Positions 1 to 39,594 of a stretch of 39,594 bases of DNA are shown piece after piece (positions within the stretch are counted from its first letter, which is position 1; every line of letters begins with the position of its first letter). The stretch lies in assembly GCA_017353855.1 (NCBI GenBank), contig JAFMSA010000001.1, positions 1 through 39,594 of the forward strand. The letters run 5' to 3'. Origin of the DNA: Alphaproteobacteria bacterium (GTDB taxonomy: Bacteria > Pseudomonadota > Alphaproteobacteria > ATCC43930 > CGMCC-115725). A program made the translations under genes and the position numbers. Under the pieces are notes generated by a model. The model was not told where the DNA came from and did not search any database. It was given only the letters and a program-made list of their open reading frames with translations.

Positions 1-541
1 ACGGACGCTCGCCGCGCATGCGGCGAGCGTCGCGGTCCATCACATCGAGACTGGCTCCGACCAGCGGGGCAAGATCGATTTTGTTGATGACGAGGAGATC
101 GGAGCGGGTGATGCCGGGGCCGCCTTTGCGCGGAATCTTGTCACCGGCCGCAACATCGATCACGTAGATCGTGAGATCTGCGAGCTCGGGAGAGAAGGTG
201 GCGGCAAGATTGTCGCCGCCCGACTCGATCAGCACCAGATCGAGATGCGCGAACAGCCGGCTCATTTCCGCGACGGCGGCAAGATTTATCGAGGCGTCTT
301 CGCGGATCGCGGTGTGCGGGCATCCGCCGGTCTCGACGCCGCGGATCCGTTCCGGCGGCAACGCGCCGCTTTTCGTCAGGAATTCGGCATCCTCGCGTGT
401 GTAAATGTCGTTGGTGATCACGGCGAGCTCGTATCGGCCGCGCATTGTCTTGCACAGCCAATCCATCAGCGCGGTCTTCCCCGACCCGACCGGGCCGCCG
501 ATGCCGACCCGCAGCGGATTGCTGATTGGCCTTTCGGTCAT
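1..541 (-). CDS. ureG: urease accessory GTPase UreG (3' end cut by window edge)
   Basis: Absent from the ORF track because it runs off the window. My translation from the ATG at 541 gives [73 protein letters not shown], with P-loop and NKxD motifs. The ATG overlaps the ureF stop (ATGA). Confidence 0.93.
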
Positions 542-1296
542 GAGCGGAATAGCCTCGTGTGCAGGGTTTCATGAGCGATCGAGGCGAGCTCGGTCGCGAA
601 AGTGGCGCTGCCGAAGGAGCCCGGATCGCGAGCCAGCGTGCCGATGACCGCCGTGTCAATGAGGGGCTCCAGGGCAGCGAGAACGCGCTGCCCGTCGGTC
701 TGCCCGATAGTACCGAGCCGCAGACCGGCAGAGACCAGGTTTGCCGCCATTGCCTGCAGATAGCCCGTCAACGCCCAGCGCAGCGGGATACCGGCGCGCG
801 CCGTCGCGGCACCGACAGCCGCGGCGTAGCATACGGGCATATCACTTTTTTCAAGCCTCGTGGCCCAGTGGTCGAGAAAGGGTTCGGGCCAGGCGCCGCG
901 GCAGGCGGCCAGAAAAGCCTCGCCCTGCGCCGTGGCCTCAACCCGTGTCTCGGCTGTGCCGCGAAAACCGATGCCGCGCAGATTGGCGTCCGTCAGGAGA
1001 TCGACATCACCTGCCGCCGCCGCCCGATGCGCCTCGCGCACAATGTCCGCATCGATGCGTCCGCTGCCCGATACCACGACGGCGCCTACCCAGTGCTCGA
1101 GCGAGGTGCGGTCGCGCACAGCCCCGCTGTCAACCAGAGCCTCCAAACCGTGCGAAAAGCTGAAAGAGCCGACCGGAAATCCAGGCGACAGCCACGCCAG
1201 CAATCGATAGAGCCGGGGATTGATGCCTCTCTCCCGCGTTGCGGGCGCAGTGCCTTCCGGGTCACGCACCGGTGTGAGTGTGCGCGCCGCCGGCAT
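538..1296 (-). CDS. ureF: urease accessory protein UreF
   Basis: The C-terminal 250 aa of ORF 538..1467 are UreF-like ([25 protein letters not shown]...). I trimmed the start to the ATG at 1296 (MPAARTL). A GTG at 1269 is an alternative start. The gene overlaps the ureE 3' end. Confidence 0.85.
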
Positions 1297-1720
1297 ACGC
1301 GCCGATTTCCGGGTCGAAGGGCGCTTCCAGTCGGGTGATGTGGCCGCCGAGACCGACCACCATCTCGGCGATGACGTGATCGGCCCGGATGCGCAGCCTC
1401 TCGCCCGCGACCTGAAGCGGCAGGTGCCGGTTCCCGAGATGCCACGCGATCCGCAGCAAACCGGCACGATCAGTACTTTGGATTTCGAGGAGAGACTCGG
1501 GAGCCGCTCGCACGCGGATATAACCGCCGCCGTCGAGGACTAGGCCATCGCCCGCAGCGATGCGATGCGCGCGCGGCAAATCGAGCAGGAAAGCATCGCC
1601 GGAATCCGCAACAAGGCGGATGCGGCGGCGGTGCCGGTCGACATAAGCGAGCGTCACCGTGTCGGTAGCGCGCTCCTCCGGCCAATGCCCGCGGCTGTGA
1701 ACGGCAACTGCCCGGCGCAT
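1262..1720 (-). CDS. ureE: urease accessory metallochaperone UreE
   Basis: 152-aa ORF with a UreE-like core (LLRIAWHLGNRHLPLQV). It sits between ureC and ureF. Confidence 0.85.
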   Translation of the reverse strand: MRRAVAVHSRGHWPEERATDTVTLAYVDRHRRRIRLVADSGDAFLLDLPRAHRIAAGDGLVLDGGGYIRVRAAPESLLEIQSTDRAGLLRIAWHLGNRHLPLQVAGERLRIRADHVIAEMVVGLGGHITRLEAPFDPEIGAYAGGAHTHTGA

Positions 1721-1728
1721 CGCCCGGA

Positions 1729-3438
1729 TCAGTAGAGGAAATAGCGCTGCGCCAGTGGCAGAACGCTCGCCGGCTCGCAGCTCAGATGCACTCCGTCGGC
1801 ACGCACCTCGTAGGTCTCCGGGTCGACCTCGATAGATGGGGTCGCGTTGTTGTGAACCATGCGGCTTTTGTCAATCGCGCGGATGCCGCGTGCCGGTAGC
1901 ACGGTGCGCTGCAAACCGAGCACCTGCGGTATTCCGCGTTCGATCGCCAGGCTCGGCAGAAACGTGACTGCCGAGGCCGGCAATGCGCGCCCGAAGGCGC
2001 CGAACATCGGGCGGTAATGGACCGGCTGCGGTGTCGGGATCGAAGCGTTGGGGTCGCCCATCAGTGCCGCAGCGATTGTGCCCGCCTTCAATACCATATC
2101 CGGCTTGACGCCAAAGAAAGCGGGTGACCACAGACAAAGATCGGCGAGCTTGCCGACTTCGACCGAGCCGACATGCTCGGCCAGGCCATGGGTCAGCGCC
2201 GGGTTGATCGTATATTTGGCAATATAGCGCTTGACCCGGAAATTATCGGCGCGGTCGCCGTCTTCGGCGAGCCGGCCGCGCTGCTGCTTCATCTTGTCGG
2301 CGGTCTGCCAGGTGCGGATGATCACTTCGCCGACCCGACCCATCGCCTGGCTGTCCGAAGACATCATGCTGAAGGCACCAAGGTCGTGCAGGATGTCCTC
2401 GGCGGCAATCGTCTCTCGGCGGATGCGGCTCTCGGCGAACGCGACGTCCTCGGGTAAGCGCGGATCGAGGTGATGACACACCATGAGCATGTCGAGATGC
2501 TCGTCGACCGTGTTGACCGTAAAGGGCCGCGTCGGGTTGGTTGACGACGGCAGCACGTTCGGCAACCCGCATAATTTGATGATATCGGGGGCGTGACCGC
2601 CCCCCGCCCCCTCGGTATGAAACGCGTGAATATTGCGCCCCTTGAATGCCGCGATCGTATTTTCGACAAAACCCGATTCGTTGAGGGTGTCGGTGTGGAT
2701 CGCGACCGCAATGTCGAGCTGTTCGGCAACTCCGAGACAGGTGTCGATCGCTGCCGGGGTCGTGCCCCAATCCTCGTGCAGCTTCAGCCCGCAGGCGCCG
2801 GCCTCGATCATCTCGACCAAGGCGCGCGGATCGGCGGCATTGCCTTTGCCGAATAACCCAAGATTGACCGGCAGTCCTTCGGCCGCCTGCAGTATGCGGC
2901 CCAGATGCCACGGACCCGGCGTGCAGGTCGTTGCGGCGGTGCCGGCAGCCGGTCCGGTGCCGCCGCCGAGCATTGTCGTAATCCCGCTATAGAGCGCCTC
3001 CTCGACGAGCTGCGGACAGATGAAATGAATGTGCGAGTCGATGCCTCCGGCAGTGAGGATCCGGTTTTCGCCGGCAATCGCCTCGGTTCCCGGCCCGATC
3101 ACAATGTCGACACCCGGCTGGATATCGGGATTGCCGGCCTTGCCAATGCCGCTGATCCGGCCGTCACGGATCCCGATATCGGCCTTGACGATGCCCCAAT
3201 AGTCCAGGATTACGGCATTGGTGATGACGGTATCGACGGCGCCCTCGGCGCGGGTCGCGCTGCCTTGCCCCATTCCGTCGCGGATGACCTTGCCGCCGCC
3301 GAATTTGACCTCTTCGCCATAGATCGTGCGGTCGCTCTCGATCTCGATAACGAGTTCGGTATCAGCTAAACGCACCCGATCGCCGGTGGTCGGGCCGAAC
3401 ATCGCGGCATAGGCACCGCGCGGGATCATCGTCGCCAT
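1729..3438 (-). CDS. ureC: urease alpha subunit UreC
   Basis: 569 aa with hallmark urease alpha motifs ([27 protein letters not shown]). Confidence 0.98.
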
Positions 3439-3441
3439 CGC

Positions 3442-3750
3442 CTATCCGAGCCTGCCGTTGATCTTGCCGTTGAAGCCGAAGACACGGCGCTTACCGGCGT
3501 AGGCGACAAGCCGCACGTCGCGGCTCTGTCCCGGCTCGAACCGCATTGCCGTTCCGGCTGGTATGTCAAGCCGGTACCCGCGCGCCCGTTCGCGGTCGAA
3601 GGCGAGCGCCGCATTGGTTTCGTAAAAATGATAATGCGAGCCGACCTGGATCGGACGATCGCCGGTGTTGGCGACCGTCAGGGTCACGCTCGGGCGGCCC
3701 GCATTGATTTCGATGTCGCCCGAGCCGGTAAAGAGCTCGCCTGGTATCAT
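3442..3750 (-). CDS. ureB: urease beta subunit UreB
   Basis: 102 aa, MIPGE...[17 protein letters not shown], typical of UreB. Confidence 0.96.
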
Positions 3751-3759
3751 CCCGGGACC

Positions 3760-4062
3760 TTACCGGATCGGCTCGTGCACGGTAACGAGCTTGGTCCCGT
3801 CCGGAAAGGTCGCCTCGACCTGAATTTCGCGGATCATCTCCGGCACTCCCTCCATGACTTGCGCCCGTTTGATGATCGTAGCCCCGTCCCGCATCAGCTC
3901 CGCCACACTCTTGCCGTCGCGCGCGCCCTCGAGCACGTAGTCGGTAATCAGTGCGACCGCTTCGGGATAGTTGAGCTTGACGCCGCGCCTGAGCCGCCGC
4001 TCGGCGACCATCGCGGCGACCGCCACGAGGAGCTTGTCTTTCTCGCGCGGGGTCAGGTTCAT
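3760..4062 (-). CDS. ureA: urease gamma subunit UreA
   Basis: 100 aa, [12 protein letters not shown]...[11 protein letters not shown], typical of UreA. A GAGGA Shine-Dalgarno lies 9 nt upstream. Confidence 0.96.
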
Positions 4063-4148
4063 CGAAAAAAATCCTCGGCTCGCAAACCCCCGCCTTTAGG
4101 CCGGCGAGGAGCGCCGCTCCCGCAGCGCGGGTGACGGCACTGATCCCT

Positions 4149-4377
4149 GGCCCTCACGGACCCCGGTGGCAGGTGGCACAACACCCCCCTCCTCTTCCCC
4201 ATGTTGCCGAGCAGCGGTCGAGCAAGCCCCCGCTCGTACCTATCTCGGGGTTTGTCTGCCGCTTGTCTTCAAGAGGTCCGAACTGAGGAGGCATCCGGAC
4301 GTTGGTCTTGAACTGCTCGGTCAACGTCGTCTCCGGTCTCCCTTCGATTTGGGCCGGTGACCCTCGGGCTTCCGCCC
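4149..4377 (-). repeat. paralogous structured intergenic element, copy 1 (candidate cis-acting/ncRNA, minus sense)
   Basis: Colinear with 23045-23281, sharing blocks ctcggtcaacg, gtctccggt and gggcttccg. No frame is conserved. Minus-sense hairpins are GGUCC[GUGA]GGGCC (4149-4162) and GGGC[GGAA]GCCC (4366-4377). Confidence 0.65.
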
Positions 4378-4879
4378 TCACATCGAAAGCCCTCCCTTCA
4401 GGGCCCTTAAGGGAGGGGATGGGTTACGTTTTTTCACGGCCCTCTCTCTTTCGCCGCCGGGCGGACGGTGATGGGCCCACCAGCGGCGTGCGTCTGCTGA
4501 CCGCCCGGCCTGTACCAAGATGCGTCCGAAGCCGATGGCCTGAGCAACACACCTTACACCAGTCTGAGCGATCCTTTTCTAAAACTCAGCAACGCTGAAC
4601 GGGCGACAATCAAAATCGCACGGGCGGTCATCACGACCAAACGCGCAAAAGGCCTGGCGCTATACCGACGAGCGAAAATCGGCAATAAGAGCAGAGCTCC
4701 CCGTTTCGATATCCGCGATCCAAGAGTGCGCCAATTTCGCTGCCGCAATGCTGCAGTGAGCATCAGCTGTGGGAATGCGGCGTGCTCGGCGGCGAGGTGT
4801 AACGCTTCGCGTCCCCGTGCTGGCGCTCGCTCCACAGCCTTGTTCGGCGAGGCGTAAGTATCGCCAATCGCGTGGCCGG

Positions 4880-5704
4880 CTAGAAATGCCAACTGCGCGG
4901 CAGATGCGACGGCAATCCCAGCGCGGCCGAGCGGAAACGGCTGGCGAGGTCGGCGTACGCTCGACGCAAAGCAGCAGTATCGTAGGCCAGCCAGCGGGCA
5001 ATTACCAAGCCGGCGACCGTCGTCACCCCGGCGCGGATAACTGCCGGGTCGGACGGCCGGATGGCGGGGGCAGCGCCAAGAAACCCCTGCGGGCACTCGT
5101 GCGGCGGGGACAATATCATTGATGCAAATGCGGCCGCGCCGTCGAAACAGGCGGGGTCATCAATGAGGCGCGCCACGTCGTCCTCGAGGTGCAACGCGTC
5201 CCCCCAAATGAGCTTGCCATTGCGCCGCACCTGCCAGACCTCGCGCACAAACCCGTGGGTGAGGCGCTCGCCCCGGGCCCGCCGCCCAAAGACCACAATG
5301 TCGCCGCCGAGAAACCCCGAAGCCGGACCGAGCTCAACGACGGTCTGGCGGTTGAGACGGGCCCCGTCGAACAGGATCGTTTCGAGCGGCAGGAATTCGA
5401 TAATGGCGCGCGCGTCGACCGACAGAAATTGGGAGATCGTCGTTGTCCGGCCGGTCGACCGGTAAACTTTTTCGGCCGCCGAAGACGTGATGTGCGCCGC
5501 AGTGTCCGCCTCGGCCCGTACAGCAATGTCGAGACGATCACCGGCGACGAGCCCGCCGGATGTCGTAACGATCATCGCGAGCGGCGGATCGCCTGCGCCG
5601 GTCGTCGGGAACATGACGCGCAGCGGATCGCGCTGATAAAGATGCGTCAGCCGGGTGACGCCGCCGTCTCGCGCAAAGCCGATTTCGGCAATTCCCTCGG
5701 TCAA
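4880..5704 (-). CDS. ureD: urease accessory protein UreD/UreH
   Basis: 274 aa, UreD-like (LTHLYQRDPLRVMFP...TTSGGLVAGD). The start is TTG at 5704, overlapping the ggt stop (TTGA). Confidence 0.85.
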   Translation of the reverse strand: MTEGIAEIGFARDGGVTRLTHLYQRDPLRVMFPTTGAGDPPLAMIVTTSGGLVAGDRLDIAVRAEADTAAHITSSAAEKVYRSTGRTTTISQFLSVDARAIIEFLPLETILFDGARLNRQTVVELGPASGFLGGDIVVFGRRARGERLTHGFVREVWQVRRNGKLIWGDALHLEDDVARLIDDPACFDGAAAFASMILSPPHECPQGFLGAAPAIRPSDPAVIRAGVTTVAGLVIARWLAYDTAALRRAYADLASRFRSAALGLPSHLPRSWHF

Positions 5705-7284
5705 TAGCCGAGGGCCAATCCGTCCTTGCGCGGCTCGGAACCGCCGATCAAGACGCCACGCCCGTGATCGATCCAGATCGCCTGGCAGCCACCCAGCGGG
5801 ACCTCGGTCATCTCGATCGGGTGCCCGCGGCGAGCCAGATCAGCGACGATCGGCTCGGGATTGCCGGGCTCGACTTCCAGCACCCCGCGCGGATGCGCGA
5901 AAATACGCGGCTGCTCGGCGGCCTGCTGCGGATCCAGGCCGCGGTCGAGAATGCGATGCAGGAGATGCGTCTGGCCGACCGGCTGGTAATGCCCGCCCAT
6001 GACGCCGAACGGCATCACCGCGCGGCCGTCTTTAACGAGCATTGCGGGAATAATTGTGTGCAGCGGCCGCTTCCGCGGCGCGATCGCATTGGGATGGCCC
6101 GGGGTCGTGCGGAAGCCCGTCCCGCGATTTTGCAGCAGTACTCCGCTCTGCGGTGCTAAGATCCCGGTGCCGAAGCCGGAGAACAGCGAGTTGATGAACG
6201 AGATCGCGTTACCGTCGCGGTCCACAACACAGAGATAGACCGTATCTTCGTGTTCGACCTCCGCCCAACCGGGGCCCGGGCGCGCACGGTCGAGGCGGAT
6301 ATTGCGCCGCACCCGCCCGGCGCGGGCTTCCGACAACAGACCCGCAACATCGACCGGCACGTGTTCCGGATCACAAACGTATGCGTCGCGCGCCCAATAG
6401 GCCGCTTTCGTGACCTCGGCGAGCAGGTGCAGGCGGTCAGCCTCGCTGAACCCATCGCCGGCAAGCTCGTAGCCGGAAAGGGCGCGCAGCATCATCAGCA
6501 CGACGATCCCCTGCCCGTTCGGCGGGCATTCGTAGACTTCGTAGCCGCGATAGGTGGCTGAGATCGGCTCGACCCAATTCGATCGCTGCGCCGCAAAATC
6601 CTCCGGTTCGTGCAGTCCGCCGAGGGATTTGAGACGGCCCACGATGTCGCGCATTACCGGCCCGTCATAGAACGCCTCGCGCCCCTCGCGTGCGATACCT
6701 CGCAGCGTGGCGGCAAGCGGCAGGTTGCGCATCCGGTCGCCGACATTGGGCGGCCGCCCCCCGGGCAGGAACAGCTCAGCGGTGACGGGGTCGCGCAATT
6801 TCGCCTGGAGGCGATGCCAATCATGCGCGACGCGGGGGCCGACGATGTACCCCTCCTCGGCGGCGCGCGCTGCCGGCTCGAGCAGTTCGGCCAGAGGACG
6901 CGTGCCGTACCGGGCGCTGAGCGTGCACCAGGCGTCGACGGCACCGGGGATCGTCACCGCGTGCGGGCTGGGGATCTCGATTTCGCGCAAGCCGCGCTCG
7001 ACGAACCACTCCACATTCGCTTTCGCCGGCGCTCGGCCGGAGCCGTTCAATGCGACGGGCGGCCCTCCCTTCGGCGAATAAAGCACAAAACAATCGCCGC
7101 CGATTCCGGTGCTCTGCGGTTCAGCGACGCATTGCACCGCGACTGCAGCGATCGCGGCATCAACCGCGTTCCCGCCCGACCGCAGCACATCGAGCGCAGT
7201 CAACGTCGCCAGCTGGTTCGATGTCGCCGCCATCCCGTGGGTTCCGAGTGCTGCCGATCGCCCGGGAAGATTGAAGTCGCGCAT
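5701..7284 (-). CDS. ggt: gamma-glutamyltransferase family protein (no signal peptide)
   Basis: GGT motifs are present (GGNAVDAAIA, TGIGGD, autoprocessing DTVYL, GGHYQPQ-like). I trimmed the ORF-track start (7512) to the ATG at 7284 (MRDFNLPGRS), where homology begins. Confidence 0.88.
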   Translation of the reverse strand: MRDFNLPGRSAALGTHGMAATSNQLATLTALDVLRSGGNAVDAAIAAVAVQCVAEPQSTGIGGDCFVLYSPKGGPPVALNGSGRAPAKANVEWFVERGLREIEIPSPHAVTIPGAVDAWCTLSARYGTRPLAELLEPAARAAEEGYIVGPRVAHDWHRLQAKLRDPVTAELFLPGGRPPNVGDRMRNLPLAATLRGIAREGREAFYDGPVMRDIVGRLKSLGGLHEPEDFAAQRSNWVEPISATYRGYEVYECPPNGQGIVVLMMLRALSGYELAGDGFSEADRLHLLAEVTKAAYWARDAYVCDPEHVPVDVAGLLSEARAGRVRRNIRLDRARPGPGWAEVEHEDTVYLCVVDRDGNAISFINSLFSGFGTGILAPQSGVLLQNRGTGFRTTPGHPNAIAPRKRPLHTIIPAMLVKDGRAVMPFGVMGGHYQPVGQTHLLHRILDRGLDPQQAAEQPRIFAHPRGVLEVEPGNPEPIVADLARRGHPIEMTEVPLGGCQAIWIDHGRGVLIGGSEPRKDGLALGY

Positions 7285-7414
7285 GCTAACCCATTCGTTC
7301 TGCCTCTGCGGGTCCTCCGCCGAACGTCCCTCACCAGCGGGGCTTCTCGCTTGCCCGGCACTAATGCACCGTCCTAACCTGCCGGTCAATTCATCACCCG
7401 GGCAAAGAAAGTTA

Positions 7415-8455
7415 ATGGACGCCGGCCTAACATCATTGCAATTTCCGGTCGGGGCCCCTCCCGGACCGGGGGAGACGTTGGAGATAGCACCCGGGATACG
7501 ATGGCTGCGCATGCCGCTGCCTTTCGCGCTCGATCACATTAACCTGTGGCTGCTCGAAGACGGGCCGGGCTGGACGATTGTCGATACCGGCTATGCGATG
7601 GCGCAGACCAAAGAGCTGTGGCAGCGGATTTTTGCCGAGCAGCTCGGCGGGTTACCGCTCACCCGCATCATCGTGACCCATTACCACCCCGATCATATCG
7701 GGCTCGCCGGCTGGCTGAGCGAGCTGTGGCAGGCACCGCTGTGGGTCACCGAGAAGGAATGGCTTTTCGCTCGTTTGATGAGCCGCGGGGCCGAAGACTT
7801 CGCCCCTTTGCGGCAGCGCTTCGCGCACCGCGCCGGGCTCGACGCGGCGTCGTGCGGGCTTTTCGGTGAGCGCGACAACAGCTATCGGCGCGGTGTCCCC
7901 TCGGTCCCGGCGAGTTTCCAACGGCTCGCCGACGGAATGTCCGTCGAAATCGGCAGGCGGGTGTGGCGGGTAATCGTCGGCGAAGGCCATGCGCCGGAAC
8001 TTGCCTGTCTATATTGCGCGCAGACCGGCGTGCTGATCTCGGGCGACCAAGTACTGCCACGGATCTCGCCCAATATCAGCGTCCAGCCGCACGAGCCGGA
8101 TGGTGACCCGCTCGCGCGGTATCTGTCCTCGCTGGCCAAGCTACGCGAAGCAGTGCCGCCGGAGACGCTCGTCCTGCCGTCGCACAACCTTCCGTTTTTC
8201 GGGCTGCGCGCGCGCATCGCAACATTGGCCCAGCATCACCAGGCGCGTTGCAGCGAAATCCTGGGCGCGTGCGAAACCCCGAAGAGCGCCTTCCAGCTGT
8301 TGGGGGTGCTGTTTCGGCGCATGCTCGACCGCCATCAGCTGGGCTTCGCGCTCGGCGAGGCGGTGGCGCATCTGAATTATCTGGTGCATCAAGGCGCCCT
8401 GAAGCGCGAACTCGGCGGGGATGGGGTCTATCGCTTCACTCGCGCCGCCCAATAA
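7415..8455 (+). CDS. MBL-fold metallo-hydrolase
   Basis: Contains the THYHPDH (HxHxDH) motif and a beta-lactamase-fold layout. I trimmed to the ATG at 7415 (MDAGLTS). The longer ORF from 7109 would overlap ggt. Confidence 0.85.
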   Translation: MDAGLTSLQFPVGAPPGPGETLEIAPGIRWLRMPLPFALDHINLWLLEDGPGWTIVDTGYAMAQTKELWQRIFAEQLGGLPLTRIIVTHYHPDHIGLAGWLSELWQAPLWVTEKEWLFARLMSRGAEDFAPLRQRFAHRAGLDAASCGLFGERDNSYRRGVPSVPASFQRLADGMSVEIGRRVWRVIVGEGHAPELACLYCAQTGVLISGDQVLPRISPNISVQPHEPDGDPLARYLSSLAKLREAVPPETLVLPSHNLPFFGLRARIATLAQHHQARCSEILGACETPKSAFQLLGVLFRRMLDRHQLGFALGEAVAHLNYLVHQGALKRELGGDGVYRFTRAAQ

Positions 8456-8550
8456 GAATGATCCGGATCGAAATTGCCCCCGCTACCGGGGAGCTCCCCC
8501 TCGGCGGCAACCGTCGGGGGCTCGCAGCTTGCCTGGCGGTCCTCCGCTCC

Positions 8551-8581
8551 CGCATGCACCCCGCATGCACAGGGTATGCAC
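8551..8581. repeat. three phased direct repeats (C/G)(G/T)ATGCAC
   Basis: CGCATGCAC at 8551-8559, CGCATGCAC at 8562-8570 and GTATGCAC at 8574-8581. Spacing is 11-12 nt, within an ORF-free gap. Confidence 0.6.
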
Positions 8582-9016
8582 AGGGGGGCCCCGGGCGCAA
8601 CAGCACTTCCTGCGTGCCGTCAATGCTCAAGAACGATGCGTGGCGGTTCGGCCGACCCGCACCGCAAACCCTACACGAGGCAAATTCTGCTCGCACTGAC
8701 GCTGCCGCAATATTGGCTGGTCGATGCCGGGTGCGCGCAGGTGCAAACCGGGCATGCCTGAGCCGGGGTTGGATTGATATCGTCCACAGCGGGATGACGC
8801 CGATCGAGCAAGCTTGAGCGGCAACCACTGGCGCCGGCGCTGCACGATATCGCCAATGCCGCGGCTGCGATCAGGTTCGCATTTGACGCCAGGGCACTGC
8901 TAATTTGCGCGGTGCGGCATTAGCCTGACGCGATGCCCGGCCGCCTTCGGGGTCCGTCAAAACTTCTTAAGCCGAGGCACCGATCGTTCCGATCGCAAAT
9001 GGTCGGGCGAACGGGT

Positions 9017-9045
9017 TTGGCCTTTTTATTGGTCGGGCCTATCAT
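9017..9045 (+). promoter_or_regulatory. candidate sigma70-type promoter for the MFS pump
   Basis: TTGGCC, a 17-nt spacer, then TATCAT, about 95 nt upstream of the GTG start at 9141. Confidence 0.3.
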
Positions 9046-9140
9046 AATGTGACGGTTTTCTGACACACCGAGATCAGGATGGTTCGCCGGCCCAGCTGCG
9101 GAGGTTCCTGCTTCGTCGCCCGTTTTTTAGAGGCGCAGCG

Positions 9141-10706
9141 GTGAAAACCGCTGCCCCGAGGCCTGCCGCCAACAGGGCCGCGCTGACGCTTTCGATCATG
9201 CTGGCGAACATTATGCAGGGGCTCGACACGACGATCGCCAACGTGGCGCTACCCCACATTCGCGGCAGCCTCTCGGCGTCGCTCGACCAGATATCGTGGG
9301 TCCTGACCTCCTATATTGTCGCGGCGGCCATCACAATGCCGCTGACCGGCTGGCTAGCTGGCCGCTTTGGCATCAAACACATCTTCCTCCTGTCGGTCGG
9401 AGGCTTCACGCTCGCCTCGGCGCTGTGCGGCAGTGCCACCAACCTGAGCGAGCTGGTGATCTATCGCGGGTTGCAAGGGATCTTTGGCGCCGGGCTTATC
9501 CCTCTGTCACAAGCAACTTTGCTGCAGATAAACCCGCCGGAGCGGCACGGCCAGGCGATGGCGGTATTCGGTGTGGGGACCTTACTGGGCCCGATCTGCG
9601 GGCCCGTTCTCGGCGGCTGGCTGACCTACGACTACAACTGGCGCTGGGTCTTCTACATCAATTTGCCGGTCGGGCTGATCGCCGGTTTCGGCGCACTGAT
9701 CTTCATGCGCGAAATGCGCCACGCCCGGCGTGAGCCATTCGACTTTCTGGGCTTTGCGACTTTAAGCCTGGGGATCGGCGCGTTGCAGATGTTGCTCGAC
9801 CGCGGCGAACTGAAAGACTGGTTCGGCTCGATCGAGATCTGGGTCGAGGCGACGATCTCCAGCGTCGCCTTCTACCTCTTCATTGTCCACACCGCTACGG
9901 CGACAGACCGCTCGTTCCTCAACCGAGACCTATTGAAAAATCTCAATTTTACGGTCGGAACCGTGCTGATGTTCATGGTGGGACTCATCATGAACGGCAC
10001 CTTGGCGCTGTTGCCGACGATGCTGCAGGATTTGATGAACTATCCGGTGCTGACGACCGGCCTCGTAACAGCACCGCGCGGCATCGGCTCGATGATCGCG
10101 ATGTTCGTCGTGGCGCGGGCGATCGGCCGTGTCGACAACCGGCTGATCATCTTGTTCGGCTTGCTGCTGACCGCGGGCTCGATGTGGCAAATGACCGGGT
10201 TCTCGCTCTACATGGGGATGGGGCCGGTGGTCACGTCCGGCTTGCTGCAGGGGTTTGGTCTCGGTTGTACGTTCGTGCCGTTGAACACGATCGCACTGGC
10301 AAACCTGCCGCGGCATATACTGACGCAAGGAACCGCCCTGCGCAGCCTGATGCGCAATCTCGGCGGCAGCGTCGGGATCTCGATCCTCGAGGCAAAATTG
10401 ACGGAGAATATTCAGGCGGTGCATTCCCGGCTTGTCGAGCAATTGCGGCCGGATAATCCGCTGGCGCGGGCGCCGCACCTCGCCGCTCCGTTCAGCCTGA
10501 CGGATCCGGCCGGCATCGCTGCGCTTAACGCCGAAGTGACCCGACAGGCTTCGATGGTCGCCTACCTCAACGATTTTGCGCTGATGATGATCATGGCGCT
10601 CGGCTCCTGCCTGGTTTTGCTGCTGCTGCGCCGGCCGCCCGGCCCCGCAACCAAGGCCGTGATCCCCGTTGGCGGCGCGGGGATGCGGCCGGGCCCAGCC
10701 GACTAG
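9141..10706 (+). CDS. emrB: MFS transporter, DHA2 (EmrB/QacA) family
   Basis: 521 aa with EmrB-like motifs (LDTTIANVALPHI, GRFGIKHIF, WRWVFYINLPVG). GTG start, with AGAGG 7 nt upstream. Confidence 0.9.
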   Translation: MKTAAPRPAANRAALTLSIMLANIMQGLDTTIANVALPHIRGSLSASLDQISWVLTSYIVAAAITMPLTGWLAGRFGIKHIFLLSVGGFTLASALCGSATNLSELVIYRGLQGIFGAGLIPLSQATLLQINPPERHGQAMAVFGVGTLLGPICGPVLGGWLTYDYNWRWVFYINLPVGLIAGFGALIFMREMRHARREPFDFLGFATLSLGIGALQMLLDRGELKDWFGSIEIWVEATISSVAFYLFIVHTATATDRSFLNRDLLKNLNFTVGTVLMFMVGLIMNGTLALLPTMLQDLMNYPVLTTGLVTAPRGIGSMIAMFVVARAIGRVDNRLIILFGLLLTAGSMWQMTGFSLYMGMGPVVTSGLLQGFGLGCTFVPLNTIALANLPRHILTQGTALRSLMRNLGGSVGISILEAKLTENIQAVHSRLVEQLRPDNPLARAPHLAAPFSLTDPAGIAALNAEVTRQASMVAYLNDFALMMIMALGSCLVLLLLRRPPGPATKAVIPVGGAGMRPGPAD

Positions 10707-10889
10707 CCGCGGGCTCGGAGGGGTCGACTGCCACAGTCGTCAGCGCCGGCGCCGGGTCTGGAGGCGCCCCACATGTCGGTAAATCCCCAAACCAACTTTG
10801 TTGCACAGATCGGGTCGTTTGGCACGAGGAGCGGACGCCAGAGAGAAGGGCGCACGCTCTCCTGACCGGACAATCACATGTCATTTAAA

Positions 10890-11470
10890 TTCAATGCGAA
10901 CCGAGACAGCCGTCATACCTCTCGGCAGCGGCACCAACGAATTGGGCGGCTTATGACCTCGCGGTGCGTCAGCACGGGAGCTTTATCGGATGGCTCACTG
11001 ACGCAGCGATTGCGGCGTGGAAGGCCGAGCCCCACGCGGCGAGCCAACCTTCAGCTATTTCGTTGCCTCGATGACCTCCGCTTGGTTCCGACGGAAGCGT
11101 GTCGCCCGGTTGATCTTGCAGCGACTGGAAAGCGGAAGACGCCATTCGCCGATCTACATTGGCTCTGCGACCGGCGATGAGTTCGGTTGGGAGCCGCTCT
11201 ATGAGGAGTACCAGCGAAAACTGCCCCTGATGCGGCTACAAATATCAGTTGGTCCCCGAGATCGGGAAGCACAATGGAAAGCCGCCCTCGCCGCCGGCAG
11301 TGGGGCCGCTGCGCAGAGAGGTCCGCACGCACCGCTGAGAACCGGGTCGCCAATTTGGAACACACCGATCGACGCGTCTACCAGCAGGACGGCGCTGAGC
11401 TGACTTGCCGGTCCTTGCGGGTCCGTCAACCGGCGACTGACTGCCTTCATGCGGACCCAGCCCAAATTAA
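10890..11470 (+). mobile_element. IS5-family (DDE) transposase remnant, multiply frameshifted
   Basis: The frame from 10940 reads NWAAYDLAVRQHGSFIGWLTDAAIAAWKAEP and then stops. This matches the IS5-group N-terminal motif as I remember it. Weaker pieces in other frames (ADLHWLCDRR, IYIGSATG..FGW, LQISVG) follow. No start codon and no intact ORF. Confidence 0.5.
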
Positions 11471-11552
11471 TCCATCTCTAGGAGTGTTACGACCAGACCT
11501 GTCTCGTCCGGTCCCGTCCTCCATTAGCGCAGTAGTGCATTGCGATCGCCAT

Positions 11553-12160
11553 TGGACCGTTTTCACTGTGCTGGTGATCCAGGCGGCGCCGCGCAACTGG
11601 CACGTGACGGGTGGTGTTATTGTGGTACCGCTCTCGGTGCCGATCGCGATTCTGCAACTGTCGTTTCTCGACAATAGCATAACGCCGGGCCGCATCGCCG
11701 CCACGATCGGCCTGCTGATCGACGAGGTCATCGTCATGATCGAGCACATCGCTCACCCAGGGGAAGCGGCGGTGCTTCCCGCGGCCAGGGAGTCCTTTTC
11801 CCCGCCGTTCGGGTCGATTCTCGCGACGATCATCAATTTTCTGCCGCCGGCTTTTCTTTCCGGCGTCCTTGGCTCACCGGAGGCTCACCGGGGAGAGCTC
11901 AATATCGGTGATGGTGGCCATCGCGACGATCACTGGCATCGGCACTGAAATGGCGATCTTACTCCTCGGCGCGTACCAGGCCCTGGCGGAGACGGCCGCG
12001 CCAGGTGGCCTACGAAGCAGCGAGCACCCTCGCGATGATTCTCGCGCTGTTGCCGCTGGCTGCGGCGATCAGCGGCTCAGGCGACCAGCTGCTGCAGCCG
12101 CTCGCAATCGCCCTCATCGCCGGAATTGCCGTACTGTTGCCGCTCGTTTGGCTCGACCGC
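11553..12160 (+). pseudogene. RND (AcrB/CzcA-type) efflux pump remnant with a large internal deletion
   Basis: VIVVPLSVPIA..ATIGLLIDEVIVMIEHI resembles the TM4-5 region. After frameshifts, LAMILALLPLAA..GDQLLQPLAIALIAGIAVLLPLV resembles the C-terminal TM11-12. About 0.6 kb remains of an expected ~3 kb. Confidence 0.6.
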
Positions 12161-12613
12161 AATCAGACTTACGATCCCGGAGTAAGGCAATTCGCACCGC
12201 GGGTCTGGCTTGGTCCTCTGCTCCTTGGCGATGCGAACAGACGCATCAGCCAAGGCAGCATTGGCCCCGGTTTTTATGGCCGGCCGAGCGTATTCCCGAG
12301 GTTTGCGGTGTTTGCGAGCGCTACCTAACCTGCGCCGTGTCCTGCCCCAGGTCTCGGCGAGCACCTGAAGAGATCGTCCGGTGACCCGTTTCCCGGCGCA
12401 GGGCTGCAACCTACATCGCTGAGCAATCAAGCCGTTACGTCGCCTTCCGGACTATGATCGCCATAGAGCCGCTCAAGTAAATGCACGTTCATCCGGCTGC
12501 GGATCATGCAGTGCAGTCAGCACCGCGTCGCAGCCTGCCGCTCGCAAGAGTTCTCTCGCCGAGCCGCGGTTGCGTCGCGGAGAAGCGGCAATTCCCCGTT
12601 TGCCGGAGTTGGG

Positions 12614-13282
12614 TTACAGGGCCGGGGCGCGCAGCGGGCGCAAGTCCGGGGCGGCATGCAGTGGCGCTTCGGTCTTGGCCTGCAGCGTCCGGAAATCGAT
12701 GTCGTCGACCAGTTCGCGCACGACAAGGCCCGCTGAGGTCACGTCGATCACCGCAAGGTCGGTGTAAATGCGGCGCACGACGCCGGCGGCGGTCAACGGA
12801 TAGCCGCACTGTCGACGGATGCGCGGTGCACCGGCGCGCGTCGTATGTTCGACGAGAACCCGGATTTCCTTCGCGCCGACCGCCAGATCCATCGCTCCGC
12901 CGACCCCCGGAGGGAAGTTCGGATCGTCCGTCGTCCAGTTCGCGAGATCGCCCTTCTGCGACACCTCGAAGGCGCCGAGCAATGCAAGATCGAGATGCCC
13001 TCCGCGGATCATCAGAAACGAATCGGTGTGATGCACATAGCTGCCGCCGGTCAGCAGCGTGACCGGCTGCTTGCCGGCGTTGACCAGGTCCCAGTCGACC
13101 TCGTTGTCGCCCGGCGCCGGTCCGACCCCGAGCACGCCGTTCTCGCTGTGCAAGACGATCTCGCGATCGGCGGGAAGAACATCGGCAACCAGCGTCGGCA
13201 ATCCGATCCCGAGGTTCACATAGGCGCCGTCGACGAGGTCCTGCGCGGCCCGCCAGGCGATTTGACGACGTTTCAGCGGCAT
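12614..13282 (-). CDS. 3-oxoacid CoA-transferase subunit B
   Basis: 222 aa with family motifs (YVNLGIGLPT, SENG, GGAMDL). ATG start with a GAGAGGAGGAG Shine-Dalgarno. Confidence 0.92.
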   Translation of the reverse strand: MPLKRRQIAWRAAQDLVDGAYVNLGIGLPTLVADVLPADREIVLHSENGVLGVGPAPGDNEVDWDLVNAGKQPVTLLTGGSYVHHTDSFLMIRGGHLDLALLGAFEVSQKGDLANWTTDDPNFPPGVGGAMDLAVGAKEIRVLVEHTTRAGAPRIRRQCGYPLTAAGVVRRIYTDLAVIDVTSAGLVVRELVDDIDFRTLQAKTEAPLHAAPDLRPLRAPAL

Positions 13283-13295
13283 CCGGCTCCTCCTC

Positions 13296-13961
13296 TCAGG
13301 CGGGAACTTCGACGAGGCGATCGACGAAAATACCGGGGGTGATGACCGTCTCGGGATCGATTTCTCCCAACTCCACGAAATGGCGCACCTGCGCGATCGA
13401 CAGACTCGCCGCCATTGCCATCGTCGGGTTGAAATTGCGCGCGGATTTTCGATAGCTCAGGTTGCCCCAGCGGTCGCCGCGGTCGGCCGCGAGCAATGCG
13501 ACGTCGCCCTTGAGCGGCTTTTCCAGCACATACATGCGGCCGTCGATCTCACGGTGCTCCTTGCCCTCGGCGAGCCTGGTCCCCACTGACACCGGCGAAT
13601 AAAAGCCGCCGAGCCCGGCGGCGGCGCAACGCATCCGCTCGCTGATGATGCCCTGCGGCACGAGTTCGAGTTCAATGCGGCCCGCGGCATAGAGCTCCTC
13701 GAACACCACGGACCCGGAACTGCGAGGGAACGAGCAGATGATCCGCTTGACACGGCCCGTCGCAAGCAGTGCGGCGAGCCCGGTCCGCCCGGTCCCCGCA
13801 TTGTTGGCGACGATCGTCAGATCGCGCGCGCCCTGCTCGATGACCGCCTCACATAACGCGTCCGGGAGCCCAGCACCGCCAAATCCCGCGCACAGGATTG
13901 TCGCGCCATCGGGGATCCCCGCCACCGCGTCGGCAAGGCTGCGCACCCGCTTGTCGATCAT
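13296..13961 (-). CDS. 3-oxoacid CoA-transferase subunit A
   Basis: 221 aa (GFGGAGLP, LELVPQG, NFNP). The start abuts the upstream stop (TAGATG). Confidence 0.92.
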   Translation of the reverse strand: MIDKRVRSLADAVAGIPDGATILCAGFGGAGLPDALCEAVIEQGARDLTIVANNAGTGRTGLAALLATGRVKRIICSFPRSSGSVVFEELYAAGRIELELVPQGIISERMRCAAAGLGGFYSPVSVGTRLAEGKEHREIDGRMYVLEKPLKGDVALLAADRGDRWGNLSYRKSARNFNPTMAMAASLSIAQVRHFVELGEIDPETVITPGIFVDRLVEVPA

Positions 13962-14897
13962 CTAGAATCCAACCTTATCGCCGCCCTTGAGTGCCAACAT
14001 CGCGCGGGCCTCGTCGGGTGTCGCAATCTCAAGCGACAAATTTTCGATGATCGACCGCACGCAGCTGACCTGGTCGGCATTACTGCGGGCGAGCTTGCCT
14101 CTGCCGATCCACAGCGAATCTTCAAGGCCGACCCGGACGTTGCCGCCCATGATGGCGCCCATCGATACGAGCGGCAGTTGGTGACGGCCGGCAGCGAGAA
14201 TCGACCAGGCGTATGAGTCGCCAAAGAGCTTGTCGGCAATCCGCTTCATATGGACGACATTCTCCGGATCCGTTCCGATCCCGCCGAGAATGCCGAAGAT
14301 CGTCTGGACGAACAGCGGCGGTTTGACAAGCCCACGGTCGAGGAAATGCGCCAGGTTGTATAGGTGCCCGACGTCGTAGCACTCGAATTCGAAGCGGGTA
14401 CCGCAGCCCTCCCCTAACTCCTTTAGGATCCGCTCGATGTCGGCGAAAGTGTTGCGAAAGATGAAGTCGCGCGTCATCTCGAGGTGCCGCGCTTCCCAAG
14501 GATACCTGAATTCCTTGTACTTCTCGAGCAGCGGAAACAGCCCGAAATTCATCGAGCCCATATTGAGCGAACACATTTCCGGCTTGGCGCGCAACGGGGC
14601 GGCAAGCCTTTCCTCGAGCGTCATCCCGTGCCCGCCGCCAGTCGTGATGTTGACGACCGCGCCGGTCGACTGCTTGATGCGGGGCAGGAATTGCATGAAC
14701 ACGTCCGGATCCGGGGTCGGCCGCCCGTCCTTCGGATCACGGGCATGAAGATGCAGGATCGCAGCGCCGGCTTCCGCAGCGGCGATCGCGTCGCGCGCGA
14801 CCTCGTCCGGCGTCAGCGGCAGATAAGGGCTCATCGTCGGGGTATGAATCGACCCGGTGACGGCGCAGGTGATGACGACCTTGCCACGCAGAGGCAT
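13962..14897 (-). CDS. beta-keto acid cleavage enzyme (BKACE / 3-keto-5-aminohexanoate cleavage family, DUF849)
   Basis: VVITCAVTGSIHTPTMSPYLPLTPDE..AILHLHARDP..GGNVRVGLEDS are BKACE signatures. I trimmed to the ATG at 14897, which has a strong GGAGGAGG Shine-Dalgarno. Confidence 0.88.
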   Translation of the reverse strand: MPLRGKVVITCAVTGSIHTPTMSPYLPLTPDEVARDAIAAAEAGAAILHLHARDPKDGRPTPDPDVFMQFLPRIKQSTGAVVNITTGGGHGMTLEERLAAPLRAKPEMCSLNMGSMNFGLFPLLEKYKEFRYPWEARHLEMTRDFIFRNTFADIERILKELGEGCGTRFEFECYDVGHLYNLAHFLDRGLVKPPLFVQTIFGILGGIGTDPENVVHMKRIADKLFGDSYAWSILAAGRHQLPLVSMGAIMGGNVRVGLEDSLWIGRGKLARSNADQVSCVRSIIENLSLEIATPDEARAMLALKGGDKVGF

Positions 14898-15374
14898 CTT
14901 GCTCCTCCCCTCCTCCTCTCCGCCCCATAATGGCCGAGTTTGCGCCGCAGGTGGTGCGTCTTTTTTGCCCCCGAAATCGCAGCCGGTGCTTCCGCAATTT
15001 GAAATTGATCCAGCCTGCAACCACAAATAAGTGTAGATCTCGCTTTAGTTTAACGCTCGTGGCTTCCTTCAAAAGTAAATAGCTACTATCCCGCGAGTTC
15101 GTGATCAGATGATCGTCACCATCGCCGCTGCCCGGTCGCCGGCGCTGCGTTAACCCAGCGCCGCGCCTTCCGGTTCGCCACGCATACTCCCGGCTGGTTC
15201 ACTCCGATCCGCTAGCTCAGCAAAGCGAGCGCAAGGGTTTGTACCGGCTCAACGATCGATGCCGCGCTTGTACGCGCGGCGGCTCGGCTCTCACCTACAC
15301 CGGCTTGACGAGGCACCCCGAGGCTGGCAGGGTCCGCAAACAGCCTGCCGATAAGCGGGCGCACGGGAGGATAA

Positions 15375-16199
15375 ATGCGGGAGGCGTCGGCGGGTGTTTT
15401 GCCGGCTAGCGGACAGAGCGCCGGGTGCTTGCTTGAAGTGCGCGACGTGGCGCTGCGGTTCGGCGGCATCGTCGCGCTCGACGGCGTTTCTTTCGAACTC
15501 GCCGAAGGGCAAATCCTCGGCCTCATCGGGCCAAACGGCGCCGGAAAGACGACGCTCTTCAACTGCTTGTCGCGGCTCTATACGCCGAGCCGCGGCGACA
15601 TCCTGTTCGAAGGCCGCTCGCTGCTCGCACGCCCGGCGCACCGGATTGCCGAACTCGGCATCGCGCGCACGTTCCAGAACCTCGCCCTGTTCCCGCACCA
15701 ATCGGTTCTGGACAATGTACGTATCGGCGCTCACGCCTGCAGCAGCAGCGATTACCTCAGCGATCTGCTGGGCCTGCCGTGGGTGCGGCGGCAAGAGCGG
15801 GCGCTGGAGAGCGGCGCCCGGGCGCTGCTCGAACTGCTCGATCTCGGACCCGTCGCGCATGCGGTGCCGGAAGGGTTGCCGCTCGGCACCCGTAAGCGCG
15901 TCGAGCTGGCGCGCGCGCTGGCGGCACACCCGAAGCTGCTGCTGCTCGATGAGCCCGCAGGCGGGCTTAACCATGAGGAGGTGGCGGAGCTCGGCGCGCT
16001 GATCGGGCGTATCCGCAGCAGCCGTCGCATGACTGTGCTGCTCGTCGAGCACCACATGAACCTCGTCATGTCGATTTCCGACACGGTCGTCGCGCTTGAT
16101 TTCGGGCGCAAGATCGCGGAGGGCACGCCGGCCGAGGTGCAGCGCGACGAGGCCGTCATCCTCGCCTATCTCGGAAAGCCGCGGAACGAGCGGCAATGA
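15375..16199 (+). CDS. livG: branched-chain amino acid-type ABC transporter ATPase (LivG-like)
   Basis: Walker A GPNGAGKTT, signature, Walker B LLLLDEPAGG and a LivG-type C-terminus. A GGAGGA Shine-Dalgarno is present. Confidence 0.92.
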   Translation: MREASAGVLPASGQSAGCLLEVRDVALRFGGIVALDGVSFELAEGQILGLIGPNGAGKTTLFNCLSRLYTPSRGDILFEGRSLLARPAHRIAELGIARTFQNLALFPHQSVLDNVRIGAHACSSSDYLSDLLGLPWVRRQERALESGARALLELLDLGPVAHAVPEGLPLGTRKRVELARALAAHPKLLLLDEPAGGLNHEEVAELGALIGRIRSSRRMTVLLVEHHMNLVMSISDTVVALDFGRKIAEGTPAEVQRDEAVILAYLGKPRNERQ

Positions 16200-16903
16200 T
16201 GCTCGAGGTGCGCAGCCTCCACGCCTATTACGGCCAGAACGAAGCGTTGCACGGTATCGAGTTTGCGCTTCCCGAGGGCGGCATGGTGGCCCTGCTCGGG
16301 GCCAACGGCGCCGGCAAGACGACAACGCTGCGGGCGGTGTGCGGCATGGTGAGGACGACCGGCGAGATCCGCTTCGACGGCACGTCGATCGCCGGCCGCA
16401 CGACCGAGGAAATCGTGCGGCTCGGAATCGCCCATGTGCCAGAGGGACGCGGCACCTTCGTGCGCATGTCGGTCGAAGAAAACCTCCAATTAGGCGCGAT
16501 GAGCCGCCGTGACCGTGCCGCGATCGTCCGCGACGTGGACTGGATCTACGAGCGCTTCCCACGCCTCAGAGAACGTCGCCGGCAGCAGGCCGGTCTGCTC
16601 TCCGGCGGCGAGCAGCAGATGCTCGCGGTCGGCCGCGCGCTGATGTTGCGTCCCCGGCTGATGCTGCTCGATGAGCCGTCGTTCGGGCTGGCCCCGCTCG
16701 TCGTCGAGGAACTGTTCGCGATCCTCGCCGGCCTCAACCGCGAGACCGGCGTCGGCATGCTCATCGTCGAGCAGAACGCCGAGCTCGCGCTCGAACTGGC
16801 CGAGCGCGCCTATCTGCTGGAGACCGGGCGGATCGTTTTTGCAGGCCCGGCGAGCGAGATCCGCGAAGACGAAGCGGTGCGCCGCGCGTATCTGGGGTAC
16901 TGA
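16196..16903 (+). CDS. livF: branched-chain amino acid-type ABC transporter ATPase (LivF-like)
   Basis: GANGAGKTT, LSGGEQQML, LMLLDEPS. It overlaps livG by 4 nt. Confidence 0.92.
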   Translation: MMLEVRSLHAYYGQNEALHGIEFALPEGGMVALLGANGAGKTTTLRAVCGMVRTTGEIRFDGTSIAGRTTEEIVRLGIAHVPEGRGTFVRMSVEENLQLGAMSRRDRAAIVRDVDWIYERFPRLRERRRQQAGLLSGGEQQMLAVGRALMLRPRLMLLDEPSFGLAPLVVEELFAILAGLNRETGVGMLIVEQNAELALELAERAYLLETGRIVFAGPASEIREDEAVRRAYLGY

Positions 16904-16915
16904 CGGGCGTTGCCG

Positions 16916-17794
16916 ATGCAGCTGTTGATCCAAGAAGTACTGGCTGGGCTCGCCAACGGCGCGATCTACGCGTTGACGGCTCTGGCCATCGTGATGGTCT
17001 TCCAGGCGATCGACCATCTCAATTTCGCGCAGGGGGAGATGGCCACATTCTCGACCTTTGTCGCGTGGCAGCTGATTGAGTGGGGGGTGACGTATTGGGC
17101 CGCTTTTGTCCTCACAGTCGCATTGTCCTTCGCCGGCGGCATCGCCATCGAGCGCGTCTTGTTCCGGCCGCTGCACAAGGCGCCGATTCTCGCCCTGCTT
17201 GTCGGGTTCATCGCACTGTTCAGCATCCTGAACAGCGGTGACGGCTACATCTGGAATTATACGATCAAGACGTTCCCGACCCCATTTGGCACCGCGCCTC
17301 TATTCGGTAGCGCATTGCTCGACGGGCATCAAGCCGGGATGATCGGCGTGACCGCCGTGCTGCTCGGCCTTCTCTACTTCTTCTTCCGTGGCACGCGGCT
17401 CGGTCTGGCGATGCGGGCCGCGGCGGCCAATCCGGAATCGGCGCGGCTAGTCGGCATCCGGGTCGGCTGGATGACGGCGCTCGGCTGGGGCATGGCCGCG
17501 GCGATCGGCGCCGTCGGCGGCATGTTGATCGCGCCGATCGTGTTTCTCGACCCGAATATGATGCTCGGCGTGCTGATCTATGGCTTTTCCGGTGCCGTTC
17601 TTGGCGGGCTGACGAGCCCGGGGGGCGCGGTGTTCGGAGGCTTTGCCGTCGGTGTCATCGAGAGTTTGGCCGGCACCTTCATCCCCTATGTCGGTCGCGA
17701 CCTGAACCTGACGATCGCGCTGTTGGTCATCGTCGCGGTGCTGATGGTCCGCCCCACCGGCATCTTTGGCCGCACCGTCGCGAGCCGCGTATGA
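16916..17794 (+). CDS. livH: ABC transporter permease (LivH-like)
   Basis: Polytopic membrane protein of the LivH family. I prefer the ATG at 16916 to the TTG at 16910. Confidence 0.9.
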   Translation: MQLLIQEVLAGLANGAIYALTALAIVMVFQAIDHLNFAQGEMATFSTFVAWQLIEWGVTYWAAFVLTVALSFAGGIAIERVLFRPLHKAPILALLVGFIALFSILNSGDGYIWNYTIKTFPTPFGTAPLFGSALLDGHQAGMIGVTAVLLGLLYFFFRGTRLGLAMRAAAANPESARLVGIRVGWMTALGWGMAAAIGAVGGMLIAPIVFLDPNMMLGVLIYGFSGAVLGGLTSPGGAVFGGFAVGVIESLAGTFIPYVGRDLNLTIALLVIVAVLMVRPTGIFGRTVASRV

Positions 17795-18828
17795 CGACCC
17801 CGCAGCAGGATTCGGGGCCGATTGCGGCTGCCTTCCGGGCGCGCGCCCGCGGGGCTGCGTGGCCGACGCCGCGTCACTGGCTGCTGGCCGGCGCGGTGGC
17901 GGTCGCTCTCGTCTTGCCGTTCTTTCTCCAGGACTTCCTGGTCTTTCAGCTGACCGAGGTGATGATCTATGGGCTGGCGATTCTCGGCCTCAACCTGCTG
18001 ACCGGCTTCAACGGTCAGTTCTCAGTGGGGCACGGCGCATTTTACGGTCTCGGCGCCTATGTCACGGCGATCCTGATGAGCCGTTACGAGGTGCCGTACT
18101 ACTGGACGCTGCCGGCGGCCGGCGGGATCTGTTTCGTGGTCGGCTTCCTGTTCGGCCTGCCGGCGCTGCGGCTCGAAGGGCTCTACCTGGCGCTCGCCAC
18201 CTTCGCGCTCGCCGTCGCGCTGCCGCAGGTATTGAAATTCCATGGTCTCGAAGCCTGGACCGGCGGGGTACAGGGCATTGTCGTCGACCAGCCGGACGCA
18301 CCGAGCTTTCTGCCGATCGGCGAGGATCAATGGCTCTATTATTTTACCCTCGCCGTCGTGCTGATCATGTTCGCCGGCGCCGCCAACATCGTGAAGAGCC
18401 GCACCGGACGCGCCATCATGGCGATCCGCGACCATCCGCTCGCGGCAACCGCCATGGGGATCAATGCGCCGCTCTACAAGACACTGACCTTTGGCGTGAG
18501 TGCGCTCTACACCGGTGTCGCGGGCGCCCTCGGGGCGCTCGCGGTGCAATTTGTCGCTCCGGACAGCTTCGGCCTGTTCTTGTCGATCTATCTGCTCGTC
18601 GGGCTCATCATCGGTGGCATGGGATCGCTGCCGGGGTGCCTGTTCGGGGGCTTGTTTGTGCTTTACGTGCCGAACCTTGCGCAAGAGGTGTCAAGGGGGC
18701 TGGCGGGCGTTGTGTATGGCGTCATCATGCTGCTGGTGATCTTTGTCATGCCGTCCGGCGCCGCGGGATTCACGCGGCTGGTCGTGGCGCGGCTGTCGCG
18801 ATCGGGCCGGCGTGAGCCGCCAAGCTGA
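17791..18828 (+). CDS. livM: ABC transporter permease (LivM-like)
   Basis: 345 aa, LivM-like (GQFSVGHGAFYGLGAY). It overlaps livH by 4 nt. Confidence 0.9.
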   Translation: MTTPQQDSGPIAAAFRARARGAAWPTPRHWLLAGAVAVALVLPFFLQDFLVFQLTEVMIYGLAILGLNLLTGFNGQFSVGHGAFYGLGAYVTAILMSRYEVPYYWTLPAAGGICFVVGFLFGLPALRLEGLYLALATFALAVALPQVLKFHGLEAWTGGVQGIVVDQPDAPSFLPIGEDQWLYYFTLAVVLIMFAGAANIVKSRTGRAIMAIRDHPLAATAMGINAPLYKTLTFGVSALYTGVAGALGALAVQFVAPDSFGLFLSIYLLVGLIIGGMGSLPGCLFGGLFVLYVPNLAQEVSRGLAGVVYGVIMLLVIFVMPSGAAGFTRLVVARLSRSGRREPPS

Positions 18829-18863
18829 AGTCAGCCTTTCGAGTCCGGAAAAGGGAGGTCACC

Positions 18864-20102
18864 ATGAAGCAGCCGACACGTCGCACGATCCTCTCGGCGG
18901 CTCCAGCCGCACTAGCCTTTGGCGCTCCGCTGCTGTCTGCACGGCCGGCTCGCGCCGCGAAGAGCTCCGGGCCCGGTGTTACCGACACGACGATCAAGAT
19001 CGGCAACACTTGCTTCTACAGCGGACCCGCCTCGTCGTACGGCACGATCGGCCGGGCAATGGCGGCCTACTACAAGATGGTCAACGAGCAGGGCGGCGTG
19101 AACGGTCGCAAGATCATCTTTATTTCCTACGACGACGCCTATTCGCCGCCGAAGACCGTCGAAATGACGCGCAAGCTGGTCGAGCAAGACCAAGTCTTTC
19201 TGGATGCCGGCCCGCTCGGCACGCCGACCAACAGCGCGATCTGGCACTACATGAACCAGCACAAAGTGCCACAGCTGTTCGTGTCGACCGGCGCCACCAA
19301 ATGGGACGACCCCAAGGGCCACCCGTGGACGATCGGCTGGCAGCCGAATTACCAGAGCGAGGGGCGCATCTATGCGGCCTATGTTCTGGAGCACAAGCCC
19401 GACGGCAAGATCGGCGTGCTCTATCAGGACGACGATTTCGGCAAGGACTACCTGAAAGGCATCGTGGACGGACTCGGCGACAAGGCGGCGGCGATGCTGA
19501 AGGTCAAGGCGTCCTACGAGACGACGGATGCCACCGTCGACTCCGAGATCATCGGCATGAAGGCGGCCGGATGCGATGTCTTCATCAACACCGCGATCCC
19601 CAAATTCGCCGCGCAGTCGATCCGAAAGGCGGCCGAGCTCGAATGGAAGCCGCTGCATATCCTGAGCAGCATAGGCAATTCGGTCGCCGCCACGTTGCAG
19701 CCGGCGGGGCTCGAAAACTGCAAGGGCATCTTATCGGACTTCTACCTGAAGGACCCGACCGACCCGGCGTGGAAGGACGACCCCGGCTACAAATGGTGGG
19801 TTGCCTTCATGGACAAGTATTATCCCGGCGGCGACAAGACCGACGGCGGCAACGTCTACGGCCCTTCCAATGCCGCGACGATCGTGCAGGTGCTGCAGCA
19901 ATGCGGCGACGACTTGACGCGCGAAAACGTGATGAAGCAAGCCGCAAACCTGCGCGACTTCCGTGTGCCGATGCTGCTGCCCGGGATCACGATCAACACC
20001 AGCCCGAGCGACTTCGCCCCGGTCAAGCAGGTGCAGATGGGCCGCTTCGACGGCGAGCGCTGGCGGCTGTTCGGCCCGCTCCTGACGGGCGCGGTCGGCT
20101 AG
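18864..20102 (+). CDS. periplasmic substrate-binding protein, Leu/Ile/Val-binding family
   Basis: 412 aa with an N-terminal signal (MKQPTRRTILSAAPAALAFGAPLLSARPARA) and a type I periplasmic binding fold pattern. It is the last gene of the liv-type operon. Confidence 0.88.
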   Translation: MKQPTRRTILSAAPAALAFGAPLLSARPARAAKSSGPGVTDTTIKIGNTCFYSGPASSYGTIGRAMAAYYKMVNEQGGVNGRKIIFISYDDAYSPPKTVEMTRKLVEQDQVFLDAGPLGTPTNSAIWHYMNQHKVPQLFVSTGATKWDDPKGHPWTIGWQPNYQSEGRIYAAYVLEHKPDGKIGVLYQDDDFGKDYLKGIVDGLGDKAAAMLKVKASYETTDATVDSEIIGMKAAGCDVFINTAIPKFAAQSIRKAAELEWKPLHILSSIGNSVAATLQPAGLENCKGILSDFYLKDPTDPAWKDDPGYKWWVAFMDKYYPGGDKTDGGNVYGPSNAATIVQVLQQCGDDLTRENVMKQAANLRDFRVPMLLPGITINTSPSDFAPVKQVQMGRFDGERWRLFGPLLTGAVG

Positions 20103-20131
20103 GCGGCGATCACCAGGAAGCGCCGCGGGTC

Positions 20132-20154
20132 CTAGCTTGCCCGTGCCAAGCTAG
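20132..20154. terminator. hairpin between convergent SBP gene and phaZ
   Basis: CTAGCTTG-cccgtgc-CAAGCTAG is an 8-bp stem. The right arm overlaps the phaZ stop codon. There is no U tract. Confidence 0.3.
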
Positions 20155-21368
20155 TCGTGCGCGCGGATAAAGGCCTTGACCTTGGGGTAGATCTCGCTCT
20201 GCCAGCGGCGGCCGTGGAACACGCCGTAATGCCCGACCTGGCGCTGCAGGTGGTGCGCCTTATTTTCCTGCGGAATCCCGCTGCAAAGAGTGTGTGCGGC
20301 GACCGTCTGCCCGACCGCGCAGATGTCGTCTCTCTCGCCCTCGACGGTCATCAAGGCGGTGCGCTCGATCGCGGCCGGCTCTACCAGATTGTCGCGGACC
20401 CGAAAGCAGCCGCGCGGGAGGTCGTGGTCCTGGAAGACGCGCTTGATCGTCTGCAGATAGAAGTCGGCCGGCAAATCCATGACTGAACTGTATTCCTTGT
20501 AAAAGGCGCGCGTTGCCGCCGCACTCTCGCCGTCGCCTTTCACGAGGTCATTGAACATGGACCAATGTGCCGAGACGTGGCGGCCAAAATTGAGGCTGAG
20601 AAACCCGGCGAGCTGCAGAAAGCCGGGATAGACTCGGCGGAATGCCCCGGGGTAACGCGCCGGCACGGTGGTTACGACCGTGCGATCGAACCATTCGAGC
20701 GAACGAGCCATCGCGAAACGATTGACTTCGGTCGGGTTCGCCCGCGGGTCGATCGGGCCGCCCATCAGGATCATCGAGGCCGGTTGACAAGGGTCACCCG
20801 CCGCCGCCAGCAACGAGACAGCCGCCATTACCGGCACCGAAGGCTGACAGACCGCCATGACGTGAATGTTCGGCCCCAGCAGGCGGACGAACCGCATGAC
20901 CGCTTCGGCAAAATCGTCGAGATCGAACCGGCCGTAGAGAAGCGGAACGTTGCGAGCGTTTATCCAGTCAGTGATGTAGACGTTGTGCTCCGGCAGCAAA
21001 GTCTTGACGGTCCCGCGCAACAGGGTCGGGAAATGGCCCGAGAGCGGTGCGACGACCAGAACGGTCGGCTCGTCGCGGCTCCGCTCTTTGCGGAAGTGCA
21101 AAAGGTTGCAGAACGGGTGGGAGGCAACAGCCTCCTCGACGACGGCGACCTCTTCGCCGTCAATTGCTACGGAGCTGATGCCGAAATCCGGCCGGTCGTG
21201 CGATATTCCGGCGTTGGACAGCAGCTCCATCGCTGCAGCTGCGCCCCTGACGAAAGGGGCATTTGCGATCAGCGGCCATGGCTGGGTGAGTACACCGCGA
21301 AAATATTCGGCCGCGAGTCGGATCGGAGCGAGCACGTCGCTGTGTACCTGATAGGTGTCGTAAAGCAT
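20151..21368 (-). CDS. phaZ: intracellular polyhydroxyalkanoate (PHB) depolymerase
   Basis: 405 aa, MLYDTYQVHSDVLAPIRL...VVAPLSGHFPTLLR..ITDW, the typical PhaZ (intracellular) family pattern. Confidence 0.9.
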   Translation of the reverse strand: MLYDTYQVHSDVLAPIRLAAEYFRGVLTQPWPLIANAPFVRGAAAAMELLSNAGISHDRPDFGISSVAIDGEEVAVVEEAVASHPFCNLLHFRKERSRDEPTVLVVAPLSGHFPTLLRGTVKTLLPEHNVYITDWINARNVPLLYGRFDLDDFAEAVMRFVRLLGPNIHVMAVCQPSVPVMAAVSLLAAAGDPCQPASMILMGGPIDPRANPTEVNRFAMARSLEWFDRTVVTTVPARYPGAFRRVYPGFLQLAGFLSLNFGRHVSAHWSMFNDLVKGDGESAAATRAFYKEYSSVMDLPADFYLQTIKRVFQDHDLPRGCFRVRDNLVEPAAIERTALMTVEGERDDICAVGQTVAAHTLCSGIPQENKAHHLQRQVGHYGVFHGRRWQSEIYPKVKAFIRAHD

Positions 21369-21694
21369 GCATCCTCGTGTGTACGCGCCCCCAAGCGCAC
21401 GAACCCCCTATTAATCGAAACCCTCCAGCTCCGATCGATCTCGAGGCGAATTCATCCCAGCGCAAAACTTGATCCATTTCAAGTGCATATTGGCATTGCC
21501 AGTTGCTTAGGCAAGATCGCAGGCTGTTGATTACCTGCGCACTTAAATCATCGAGCCCGCTGTTTGAGGTGTCGGTTAATATTGCCGAAACTCAGGGCAA
21601 CAAAGCTTCACTGCCTGGTTAACGGGCATTGAGTTTGGCGCGGGGAGGTCAAGGTTGCGCCCGGTGGGCTTGGAGCGAACGCCCGGTCTTCGGC

Positions 21695-21841
21695 CTAGCA
21701 GCCTGTCGGACTTAAGTACATAAGGGGAACAAAATGAAGCGATATTTCAATTCCAAGGGGCGTTTATGGTCGAATGTGACCTGACCGATAGCAAAGATAT
21801 CATATTATTACGCAAATTTGTTCAGTCCGACAGGCTGCTAG
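21695..21841. mobile_element. MITE-like AT-rich insert bounded by perfect 17-bp inverted repeats
   Basis: CTAGCAGCCTGTCGGAC (21695-21711) and GTCCGACAGGCTGCTAG (21825-21841) flank 113 nt of about 36% G+C (my count). The flanks are high-GC. Confidence 0.4.
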
Positions 21842-21848
21842 AGACCTG

Positions 21849-22898
21849 TCAGTGCGGCGGTGCGGCCACACCGCCGCGAACTTCGTGGACGACGACGCCC
21901 GACAGCCGCGGAGGCGGTGCCAGCCAGCGGGGGTGCGCGAGGCTCGTTCCAATATCGCTTTCTCCGGCTCTCCACCGACGCGCAACGGCGGCAGACGAGA
22001 AATCGGCCATTTTGGCCGCCAAATCCATCGAGTTTCCCTCATGCACAAGACGCAGGATCGTCATCGTCGCACTCGTGGCTTCGCAGAGACATCGGCGAAT
22101 GTCGACATCGCTTCTCAGGCTGGCCGGCAGGCGTTCACCGAGCACCGCGATCCGGCGACGCAGATCGTAGGTGCGGCGCATCGCGGCAATTTCCCGCGCG
22201 GTGCGGCTGATCCCGCCATTGACACCGGGGAGCGGATCATAGCCGTCGATCGCAAAGCACAGTGTATCGGCCGGTCGCGCTTCGTCGAGCGCGCAAACCG
22301 GCAAAGCCGCGCCCCCGAAGAGGTGATGATCGATCATCACCGGCGCCAACCCTGGTACCGGGCTGCCTGCCAATACGTGATCGGGACCGAGAACGTGCCG
22401 ATCGTTGTCGAAGAATGTTTCGGCTCCCGACGCCAGGTTCACCGCCCCGAACACGACCCTGACTGCGCCCGAATTGATCTGCTCGAAATTGACGGTCTTG
22501 CTGATCAAAACCCGCAATTCGGCGGCGGAAAGCACAGGCTCGTCATCCCGCAGCAACATTGCCGGCCAGCGCCGGCGGCCCGCGAAAAAACGCGCCAATG
22601 CCGATTTTCCTGATCGGCTCCACCCTCGGGCACCGCCCGAGCGATCGGCAATCCGCCTGCTGAACTCCTGCCAGAACTGGCGCAGTCGCTGCACTCGTTC
22701 GTGCGGGAGGTTCCCCGCGATGATGGCGGCGTTGATCGCACCGATAGCGGTGGCGGCTATCCAGTTCGGGCGAACGCCGCACTTCTCCAGAGCCGCACAG
22801 GCTCCCGCCTGATACGCTCCCAGCGCTCCGCCCCCCGACAATACCAACGCAATCCGTTCGAAACGGGCCAAGTTCTTCTCGGGTCGCCCTCGCGCCAC
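21849..22898 (-). CDS. patatin-like phospholipase family protein (DUF3734-type), catalytic dyad lost
   Basis: GGGALGAYQAG oxyanion motif and a family-typical C-terminus. GXSXG reads A-T-A-I-G (22740-22754) and DGG reads F-G-G (F194, 22317-22319). Confidence 0.85.
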   Translation of the reverse strand: MARGRPEKNLARFERIALVLSGGGALGAYQAGACAALEKCGVRPNWIAATAIGAINAAIIAGNLPHERVQRLRQFWQEFSRRIADRSGGARGWSRSGKSALARFFAGRRRWPAMLLRDDEPVLSAAELRVLISKTVNFEQINSGAVRVVFGAVNLASGAETFFDNDRHVLGPDHVLAGSPVPGLAPVMIDHHLFGGAALPVCALDEARPADTLCFAIDGYDPLPGVNGGISRTAREIAAMRRTYDLRRRIAVLGERLPASLRSDVDIRRCLCEATSATMTILRLVHEGNSMDLAAKMADFSSAAVARRWRAGESDIGTSLAHPRWLAPPPRLSGVVVHEVRGGVAAPPH

Positions 22899-23044
22899 GA
22901 CTAGCTCTCCGCCACCGAGCCGCCTACCAGCAAGTGCTGCATCGCGTCAATCCAACGAACACCCATCGCGTGTGTTTCCGGGGTGGATACGCCGGCCTTT
23001 CAGGTCCGGGCAGGAGCCCGTCGCACGGACGAGGGGGGCTTTCC

Positions 23045-23281
23045 GGGTCCTTACGGACCCGCGTGACGGGAAGCTTTCGCTTCCGCTCCCCTCACCAATG
23101 TCAACCGGCAGCATTTCGGACAAGCCCGCTTCATCCCCACCCCAGGGGTTGTCTGCAGCCTGTCCTTCGAGAGGTCGGGACTGGGCAAGCCCCCCAAAGT
23201 CGGTCTTTGAGCTTCTCGGTCAACGCAGTCTCCGGTTTCCTTTCGACTTAGGGGGTCTGGCATGGGCTTCCGAAAAAGCCC
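23045..23281 (-). repeat. paralogous structured intergenic element, copy 2 (candidate cis-acting/ncRNA, minus sense)
   Basis: Colinear with 4149-4377. Minus-sense hairpins are GGGUCC[GUAA]GGACCC (23045-23060), GGAAGC[GAAA]GCUUCC (23069-23084) and GGGCUUU[UUCG]GAAGCCC (23264-23281). Confidence 0.65.
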
Positions 23282-23389
23282 CCGGCCTGAGCTGTGGGAA
23301 CTGCTTACGCGCTGCCCGGGAGACTTTCGCCCCTGCAGGCTCGTCATCATAGGGGGTCCGGCCCCCGCGTCCAATCCTGAAAGCTGTTC

Positions 23390-24232
23390 TCATCGGCCCT
23401 TCTTTTGCGTGCGGATAGCAGGAAGGGATTTGAGATAAGCAGCAATCGCGCGGCGGTCGGCATCATCGAGCCGAGAGGTGTTACGCACAATTTCAGCCAT
23501 CGCGCCCCCAACGAAATCGAACTCGGGAGTTTGCCCGTCCTTCAGCACATTGATGATATCCTGCTGGCTCCATTTCCCAATCCCGGTCTCCCGATCAGGA
23601 GTGATGTTCGGCACGACTTTGCCCCCGGGGCCGGCCGAGGCGCCGGCTAATCGGCGCCGGGGATCGGGTGCGCCGAAGATGTTGCGCGGCGTATGGCAAT
23701 CCTCACAACGGCCGACCGTGGCGACGAGGTAGGCGCCGCGGTTCCAAGCGGCGTCTCGAGACGGGTCGGCCAGCCACGGACCGGGAAAACGCCCGGCAAT
23801 TGCGGCTATCGCAGCCTTCGCCCGCCCTGCCGACAGGATGCCCGGCCCGCCGCTGCGGTTGACCGCCCGGACCGCCGGAACACTGTCCAAAAAGGCTTTC
23901 AAGTCCGCAAGGTCGGCGTCGGTCAGCCGATTGTAAAAGCGAAACGGAAAAGCCGGCAAATAGTGAGAATCGTCGGGAGCGATGCCCCAGCGCAGTGCGC
24001 GGACAAAATCGGCAAACCGCCAGCGGCCGATGCCCGTCTCCCGGTCGGGTGTGATATTCGGCGGGAAGATGACGCCGAACGCCGTTTCGAGCGGCCGCCC
24101 GCCCGCATAAGCCTTGCCGCCTCCCTTTGCGTCGGTGTGGCACTGGTCACAGCCGGCCGCGGCCGCGAGATACGCGCCGTGCGTTACCGCATCGGCACCG
24201 GGCGCACCCGCGGCCGGGGCGGCGCCCAGCAT
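23390..24232 (-). CDS. diheme c-type cytochrome
   Basis: Two CXXCH motifs (CDQCH, CEDCH), each followed by the repeated NITPDRETGIG(R/K)W module. The first canonical start (ATG 24232) falls inside the apparent signal peptide (see findings). Confidence 0.85.
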   Translation of the reverse strand: MLGAAPAAGAPGADAVTHGAYLAAAAGCDQCHTDAKGGGKAYAGGRPLETAFGVIFPPNITPDRETGIGRWRFADFVRALRWGIAPDDSHYLPAFPFRFYNRLTDADLADLKAFLDSVPAVRAVNRSGGPGILSAGRAKAAIAAIAGRFPGPWLADPSRDAAWNRGAYLVATVGRCEDCHTPRNIFGAPDPRRRLAGASAGPGGKVVPNITPDRETGIGKWSQQDIINVLKDGQTPEFDFVGGAMAEIVRNTSRLDDADRRAIAAYLKSLPAIRTQKKGR

Positions 24233-24350
24233 AAGCGATAAAGCAATTGCCGCCGTTTGGAAAACTCGCGAAATAGCCCCGACCTTACCGGCACATCCCT
24301 CGCTGGGCGGGGCGCCGGGCGCGACAGGCCGCCATCAATGTCCGGCTCGT

Positions 24351-24830
24351 TTACTTTTCAATCTTCTCACGGAAGGTCGTGTGGCAAGCGCCGCAGCCGT
24401 TCTTGCCGAGATCGGCGTAGGCCGCTTGGACCGCGCCCTTGTCACCGCCGTTCAACGCAACGACAAGGGCGTTAGCTTTTGCGACGGCCGTTTTCTGCGC
24501 GTCCAGGAATTTATTCCAATCGGTCCAAATCGCGGGTTTTGCTGCATAGTCGCCCGTGGGATTCGGTCCTTCCGTTCCCCGAGGGAACAAGTCCGGAATC
24601 TTATTGGTCGTCTTGGTGAGATTGGTGGCGCTGGACTTGGCCGGCGCGAGTTCCCCTTTACCGTCGAGATAGGCCTTGACGTTCTTGAGGTCTTTGCCTT
24701 GCTCCTTCATCGTGTCCTGGCGCTCCTTTAGAACGGCTGCCCTGTCCTGACCGGACGCGAGGCCGCTAAACCCCACCAGGGCAACCATCATTGCCGCAAT
24801 GCGCACGCGAGACCTAATGAACGAAGACAT
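24351..24830 (-). CDS. class II cytochrome c (c-prime / c556-like)
   Basis: Signal peptide, four-helix-type sequence, and a single C-terminal CGACH heme motif. I prefer the ATG at 24830 to the TTG at 24836. Confidence 0.82.
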   Translation of the reverse strand: MSSFIRSRVRIAAMMVALVGFSGLASGQDRAAVLKERQDTMKEQGKDLKNVKAYLDGKGELAPAKSSATNLTKTTNKIPDLFPRGTEGPNPTGDYAAKPAIWTDWNKFLDAQKTAVAKANALVVALNGGDKGAVQAAYADLGKNGCGACHTTFREKIEK

Positions 24831-24931
24831 GTGCAAGTGACCTCTCTACTCGGCAATACCGCCCCCCCGACGATCGATGCACACTAACTTTCGATTGTCG
24901 CAGAACAACCGTCGGCGCGGTGGGCTCACGG

Positions 24932-25555
24932 TTATGTGATCGGGATTTCGATGTGCTTTTTGAAAGCCGGCCGCTGGCGGAGCCGCTCGTACCAGGCCTT
25001 CAGATTCGTGAGTTGCGGCCGCTCGATCGGGAAGGCGTGCCAGCGATAGACAAGGGTTCCGAGCGTGATCTCGGCCAAGCTAAGCTCCTGCCCGGCCAGG
25101 TATGGACGGTCTTCCAACGCGTCTTCCACAATCATCCACGAGGCAACCGCCTTGCGCCGCGCCGCTTCGATCGCGGCGTGGTCGCGTTGCTCGGGTCTTG
25201 TGCGAATGAGCCCGAACAGCAACGTCCCCATAGGCGGCCCGATGCTCGAGAGCTGCCAATCCATCCAACGTTCGACGTGGGAACGGGTTGCCGCGGATCC
25301 GGTCGGGTAGAGGTGCTCGCCATTGCGAGTCGCGCAGAGATACCGGCAGATCGTGTTGGATTCCCACAGGATCAGATCCCCGTCTTTCACCGTCGGCACC
25401 AGACCGTTGGGGTTCATGGCGAGATATTCGGGATCCTGATTCCCTCCGAAAGGGCCGCCGAGATCCACCCGCTCGTACTCGATCCCGAGTTCGGCGCAGC
25501 ACCACAGCACCTTCTGCACATTGGATGACGTCGCCCGGCCCCAGATCTTCAGCAT
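24932..25555 (-). CDS. glutathione S-transferase
   Basis: MLKIWGRATSSNVQKVLW..NPNGLVPTV..LWESNTICRYL is a GST N-domain pattern. I trimmed to the ATG at 25555, which has an AGAGGAG Shine-Dalgarno. Confidence 0.88.
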   Translation of the reverse strand: MLKIWGRATSSNVQKVLWCCAELGIEYERVDLGGPFGGNQDPEYLAMNPNGLVPTVKDGDLILWESNTICRYLCATRNGEHLYPTGSAATRSHVERWMDWQLSSIGPPMGTLLFGLIRTRPEQRDHAAIEAARRKAVASWMIVEDALEDRPYLAGQELSLAEITLGTLVYRWHAFPIERPQLTNLKAWYERLRQRPAFKKHIEIPIT

Positions 25556-25695
25556 TGCCACTCCTCTGATCGATGGGCTCATATGGAGCCTGAGAATTCT
25601 GTCGAGTGCAACAGCACCATTCGCGCCAAGAGTCGTAAAATCCCACGCAAGGGGGCTGGGCCTCGTTGGTTTGACTAGTCTGAAGGGGATGCCGG

Positions 25696-25944
25696 ATGCA
25701 CCGATTCGCTTTGTCGTTCGCGGCCGCGCTGGCCGCGTCTGCCGTCAGCGCATACGCCGGCCAGACCGGCCAGGGGGTCATCCTCAGATGGAAGCTGATG
25801 GACGTCTGCTCCAGGCAGGCGCAGGCCGCCCATCCCGACTACAGTGCCGAGTCGAACGCCAAACGCGACGCGCAACTCAAGCAGTGCCTGAACGCCAACG
25901 GCCTTCCTCCGCGCCAGCCGTCTGCGACGCCCGGACCGCGCTAA
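25696..25944 (+). CDS. small secreted hypothetical protein
   Basis: 82 aa with a signal peptide (MHRFALSFAAALAASAVSAYA), two Cys and an AAGGGGA Shine-Dalgarno. I recognise no family. Confidence 0.55.
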   Translation: MHRFALSFAAALAASAVSAYAGQTGQGVILRWKLMDVCSRQAQAAHPDYSAESNAKRDAQLKQCLNANGLPPRQPSATPGPR

Positions 25945-25954
25945 GCGGACCCGG

Positions 25955-26812
25955 CTAAGCTTCCTCCCAGCCCTCGGCCATTGACGGCCGGTCCGCAACG
26001 GGTTTGGGACGGCTATGGGCCGATCGGAAATGTGCGCTCTCCACATACGCAAGCTGTACATCGACATCTATCGCGAGGCTGGACGTGATTTCAAGGCGCG
26101 TGTCCTCGAATACGTGCGAGCGCCGCCGCCGCCGCCACGCCATCACAGTCTCGTCGCGGGCCCGTAGCAATGCCGTTATCTGCGGGCGAAACAGCCGCAT
26201 AAGCGCACAGATCCATCGGCTGAGCACCACCGGGGGCTCGGGCTCGGCAATACGGAAGCAATCCAGCATGACGATGACGTCCTCCGCCCGATACCAGGTT
26301 TCGCCGGTTACCCACCGGTTCGTCGTAAACAGTCGAACCGCTTCGCCGCGAGGATCGAGAGCAATGGCGATCAGATGGCTCACCTCGTCCCGCTCTCCGC
26401 GCTTCAGCGGAGCAGCTTGCGGCCGCAGGGTCGGGGCGTCGGCGACCGCCAGCTCGGGAAGAAGCAGCGGGGCAACGCCGGCCGGCATGCCGTCGGCTCG
26501 CAAAAATGCGTGAAAATGACCCCGCTCGACCCGCTGCGCCTCTCCCGGATGCGCGTGGAAAAAATACTGGGCATGGGTTTTCGGGTCGTAGACCTCGCCC
26601 TCGGGATAATGCCGCCATTGCGCGATGAGCGCCGAACCCGCCGTGAGCTCGTTCAACAGCGTGGTGTTGCGCGCCGCGAGCTCCTGCCGGCATTCGCGGA
26701 TGACGACAGCGGCCGAGGCCATCTGCTCGATTTCGGCCCGGCTCACGCGCAAGCCTTCTGCTCCGTCCGAATGCACCGACCGACACCCCCCGCGAACAAA
26801 ACGCGTCCACAA
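25955..26812 (-). CDS. conserved hypothetical protein with a His-rich motif
   Basis: 285 aa, YFFHAHPGE..ERGHFHAF, no signal peptide. The TTG start is 4 nt after the upstream lipoprotein stop. An ATG at 26722 is an alternative. Confidence 0.6.
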   Translation of the reverse strand: MWTRFVRGGCRSVHSDGAEGLRVSRAEIEQMASAAVVIRECRQELAARNTTLLNELTAGSALIAQWRHYPEGEVYDPKTHAQYFFHAHPGEAQRVERGHFHAFLRADGMPAGVAPLLLPELAVADAPTLRPQAAPLKRGERDEVSHLIAIALDPRGEAVRLFTTNRWVTGETWYRAEDVIVMLDCFRIAEPEPPVVLSRWICALMRLFRPQITALLRARDETVMAWRRRRRSHVFEDTRLEITSSLAIDVDVQLAYVESAHFRSAHSRPKPVADRPSMAEGWEEA

Positions 26813-26815
26813 TAG

Positions 26816-27457
26816 CTAGCGCCGCTTCCTCGACCAAGCGGGATTGGTGACCGCCCAGACGACGATGCTCTTCAAGACCCCCCCGAGTGCCTCGTCGAAG
26901 GCTGCAACAATACTGGGAACATTATTCGCGGAGGCTCGCTGGCGCCCCTCAAAAGAGGTTCGCGCGACAATCTCGCCGCTCGAGGGATCGACCAGCCGCA
27001 GGTTCGTCGCCACCCATACCTCGGGCGGTCCGCCAGGCGACTCGTACACCGCCTCGAAGTGCCGCAGTTCCAGTTTGAGGATCAAGTCCGCGCGCAGCCC
27101 GGTCGACTGTCGGTCGATTGCGTTTATTGCGTTGCTGTTCTCGAAAGATTGGAGGAGCGCCGTCTGGACCAAGAGCGGTGCGCGGTCCGTCCATTCCGAA
27201 TCGGCGAAGTAGTCGATCGAGACCGCCGACCGGCTGAGCGCAATCCGCTCGGTATCCAGACCGGCCGGGGCGACGGGCGCATCGACGAGCAGCTGTTGCC
27301 TCCGGCGCGGCAGGTTGGGCGGAAAGATGCGTGTCGGGCTAACCCGATACAGGTGAGCCGGCGGGCTGCCGCCGAGCCCGCCCGCGCAGCCTGCCAGAAG
27401 GAGGAGGATGCTGCTCTGGATTACTCGGCGCGATGGACGACCCCCCGGCCACGTCAT
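26816..27457 (-). CDS. ABC-type transport auxiliary lipoprotein (PqiC/YmbA-like)
   Basis: Lipobox LLLLAGCAG. It sits directly after the MCE gene with an ATGA overlap. Confidence 0.78.
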   Translation of the reverse strand: MTWPGGRPSRRVIQSSILLLLAGCAGGLGGSPPAHLYRVSPTRIFPPNLPRRRQQLLVDAPVAPAGLDTERIALSRSAVSIDYFADSEWTDRAPLLVQTALLQSFENSNAINAIDRQSTGLRADLILKLELRHFEAVYESPGGPPEVWVATNLRLVDPSSGEIVARTSFEGRQRASANNVPSIVAAFDEALGGVLKSIVVWAVTNPAWSRKRR

Positions 27458-28386
27458 TGCGGCCGGTATCCCTCCCGCCGCTCTCCGAACAGCAGCTTCG
27501 AGGGGTCTCGTTCAACCGAGGACACAAAGCGGCTCAACCCGGCGATGAGCCGCTGCGCGTCGCTTACGGCATCGCCTGCCTGGGCCAATGTCGTCTGTGT
27601 GAACTGGCGCAGACCCGGGCGATTTTCCCGGAGCACCTGTTGGAGCTGTCGATTGGTGTCGACTAAGCCTTTTGCAAGCCGGTCGAACTGGCCGATCGCT
27701 TGTGAGGCCTGGTCCTTAAATCCACCCCTCTGGTTGATATCCTTCATGAGTGCCTGCATATCGCGGGTTGCCGCGGTCATATTCCCGAGGAGCTCGCCCG
27801 CCTGCTTACTGGGTGCGACAAAGGCCCCGGTAATGGAGCGGATGTTGTCGAGGCTGTCGGAAATGGCCTTGCGATTGTGCTCGTTAAGCAAGTCGTTGAG
27901 GTTATCGACGACCACCATCAGTCGGTCCAACAGCTGGGGCCCGGCTTCGCTTACACGCTGAAATACCGAGCTCCCCGCCGCGATGACCGGATAGCGATGT
28001 CCCGGTTCAGGCGCCAGGTCGGCAGCCTCGCGCGTGCCGCCGCGAATTTGAATGGTGGCTACCCCGCTCAACAGATTGGTGTCGATGAACGCGCGGGCAT
28101 CCGTCTTTATCGGGACGCGCGTGGTGTCGATCTCGACAGTTATCTGGATTTGTTCGAGATCGTCGGGATCGACGCGGACATCGACGACGCGTCCGACCGT
28201 GATCCCGTTATATTGAACCTGCGATCCCCGACTGAGGCCCGTCACCGAGCCTTTGAAGAAGATGTAGTAACGCTTCAGTTCCTGGGCAAACTCGACGCGT
28301 CCCAGCGTCACAATCGCCACAAACCCAAGGACAATAATGGCCAGCACAAACGCGCCGACCGCGATATAGTGGGCTCTCGTTTCCAT
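27454..28386 (-). CDS. MCE-domain (MlaD-like) substrate-binding protein
   Basis: N-terminal TM helix followed by an MCE domain (FKGSVTGLSRGSQVQYNGITVGRV). Confidence 0.88.
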   Translation of the reverse strand: METRAHYIAVGAFVLAIIVLGFVAIVTLGRVEFAQELKRYYIFFKGSVTGLSRGSQVQYNGITVGRVVDVRVDPDDLEQIQITVEIDTTRVPIKTDARAFIDTNLLSGVATIQIRGGTREAADLAPEPGHRYPVIAAGSSVFQRVSEAGPQLLDRLMVVVDNLNDLLNEHNRKAISDSLDNIRSITGAFVAPSKQAGELLGNMTAATRDMQALMKDINQRGGFKDQASQAIGQFDRLAKGLVDTNRQLQQVLRENRPGLRQFTQTTLAQAGDAVSDAQRLIAGLSRFVSSVERDPSKLLFGERREGYRPQ

Positions 28387-28412
28387 CTACTCACCCTCAG
28401 CCCAATAACGGC

Positions 28413-29231
28413 TCACGCCGGTGCTACGCTCGACGTTTCCGGCCTTGTGACAGCGCCGGCTTGCGAGAGGCGCGCGACCCGCCCGCGGGGACCATGAAAA
28501 TACGAATGGATCCACGGGTGATTGTCCTTGAGGAGCTGATCCAGCGTGCCGATACGAACCTTTTTGTCCACGAGGACCGCAACCCGATCGCAAACGGCAA
28601 AGAGGGTGTCGAGATCGTGGGTCACCATAAACACGGTCAGGCCAAGGCTGGCCTTCAAATCTCGGATCAGCTCGTCAAAGGCCCCGGCCGCTATCGGATC
28701 GAGGCCCGCGGTAGGTTCGTCGAGGAACACGATTTCCGGATCGAGCGCCAGCGCGCGGGCGAGGCCGGCGCGCTTGCGCATGCCGCCCGAGAGCTGCGCG
28801 GGATACTTTTCGCCCGCGTCTTCGGGGAGCCCGACCATGCCGACCTTGACGGCCGAGATTTCGTCCATCAATCGCAGCGGCATGTCGTAATACTCTTTGA
28901 GCGGGACTTCGATATTCTGCGCCACCGTCAATGAGCTGAACAGCGCCCCGTCCTGAAACAGCACTCCCCAGCGGTTCTCGATCTGCCGCCGCTGGCTTCC
29001 GCTCATCCGCAGAACGTCGCGCCCGAAAACCTCAACTATGCCTTCGACCGGTCGATTGAGCCCCACGATCGTACGCAGCAGAACCGATTTCCCGGACCCG
29101 GAACCGCCGACGATGCCGATAACCTCGCCGCGAATGACGTCGAGATCGAGACCGTCGTGCACCGTCTCAGAGCCAAACCGATTTACCAAACCGCGCACGC
29201 GGATGACAGGTTCTGCGAGATTATCTGACAT
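28413..29231 (-). CDS. ABC transporter ATPase (MlaF-like)
   Basis: Walker A GGSGSGKS, LSGGMRKRAGLARAL, Walker B VFLDEPTAGLD. Confidence 0.92.
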   Translation of the reverse strand: MSDNLAEPVIRVRGLVNRFGSETVHDGLDLDVIRGEVIGIVGGSGSGKSVLLRTIVGLNRPVEGIVEVFGRDVLRMSGSQRRQIENRWGVLFQDGALFSSLTVAQNIEVPLKEYYDMPLRLMDEISAVKVGMVGLPEDAGEKYPAQLSGGMRKRAGLARALALDPEIVFLDEPTAGLDPIAAGAFDELIRDLKASLGLTVFMVTHDLDTLFAVCDRVAVLVDKKVRIGTLDQLLKDNHPWIHSYFHGPRGRVARLSQAGAVTRPETSSVAPA

Positions 29232-29233
29232 GA

Positions 29234-30373
29234 TCAGATCTGTAGGATCGAGAAGAAGACCGAGAAGCCGGCATCGGCCACGATAACCAGAAATATAGCT
29301 TCGACCACGGAAAGGGTCGTCAGGCGCCCGACACTCTCGGCGCTGCGCGCCACCTGAAATCCTTCGAAACAGCCTATTAATGCGATGATAAACGCAAAGA
29401 ACGGAGATTTAAGCAAACCGATCCAGAAGGTCCAGGGGTAGAGCGAGTACTCCAGCTGACGAAGAAATTGTGGGGGGCTGACGCCAAGTGAAGCCCAGGC
29501 CATGAAAGAACCGCCGACCAGCCCGATTATGTTGGCATAGAGCGTAAGCATCGGCAGGGTCAGCACCAGTCCGAAGAGGCGCGGAACGACGAGCACCTCG
29601 ACCGGGTCGAGACCGATCGTGCGCATCGCGTCGATCTCTTCATTGACCCGCATCGTTCCGATCTGGGCCGTAAAGGCGCTCCCTGAACGGCCGGCGATGA
29701 TGATCGCGGCCATCAGGACCCCAAGCTCCCGAAGGATCCCCGCGCCCAGCAAATTGACCGTGTAGATCTCGGCGCCGAAACGGCGCAGCTGGTCTGCTCC
29801 CTGGTACGCGAGCACGACTCCGATGAGGAACGAAAGCAAGCCTACGATGGGCAGAGCATTGACCCCCGTCTGCTCCACCTGCACGATAAGAGCCGTCATC
29901 CTCAACCGGCGCGGATGCAGCAGCAAAGCCGCCGCGGTTTCACAAACTGCGCCGAAGAAACCGAGAATGGCGTAAGCACGCACGACGATTTCGATCGAGA
30001 TTTCGCCGATCCTCGCAAGGAAACCGATAATCGTGTGATGCGCCGGCCGCGGATGAGGTGCAGGAGAAACGATCCCCCCGGCACGCACTTGTTCGAGCAG
30101 CGGCGCGAGGTTGGAGCGCAGGTTGCGGATATCCACAGTGTTGCCGCGGGTCGTCAGATCGTGCTCGGTCCGCAGCAGCAGCCAGGCTCCGGCGCTGTCC
30201 AGGCGATCGATACCGGCCAGGTCGAGGACAACCCGTTTCCCGCTCGGCACCTTGAGCGCTCGCAACCGCCGGTCGAGTTCGGCAGCCGTCGCCACCAGCC
30301 ATTCGCCGGCGGCCGCAACGACGAACGATCCCGATTCTTCGAATTGCGTGAGAGTAGCGGCGACGGACGCCAT
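29234..30373 (-). CDS. MlaE-family ABC permease with N-terminal STAS domain
   Basis: STAS-like N-terminus (VVLDLAGIDRLDSAGAWLL) fused to a MlaE/YrbE permease core. Confidence 0.88.
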   Translation of the reverse strand: MASVAATLTQFEESGSFVVAAAGEWLVATAAELDRRLRALKVPSGKRVVLDLAGIDRLDSAGAWLLLRTEHDLTTRGNTVDIRNLRSNLAPLLEQVRAGGIVSPAPHPRPAHHTIIGFLARIGEISIEIVVRAYAILGFFGAVCETAAALLLHPRRLRMTALIVQVEQTGVNALPIVGLLSFLIGVVLAYQGADQLRRFGAEIYTVNLLGAGILRELGVLMAAIIIAGRSGSAFTAQIGTMRVNEEIDAMRTIGLDPVEVLVVPRLFGLVLTLPMLTLYANIIGLVGGSFMAWASLGVSPPQFLRQLEYSLYPWTFWIGLLKSPFFAFIIALIGCFEGFQVARSAESVGRLTTLSVVEAIFLVIVADAGFSVFFSILQI

Positions 30374-30499
30374 GAGCTTCCAGGAATGAGACTCAACTAT
30401 CCGCCGCCAACCAAGCCCTTTTCAACTACAAGAAAAGTGGCTATGCCGCAACAATAGGGCGCGTCATGCGCCGCCGCCCGACCGTCGAGGATAACGGCA

Positions 30500-31015
30500 A
30501 TGGACCTCAAGCAACATATTCGTTCGGTACCTGATTTTCCCAAGCCCGGTATCCTATTCTACGATATCTCTACGCTGCTGGCGCATCCCGACGCTTGGCA
30601 AACGACAGTCCAACGCCTGGCCGATGCGTTGCGGCCGCAGCAACCCGATCTGCTCGTCGGCATCGAATCGCGCGGCTTTTTGGTTGCCGCACCGCTGGCG
30701 TATGAGCTGGGCCGCGGCTTCGCGATGGTTCGCAAGCAAGGCAAGCTACCCGGCCGCATCGCAAGGTTCACCTACGCGCTGGAATACGGCTCCGACACGA
30801 TAGAGATCCAAGAGGATGCGGTCATCCCGGGTCAGCGCGTCGTGGTTCTCGACGATCTGGTAGCGACCGGCGGAACGATGCAGGCCGCTATCAATCTCGT
30901 GCGTCAGCGCGGCGGCGTCGTCACCGGCGCGGCGTGCATCATCGAGCTGAGCTTCTTACAGGGCCGCAGCCTCATCGACGTGCCGTTCACCTCGATGGTC
31001 GCCTACGATACTTAG
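30500..31015 (+). CDS. apt: adenine phosphoribosyltransferase
   Basis: 171 aa with [13 protein letters not shown] and the PRPP motif [13 protein letters not shown]. Confidence 0.96.
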
Positions 31016-31656
31016 TCGCCAACGATCGGCGCCAGCGGACCGAGGCTGCGGCCAATCACTGCGTAAAGCGGGTCTCCGTTCCCGGCCGGGGTTCTGTCAA
31101 CGCAGCGAATGTCGGTCCAATTCCCTGCCTGGACAAAATGCTGAGCAATCAGGCAGAGGTGACCCGCGTCATCAAGAAGACACCAGCATCCGATGGCACG
31201 CATAGGCAAGCAGCGATTGGAGAAGGTTACGATCAACGGCGCTCCCGGTTTCAGTACCCGCCCCGTTTCGCGGATCACGTCGCACGGACGCGTCAGATGT
31301 TGGATGGAAACGCAAATCGCCGCCCCGTCGAATTGGCCGGTCGGAAAGGGAAGCACGGGGTTCTGGTTCAAGTCCTGGACGCGCCACTCGTCGAGGAACG
31401 GATTTTCTGCGAGTTCGCAAGCGTTGAGGCCGACCCCGACGACCCGCGAGTAGGGTATTTCGGGCGGCAGATGGCTCACCCAGCCGGACATCAGATCGAG
31501 GATGGCGCCGCCGTGAGGCAGGATTTCACGGTAAAGGTGTGTGATCGCCGCAATGGTCGCGCGGTCGATCCGTCTGGTGTGCACGAGCTCAGTGCCGGCG
31601 GACGGGTCGAATCGCGCATCGGGGTGCGCTGGTGCGATCATCGGAAGGAGCGCCAT
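31012..31656 (-). CDS. class I SAM-dependent methyltransferase
   Basis: [40 protein letters not shown] are methyltransferase motifs. I trimmed to the ATG at 31656, which has a GGGGGGAAG Shine-Dalgarno. Confidence 0.75.
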
Positions 31657-31714
31657 CTTCCCCCCTTTCCAGCCAGTTTGGTCTGAAATAGGAAGCATCC
31701 GGCCCGCGATCCAT

Positions 31715-31739
31715 AGCTGAAAAGCCGAAACTTTCAGCT
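31715..31739 (-). terminator. hairpin 18 nt downstream of the ald stop
   Basis: AGCTGAAA-9 nt-TTTCAGCT is an 8-bp stem. The minus sense has no clear U tract. Confidence 0.3.
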
Positions 31740-31756
31740 TTGTTGAATTTCCAGGC

Positions 31757-32878
31757 TTATCGCTCGGCGAGTACTTGCCCGGCAGAAGCCAGCGGCAGAC
31801 CAAGATCGCGCGCCACTGCCGGATGCGCAACCCGCCCGTGCCCGATGTTCAGCCCATTTCGCAGGTGGGGATCCTCGGACAGCGCCTGCCGCCAGCCGCG
31901 ATCGGCAATCGCCCGCACAAAAGGCAGCGTTGCATTGTTCAGCGCCACCGTCGAGGTGCGTGGAACCGCTCCCGGCATATTGGTCACGCAATAATGCACG
32001 ACCCCCTCTTCGACGTATGTCGGTGCCGCATGGCTCGTCGGCCGGCTGGTCTCGAAACAGCCGCCCTGATCGATCGAAATATCGACCACCACGGCGCCCG
32101 GCTTCATCGCTCGAACGAGTTCGCGGCTCACCAGCTTTGGAGCAGCGGCACCGGGGACCAGAACCGCGCCAATGACGAGATCCGCGGCGATCACCTCATG
32201 CTCGATATTCTCCATCGTCGAAAAAAGGGTGTGAAGCCGCGCGCCGAACCGCAGGTCGAGTTCGTACAATCTCGGCAAAGAACGGTCGACCACGGTGACC
32301 TGCGCTTCCATCCCCATCGCCATGCGCGCCGCATTGGTGCCCGATACGCCGCCCCCGAGGATCACGACCTTGGCCGCCGGCACGCCGGGGACGCCTCCGA
32401 GCAGCACTCCGATGCCACCCTGCGCCTTTTCGAGACAGTGAGCTCCGACCTGCACCGCCATCCGTCCGGCGACCTCGCTCATCGGCGCGAGAAGCGGCAA
32501 CCCGCCACGGGGGTCGGTAACCGTCTCGTAAGCGATCGCAATCGCCCCGGACCCGATCAACTGCTGGGTTAAGGCCTTGTCCGCGGCGAGATGCAGGTAA
32601 GTAAACAGCACCTGGCCTTCGCGCAGCATACTCGCTTCCTGCGGCCGCGGCTCCTTAACCTTGACGATCAGTTCGGCGGTCGCGAACAGCTCCTCGGTAC
32701 TCGCCGCGATCCTCGCTCCCGCGGCCTCGTAGGATGGGTCATCGAACCCAATTCCGGCTCCTGCACCAGACTCGACAAGCGCCTCGTGGCCATGATGAAC
32801 GAGCTCCCGCACGCTGCCTGGGGTGAGGCCCACCCGGTATTCGAGGGTCTTCACCTCCTTGGGCACACCGACCAGCAT
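31757..32878 (-). CDS. ald: alanine dehydrogenase
   Basis: 373 aa, [42 protein letters not shown], typical of Ald. Confidence 0.96.
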
Positions 32879-33655
32879 GGGAAAATCTCCGCTTGGAACA
32901 GCACGAACGCTCGCTAGGCAAGCCTTGCGGCCGTGGTTTCTAGGCTGCCGCCGCCCGCGGCCTTTGAGCCCACAGCCGGAACAGCGTCACCGGCCTCCCC
33001 GGTCCCGTCGTGGAGGCCCGCCTGCGACAGCCTGATCTTCCGCCGCGCAGGGGCCAGCCGGTCTTTCCCCCACCGGCGAACCCTGCTCGCGCCGGGCTTG
33101 CGCCGCCCACGCCGCGCCAACCGCCGCGGCGCAATGTCGTAGGAGGCGCTGAACTCGCACTCGTTCTGAGGCGGCGAGCGCGACTGCATCGAGCCATTCA
33201 CCGCAAGGGATCGGTCTTGCGTTCGCCACGCCACGCAACGGAATATGGTTCCTACGGGTCGCGGAACAATGCGGCTTTCGACCTGCTATCTCGTGGTCCT
33301 GGTGACCAGACGGCGATGGAAGGCGCTCACCCCGCAGGTGCAGGCACGGTTCGCAGCCCGTTCTCTGGGACGGCGCCTGCTGCCTCGGCAACGCCTTGGA
33401 TAGGGTCCGGTGGTAGGTCGAGGAGAGTGGGGTGTGATCGCTGGCCGCCAACACGCCAGCAAGGGGGACGCCGTGCCGCGCGGTTGCCCCAGCCACGCCT
33501 GGCTTCGGCGAGGGTCGTGGGCAATGCGGTGCCCGGAATACCTTCACGCAGACCCGGAGCGCGCGCCGCGGCGCCGCGCCCGATGCGGTCTCCGCATCGA
33601 ACGGGGCTGTTCGCAAACGGCACGTCGATCGCATTCGGTGTGATCCCTCCGCGGA

Positions 33656-34768
33656 TCAGCTCCGCGTCGCGTGAAGCTTGCGCACAACCTCGTCGGCGAG
33701 CGGTAAGGACGCCGTTAACCCCGGGGATTCGATCCCATACAGATTGACCAGACCCGGGACACCGTGCATTTCGGGACCCTGGACGGCGAAGTCTGCTGCC
33801 GGATCGGCGGGTCCGCTGATCTTGGGTCGGATTCCCGCATAGCCCGGCTGCAGCGAGCCGTCCCGCAGGCCGGGCCAGTAGGTTCGCACGGCCGCGTAAA
33901 ACGCCTCGCCGCGCGCCGGGTCTACGGAGTAGTCCACCGCGGGGATCCACTCCACATCCGGCCCAAACCGCGCCTGACCCGCCAGATCCAACGTGATGTG
34001 CACACCCAGTCCGCCGGCAACCGGGACGGGGTAGATCAGCCGCTGAAACGGAACGCGCCCGCTTAGCGTAAAATACACGCCGCGGCAGAAATAGGCCGCA
34101 GGGATCGTCTCCGGCGGGATCCCGTCTATTCTCTGCGCAAGAGCCGGAGCGTGGAGCCCGGCCGCATTGACCAGATATCGGCAGCGGATCGTGGCAGGAT
34201 CGTCGCCACCGATGGCGAGCTCAAAGCCCTCGGCGCCTGCCTTGCCCGACAGCACGGGAGTGCGGAGCACAACAATCGCCCCGGCCGCTTCGGCCTCGCC
34301 CTGATAGGCGAGCATCAGAGCATGACTGTCGATAATGCCGGTCGATGGCGAAAGCAGCGCCGCAATGCAGTGCACAGCGGGCTCGAGGCGCCGAGCCTGC
34401 GTCCCGTCCAGCCACTCCAAATTGTCGATCCCGTTGCCGCGGGCCGTTGCGGCGATTTTTTCAAGTCCGGCGAGTTCGGCCTCGCTCGTCGCAACGATCA
34501 GCTTGCCGATTTGAGCGTGCGGAATGCCGCGCTCGTGACAATAAGTGTACAGCCTGCGGCGTCCGCTCACACAGCTGCGCGCCTTCAAGCTGCCGACCGG
34601 GTAATAGATCCCGCTGTGGATGACTTCACTGTTGCGCGAAGAGGTCTCGAACCCGATCGTGTAGGCTCGATCGAGCACAAGCACCTCATGGCCGGCCATT
34701 GCCAGCGCCCGGGCTGCGGCAAGCCCGATAACGCCCGCCCCGACGACCACGCATTCAAGCTCGTCCAT
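33656..34768 (-). CDS. FAD-dependent oxidoreductase (LhgO/YgaF-like)
   Basis: [13 protein letters not shown] dinucleotide fold, [14 protein letters not shown] and a C-terminal [12 protein letters not shown] prefer the ATG at 34768 to the TTG at 34780. Confidence 0.85.
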
Positions 34769-35206
34769 CGCATTTCCCAACTGCCGACATCCCCCGAGTA
34801 TAGCTCACCGCGCTGATTGCCCCGTGCCGGCTTGCAAGCCCCCTCACGGGGACGTGACCGTTTGACGCGATTCATCCGGTTGCAAGGCCGATATGTTAGG
34901 ATACATTTGGTTACAGAACGGCAGGCGAGCACATTTCCAATTCAAAAAGAACCAGGGGCAGAATGCCTGTTGCCCGCCTGGGAGCCGAGCACCCGGGCAC
35001 GAGTGCGCGCCTCGCTTGCCGAATTCATGCGGGGTCAGAGGGGTTACCCGCCGCCCGACAGCATGCGCCTGGCGAACCCAAGGCTCATTCGGCGACATTG
35101 ACCGCGCGGCGCCGGGAGCGTACGCAATAGCGCCGTGAGCGGTTGCGTCGCGCAAACTACGCCGCTCGCGCGCGCCCTTTCCGGACACCGGTCCCTCCAA
35201 GTAAAA

Positions 35207-35920
35207 TTAGCGGCCGGCCGTCACCAGGTCGGGAGCGCGGCGGATCAGCGCCATCGAGAAATAGGGGGCTTCCTCGGGCTCTACGGCGGCGAGCGGAGCA
35301 ATGCGCTGAGTTGGTAGTGTCGCATGCTCGACATACACGGCGGCGTCGATAAGGCCGAGCCGGTCGAGTACCCGTCGAAGCTTGGCTATGTGGCGGCCGA
35401 GCTTGATGACCGCGATGCTGTTCGCGGCTGCGATCCGGCCATAAAGCTGCGCCTCGTCGAGCGTTGCCGGAATCACGCTGAGCACGTCGTCCCGCATGAC
35501 CAGTGGGGCGGCCGCCGCGGCGGCGCAGGCGGTCAGCGACGTGACGCCTGGAACGATCTCGATGTGATACCGTCCCGCAAGCCGCGTGAACAGATTGATG
35601 AAGCTGCCGTAAAATAATGGATCGCCCTGGCAGAGGAGTGCGACGTCACGGCCTCGGTCGAGTTCGGCAGCAAGCGCGGTCGCAGCGCGGTCGTAGATCT
35701 CGACTGGCGGCGGTCCGGGACGCATCGGAAACCGCAGCGCAATTTCCCGCTGGCCGCGCTTGAGCCATTGCGCGACGATCGAACGCGCAAAGCTGTCCGC
35801 GTGCTCCGGTGAGGGATATGCGATCACCGGCACTTCCTGCAGCAGCCGCAGTGCCTTAAGCGTCAGAAGCTCCGGATCGCCCGGCCCCGCTCCGAGCCCG
35901 TATAACCGGCCGCGCTCCAC
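35207..35920 (-). CDS. cobI: precorrin-2 C20-methyltransferase
   Basis: LYGLGAGPGDPELLTLKA..GDPLFYGSF..VPGVTS. GTG start, 6 nt after the upstream stop. Confidence 0.92.
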   Translation of the reverse strand: MERGRLYGLGAGPGDPELLTLKALRLLQEVPVIAYPSPEHADSFARSIVAQWLKRGQREIALRFPMRPGPPPVEIYDRAATALAAELDRGRDVALLCQGDPLFYGSFINLFTRLAGRYHIEIVPGVTSLTACAAAAAAPLVMRDDVLSVIPATLDEAQLYGRIAAANSIAVIKLGRHIAKLRRVLDRLGLIDAAVYVEHATLPTQRIAPLAAVEPEEAPYFSMALIRRAPDLVTAGR

Positions 35921-35926
35921 TGACGC

Positions 35927-37735
35927 TCAGCCCCGCTCCAAACGATAGAGCGTCAGGACGAGCTTTTCGCCCCCCGCCGAATAGTCAAGGCCCCTCACGC
36001 TCTCGATCGCGCGCATCGTGAGGCCGTGGCTTGCCAATGATTGCCGAAACTCCGCACTGAAGCGGTCATTGACCAGTCCCATACCGGCGCCGGCAAGCTG
36101 ATCCGCAGAGGGTGCGGCCGTGACCAGGCGGGTTTTCGTCCCGAGCAAAAAAACGAGGCTCGGCTCGCTATAGCCGACCGACAACACGGCCTCGCCCGGC
36201 CCCGGACGGTGACGCATTAGCAACAACCGCGCCGATCGGCTTAGCCAAAGACCATCGAGGCCGGGAACGACCTCGAGCGCCGCGGGCAACACAATGCCCC
36301 CGGCAAGCAGCGCGGTCAGACCTGCAACCTTCATCGGCGGACCGCGATGCCGTAGGAGCAACACCGCCGCGCCGAGCGAAGCCAATGCCGCCGCCATGAC
36401 GTAGGCCGAAATCTCGCCGCCGAACCATCGAGGCAGGGCAATCAACGCGACGGCGAAAGCCAACGTAGCGCCTGCCCAGAGAAGTTTGACTGCGCCGTCA
36501 AAGAGCCGCGCCCATCCCGTGAAACCTCTCGCAATCCCTTCCGACAAGGCGCCGCCGGCAAGTAAGGCCAATGCCGGATAAAGCGGCAGGACATAGTGCG
36601 GCAGCTTGGTCGGCACGAACTCCAGCAGAAGCCAGCCGGGTACGAGCCAGGCGAGCAAAAAACGCGCGGCCAGCGCACGCCGCCAACGCCACCCCCACAG
36701 CAAGGCCGGGACAATAAAGAGTGAGCCCGGCCAGAAAGTCGCAAACACCAGGGCCGAGTAGTAACCCGGCGGTGCGCCGTGCGCTTCCTGAGCACCGACG
36801 AGCTTCGGCAAAAGGTCACGCGAGACGGAATCGGAGATAAACTGGCCGCCTGTGGCGCCTTCGATGGCGATGAACCAGGGAGCCACGACCAGCCCCGTCA
36901 GCAACAAGCCCGTGCGCGGGCGTAATCCGCAGACCCAGCGGACATCCCGGTCGGCGATTGAGAGCGCGACGACCGTCAGCAATGCCAGCACCGGACCGGG
37001 CGGCCCTTTCAATAGGATAGCCGCCGCTTCGGCCAGCCAAAAGACGAGCGGGACCGAGCGGGAAACCGAACGGCCGCTACGCGCCGCCGCATAGACGAGC
37101 CCGAGCGCGCCCTGCCCGGCGACCACTGCGGCCAGCAGCGCTGCGTCGGTCGTAGCAAGGTGAGCCTCAGTCACGACACCCAGCGCGCTCCCCGTCAGCA
37201 GGGCCGCAAGAAAACCGGCCGGACGCGAACCCAGCAGAGAGGCGCCGAATGCGAAAGTCAGCAGCACCGCTCCCGCCCCGGCCAATGCGGAAGGCAGCCG
37301 GTAAGGCCAAATGGCGGCACTCTCCGGCGAACTGAAGGATGCCACCGCCGCGGCTTGCAGCCAATAGATCCCAATCGGCTTCTTGTTGCGCGCCTCGTCC
37401 TGGAAACGGATGCGGATGAAATCGCCGGTCTCCAGCATCTGCCGCGTCGCCTGCGCAAAGCGCGCCTCGTCGCGGTCGAGCGGAGGGATCGCCGCGAGTC
37501 CCGGCGCGTAGAGTAAAAAGCACAGGATACCCAGCAGCACGTATGGCCGCACGCCGCTCAGCAAGCCCTCGAGCCGGCTTTTGCGACCGATCCGCCGTTG
37601 TGCGGGGCTGCCCGGTGACGCAAGGCCCGGAACTGCTAAAGACGGGCCCGGCTCGAGACTTGCTGATGCCGCGTTCCCGGCTCCCGCGCCGGCGGGCGGC
37701 GAGCCCGGACCTCCGCAATCACGGTCATTCGCCAT
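35927..37735 (-). CDS. glycosyltransferase family 39 (ArnT/PMT-like) polytopic membrane protein
   Basis: DRDEARFAQATRQMLETGDF..ARNKKPIGIYW motif plus many TM helices. The ATG at 37735 overlaps the cobL 3' end by 11 nt. The N-terminal ~50 aa are low complexity. Confidence 0.85.
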   Translation of the reverse strand: MANDRDCGGPGSPPAGAGAGNAASASLEPGPSLAVPGLASPGSPAQRRIGRKSRLEGLLSGVRPYVLLGILCFLLYAPGLAAIPPLDRDEARFAQATRQMLETGDFIRIRFQDEARNKKPIGIYWLQAAAVASFSSPESAAIWPYRLPSALAGAGAVLLTFAFGASLLGSRPAGFLAALLTGSALGVVTEAHLATTDAALLAAVVAGQGALGLVYAAARSGRSVSRSVPLVFWLAEAAAILLKGPPGPVLALLTVVALSIADRDVRWVCGLRPRTGLLLTGLVVAPWFIAIEGATGGQFISDSVSRDLLPKLVGAQEAHGAPPGYYSALVFATFWPGSLFIVPALLWGWRWRRALAARFLLAWLVPGWLLLEFVPTKLPHYVLPLYPALALLAGGALSEGIARGFTGWARLFDGAVKLLWAGATLAFAVALIALPRWFGGEISAYVMAAALASLGAAVLLLRHRGPPMKVAGLTALLAGGIVLPAALEVVPGLDGLWLSRSARLLLMRHRPGPGEAVLSVGYSEPSLVFLLGTKTRLVTAAPSADQLAGAGMGLVNDRFSAEFRQSLASHGLTMRAIESVRGLDYSAGGEKLVLTLYRLERG

Positions 37736-38942
37736 TACGCGACTTTACCGCGGCGAATTGCGTCACCGTAGCCAGCGATCGCCAGAGATGGTGCGGCCCA
37801 TGCCGTTGCGCGCGAGCAACGCAGAGCCGGGTCAATGCGCCGCCGTGTCGGGCGTGCCAGTCGAAGAGCCGCGCTTCACCCTCGGTTGTGACGACGTTGG
37901 CGACTAAGCGACCGCCCGGCAGGAGGCTCTGCCATGCCTCGGCCAGAAGGCTCGCCGCACCGATTCCGCCGCCAATGAAGATCGCGTCCGGTCGCGACAA
38001 ATCCCGCAGTGCTTCCGGTGCGGAACCCGGCATCACGCGCAATCCCGGCACACCGAGCGAGGCTGCGTTGCGTGCAATCATAGCCGCGCGCGCCGGCTCC
38101 CGCTCGATTGCGACTGCAGAGCGGCCCTCGCCGGCACGCAGCCATTCGATTGCGATGGAGCCGCAGCCGGCTCCGATATCCCACAGAGTTTCGCCGGGCA
38201 GCGGACCGAGTGCTGCGAGGGTTGCGGCGCGGACTTCACGCTTCGTCAGCTGACCGTCATGCTCGAAGACGTCATCGGGAAGGCCGGGGAGCAGCGGCAA
38301 TGCCCGCGCGCCGCTCTCGGGACGACAGTCGATCGCCATCGTGTTGAGATCCGGGACGCGACGCCCGCCCCACAACTGCGCCTTGTCCGTGATGCTCGCC
38401 TCACGGCTCCCGCTCATATGGGCAAGCACCGTCAGTTCGCTCGGGCCCCAGCCGAGCCCGGTCAGCAGCGCGGCAACGGCCCGCGGTGTTGTGCCGTCTT
38501 CGGAGAGCGCCAGGATCCGACGACCCGGGGCGAGGTGGAGCCGCAACGTGTCAAGCGGACGCCCGTGCAACGTGATCGTCGCGCACTCGGCGACCGGCCA
38601 GCCCAGCCGAGCAGCCGCGAGGCTGAAGGCGCTGAGCTGCGGCACGATCACGACCTCCTCGCGCGAAAAACGGCGGGACAGCGTGACGCCGATCCCGTAC
38701 CACATCGGGTCGCCGCTCGCCAGAACAGTGACCCGCCGCCCGCGGCGAGCGGCAATCGCGTCAATCGTTTGGCGCAACGGACGTTCCCAGACGATGCGTT
38801 CGGCGGCCGTGTCAGGCGCCATTCCGAGATGGCGAACCCCGCCGACCAGCACCTCTGCTGTCCCGACCAGGGCGCGTGCCGCCGGGGAGAGGCCGGCGAG
38901 CCCGTCCTCACCCACACCGATGACGGCGAGCCAGCGTTTCAC
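37725..38942 (-). CDS. cobL: precorrin-6Y C5,15-methyltransferase (decarboxylating), CbiE+CbiT fusion
   Basis: WLAVIGVGEDG..ASGDPMWYG (CbiE part) and LTKREVRA..LWDIGAGCGSIAIEW (CbiT part). I trimmed to the GTG at 38942, which overlaps the cobH stop (GTGA). Confidence 0.9.
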   Translation of the reverse strand: MKRWLAVIGVGEDGLAGLSPAARALVGTAEVLVGGVRHLGMAPDTAAERIVWERPLRQTIDAIAARRGRRVTVLASGDPMWYGIGVTLSRRFSREEVVIVPQLSAFSLAAARLGWPVAECATITLHGRPLDTLRLHLAPGRRILALSEDGTTPRAVAALLTGLGWGPSELTVLAHMSGSREASITDKAQLWGGRRVPDLNTMAIDCRPESGARALPLLPGLPDDVFEHDGQLTKREVRAATLAALGPLPGETLWDIGAGCGSIAIEWLRAGEGRSAVAIEREPARAAMIARNAASLGVPGLRVMPGSAPEALRDLSRPDAIFIGGGIGAASLLAEAWQSLLPGGRLVANVVTTEGEARLFDWHARHGGALTRLCVARAQRHGPHHLWRSLATVTQFAAVKSRNGE

Positions 38943-39594
38943 GCGATGTTCGCCAGCGCGTTGACCGCAGCAGCCGCGAGCGCGCTGCCGCCGCGACGGC
39001 CGTGCAGCGTTATGAAGTCGAGACCATCGCCGAACGCGGCGAGCGCGGCCTTGGCTTCGGCCGCGCCGACAAAACCCACCGGAAAACCGAGGACGAGAGC
39101 CGGTCTGGCGGCGTTGTCCGCGAGCAGCTCGAGCAGCCGGAAAAGCGCCGTCGGAGCATTGCCGATCGCGACGATCGCGCCGGCCAGATGGGGCTTCCAC
39201 AAATCGACCGCGGCGGCGGAGCGGGTTGTGCGCTGCGCGGCCGCGAGTGCTGCGGTTGCGGGATCGCGCAATGTGCAGATGACTGCGTTGCCTGCCGCAA
39301 GTGGCGCCCGTGCGATGCCTGCGGCAACCATCATGCAGTCGGCGAGCACTGGTGCGCCCATTGCAAGAGCCCTGCGTCCCGCGGCTACCGATCCACGCGA
39401 CCAGGCGAGATCGGCAAGGATCGAACCGTCGCCGCAGGCGTGCGCCAGGCGCATCGCCACCGGCCGGATCGACCGCGCAAGGCGCGCCAGATCTGCCTCC
39501 CGGCCGATCAGCGCAAATGAGCGTCGCGAAATCTCGGCCGGATCGCGCAGATAAACGTAGGGCGGGGCGCGGTTGCCCCCGCCCGCCCGCCCGC
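38939..39594 (-). CDS. cobH: precorrin-8X methylmutase (5' end undetermined; frame open to window edge)
   Basis: HACGD, ICTLRDP, AIGNAPTALF and GFPVGFVGAAE. CobH homology (PYVYLRDPAEISRRSFALIGREADL) continues upstream of the first canonical start (GTG 39460) to about 39562. Confidence 0.88.
   Translation of the reverse strand, partial: GRAGGGNRAPPYVYLRDPAEISRRSFALIGREADLARLARSIRPVAMRLAHACGDGSILADLAWSRGSVAAGRRALAMGAPVLADCMMVAAGIARAPLAAGNAVICTLRDPATAALAAAQRTTRSAAAVDLWKPHLAGAIVAIGNAPTALFRLLELLADNAARPALVLGFPVGFVGAAEAKAALAAFGDGLDFITLHGRRGGSALAAAAVNALANIA

Follow-up and report, generated by a model that had tools for sequence, protein, structure and literature searches.

HEARO (Rfam RF02033) is described as an RNA located upstream of HNH-endonuclease (IscB) genes, and is now called the IscB omega RNA. 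The guide of an IscB omega RNA lies immediately 5' of the scaffold and is taken from the flank. The ISC transposons, reported from Cyanobacteria and Proteobacteria, have 5'-GT/CG-3' termini, insert at N|ATGA without target duplication and are mobilised in trans by a Y1 transposase, and the copies of active ISC families are 96-98% identical (Kapitonov, Makarova, Koonin 2016). That paper describes the ATGA target and does not mention start codons. Protein-less IS200/IS605 derivatives that encode omega RNAs have already been described as well, in a report that also presents RF02033 as a model without the downstream hairpins (Meers et al. 2023).

We analysed a 39.6-kb stretch of alphaproteobacterial DNA, hereafter the window, in which a first-pass annotation made from the sequence alone had reported two homologous segments in the same orientation, one of them between ureD and ureABC, at 4149-4377 and 23045-23281. 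It had considered them unclassified and possibly a new riboswitch or leader. We find instead that both segments match HEARO from end to end, and we put the probability at roughly 85% that, in identity and origin, both copies are divergent omega RNAs of IscB-type transposons without the nuclease gene.

When E-value thresholds were used, Rfam HEARO matched both copies on the minus strand over the full model (positions 1-211), copy 1 at 4427..4178 with 38.0 bits (E 4e-6) and copy 2 at 23308..23080 with 42.3 bits (E 2.4e-7). Both scores are under the HEARO gathering score of 83 bits, and at gathering thresholds there was no Rfam match on either copy. The first-pass annotation had named significant similarity to a known Rfam family as evidence against a new element, and such a match was in substance obtained, at E ~1e-6 to 1e-7 and below gathering. 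The gathering threshold fails to reach this divergent branch; likewise, Meers et al. (2023) point out that RF02033 misses the downstream hairpins. The hairpins absent from RF02033 are the two 3' hairpins seen here, GGUCC[GUGA]GGGCC included, and true HEARO loci carry the same two extra 3' hairpins ahead of iscB.

A covariance model, R1 (262 positions, 63 pairs), was built without the window, using 18 omega RNAs found in other genomes, most of the 18 having an IscB ORF downstream. R1 matched the copy 1 scaffold (4150..4427, minus strand) over positions 1-262 with 87.2 bits (E ~1e-24) and the copy 2 scaffold (23047..23308, minus strand) over its full length with 106.1 bits (E ~3e-30); the scan of all 39.6 kb gave no third match, in agreement with the earlier count of two copies. 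A sequence HMM from the same 18 non-window omega RNAs matched the window at E=4e-20 and 1e-16 with nhmmer. As the window-free HMM and R1 both match strongly, we regard the homology of both copies to IscB omega RNA, judged by sequence comparison, as not in doubt.

The relatives in other genomes agree in context. Comparison of the copies with plasmids by blastn returned only three partial matches, all in Cupriavidus; the three sites are true HEARO RNAs (114-124 bits), and directly 3' of each lies a 467-aa ORF homologous to IscB by tblastn, the one in locus L002 being annotated as iscB. Twenty more loci, found by scanning one genome per species for a conserved core pattern, belong to Burkholderiales, deltaproteobacterial MAGs, Acidobacteriota and a planctomycete, with iscB immediately 3' in most of them. 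Separately, the Cupriavidus basilensis plasmid of L002 carries an unrelated guanidine-I riboswitch (33-150, minus strand, 84 bits) about 2.7 kb from its IscB element.

Compared with RF02033, the window copies share the strand logic, the order of helices (first stem, two 5' hairpins, pseudoknot strands, central multi-helix domain) and the conserved AAGACC...ACCUCUYGAA and GCAGACAA blocks of the central domain. They differ in scoring 38-42 bits, where the gathering score is 83, in having no iscB ORF after the RNA, in the first stem of their subfamily, which is of the GUAAGC/GCUUAC type instead of GUCAAC/GUUGAC, and in the 5' hairpin of copy 1, which is enlarged by 16 nt.

When the minus strands were aligned globally, 186/257 aligned positions, or 72%, were identical between the two scaffolds (4150-4427 vs 23047-23308; z=15 against shuffles), and the whole elements are likewise 72% identical; with an identity this low, neither copy is a recent transposition product. 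The longest ungapped repeat (4308-4353 vs 23207-23252) is 83% identical. The identical blocks listed earlier, ctcggtcaacg (4316/23215), gtctccggt and gggcttccg, were recovered in both copies, as were the minus-strand hairpins GGUCC[GUGA]GGGCC (4149-4162) and GGGUCC[GUAA]GGACCC (23045-23060), and the description of the segments as homologous, minus-strand structured RNA and not CDS stood. Their limits had been drawn too narrowly and are in fact 4063-4427 and 22967-23308. Homology of the two copies begins at 4427/23308 (5'-GUAA...), and their 3' segments, the next 80-87 nt down to 4063/22967, are similar at z=4.5-4.7 against shuffles, whereas the 100-nt flanks on both sides are unlike (z=-0.5 and 1.1).

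Copy 1 is accordingly placed at 4063..4427 on the minus strand (365 nt, 5'-GUAACC... to ...UUUUUCG-3'), limits at which similarity to copy 2 starts and stops; its 5' end at 4427 lines up with the GUCAAC at which iscB-linked omega RNAs begin, and its 3' end at 4063 with the 3' terminus of full-length elements. By the same tests copy 2 occupies 22967..23308 on the minus strand (342 nt, 5'-GUAAGC... to ...ACACGCG-3'). It is homology, and no clean empty site, that defines these boundaries. Copy 1 has a 3' tail exceeding the consensus by 8 nt, and its final 17 nt, GCCGAGGAUUUUUUUCG, directly before the ureA ATG, look like a native ribosome-binding region; its 3' limit could sit about 17 nt further in. 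We prefer 4063 because both copies then end in CG|ATG, at 27 and 25 nt from the hairpin.

The RNA fold of the family received strong support from an alignment of 26 sequences to R1. Standard pairs fill 96.8% of the pair cells, a value that fitting to the model favours, and 37 of the 63 pairs covary with changes on both sides; when the partners were slid by 1-3 columns as a control, pairing fell to 25-48%. Copy 1 keeps 53/57 and copy 2 52/59 of the consensus pairs, so that the window copies stand at 88-93% against 95-100% in 23 other members, with the exception of the ORF-less L007 (84%). Relative to the family majority, 19-22 pairs are altered on both sides in the window copies, and 21-24 of the 99 positions that are invariant across 19 full-length non-window members have changed. 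Between copy 1 and copy 2, 14 pairs have changed at both bases and a further 10 at a single base, all of them still paired. The structure-preserving changes proposed earlier for the hairpins were confirmed. In copy 2, three of the seven pairs of the first stem are broken; we read this, the 16-nt expansion in copy 1 and the altered invariant positions as signs of wear. Single-sequence folding was not significantly better than that of shuffled sequences (z=-1.8 and -1.25). Because so many differences between the copies are compensatory, most of their divergence arose under structural constraint, a pattern that does not distinguish divergence before the loss of iscB from divergence after it.

For both copies the iscB ORF expected immediately downstream is absent, and ureA and a patatin-like gene stand there instead. 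Comparison of Cupriavidus IscB with the window by tblastn gave no IscB-like coding remnant (best E=1.1), and a Pfam scan of the 40 window ORFs found housekeeping genes only and no transposase, with neither iscB nor tnpA in the 39.6 kb. About 14 codons in the copy 1 junction resemble the IscB C-terminus (ALSLTGLKADV).

The transposon ends have been retained. In full-length elements the last iscB codons overlap a conserved terminus, ...GCGCUAUCCCUCCCCGGCCUGAAGGCCGAGGUUUCUCGCGCAAACUG|AUGA, beyond which the flanks diverge. This conserved 3' end of full-length ISC transposons was found about 80 nt 3' of each scaffold, 35-44 nt past the last omega RNA hairpin (a junction of 44 nt in copy 1 and of 35 nt in copy 2), where it reads GCGCUCCUCGCCGGCCUAAAGGCGGGGGUUUGCGAGCCGAGGAUUUUUUUCG|AUGAAC in copy 1 and GGGCUCCUGCCCGGACCUGAAAGGCCGGCGUAUCCACCCCGGAAACACACGCG|AUGGGU in copy 2. 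The 3' segments of both copies align with the 3' terminus of the full-length elements and of the ORF-less L005, ending in GATG[A/G], and GT/CG termini are present in both, as GUAACC...UUCG (4427..4063) and GUAAGC...CGCG (23308..22967). The 3' subterminal hairpin of copy 1, CCGGCC-UAAA-GGCGGG (4089..4104, minus strand), aligns with CCGGCC-UGAA-GGCCG of the full-length elements; that of copy 2, CCCGGACC-UGAAA-GGCCGG (22992..23010, minus strand), was located in the alignment of 3' ends. In full-length elements the 5' and 3' hairpins are nearly one sequence, CCCCGGCCU(A/G)AAGGCCG. With nhmmer the 3' hairpin of copy 1 was also weakly matched by the 5' hairpin, and the copy's own 5' hairpin is no longer like its 3' hairpin. 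At locus L001 the omega RNA 5' hairpin CCCCGGCAUAAAGGCCGGAG (2927-2946) similarly resembles the transposon 3' subterminal hairpin CCCCGGCCUGAAGGCCGAGG (4557-4576), and one hairpin motif may double as a transposase-binding DNA hairpin and an RNA helix.

The copies thus share with the ISC transposons of Kapitonov et al. (2016) the GT...CG termini, insertion 5' of ATGA, the lack of a duplication and the 3' subterminal hairpin; they differ in being 342-365 bp long without iscB, against ~1.6-1.9 kb, and in the ATGG of copy 2. From these sequence features we conclude that both are protein-less, internally deleted ISC derivatives of the IS200/IS605 superfamily, and PATE-like. In the available part of Meers et al. 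(2023), PATEs likewise consist of transposon ends and a guide-RNA gene with no protein, so that any activity would need TnpA and a nuclease in trans; the trans nuclease named there is TnpB, whereas the window copies are IscB-type, divergent and probably old. The deletion junctions of the two copies are not significantly similar (p=0.66 and z=0.4), and a common ORF-less ancestor is for that reason unproven.

The steps by which an iscB element decays are represented in other genomes: L006 retains about 55 N-terminal and about 85 C-terminal iscB codons, and in L005 and L010 the ORF is gone while the omega RNA and the terminus next to ATGA are kept. ORF-less copies recur elsewhere, several of them within one deltaproteobacterial MAG. 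The subfamily of the window is rare in the collections searched, its pattern CCGGAGACNNCGTTGACCGAG...AAGACC having no match in the genome contigs and a single match in the metagenome collection, the truncated copy L024. This only other member found (2470-2760, minus strand) comprises the 5' half of an omega RNA, in which the GUAAGC/GCUUAC first stem is perfect; it breaks off after AAGACCGACGUCC, beyond which lies unrelated sequence ending in ...CAUUG|AUGA, the AUGA being what we take to be the start of a putative RuvA-like gene (MIAQLTGHL...).

Among the 3' ends of the IscB elements compared (L002, L006, L009, L010, L012, L013, L016, L019, L020 and L021, with window 4059-4063), the target ATG in most cases doubles as the start codon of a real host gene. 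Host genes confirmed by Pfam at such targets encode DctQ, an amidohydrolase, a response regulator, a PyrR-like phosphoribosyltransferase, an aspartate carbamoyltransferase and TssK. The iscB stop overlaps the target ATG (UGAUGA), and with such an overlap translation of the host gene could be coupled to that of iscB. In three genera (L012, L021, L016) the elements lie at the start codons of genes that look like members of the pyrimidine pathway: pyrR-like, pyrB and an amidohydrolase that is dihydroorotase-like by its N-terminus. Two Paraburkholderia species (L004, L012) share one element together with its upstream flank, which looks like a retained orthologous insertion.

In the window, copy 1 sits at an ATGA target (4059..4062, minus strand) that reads ...UUUCG|AUGAAC, and the ATG at 4062-4060 is the start codon of ureA, whose product matches Pfam Urease_gamma over residues 1-99. 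The target of copy 2 is the variant ATGG (22963..22966, minus strand), a variant also found in L012, and lies 65 nt upstream of the patatin-like gene. Neither copy shows a target duplication or any likeness of its flanks. On the same strand, copy 1 has ureD (5704..4880) and ureA (4062..3760) as neighbours, and copy 2 a dihaem cytochrome c gene (24232..23390) and the patatin-like gene (22898..21849). A 21-codon ORF, MGVRWIDAMQHLLVGGSVAES (22901-22966, minus strand), starts at the copy 2 ATGG and ends 2 nt before the GTG of the patatin-like gene (22898); it could be due to chance or be a coupling leader. Upstream of copy 2, a weak sigma-70-like site (23346-23373, minus strand; TGGACG-16 nt-TATGAT, 9/12 matches) lies 38 nt from the 5' end; RNA initiated there could have a short leader containing the would-be guide.

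The gap between ureD and ureA in the window is 817 nt (4063-4879), as had been stated earlier. Three relatives whose UreD is about 70% identical (the best UreD match is 72%) have the same GGT-ureD-ureA order with a ureD-ureA gap of 15-16 nt and no element; in two of them the junction reads, as DNA, ...TGA tgctcgaaggtcttcg ATGAAC and ...TGA tgcgaagggggctgg ATGAAC. This short gap is consistent with insertion of copy 1 but does not amount to a clean empty site. The window also holds 452 extra nt (4428-4879) between ureD and copy 1 that are missing in the relatives with the 16-nt gap, and this segment has no clear ORF and no Rfam match. Within it, a weakly conserved block of about 65 nt (4567-4631) is 74% identical to the longer ureD-downstream spacer of two further relatives, L025 and L026 (E ~5e-6 when just these two spacers are compared, 4e-4 when all fetched loci are). 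Neither nhmmer nor R1 found a copy of the element in the gaps downstream of ureD in L025 and L026. The sequence GAGGA lies within the 3' end of copy 1 at 4072-4076, 9 nt before the ureA ATG, and by its position the copy 1 remnant is predicted to provide the ribosome-binding region of ureA now. There is no terminator between copy 1 and ureA, and a promoter/terminator scan gave nothing near copy 1. The only above-gathering Rfam match of the window is to 5_ureB_sRNA (RF02514, 91 bits) at 2997-3286 on the plus strand, antisense to the 5' part of ureC; conservation of the urease coding sequence probably accounts for this match, which is then not evidence of an sRNA.

Each copy consists of a 5' terminus with a complete omega RNA scaffold, a short junction where iscB used to be, and the conserved 3' terminus. 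Starting from the homology, fold, termini, target sites and absence of iscB documented above, we infer the following about activity. The element would have moved as single-stranded DNA by the action of TnpA (Y1) in trans and inserted just 5' of ATGA/ATGG without duplication, copy 1 precisely at the start codon of ureA and copy 2 at ATGG. Read-through from ureD or the cytochrome c gene would then fuse 16 nt of flank to the scaffold. By position only, following the known architecture, the candidate guides are the 16 nt 5' of each scaffold, AGGGCCGUGAAAAAAC for copy 1 (4428..4443, minus strand) and GUCUCCCGGGCAGCGC for copy 2 (23309..23324, minus strand). Flank and scaffold together would guide an IscB from another source to the empty site left after excision; the nuclease would cut there, and recombination would restore the element. 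The target-adjacent motif would be the ATGA/ATGG at the empty site, and the predicted targets are AGGGCCGTGAAAAAAC followed by ATGAAC and GTCTCCCGGGCAGCGC followed by ATGGGT. Read-through is the likeliest source of any such RNA, since no terminator precedes ureA and just a weak promoter-like site precedes copy 2.

Other explanations of the repeated segments have to be weighed against a transposon origin. The sub-gathering Rfam scores and the weak single-sequence folding z-scores might suggest a chance resemblance, or a generic GC-rich, REP-like intergenic repeat with no relation to IscB. The copies do resemble REP/MITE repeats in being short, non-coding, repeated and intergenic, but their internal 260-280 nt form a specific covarying RNA fold and not a simple palindrome. 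The copies follow the model in colinear order through 262 positions, the pseudoknot-forming strands and the two 3' hairpins among them, and the window-free HMM (E=1e-16 to 4e-20) and R1 (E ~1e-24 to 1e-30) refute such a reading, which we hold to have a negligible probability. An sRNA was also considered and rejected. A new cis-acting leader or riboswitch-like RNA for ureABC, possibly an exapted omega RNA, would accord with copy 1 lying in sense orientation directly 5' of ureA, with no terminator in between and with GAGGA inside its 3' end 9 nt before the ATG. The second copy, however, precedes the unrelated patatin-like gene, the ureA of relatives follows a 15-16 nt spacer without the element, no riboswitch family in Rfam matches, the element is not consistently associated with one gene class, and the family is otherwise found upstream of iscB. 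Homology to a transposon explains the sequence from end to end. The unrelated downstream genes, the absence of the element from the ureD-ureA junction of relatives and the ISC ends argue against a urease-specific leader, and we rate the leader explanation as highly improbable. The copies are a known kind of mobile-element remnant and not a new class or a riboswitch.

Whether a transposon-derived element is still at work is a closer matter. The same element could belong to a TnpA-mobilised, protein-less lineage that parasitises full-length ISC elements, with an IscB from another place in the genome loading its omega RNA. Although the copies have diverged by 28%, their fold remains 88-93% intact and shows 14 compensatory pair differences; both ends are kept in both copies, which are alike in architecture (junctions of 44 vs 35 nt, 3' tails of 27 vs 25 nt); and ORF-less copies recur in other genomes, several in one deltaproteobacterial MAG. 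Meers et al. (2023) argue, moreover, that omega-RNA-bearing PATEs must act in trans. Against continued activity stand the absence of iscB and tnpA from the 39.6-kb window, the damaged guide-adjacent first stem of copy 2, the 5' hairpin of copy 1 that is unlike the 3' hairpin, junction segments without significant similarity, and copies far from identical, unlike those of active ISC families (96-98%). Such an active lineage is a possibility that we consider doubtful, and it is to the same degree doubtful that both copies still serve an IscB in trans. We lean towards both copies being old, now immobile relics that are merely carried in host transcripts, a reading favoured by the 72% identity, the damaged first stem of copy 2 and the unlike 5' and 3' hairpins of copy 1.

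A candidate new riboswitch is replaced by an annotation of two divergent orphan omega RNAs that the Rfam threshold missed. They offer a clean example of IscB elements decaying to a guide RNA only, with intermediates in other genomes. The urease operon of the window is predicted to be read through a 365-nt transposon remnant. If an IscB is encoded elsewhere in the genome, the copies would be natural test cases for the use of omega RNA in trans. It is unlikely that protein-less IscB-type elements form a long-lived, diversifying lineage of their own, with the omega RNA fold under selection and the IscB of others exploited; were that true, landing on start codons would make the 3' end of the element the working 5' UTR of genes like ureA.

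Follow-up and report, generated by a model that had tools for sequence, protein, structure and literature searches.

An intergenic gap of 491 nt in an alphaproteobacterial genome most likely carries a non-autonomous, ORF-less derivative of an IscB-type insertion sequence of the IS200/IS605 (OMEGA) kind, as judged from comparisons of its sequence. The gap separates the stop codon of a diheme cytochrome c gene (23390) from the start of a patatin-like gene (22898) in a stretch of 39.6 kb, hereafter the window, which holds a second such element between ureD and ureA. We refer to the element upstream of the patatin-like gene as copy 2 and to the one upstream of ureA as copy 1. The RNA that they encode is almost certainly a derivative of an IscB omega-RNA. 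HEARO is the omega-RNA that guides IscB, a nuclease encoded by transposons (PMC9755519; Meers et al., 10.1101/2023.03.14.532601); both papers summarise the work of Weinberg 2009 and Altae-Tran 2021 on HEARO and OMEGA systems.

An earlier note, made from the letters of the window alone, had read the gap as a large folded RNA in the minus sense, dense in tetraloop-capped hairpins and occurring in two copies. All seven structural features that it listed are found at their positions on that strand (Table 1). The second copy is real as well (23125-23252 against 4229-4353, 75% identity over 128 nt, blastn E 1.7e-16); a full global alignment of copy 1 with copy 2 gives 72% column identity over the common ~350 nt, and both do lie between co-directional genes. 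That the RNA is large, structured and read in the minus sense is borne out by HEARO covariance matches and by the folding energy, whose minimum free energy z-score against shuffled sequence is -2.33 for the minus strand and -0.92 for the plus strand, indicating that the region folds better than shuffled sequence only when read as minus. The RNA is not the uncharacterised one that the note had supposed, since its matches to Rfam family RF02033 and its relatives place it in the HEARO / IscB omega-RNA lineage.

Table 1. Parts of copy 2, its native surroundings and copy 1 (positions in the window)
Feature	Position	Strand	Remark
Promoter-like site TGGACG-N16-TATGAT	23346-23373	minus	native, upstream of the insertion point (consensus scan)
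Hairpin GGGGG[CCGGA]CCCCC	23352-23366	minus	native sequence, outside the inserted element
Hairpin GGGGC[GAAA]GUCUC	23320-23333	minus	native sequence, outside the inserted element
Guide-equivalent segment, 16 nt of native DNA directly 5' of the scaffold	23309-23324	minus	similarity boundary at G23308
Omega-RNA / HEARO scaffold	23080-23308	minus	RF02033 match; 58 of 70 model pairs canonical; covariation
Hairpin GGGCUUU[UUCG]GAAGCCC	23264-23281	minus	within the omega-RNA scaffold
Long-range pairing, 11 of 12	23244-23255 with 23191-23202	minus	present in the sequence
Two 3' GNRA hairpins with linker CGUCACGC	23045-23084	minus	same layout in IscB-linked RNAs
Hairpin GGAAGC[GAAA]GCUUCC	23069-23084	minus	3' GNRA hairpin 1 of the omega-RNA
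Hairpin GGGUCC[GUAA]GGACCC	23045-23060	minus	3' GNRA hairpin 2 of the omega-RNA
Linker and iscB 3'-end remnant with terminal hairpin	22967-23044	minus	aligns with iscB ORF ends
Terminal hairpin CCGGACC[UGAAA]GGCCGG	22992-23009	minus	in the iscB 3'-end remnant
ATGGG, candidate target-adjacent motif	22962-22966	minus	just beyond the probable element end
ATGCA, alternative candidate motif	22938-22942	minus	matches the alternative end G22943
Native 5' UTR and ribosome-binding region of the patatin-like gene	22899-22961	minus	aligns with insertion-free orthologous loci
Copy 1, ORF-less element	4063-4427	minus	scaffold 4178-4427
Copy 1 hairpin GGGUCC[GUGA]GGGCC	4149-4164	minus	
Copy 1 terminal hairpin	~4087-4106	minus	

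HEARO relatives of the two copies

Both scaffolds match the HEARO model RF02033 on the minus strand over its entire length (model positions 1-211 of 211), copy 2 with 42.3 bits (E 2.4e-7) and copy 1 with 38.0 bits (E 2.6e-6). These matches fall below the gathering threshold of the family, which is 83 bits, and both copies were reported only with E-value reporting. At the gathering threshold, an Rfam scan of either gap returned zero families, and the Rfam scans gave no match to a riboswitch family in either copy. The score of 42 against 83 bits is counted against our best explanation. The curated score is likewise missed by the closest IscB-linked relatives of the two copies.

Similarity searches lead to the same family. 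With the core of copy 2 as query, blastn recovered bona fide HEARO RNAs from a 7.3-Gb plasmid collection (E 9e-7), and nhmmer matches to the RNA family were also highly significant. The plasmid and phage collections together yielded three matches, all on Cupriavidus plasmids and none in phages. The HEARO RNAs of these Cupriavidus megaplasmids score 118-124 bits, and in each a 466-aa RRXRR+HNH gene stands ~55 nt further on. The window copies and HEARO have the motifs ACGUU, AAGACC, CCUCU, AACAU and GAGGGGAG in common. A scan of the genome collection with CCGGAGACNNCGTTGACCGAG gave 44 loci, of which all 44 were chance or coding matches.

The nearest relatives came from a pattern scan of soil metagenomes. 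These three loci (L056, L061 and L062) share 73-86% identity with the window copies, score 70-74 bits against RF02033 and lie ~45 nt upstream of a 455-aa RRXRR+HNH IscB gene. [quoted passage not shown] This association is missing in the window, where the genes downstream are the patatin-like gene and ureA, and the lack of an adjacent IscB is counted against our best explanation. Two further loci mark the range of ORF-less and decayed forms: L051, on a 5.8-kb viral contig that lacks IscB, scores 116.7 bits, and L063, whose iscB is truncated to residues ~290-431, gives no RF02033 match at E < 0.01. The ORF-less window copies, at 42 and 38 bits, stand between them.

The likeness extends beyond the Rfam model. 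Like all IscB-linked RNAs, which have extra stem-loops between the end of the model and the start of the ORF, copy 2 carries such stem-loops past the model end, and downstream hairpin elements missing from RF02033 have been described by Meers et al. (10.1101/2023.03.14.532601). In L001 the layout just before the iscB start codon is GCCCC[GCAA]GGGGC..GGCCC[GUAA]GGGC, and a linker CGU(C/U)AC joins the two GNRA hairpins in all IscB-linked RNAs. The GNRA-capped hairpins singled out in the earlier note thus form part of a conserved architecture; hairpin 1 of this pair is degenerate in copy 1. At the other end, similarity among all family members starts abruptly at GT(A/C)A, which corresponds to G23308 in copy 2.

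A decayed or unannotated protein-coding gene, or chance hairpins in a GC-rich spacer, would hardly be a credible account of the region. ORFs do cross it on both strands, one of 107 aa in the minus sense and two of 126 and 105 aa in the plus sense, and the genome has 62-65% GC; however, the ORF frames differ between the copies, which are separated by 1-nt indels, and coding is therefore not conserved between them. Against chance stand the highly significant covariance-model, blastn and nhmmer matches and the covariation that supports the helices. The earlier note had named a decayed coding gene as the finding that would overturn its reading, and this holds for only the last ~75 nt, which derive from the 3' end of a deleted iscB ORF, and not for the remainder.

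Insertion, empty sites and the iscB tail

Alignment with orthologous loci shows copy 2 to be an insertion with clean flanks that is missing at those sites. Orthologues of the patatin-like, cytochrome c and UreA proteins of the window were reached by homology searches (exact-sequence look-ups gave no record). In four loci with the same gene order (GST, cytochrome c', diheme cytochrome c, patatin-like, PHB depolymerase) and with patatin orthologues 77-79% identical, the gap between cytochrome c and patatin measures 123-132 nt, as opposed to 491 nt in the window, and its flanks align on both sides. The stretches from 23389 to ~23309 and from ~22961 (or ~22930) to 22899 have native counterparts, while the middle has none. 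Native DNA thus makes up ~80 nt of the gap on its 5' side and 45-70 nt on its 3' side, and the insertion ~340 nt. Because the syntenic relatives have shorter gaps that lack the element, we place the insertion from ~23308 to 22967. The 491-nt gap is therefore not the single unit that had been proposed, its middle ~340 nt being inserted between two flanks of native intergenic DNA. No flanking direct repeat was seen around copy 2.

The patatin-like protein itself lacks its catalytic serine, with ATAIG in place of GxSxG, as the earlier note had recognised. All eight orthologues checked have GTA(I/V)G or, in one case, STAIG, with Ala at the serine position; the missing serine is a family-wide trait unrelated to the element.

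Copy 1 also has an empty counterpart. The ureD-ureA gap spans 817 nt in the window and 15 nt in L073 (a locus on the same contig as L071), where the UreD of this syntenic relative is 68% identical and the empty site reads GCTGG-ATGAAC. The extra DNA in the window consists of a small ORF of ~70 aa and copy 1. The end of copy 1, CG|ATGAA, adjoins the ureA start codon (4062), and the ATG of the motif is that start codon.

The nuclease gene itself was not found in the window. A tblastn search of the 39.6 kb gave no IscB match (E > 0.7), and a Pfam scan of ~40 of its ORFs revealed housekeeping genes only, with no IscB or transposase among them. After 3' hairpin 2, a linker of 13-20 nt leads into a stretch whose counterpart is the final ~50-75 nt of the iscB ORFs in L001, L002, L048 and L061, the part that encodes ..SLPGLKAEVSRAN*. 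The alignments fall at the extreme 3' end of the ORF in five of six comparisons, and single pairwise scores are only marginally above those of shuffled sequences. On these alignments, the element has retained the final ~75 nt of the iscB frame, terminal hairpin included, while the whole nuclease ORF between this tail and the 3' GNRA hairpins is gone. The terminal hairpin is conserved.

A short motif, ATGRR, follows directly after the element end in L001 and L002 (ATGAA), L048 and L061 (ATGAG), L063 and L051 (ATGGG) and copy 1 (ATGAA). On the opposite strand the motif reads as the TTCAT-type TAM reported for a Geobacillus IscB (Meers et al., 10.1101/2023.03.14.532601). Copy 2 has two candidate ends, CG|ATGGG with the element reaching to 22967, and CG|ATGCA with the element reaching to 22943. 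Since CG|ATGGG fits the architecture of copy 1 better, copy 2 probably ends at G22967, with G22943 as the alternative. The two possible 3' boundaries, together with a tail homology only marginally above shuffles, are counted against our best explanation.

Hairpin 2 and the terminal hairpin are 34 and 42 nt apart in the two copies, which align throughout. This common linker architecture suggests that a single ORF-less ancestor transposed; a history in which iscB was deleted once and the resulting ORF-less unit then moved would be the simpler one.

RNA fold, erosion and expression

Covariation supports the HEARO fold. The Rfam consensus pairs and the two 3' hairpins were mapped through copy 2 onto a 10-sequence MAFFT alignment (A3), in which 75.3% of the cells are paired, against 61.5% after column shuffling and 29-47% with slid partners; 34 of the 76 pairs have changes on both sides. 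The alignment is not structure-aware, and pairs are under-counted where a strand is shifted, as in helix 10 of copy 1. In the HEARO fold the UUCG hairpin of copy 2 is the second hairpin inside P1.

The long-range pairing that the earlier note placed around the most conserved block is present in the sequence and is used by the single-sequence minimum free energy fold, but it is contradicted by the covarying structure of the family. As a biological fold it was rejected: in the family, the 5' strand is taken up by helices 5 and 6 and the 3' strand by helix 9, where 96% pairing is seen and three pairs covary. Nor have the two copies diverged in architecture, as the lack of this pairing in copy 1 had been taken to hint; the two have their HEARO helices, 3' hairpins, linker and terminal hairpin in common.

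Both copies are eroded yet still largely foldable. Of 47 pairs kept in at least six of the seven IscB-linked RNAs, copy 2 retains 42 (89%), copy 1 retains 37 (79%, an under-count owing to the shift of helix 10 in the alignment) and the clearly decayed L063 retains 28 (60%). Among 126 columns invariant in the IscB-linked RNAs, 27 (21%) have changed in each window copy, including positions in the conserved GGAUGC loop region. Three of the eight P1 pairs of copy 2 are broken. Between copies 1 and 2 there are six double compensatory changes.

The lack of an IscB or TnpA gene nearby and the erosion of conserved positions lead us to consider it rather probable that both copies are relics with only incidental effects and no host function, that is, partly decayed standalone omega-RNAs without a nuclease. 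Such effects would be a long structured 5' UTR for the patatin-like gene and a replaced Shine-Dalgarno context for ureA. Several observations are counted against the copies being relics. The two keep a larger share of the conserved pairs than L063 does, they differ from each other by compensatory double changes, and both are placed for transcription. An IscB or TnpA acting in trans may also be encoded elsewhere in the genome, of which only the window was seen.

The placement of the copies points to expression. Copy 2 lies ~30 nt after a conserved promoter-like site, both of whose hexamers and their spacing are invariant in the orthologous loci L069, L071 and L072, where the spacer varies; the CCGGA-looped hairpin sits inside this variable spacer. 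Both copies are co-oriented with their neighbours, and no terminator-like site was predicted in either region. From this co-orientation, the promoter-like site and the lack of a predicted terminator, we infer that the RNA is very likely transcribed, within the patatin 5' UTR and the ure transcript. A preference of IscB elements for co-orientation with the upstream gene has been reported by Meers et al. (10.1101/2023.03.14.532601).

A mechanism can be proposed on the model of complete elements, for which the same authors describe a flank-carrying omega-RNA and donor-joint cutting by IscB that restores the element. Copy 2 would have landed beside an ATGRR motif ~30 nt downstream of the patatin promoter-like site, and it would thus make up the 5' portion of the patatin mRNA, whereas copy 1 would be reached by read-through within the ure operon. 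The copy 2 transcript would join 16 nt of host flank, as a 'guide', to the scaffold. The position of this guide-equivalent segment was assigned from the literature; in copy 2 it overlaps the GAAA-capped GGGGC hairpin, and the orthologous native sequence ends there. In a complete system, the omega-RNA would load IscB, which, after excision by TnpA, would cut the empty donor site bearing the guide match and the TAM, and cleavage of this donor joint would allow the element to be copied back. Searches of the window for second targets of both guide-equivalent segments gave chance-level matches only; the site with two mismatches (22577-22591) has no ATGRR beside it.

We give a modest chance to a trans-acting role, in which the copies would be standalone omega-RNAs loaded by an IscB, and possibly a TnpA, encoded elsewhere. 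The ribonucleoprotein would target the empty-site sequence GTCTCCCGGGCAGCGC followed by ATGGG, and the mini-element would persist or spread by parasitising full-length elements. Such a role agrees with the intactness of most conserved helices, with the compensatory changes between the copies and with a linker architecture that suggests transposition of one ORF-less ancestor. It also agrees with the co-orientation of both copies with their upstream genes and the position of copy 2 just past a promoter-like site. There are reports of standalone omega-RNAs working with IscB, and L051 carries an intact ORF-less HEARO. However, the copies score 30 bits below the closest IscB-linked RNAs, a fifth of the invariant positions have changed, the GGAUGC loop included, and copy 2 has a weakened P1 and copy 1 a degenerate 3' hairpin 1. 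No IscB or TnpA was found within the 39.6 kb, and the compensatory changes could be older than the ORF loss if each copy had suffered its own deletion.

That the copies serve the host as a cis-regulatory or operon-internal structured RNA for the patatin-like and ureABC genes (a leader, a processing site or a stabiliser), possibly an exapted transposon, we consider very improbable. Each copy does immediately precede a co-oriented host gene, copy 2 being within the patatin 5' UTR; copy 1 supplies GAGGA 9 nt before the ureA ATG, and with no predicted terminator-like site the downstream genes are still readable. A conserved leader of these genes is nonetheless contradicted by the syntenic relatives, which lack the element at the same genes. 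In addition, the patatin-like and urease genes downstream are functionally unrelated, the window holds no credible second guide target, and the sequence is fully explained as transposon-derived.

There is, finally, a small chance that the copies represent a family of 'guide-RNA-only' mini-transposons, each consisting of the omega-RNA and one element end and all going back to a single iscB deletion. Selection for RNA structure may have continued in such a family, whose members may parasitise IscB and TnpA in trans or may have been co-opted in host operons; the co-opted sites may be the patatin 5' UTR and the ureD-ureA junction, where copy 1 may supply the ribosome-binding context of ureA.

Meaning and comparison with known systems

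The most likely reading, an ORF-less derivative of an IscB element, explains a structured spacer without a new RNA class, and the kind of element is already known. It also shows that divergent ORF-less omega-RNA copies escape the Rfam gathering threshold and are open to misreading as new riboregulators. The two copies with their mapped empty sites offer a natural example of IscB-element insertion beside ATGRR, in one case at the ureA start codon, and they illustrate how an element can lose its nuclease and keep its guide-RNA gene. If an IscB is encoded elsewhere in the genome, both loci would be test cases for trans-acting omega-RNAs.

The closest known system is the HEARO RNA, or omega-RNA, of IscB elements. 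All model positions are matched, the helices show covariation, and the shared motifs, the two 3' GNRA hairpins and the GT(A/C)A boundary recur in the window copies, whose closest relatives precede RRXRR+HNH IscB genes. The copies differ from it in scoring about half the curated threshold, in having no IscB ORF next to them and in the changes at positions invariant among IscB-linked RNAs. Standalone omega-RNAs able to work with IscB were reported by Altae-Tran et al. 2021, as cited in Hirano et al. 2022 (PMC9581776), and the copies resemble them in being guide-RNA genes without an adjacent effector gene. They differ in that no partner IscB is known for this genome and in that they look eroded beside L051 with its 116.7 bits.

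Palindrome-associated, ORF-less derivatives of IS200/IS605 elements, or PATEs (Meers et al. 2023, Extended Data Fig. 2e), share with the window element a deleted interior with retained ends, absence from orthologous sites, an adjacent TAM-like motif and presence in more than one copy. In contrast to PATEs, the window element keeps a full guide-RNA gene beyond its end hairpins, and recognition of its ends by TnpA would be putative. TldR and other exapted OMEGA guide-RNA systems (Wiegand et al. 2024, as cited in PMC13565253) likewise place a transposon-derived guide-RNA scaffold beside host genes. The window copies are set apart from these by the lack of a nuclease-dead partner nearby and of a guide-target pair in the window, and by a locus that is not conserved in relatives.

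Insertion of copy 1 at the ureA start codon

The insertion site of copy 1, the ORF-less element between ureD and ureA, coincides exactly with the start codon of ureA (window 4063-4075 and 4443-4451, minus strand), and the junction reads CG/ATGAAC (slash, element end), as against GG-ATGAAC at the empty site of a relative. The upstream sequence GAGAGAGGG is now parted from ureA by the element, whose end supplies the GAGGA found 9 nt before the ureA ATG. A small ORF also lies between ureD and the element. A similar one follows ureD in the metagenome locus L074; there is none after ureD in L073, a urease locus that lacks copy 1 and has a ureD-ureA spacing of 15 nt. On the opposite strand of the urease genes, Rfam returned a match to 5_ureB_sRNA (91.4 bits, above the gathering score), which may reflect mere conservation of the urease coding sequence instead of an antisense sRNA.

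The neighbourhood of copy 2

The patatin-like gene downstream of copy 2 has alanine in place of the nucleophilic serine. All eight orthologues checked (72-80% identical) also carry Ala at this position, within GTA(I/V)G or, in one case, STAIG; the serine-less state is thus old and family-wide, a conserved feature and not a local pseudogene. In the gene calls of some relatives, the ORF is about 30 codons longer at its 5' end and begins at an ATGA that overlaps the stop codon of the cytochrome c gene. The promoter-like site in the cytochrome c-patatin gap keeps both hexamers unchanged in the orthologous gaps of three syntenic loci without copy 2 (L069, L071 and L072) and probably serves as the promoter of the patatin-like gene itself; this prediction would speak against cytochrome c and patatin-like genes forming one simple operon. 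In L069 and L071 the PHB depolymerase gene lies directly next to the BKACE gene, and the ABC transporter cluster that separates them here appears to be a second lineage-specific insertion near copy 2.

Features of the two element-bearing regions
Feature	Window position	Strand	Remarks
5_ureB_sRNA match	2997-3286	+	RF02514; antisense to 5' part of urease alpha-subunit gene (1729-3438, minus)
Small ORF	4554-4765	-	~70 aa (MLTAALRQRNWRTLGSRISKRG...); between ureD and copy 1
Branched-chain-type ABC transporter cluster	15375-20102	+	five genes; between PHB depolymerase and BKACE genes
Patatin-like gene	21849-22898	-	ATAIG at expected GxSxG nucleophile motif
Promoter-like site	23346-23373	-	TGGACG-N16-TATGAT; hexamers invariant, spacer variable in orthologous gaps

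Related elements with and without IscB

The closest IscB element interrupts a thiD-like ORF at its 3' end (L061 100-140 and 1760-1800; L062); the ORF reads ..GHGPLNHF, element, HEPHRP and stop. With the element taken out, a plausible C-terminus reappears, supporting the inferred boundaries GTAAGC... and ...TTG/ATGAG. Another relative of the window copies (L052/L063; L063 2250-2800) lacks the first ~45 nt and the 3' hairpins and is followed by an iscB fragment comprising residues ~290-431 only; it is an independent state of internal deletion and decay within the same element family. The viral contig L051 holds an intact HEARO RNA (5340-5606, minus strand; 116.7 bits), followed by the hairpin GCGGTACCAC[TCTTTC]GTGGTACCGC and ..GTC/ATGGG, and a second, partial copy at the contig edge (5730-5776). 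No IscB lies anywhere on the 5.8-kb contig; this is a well-preserved ORF-less omega-RNA element.
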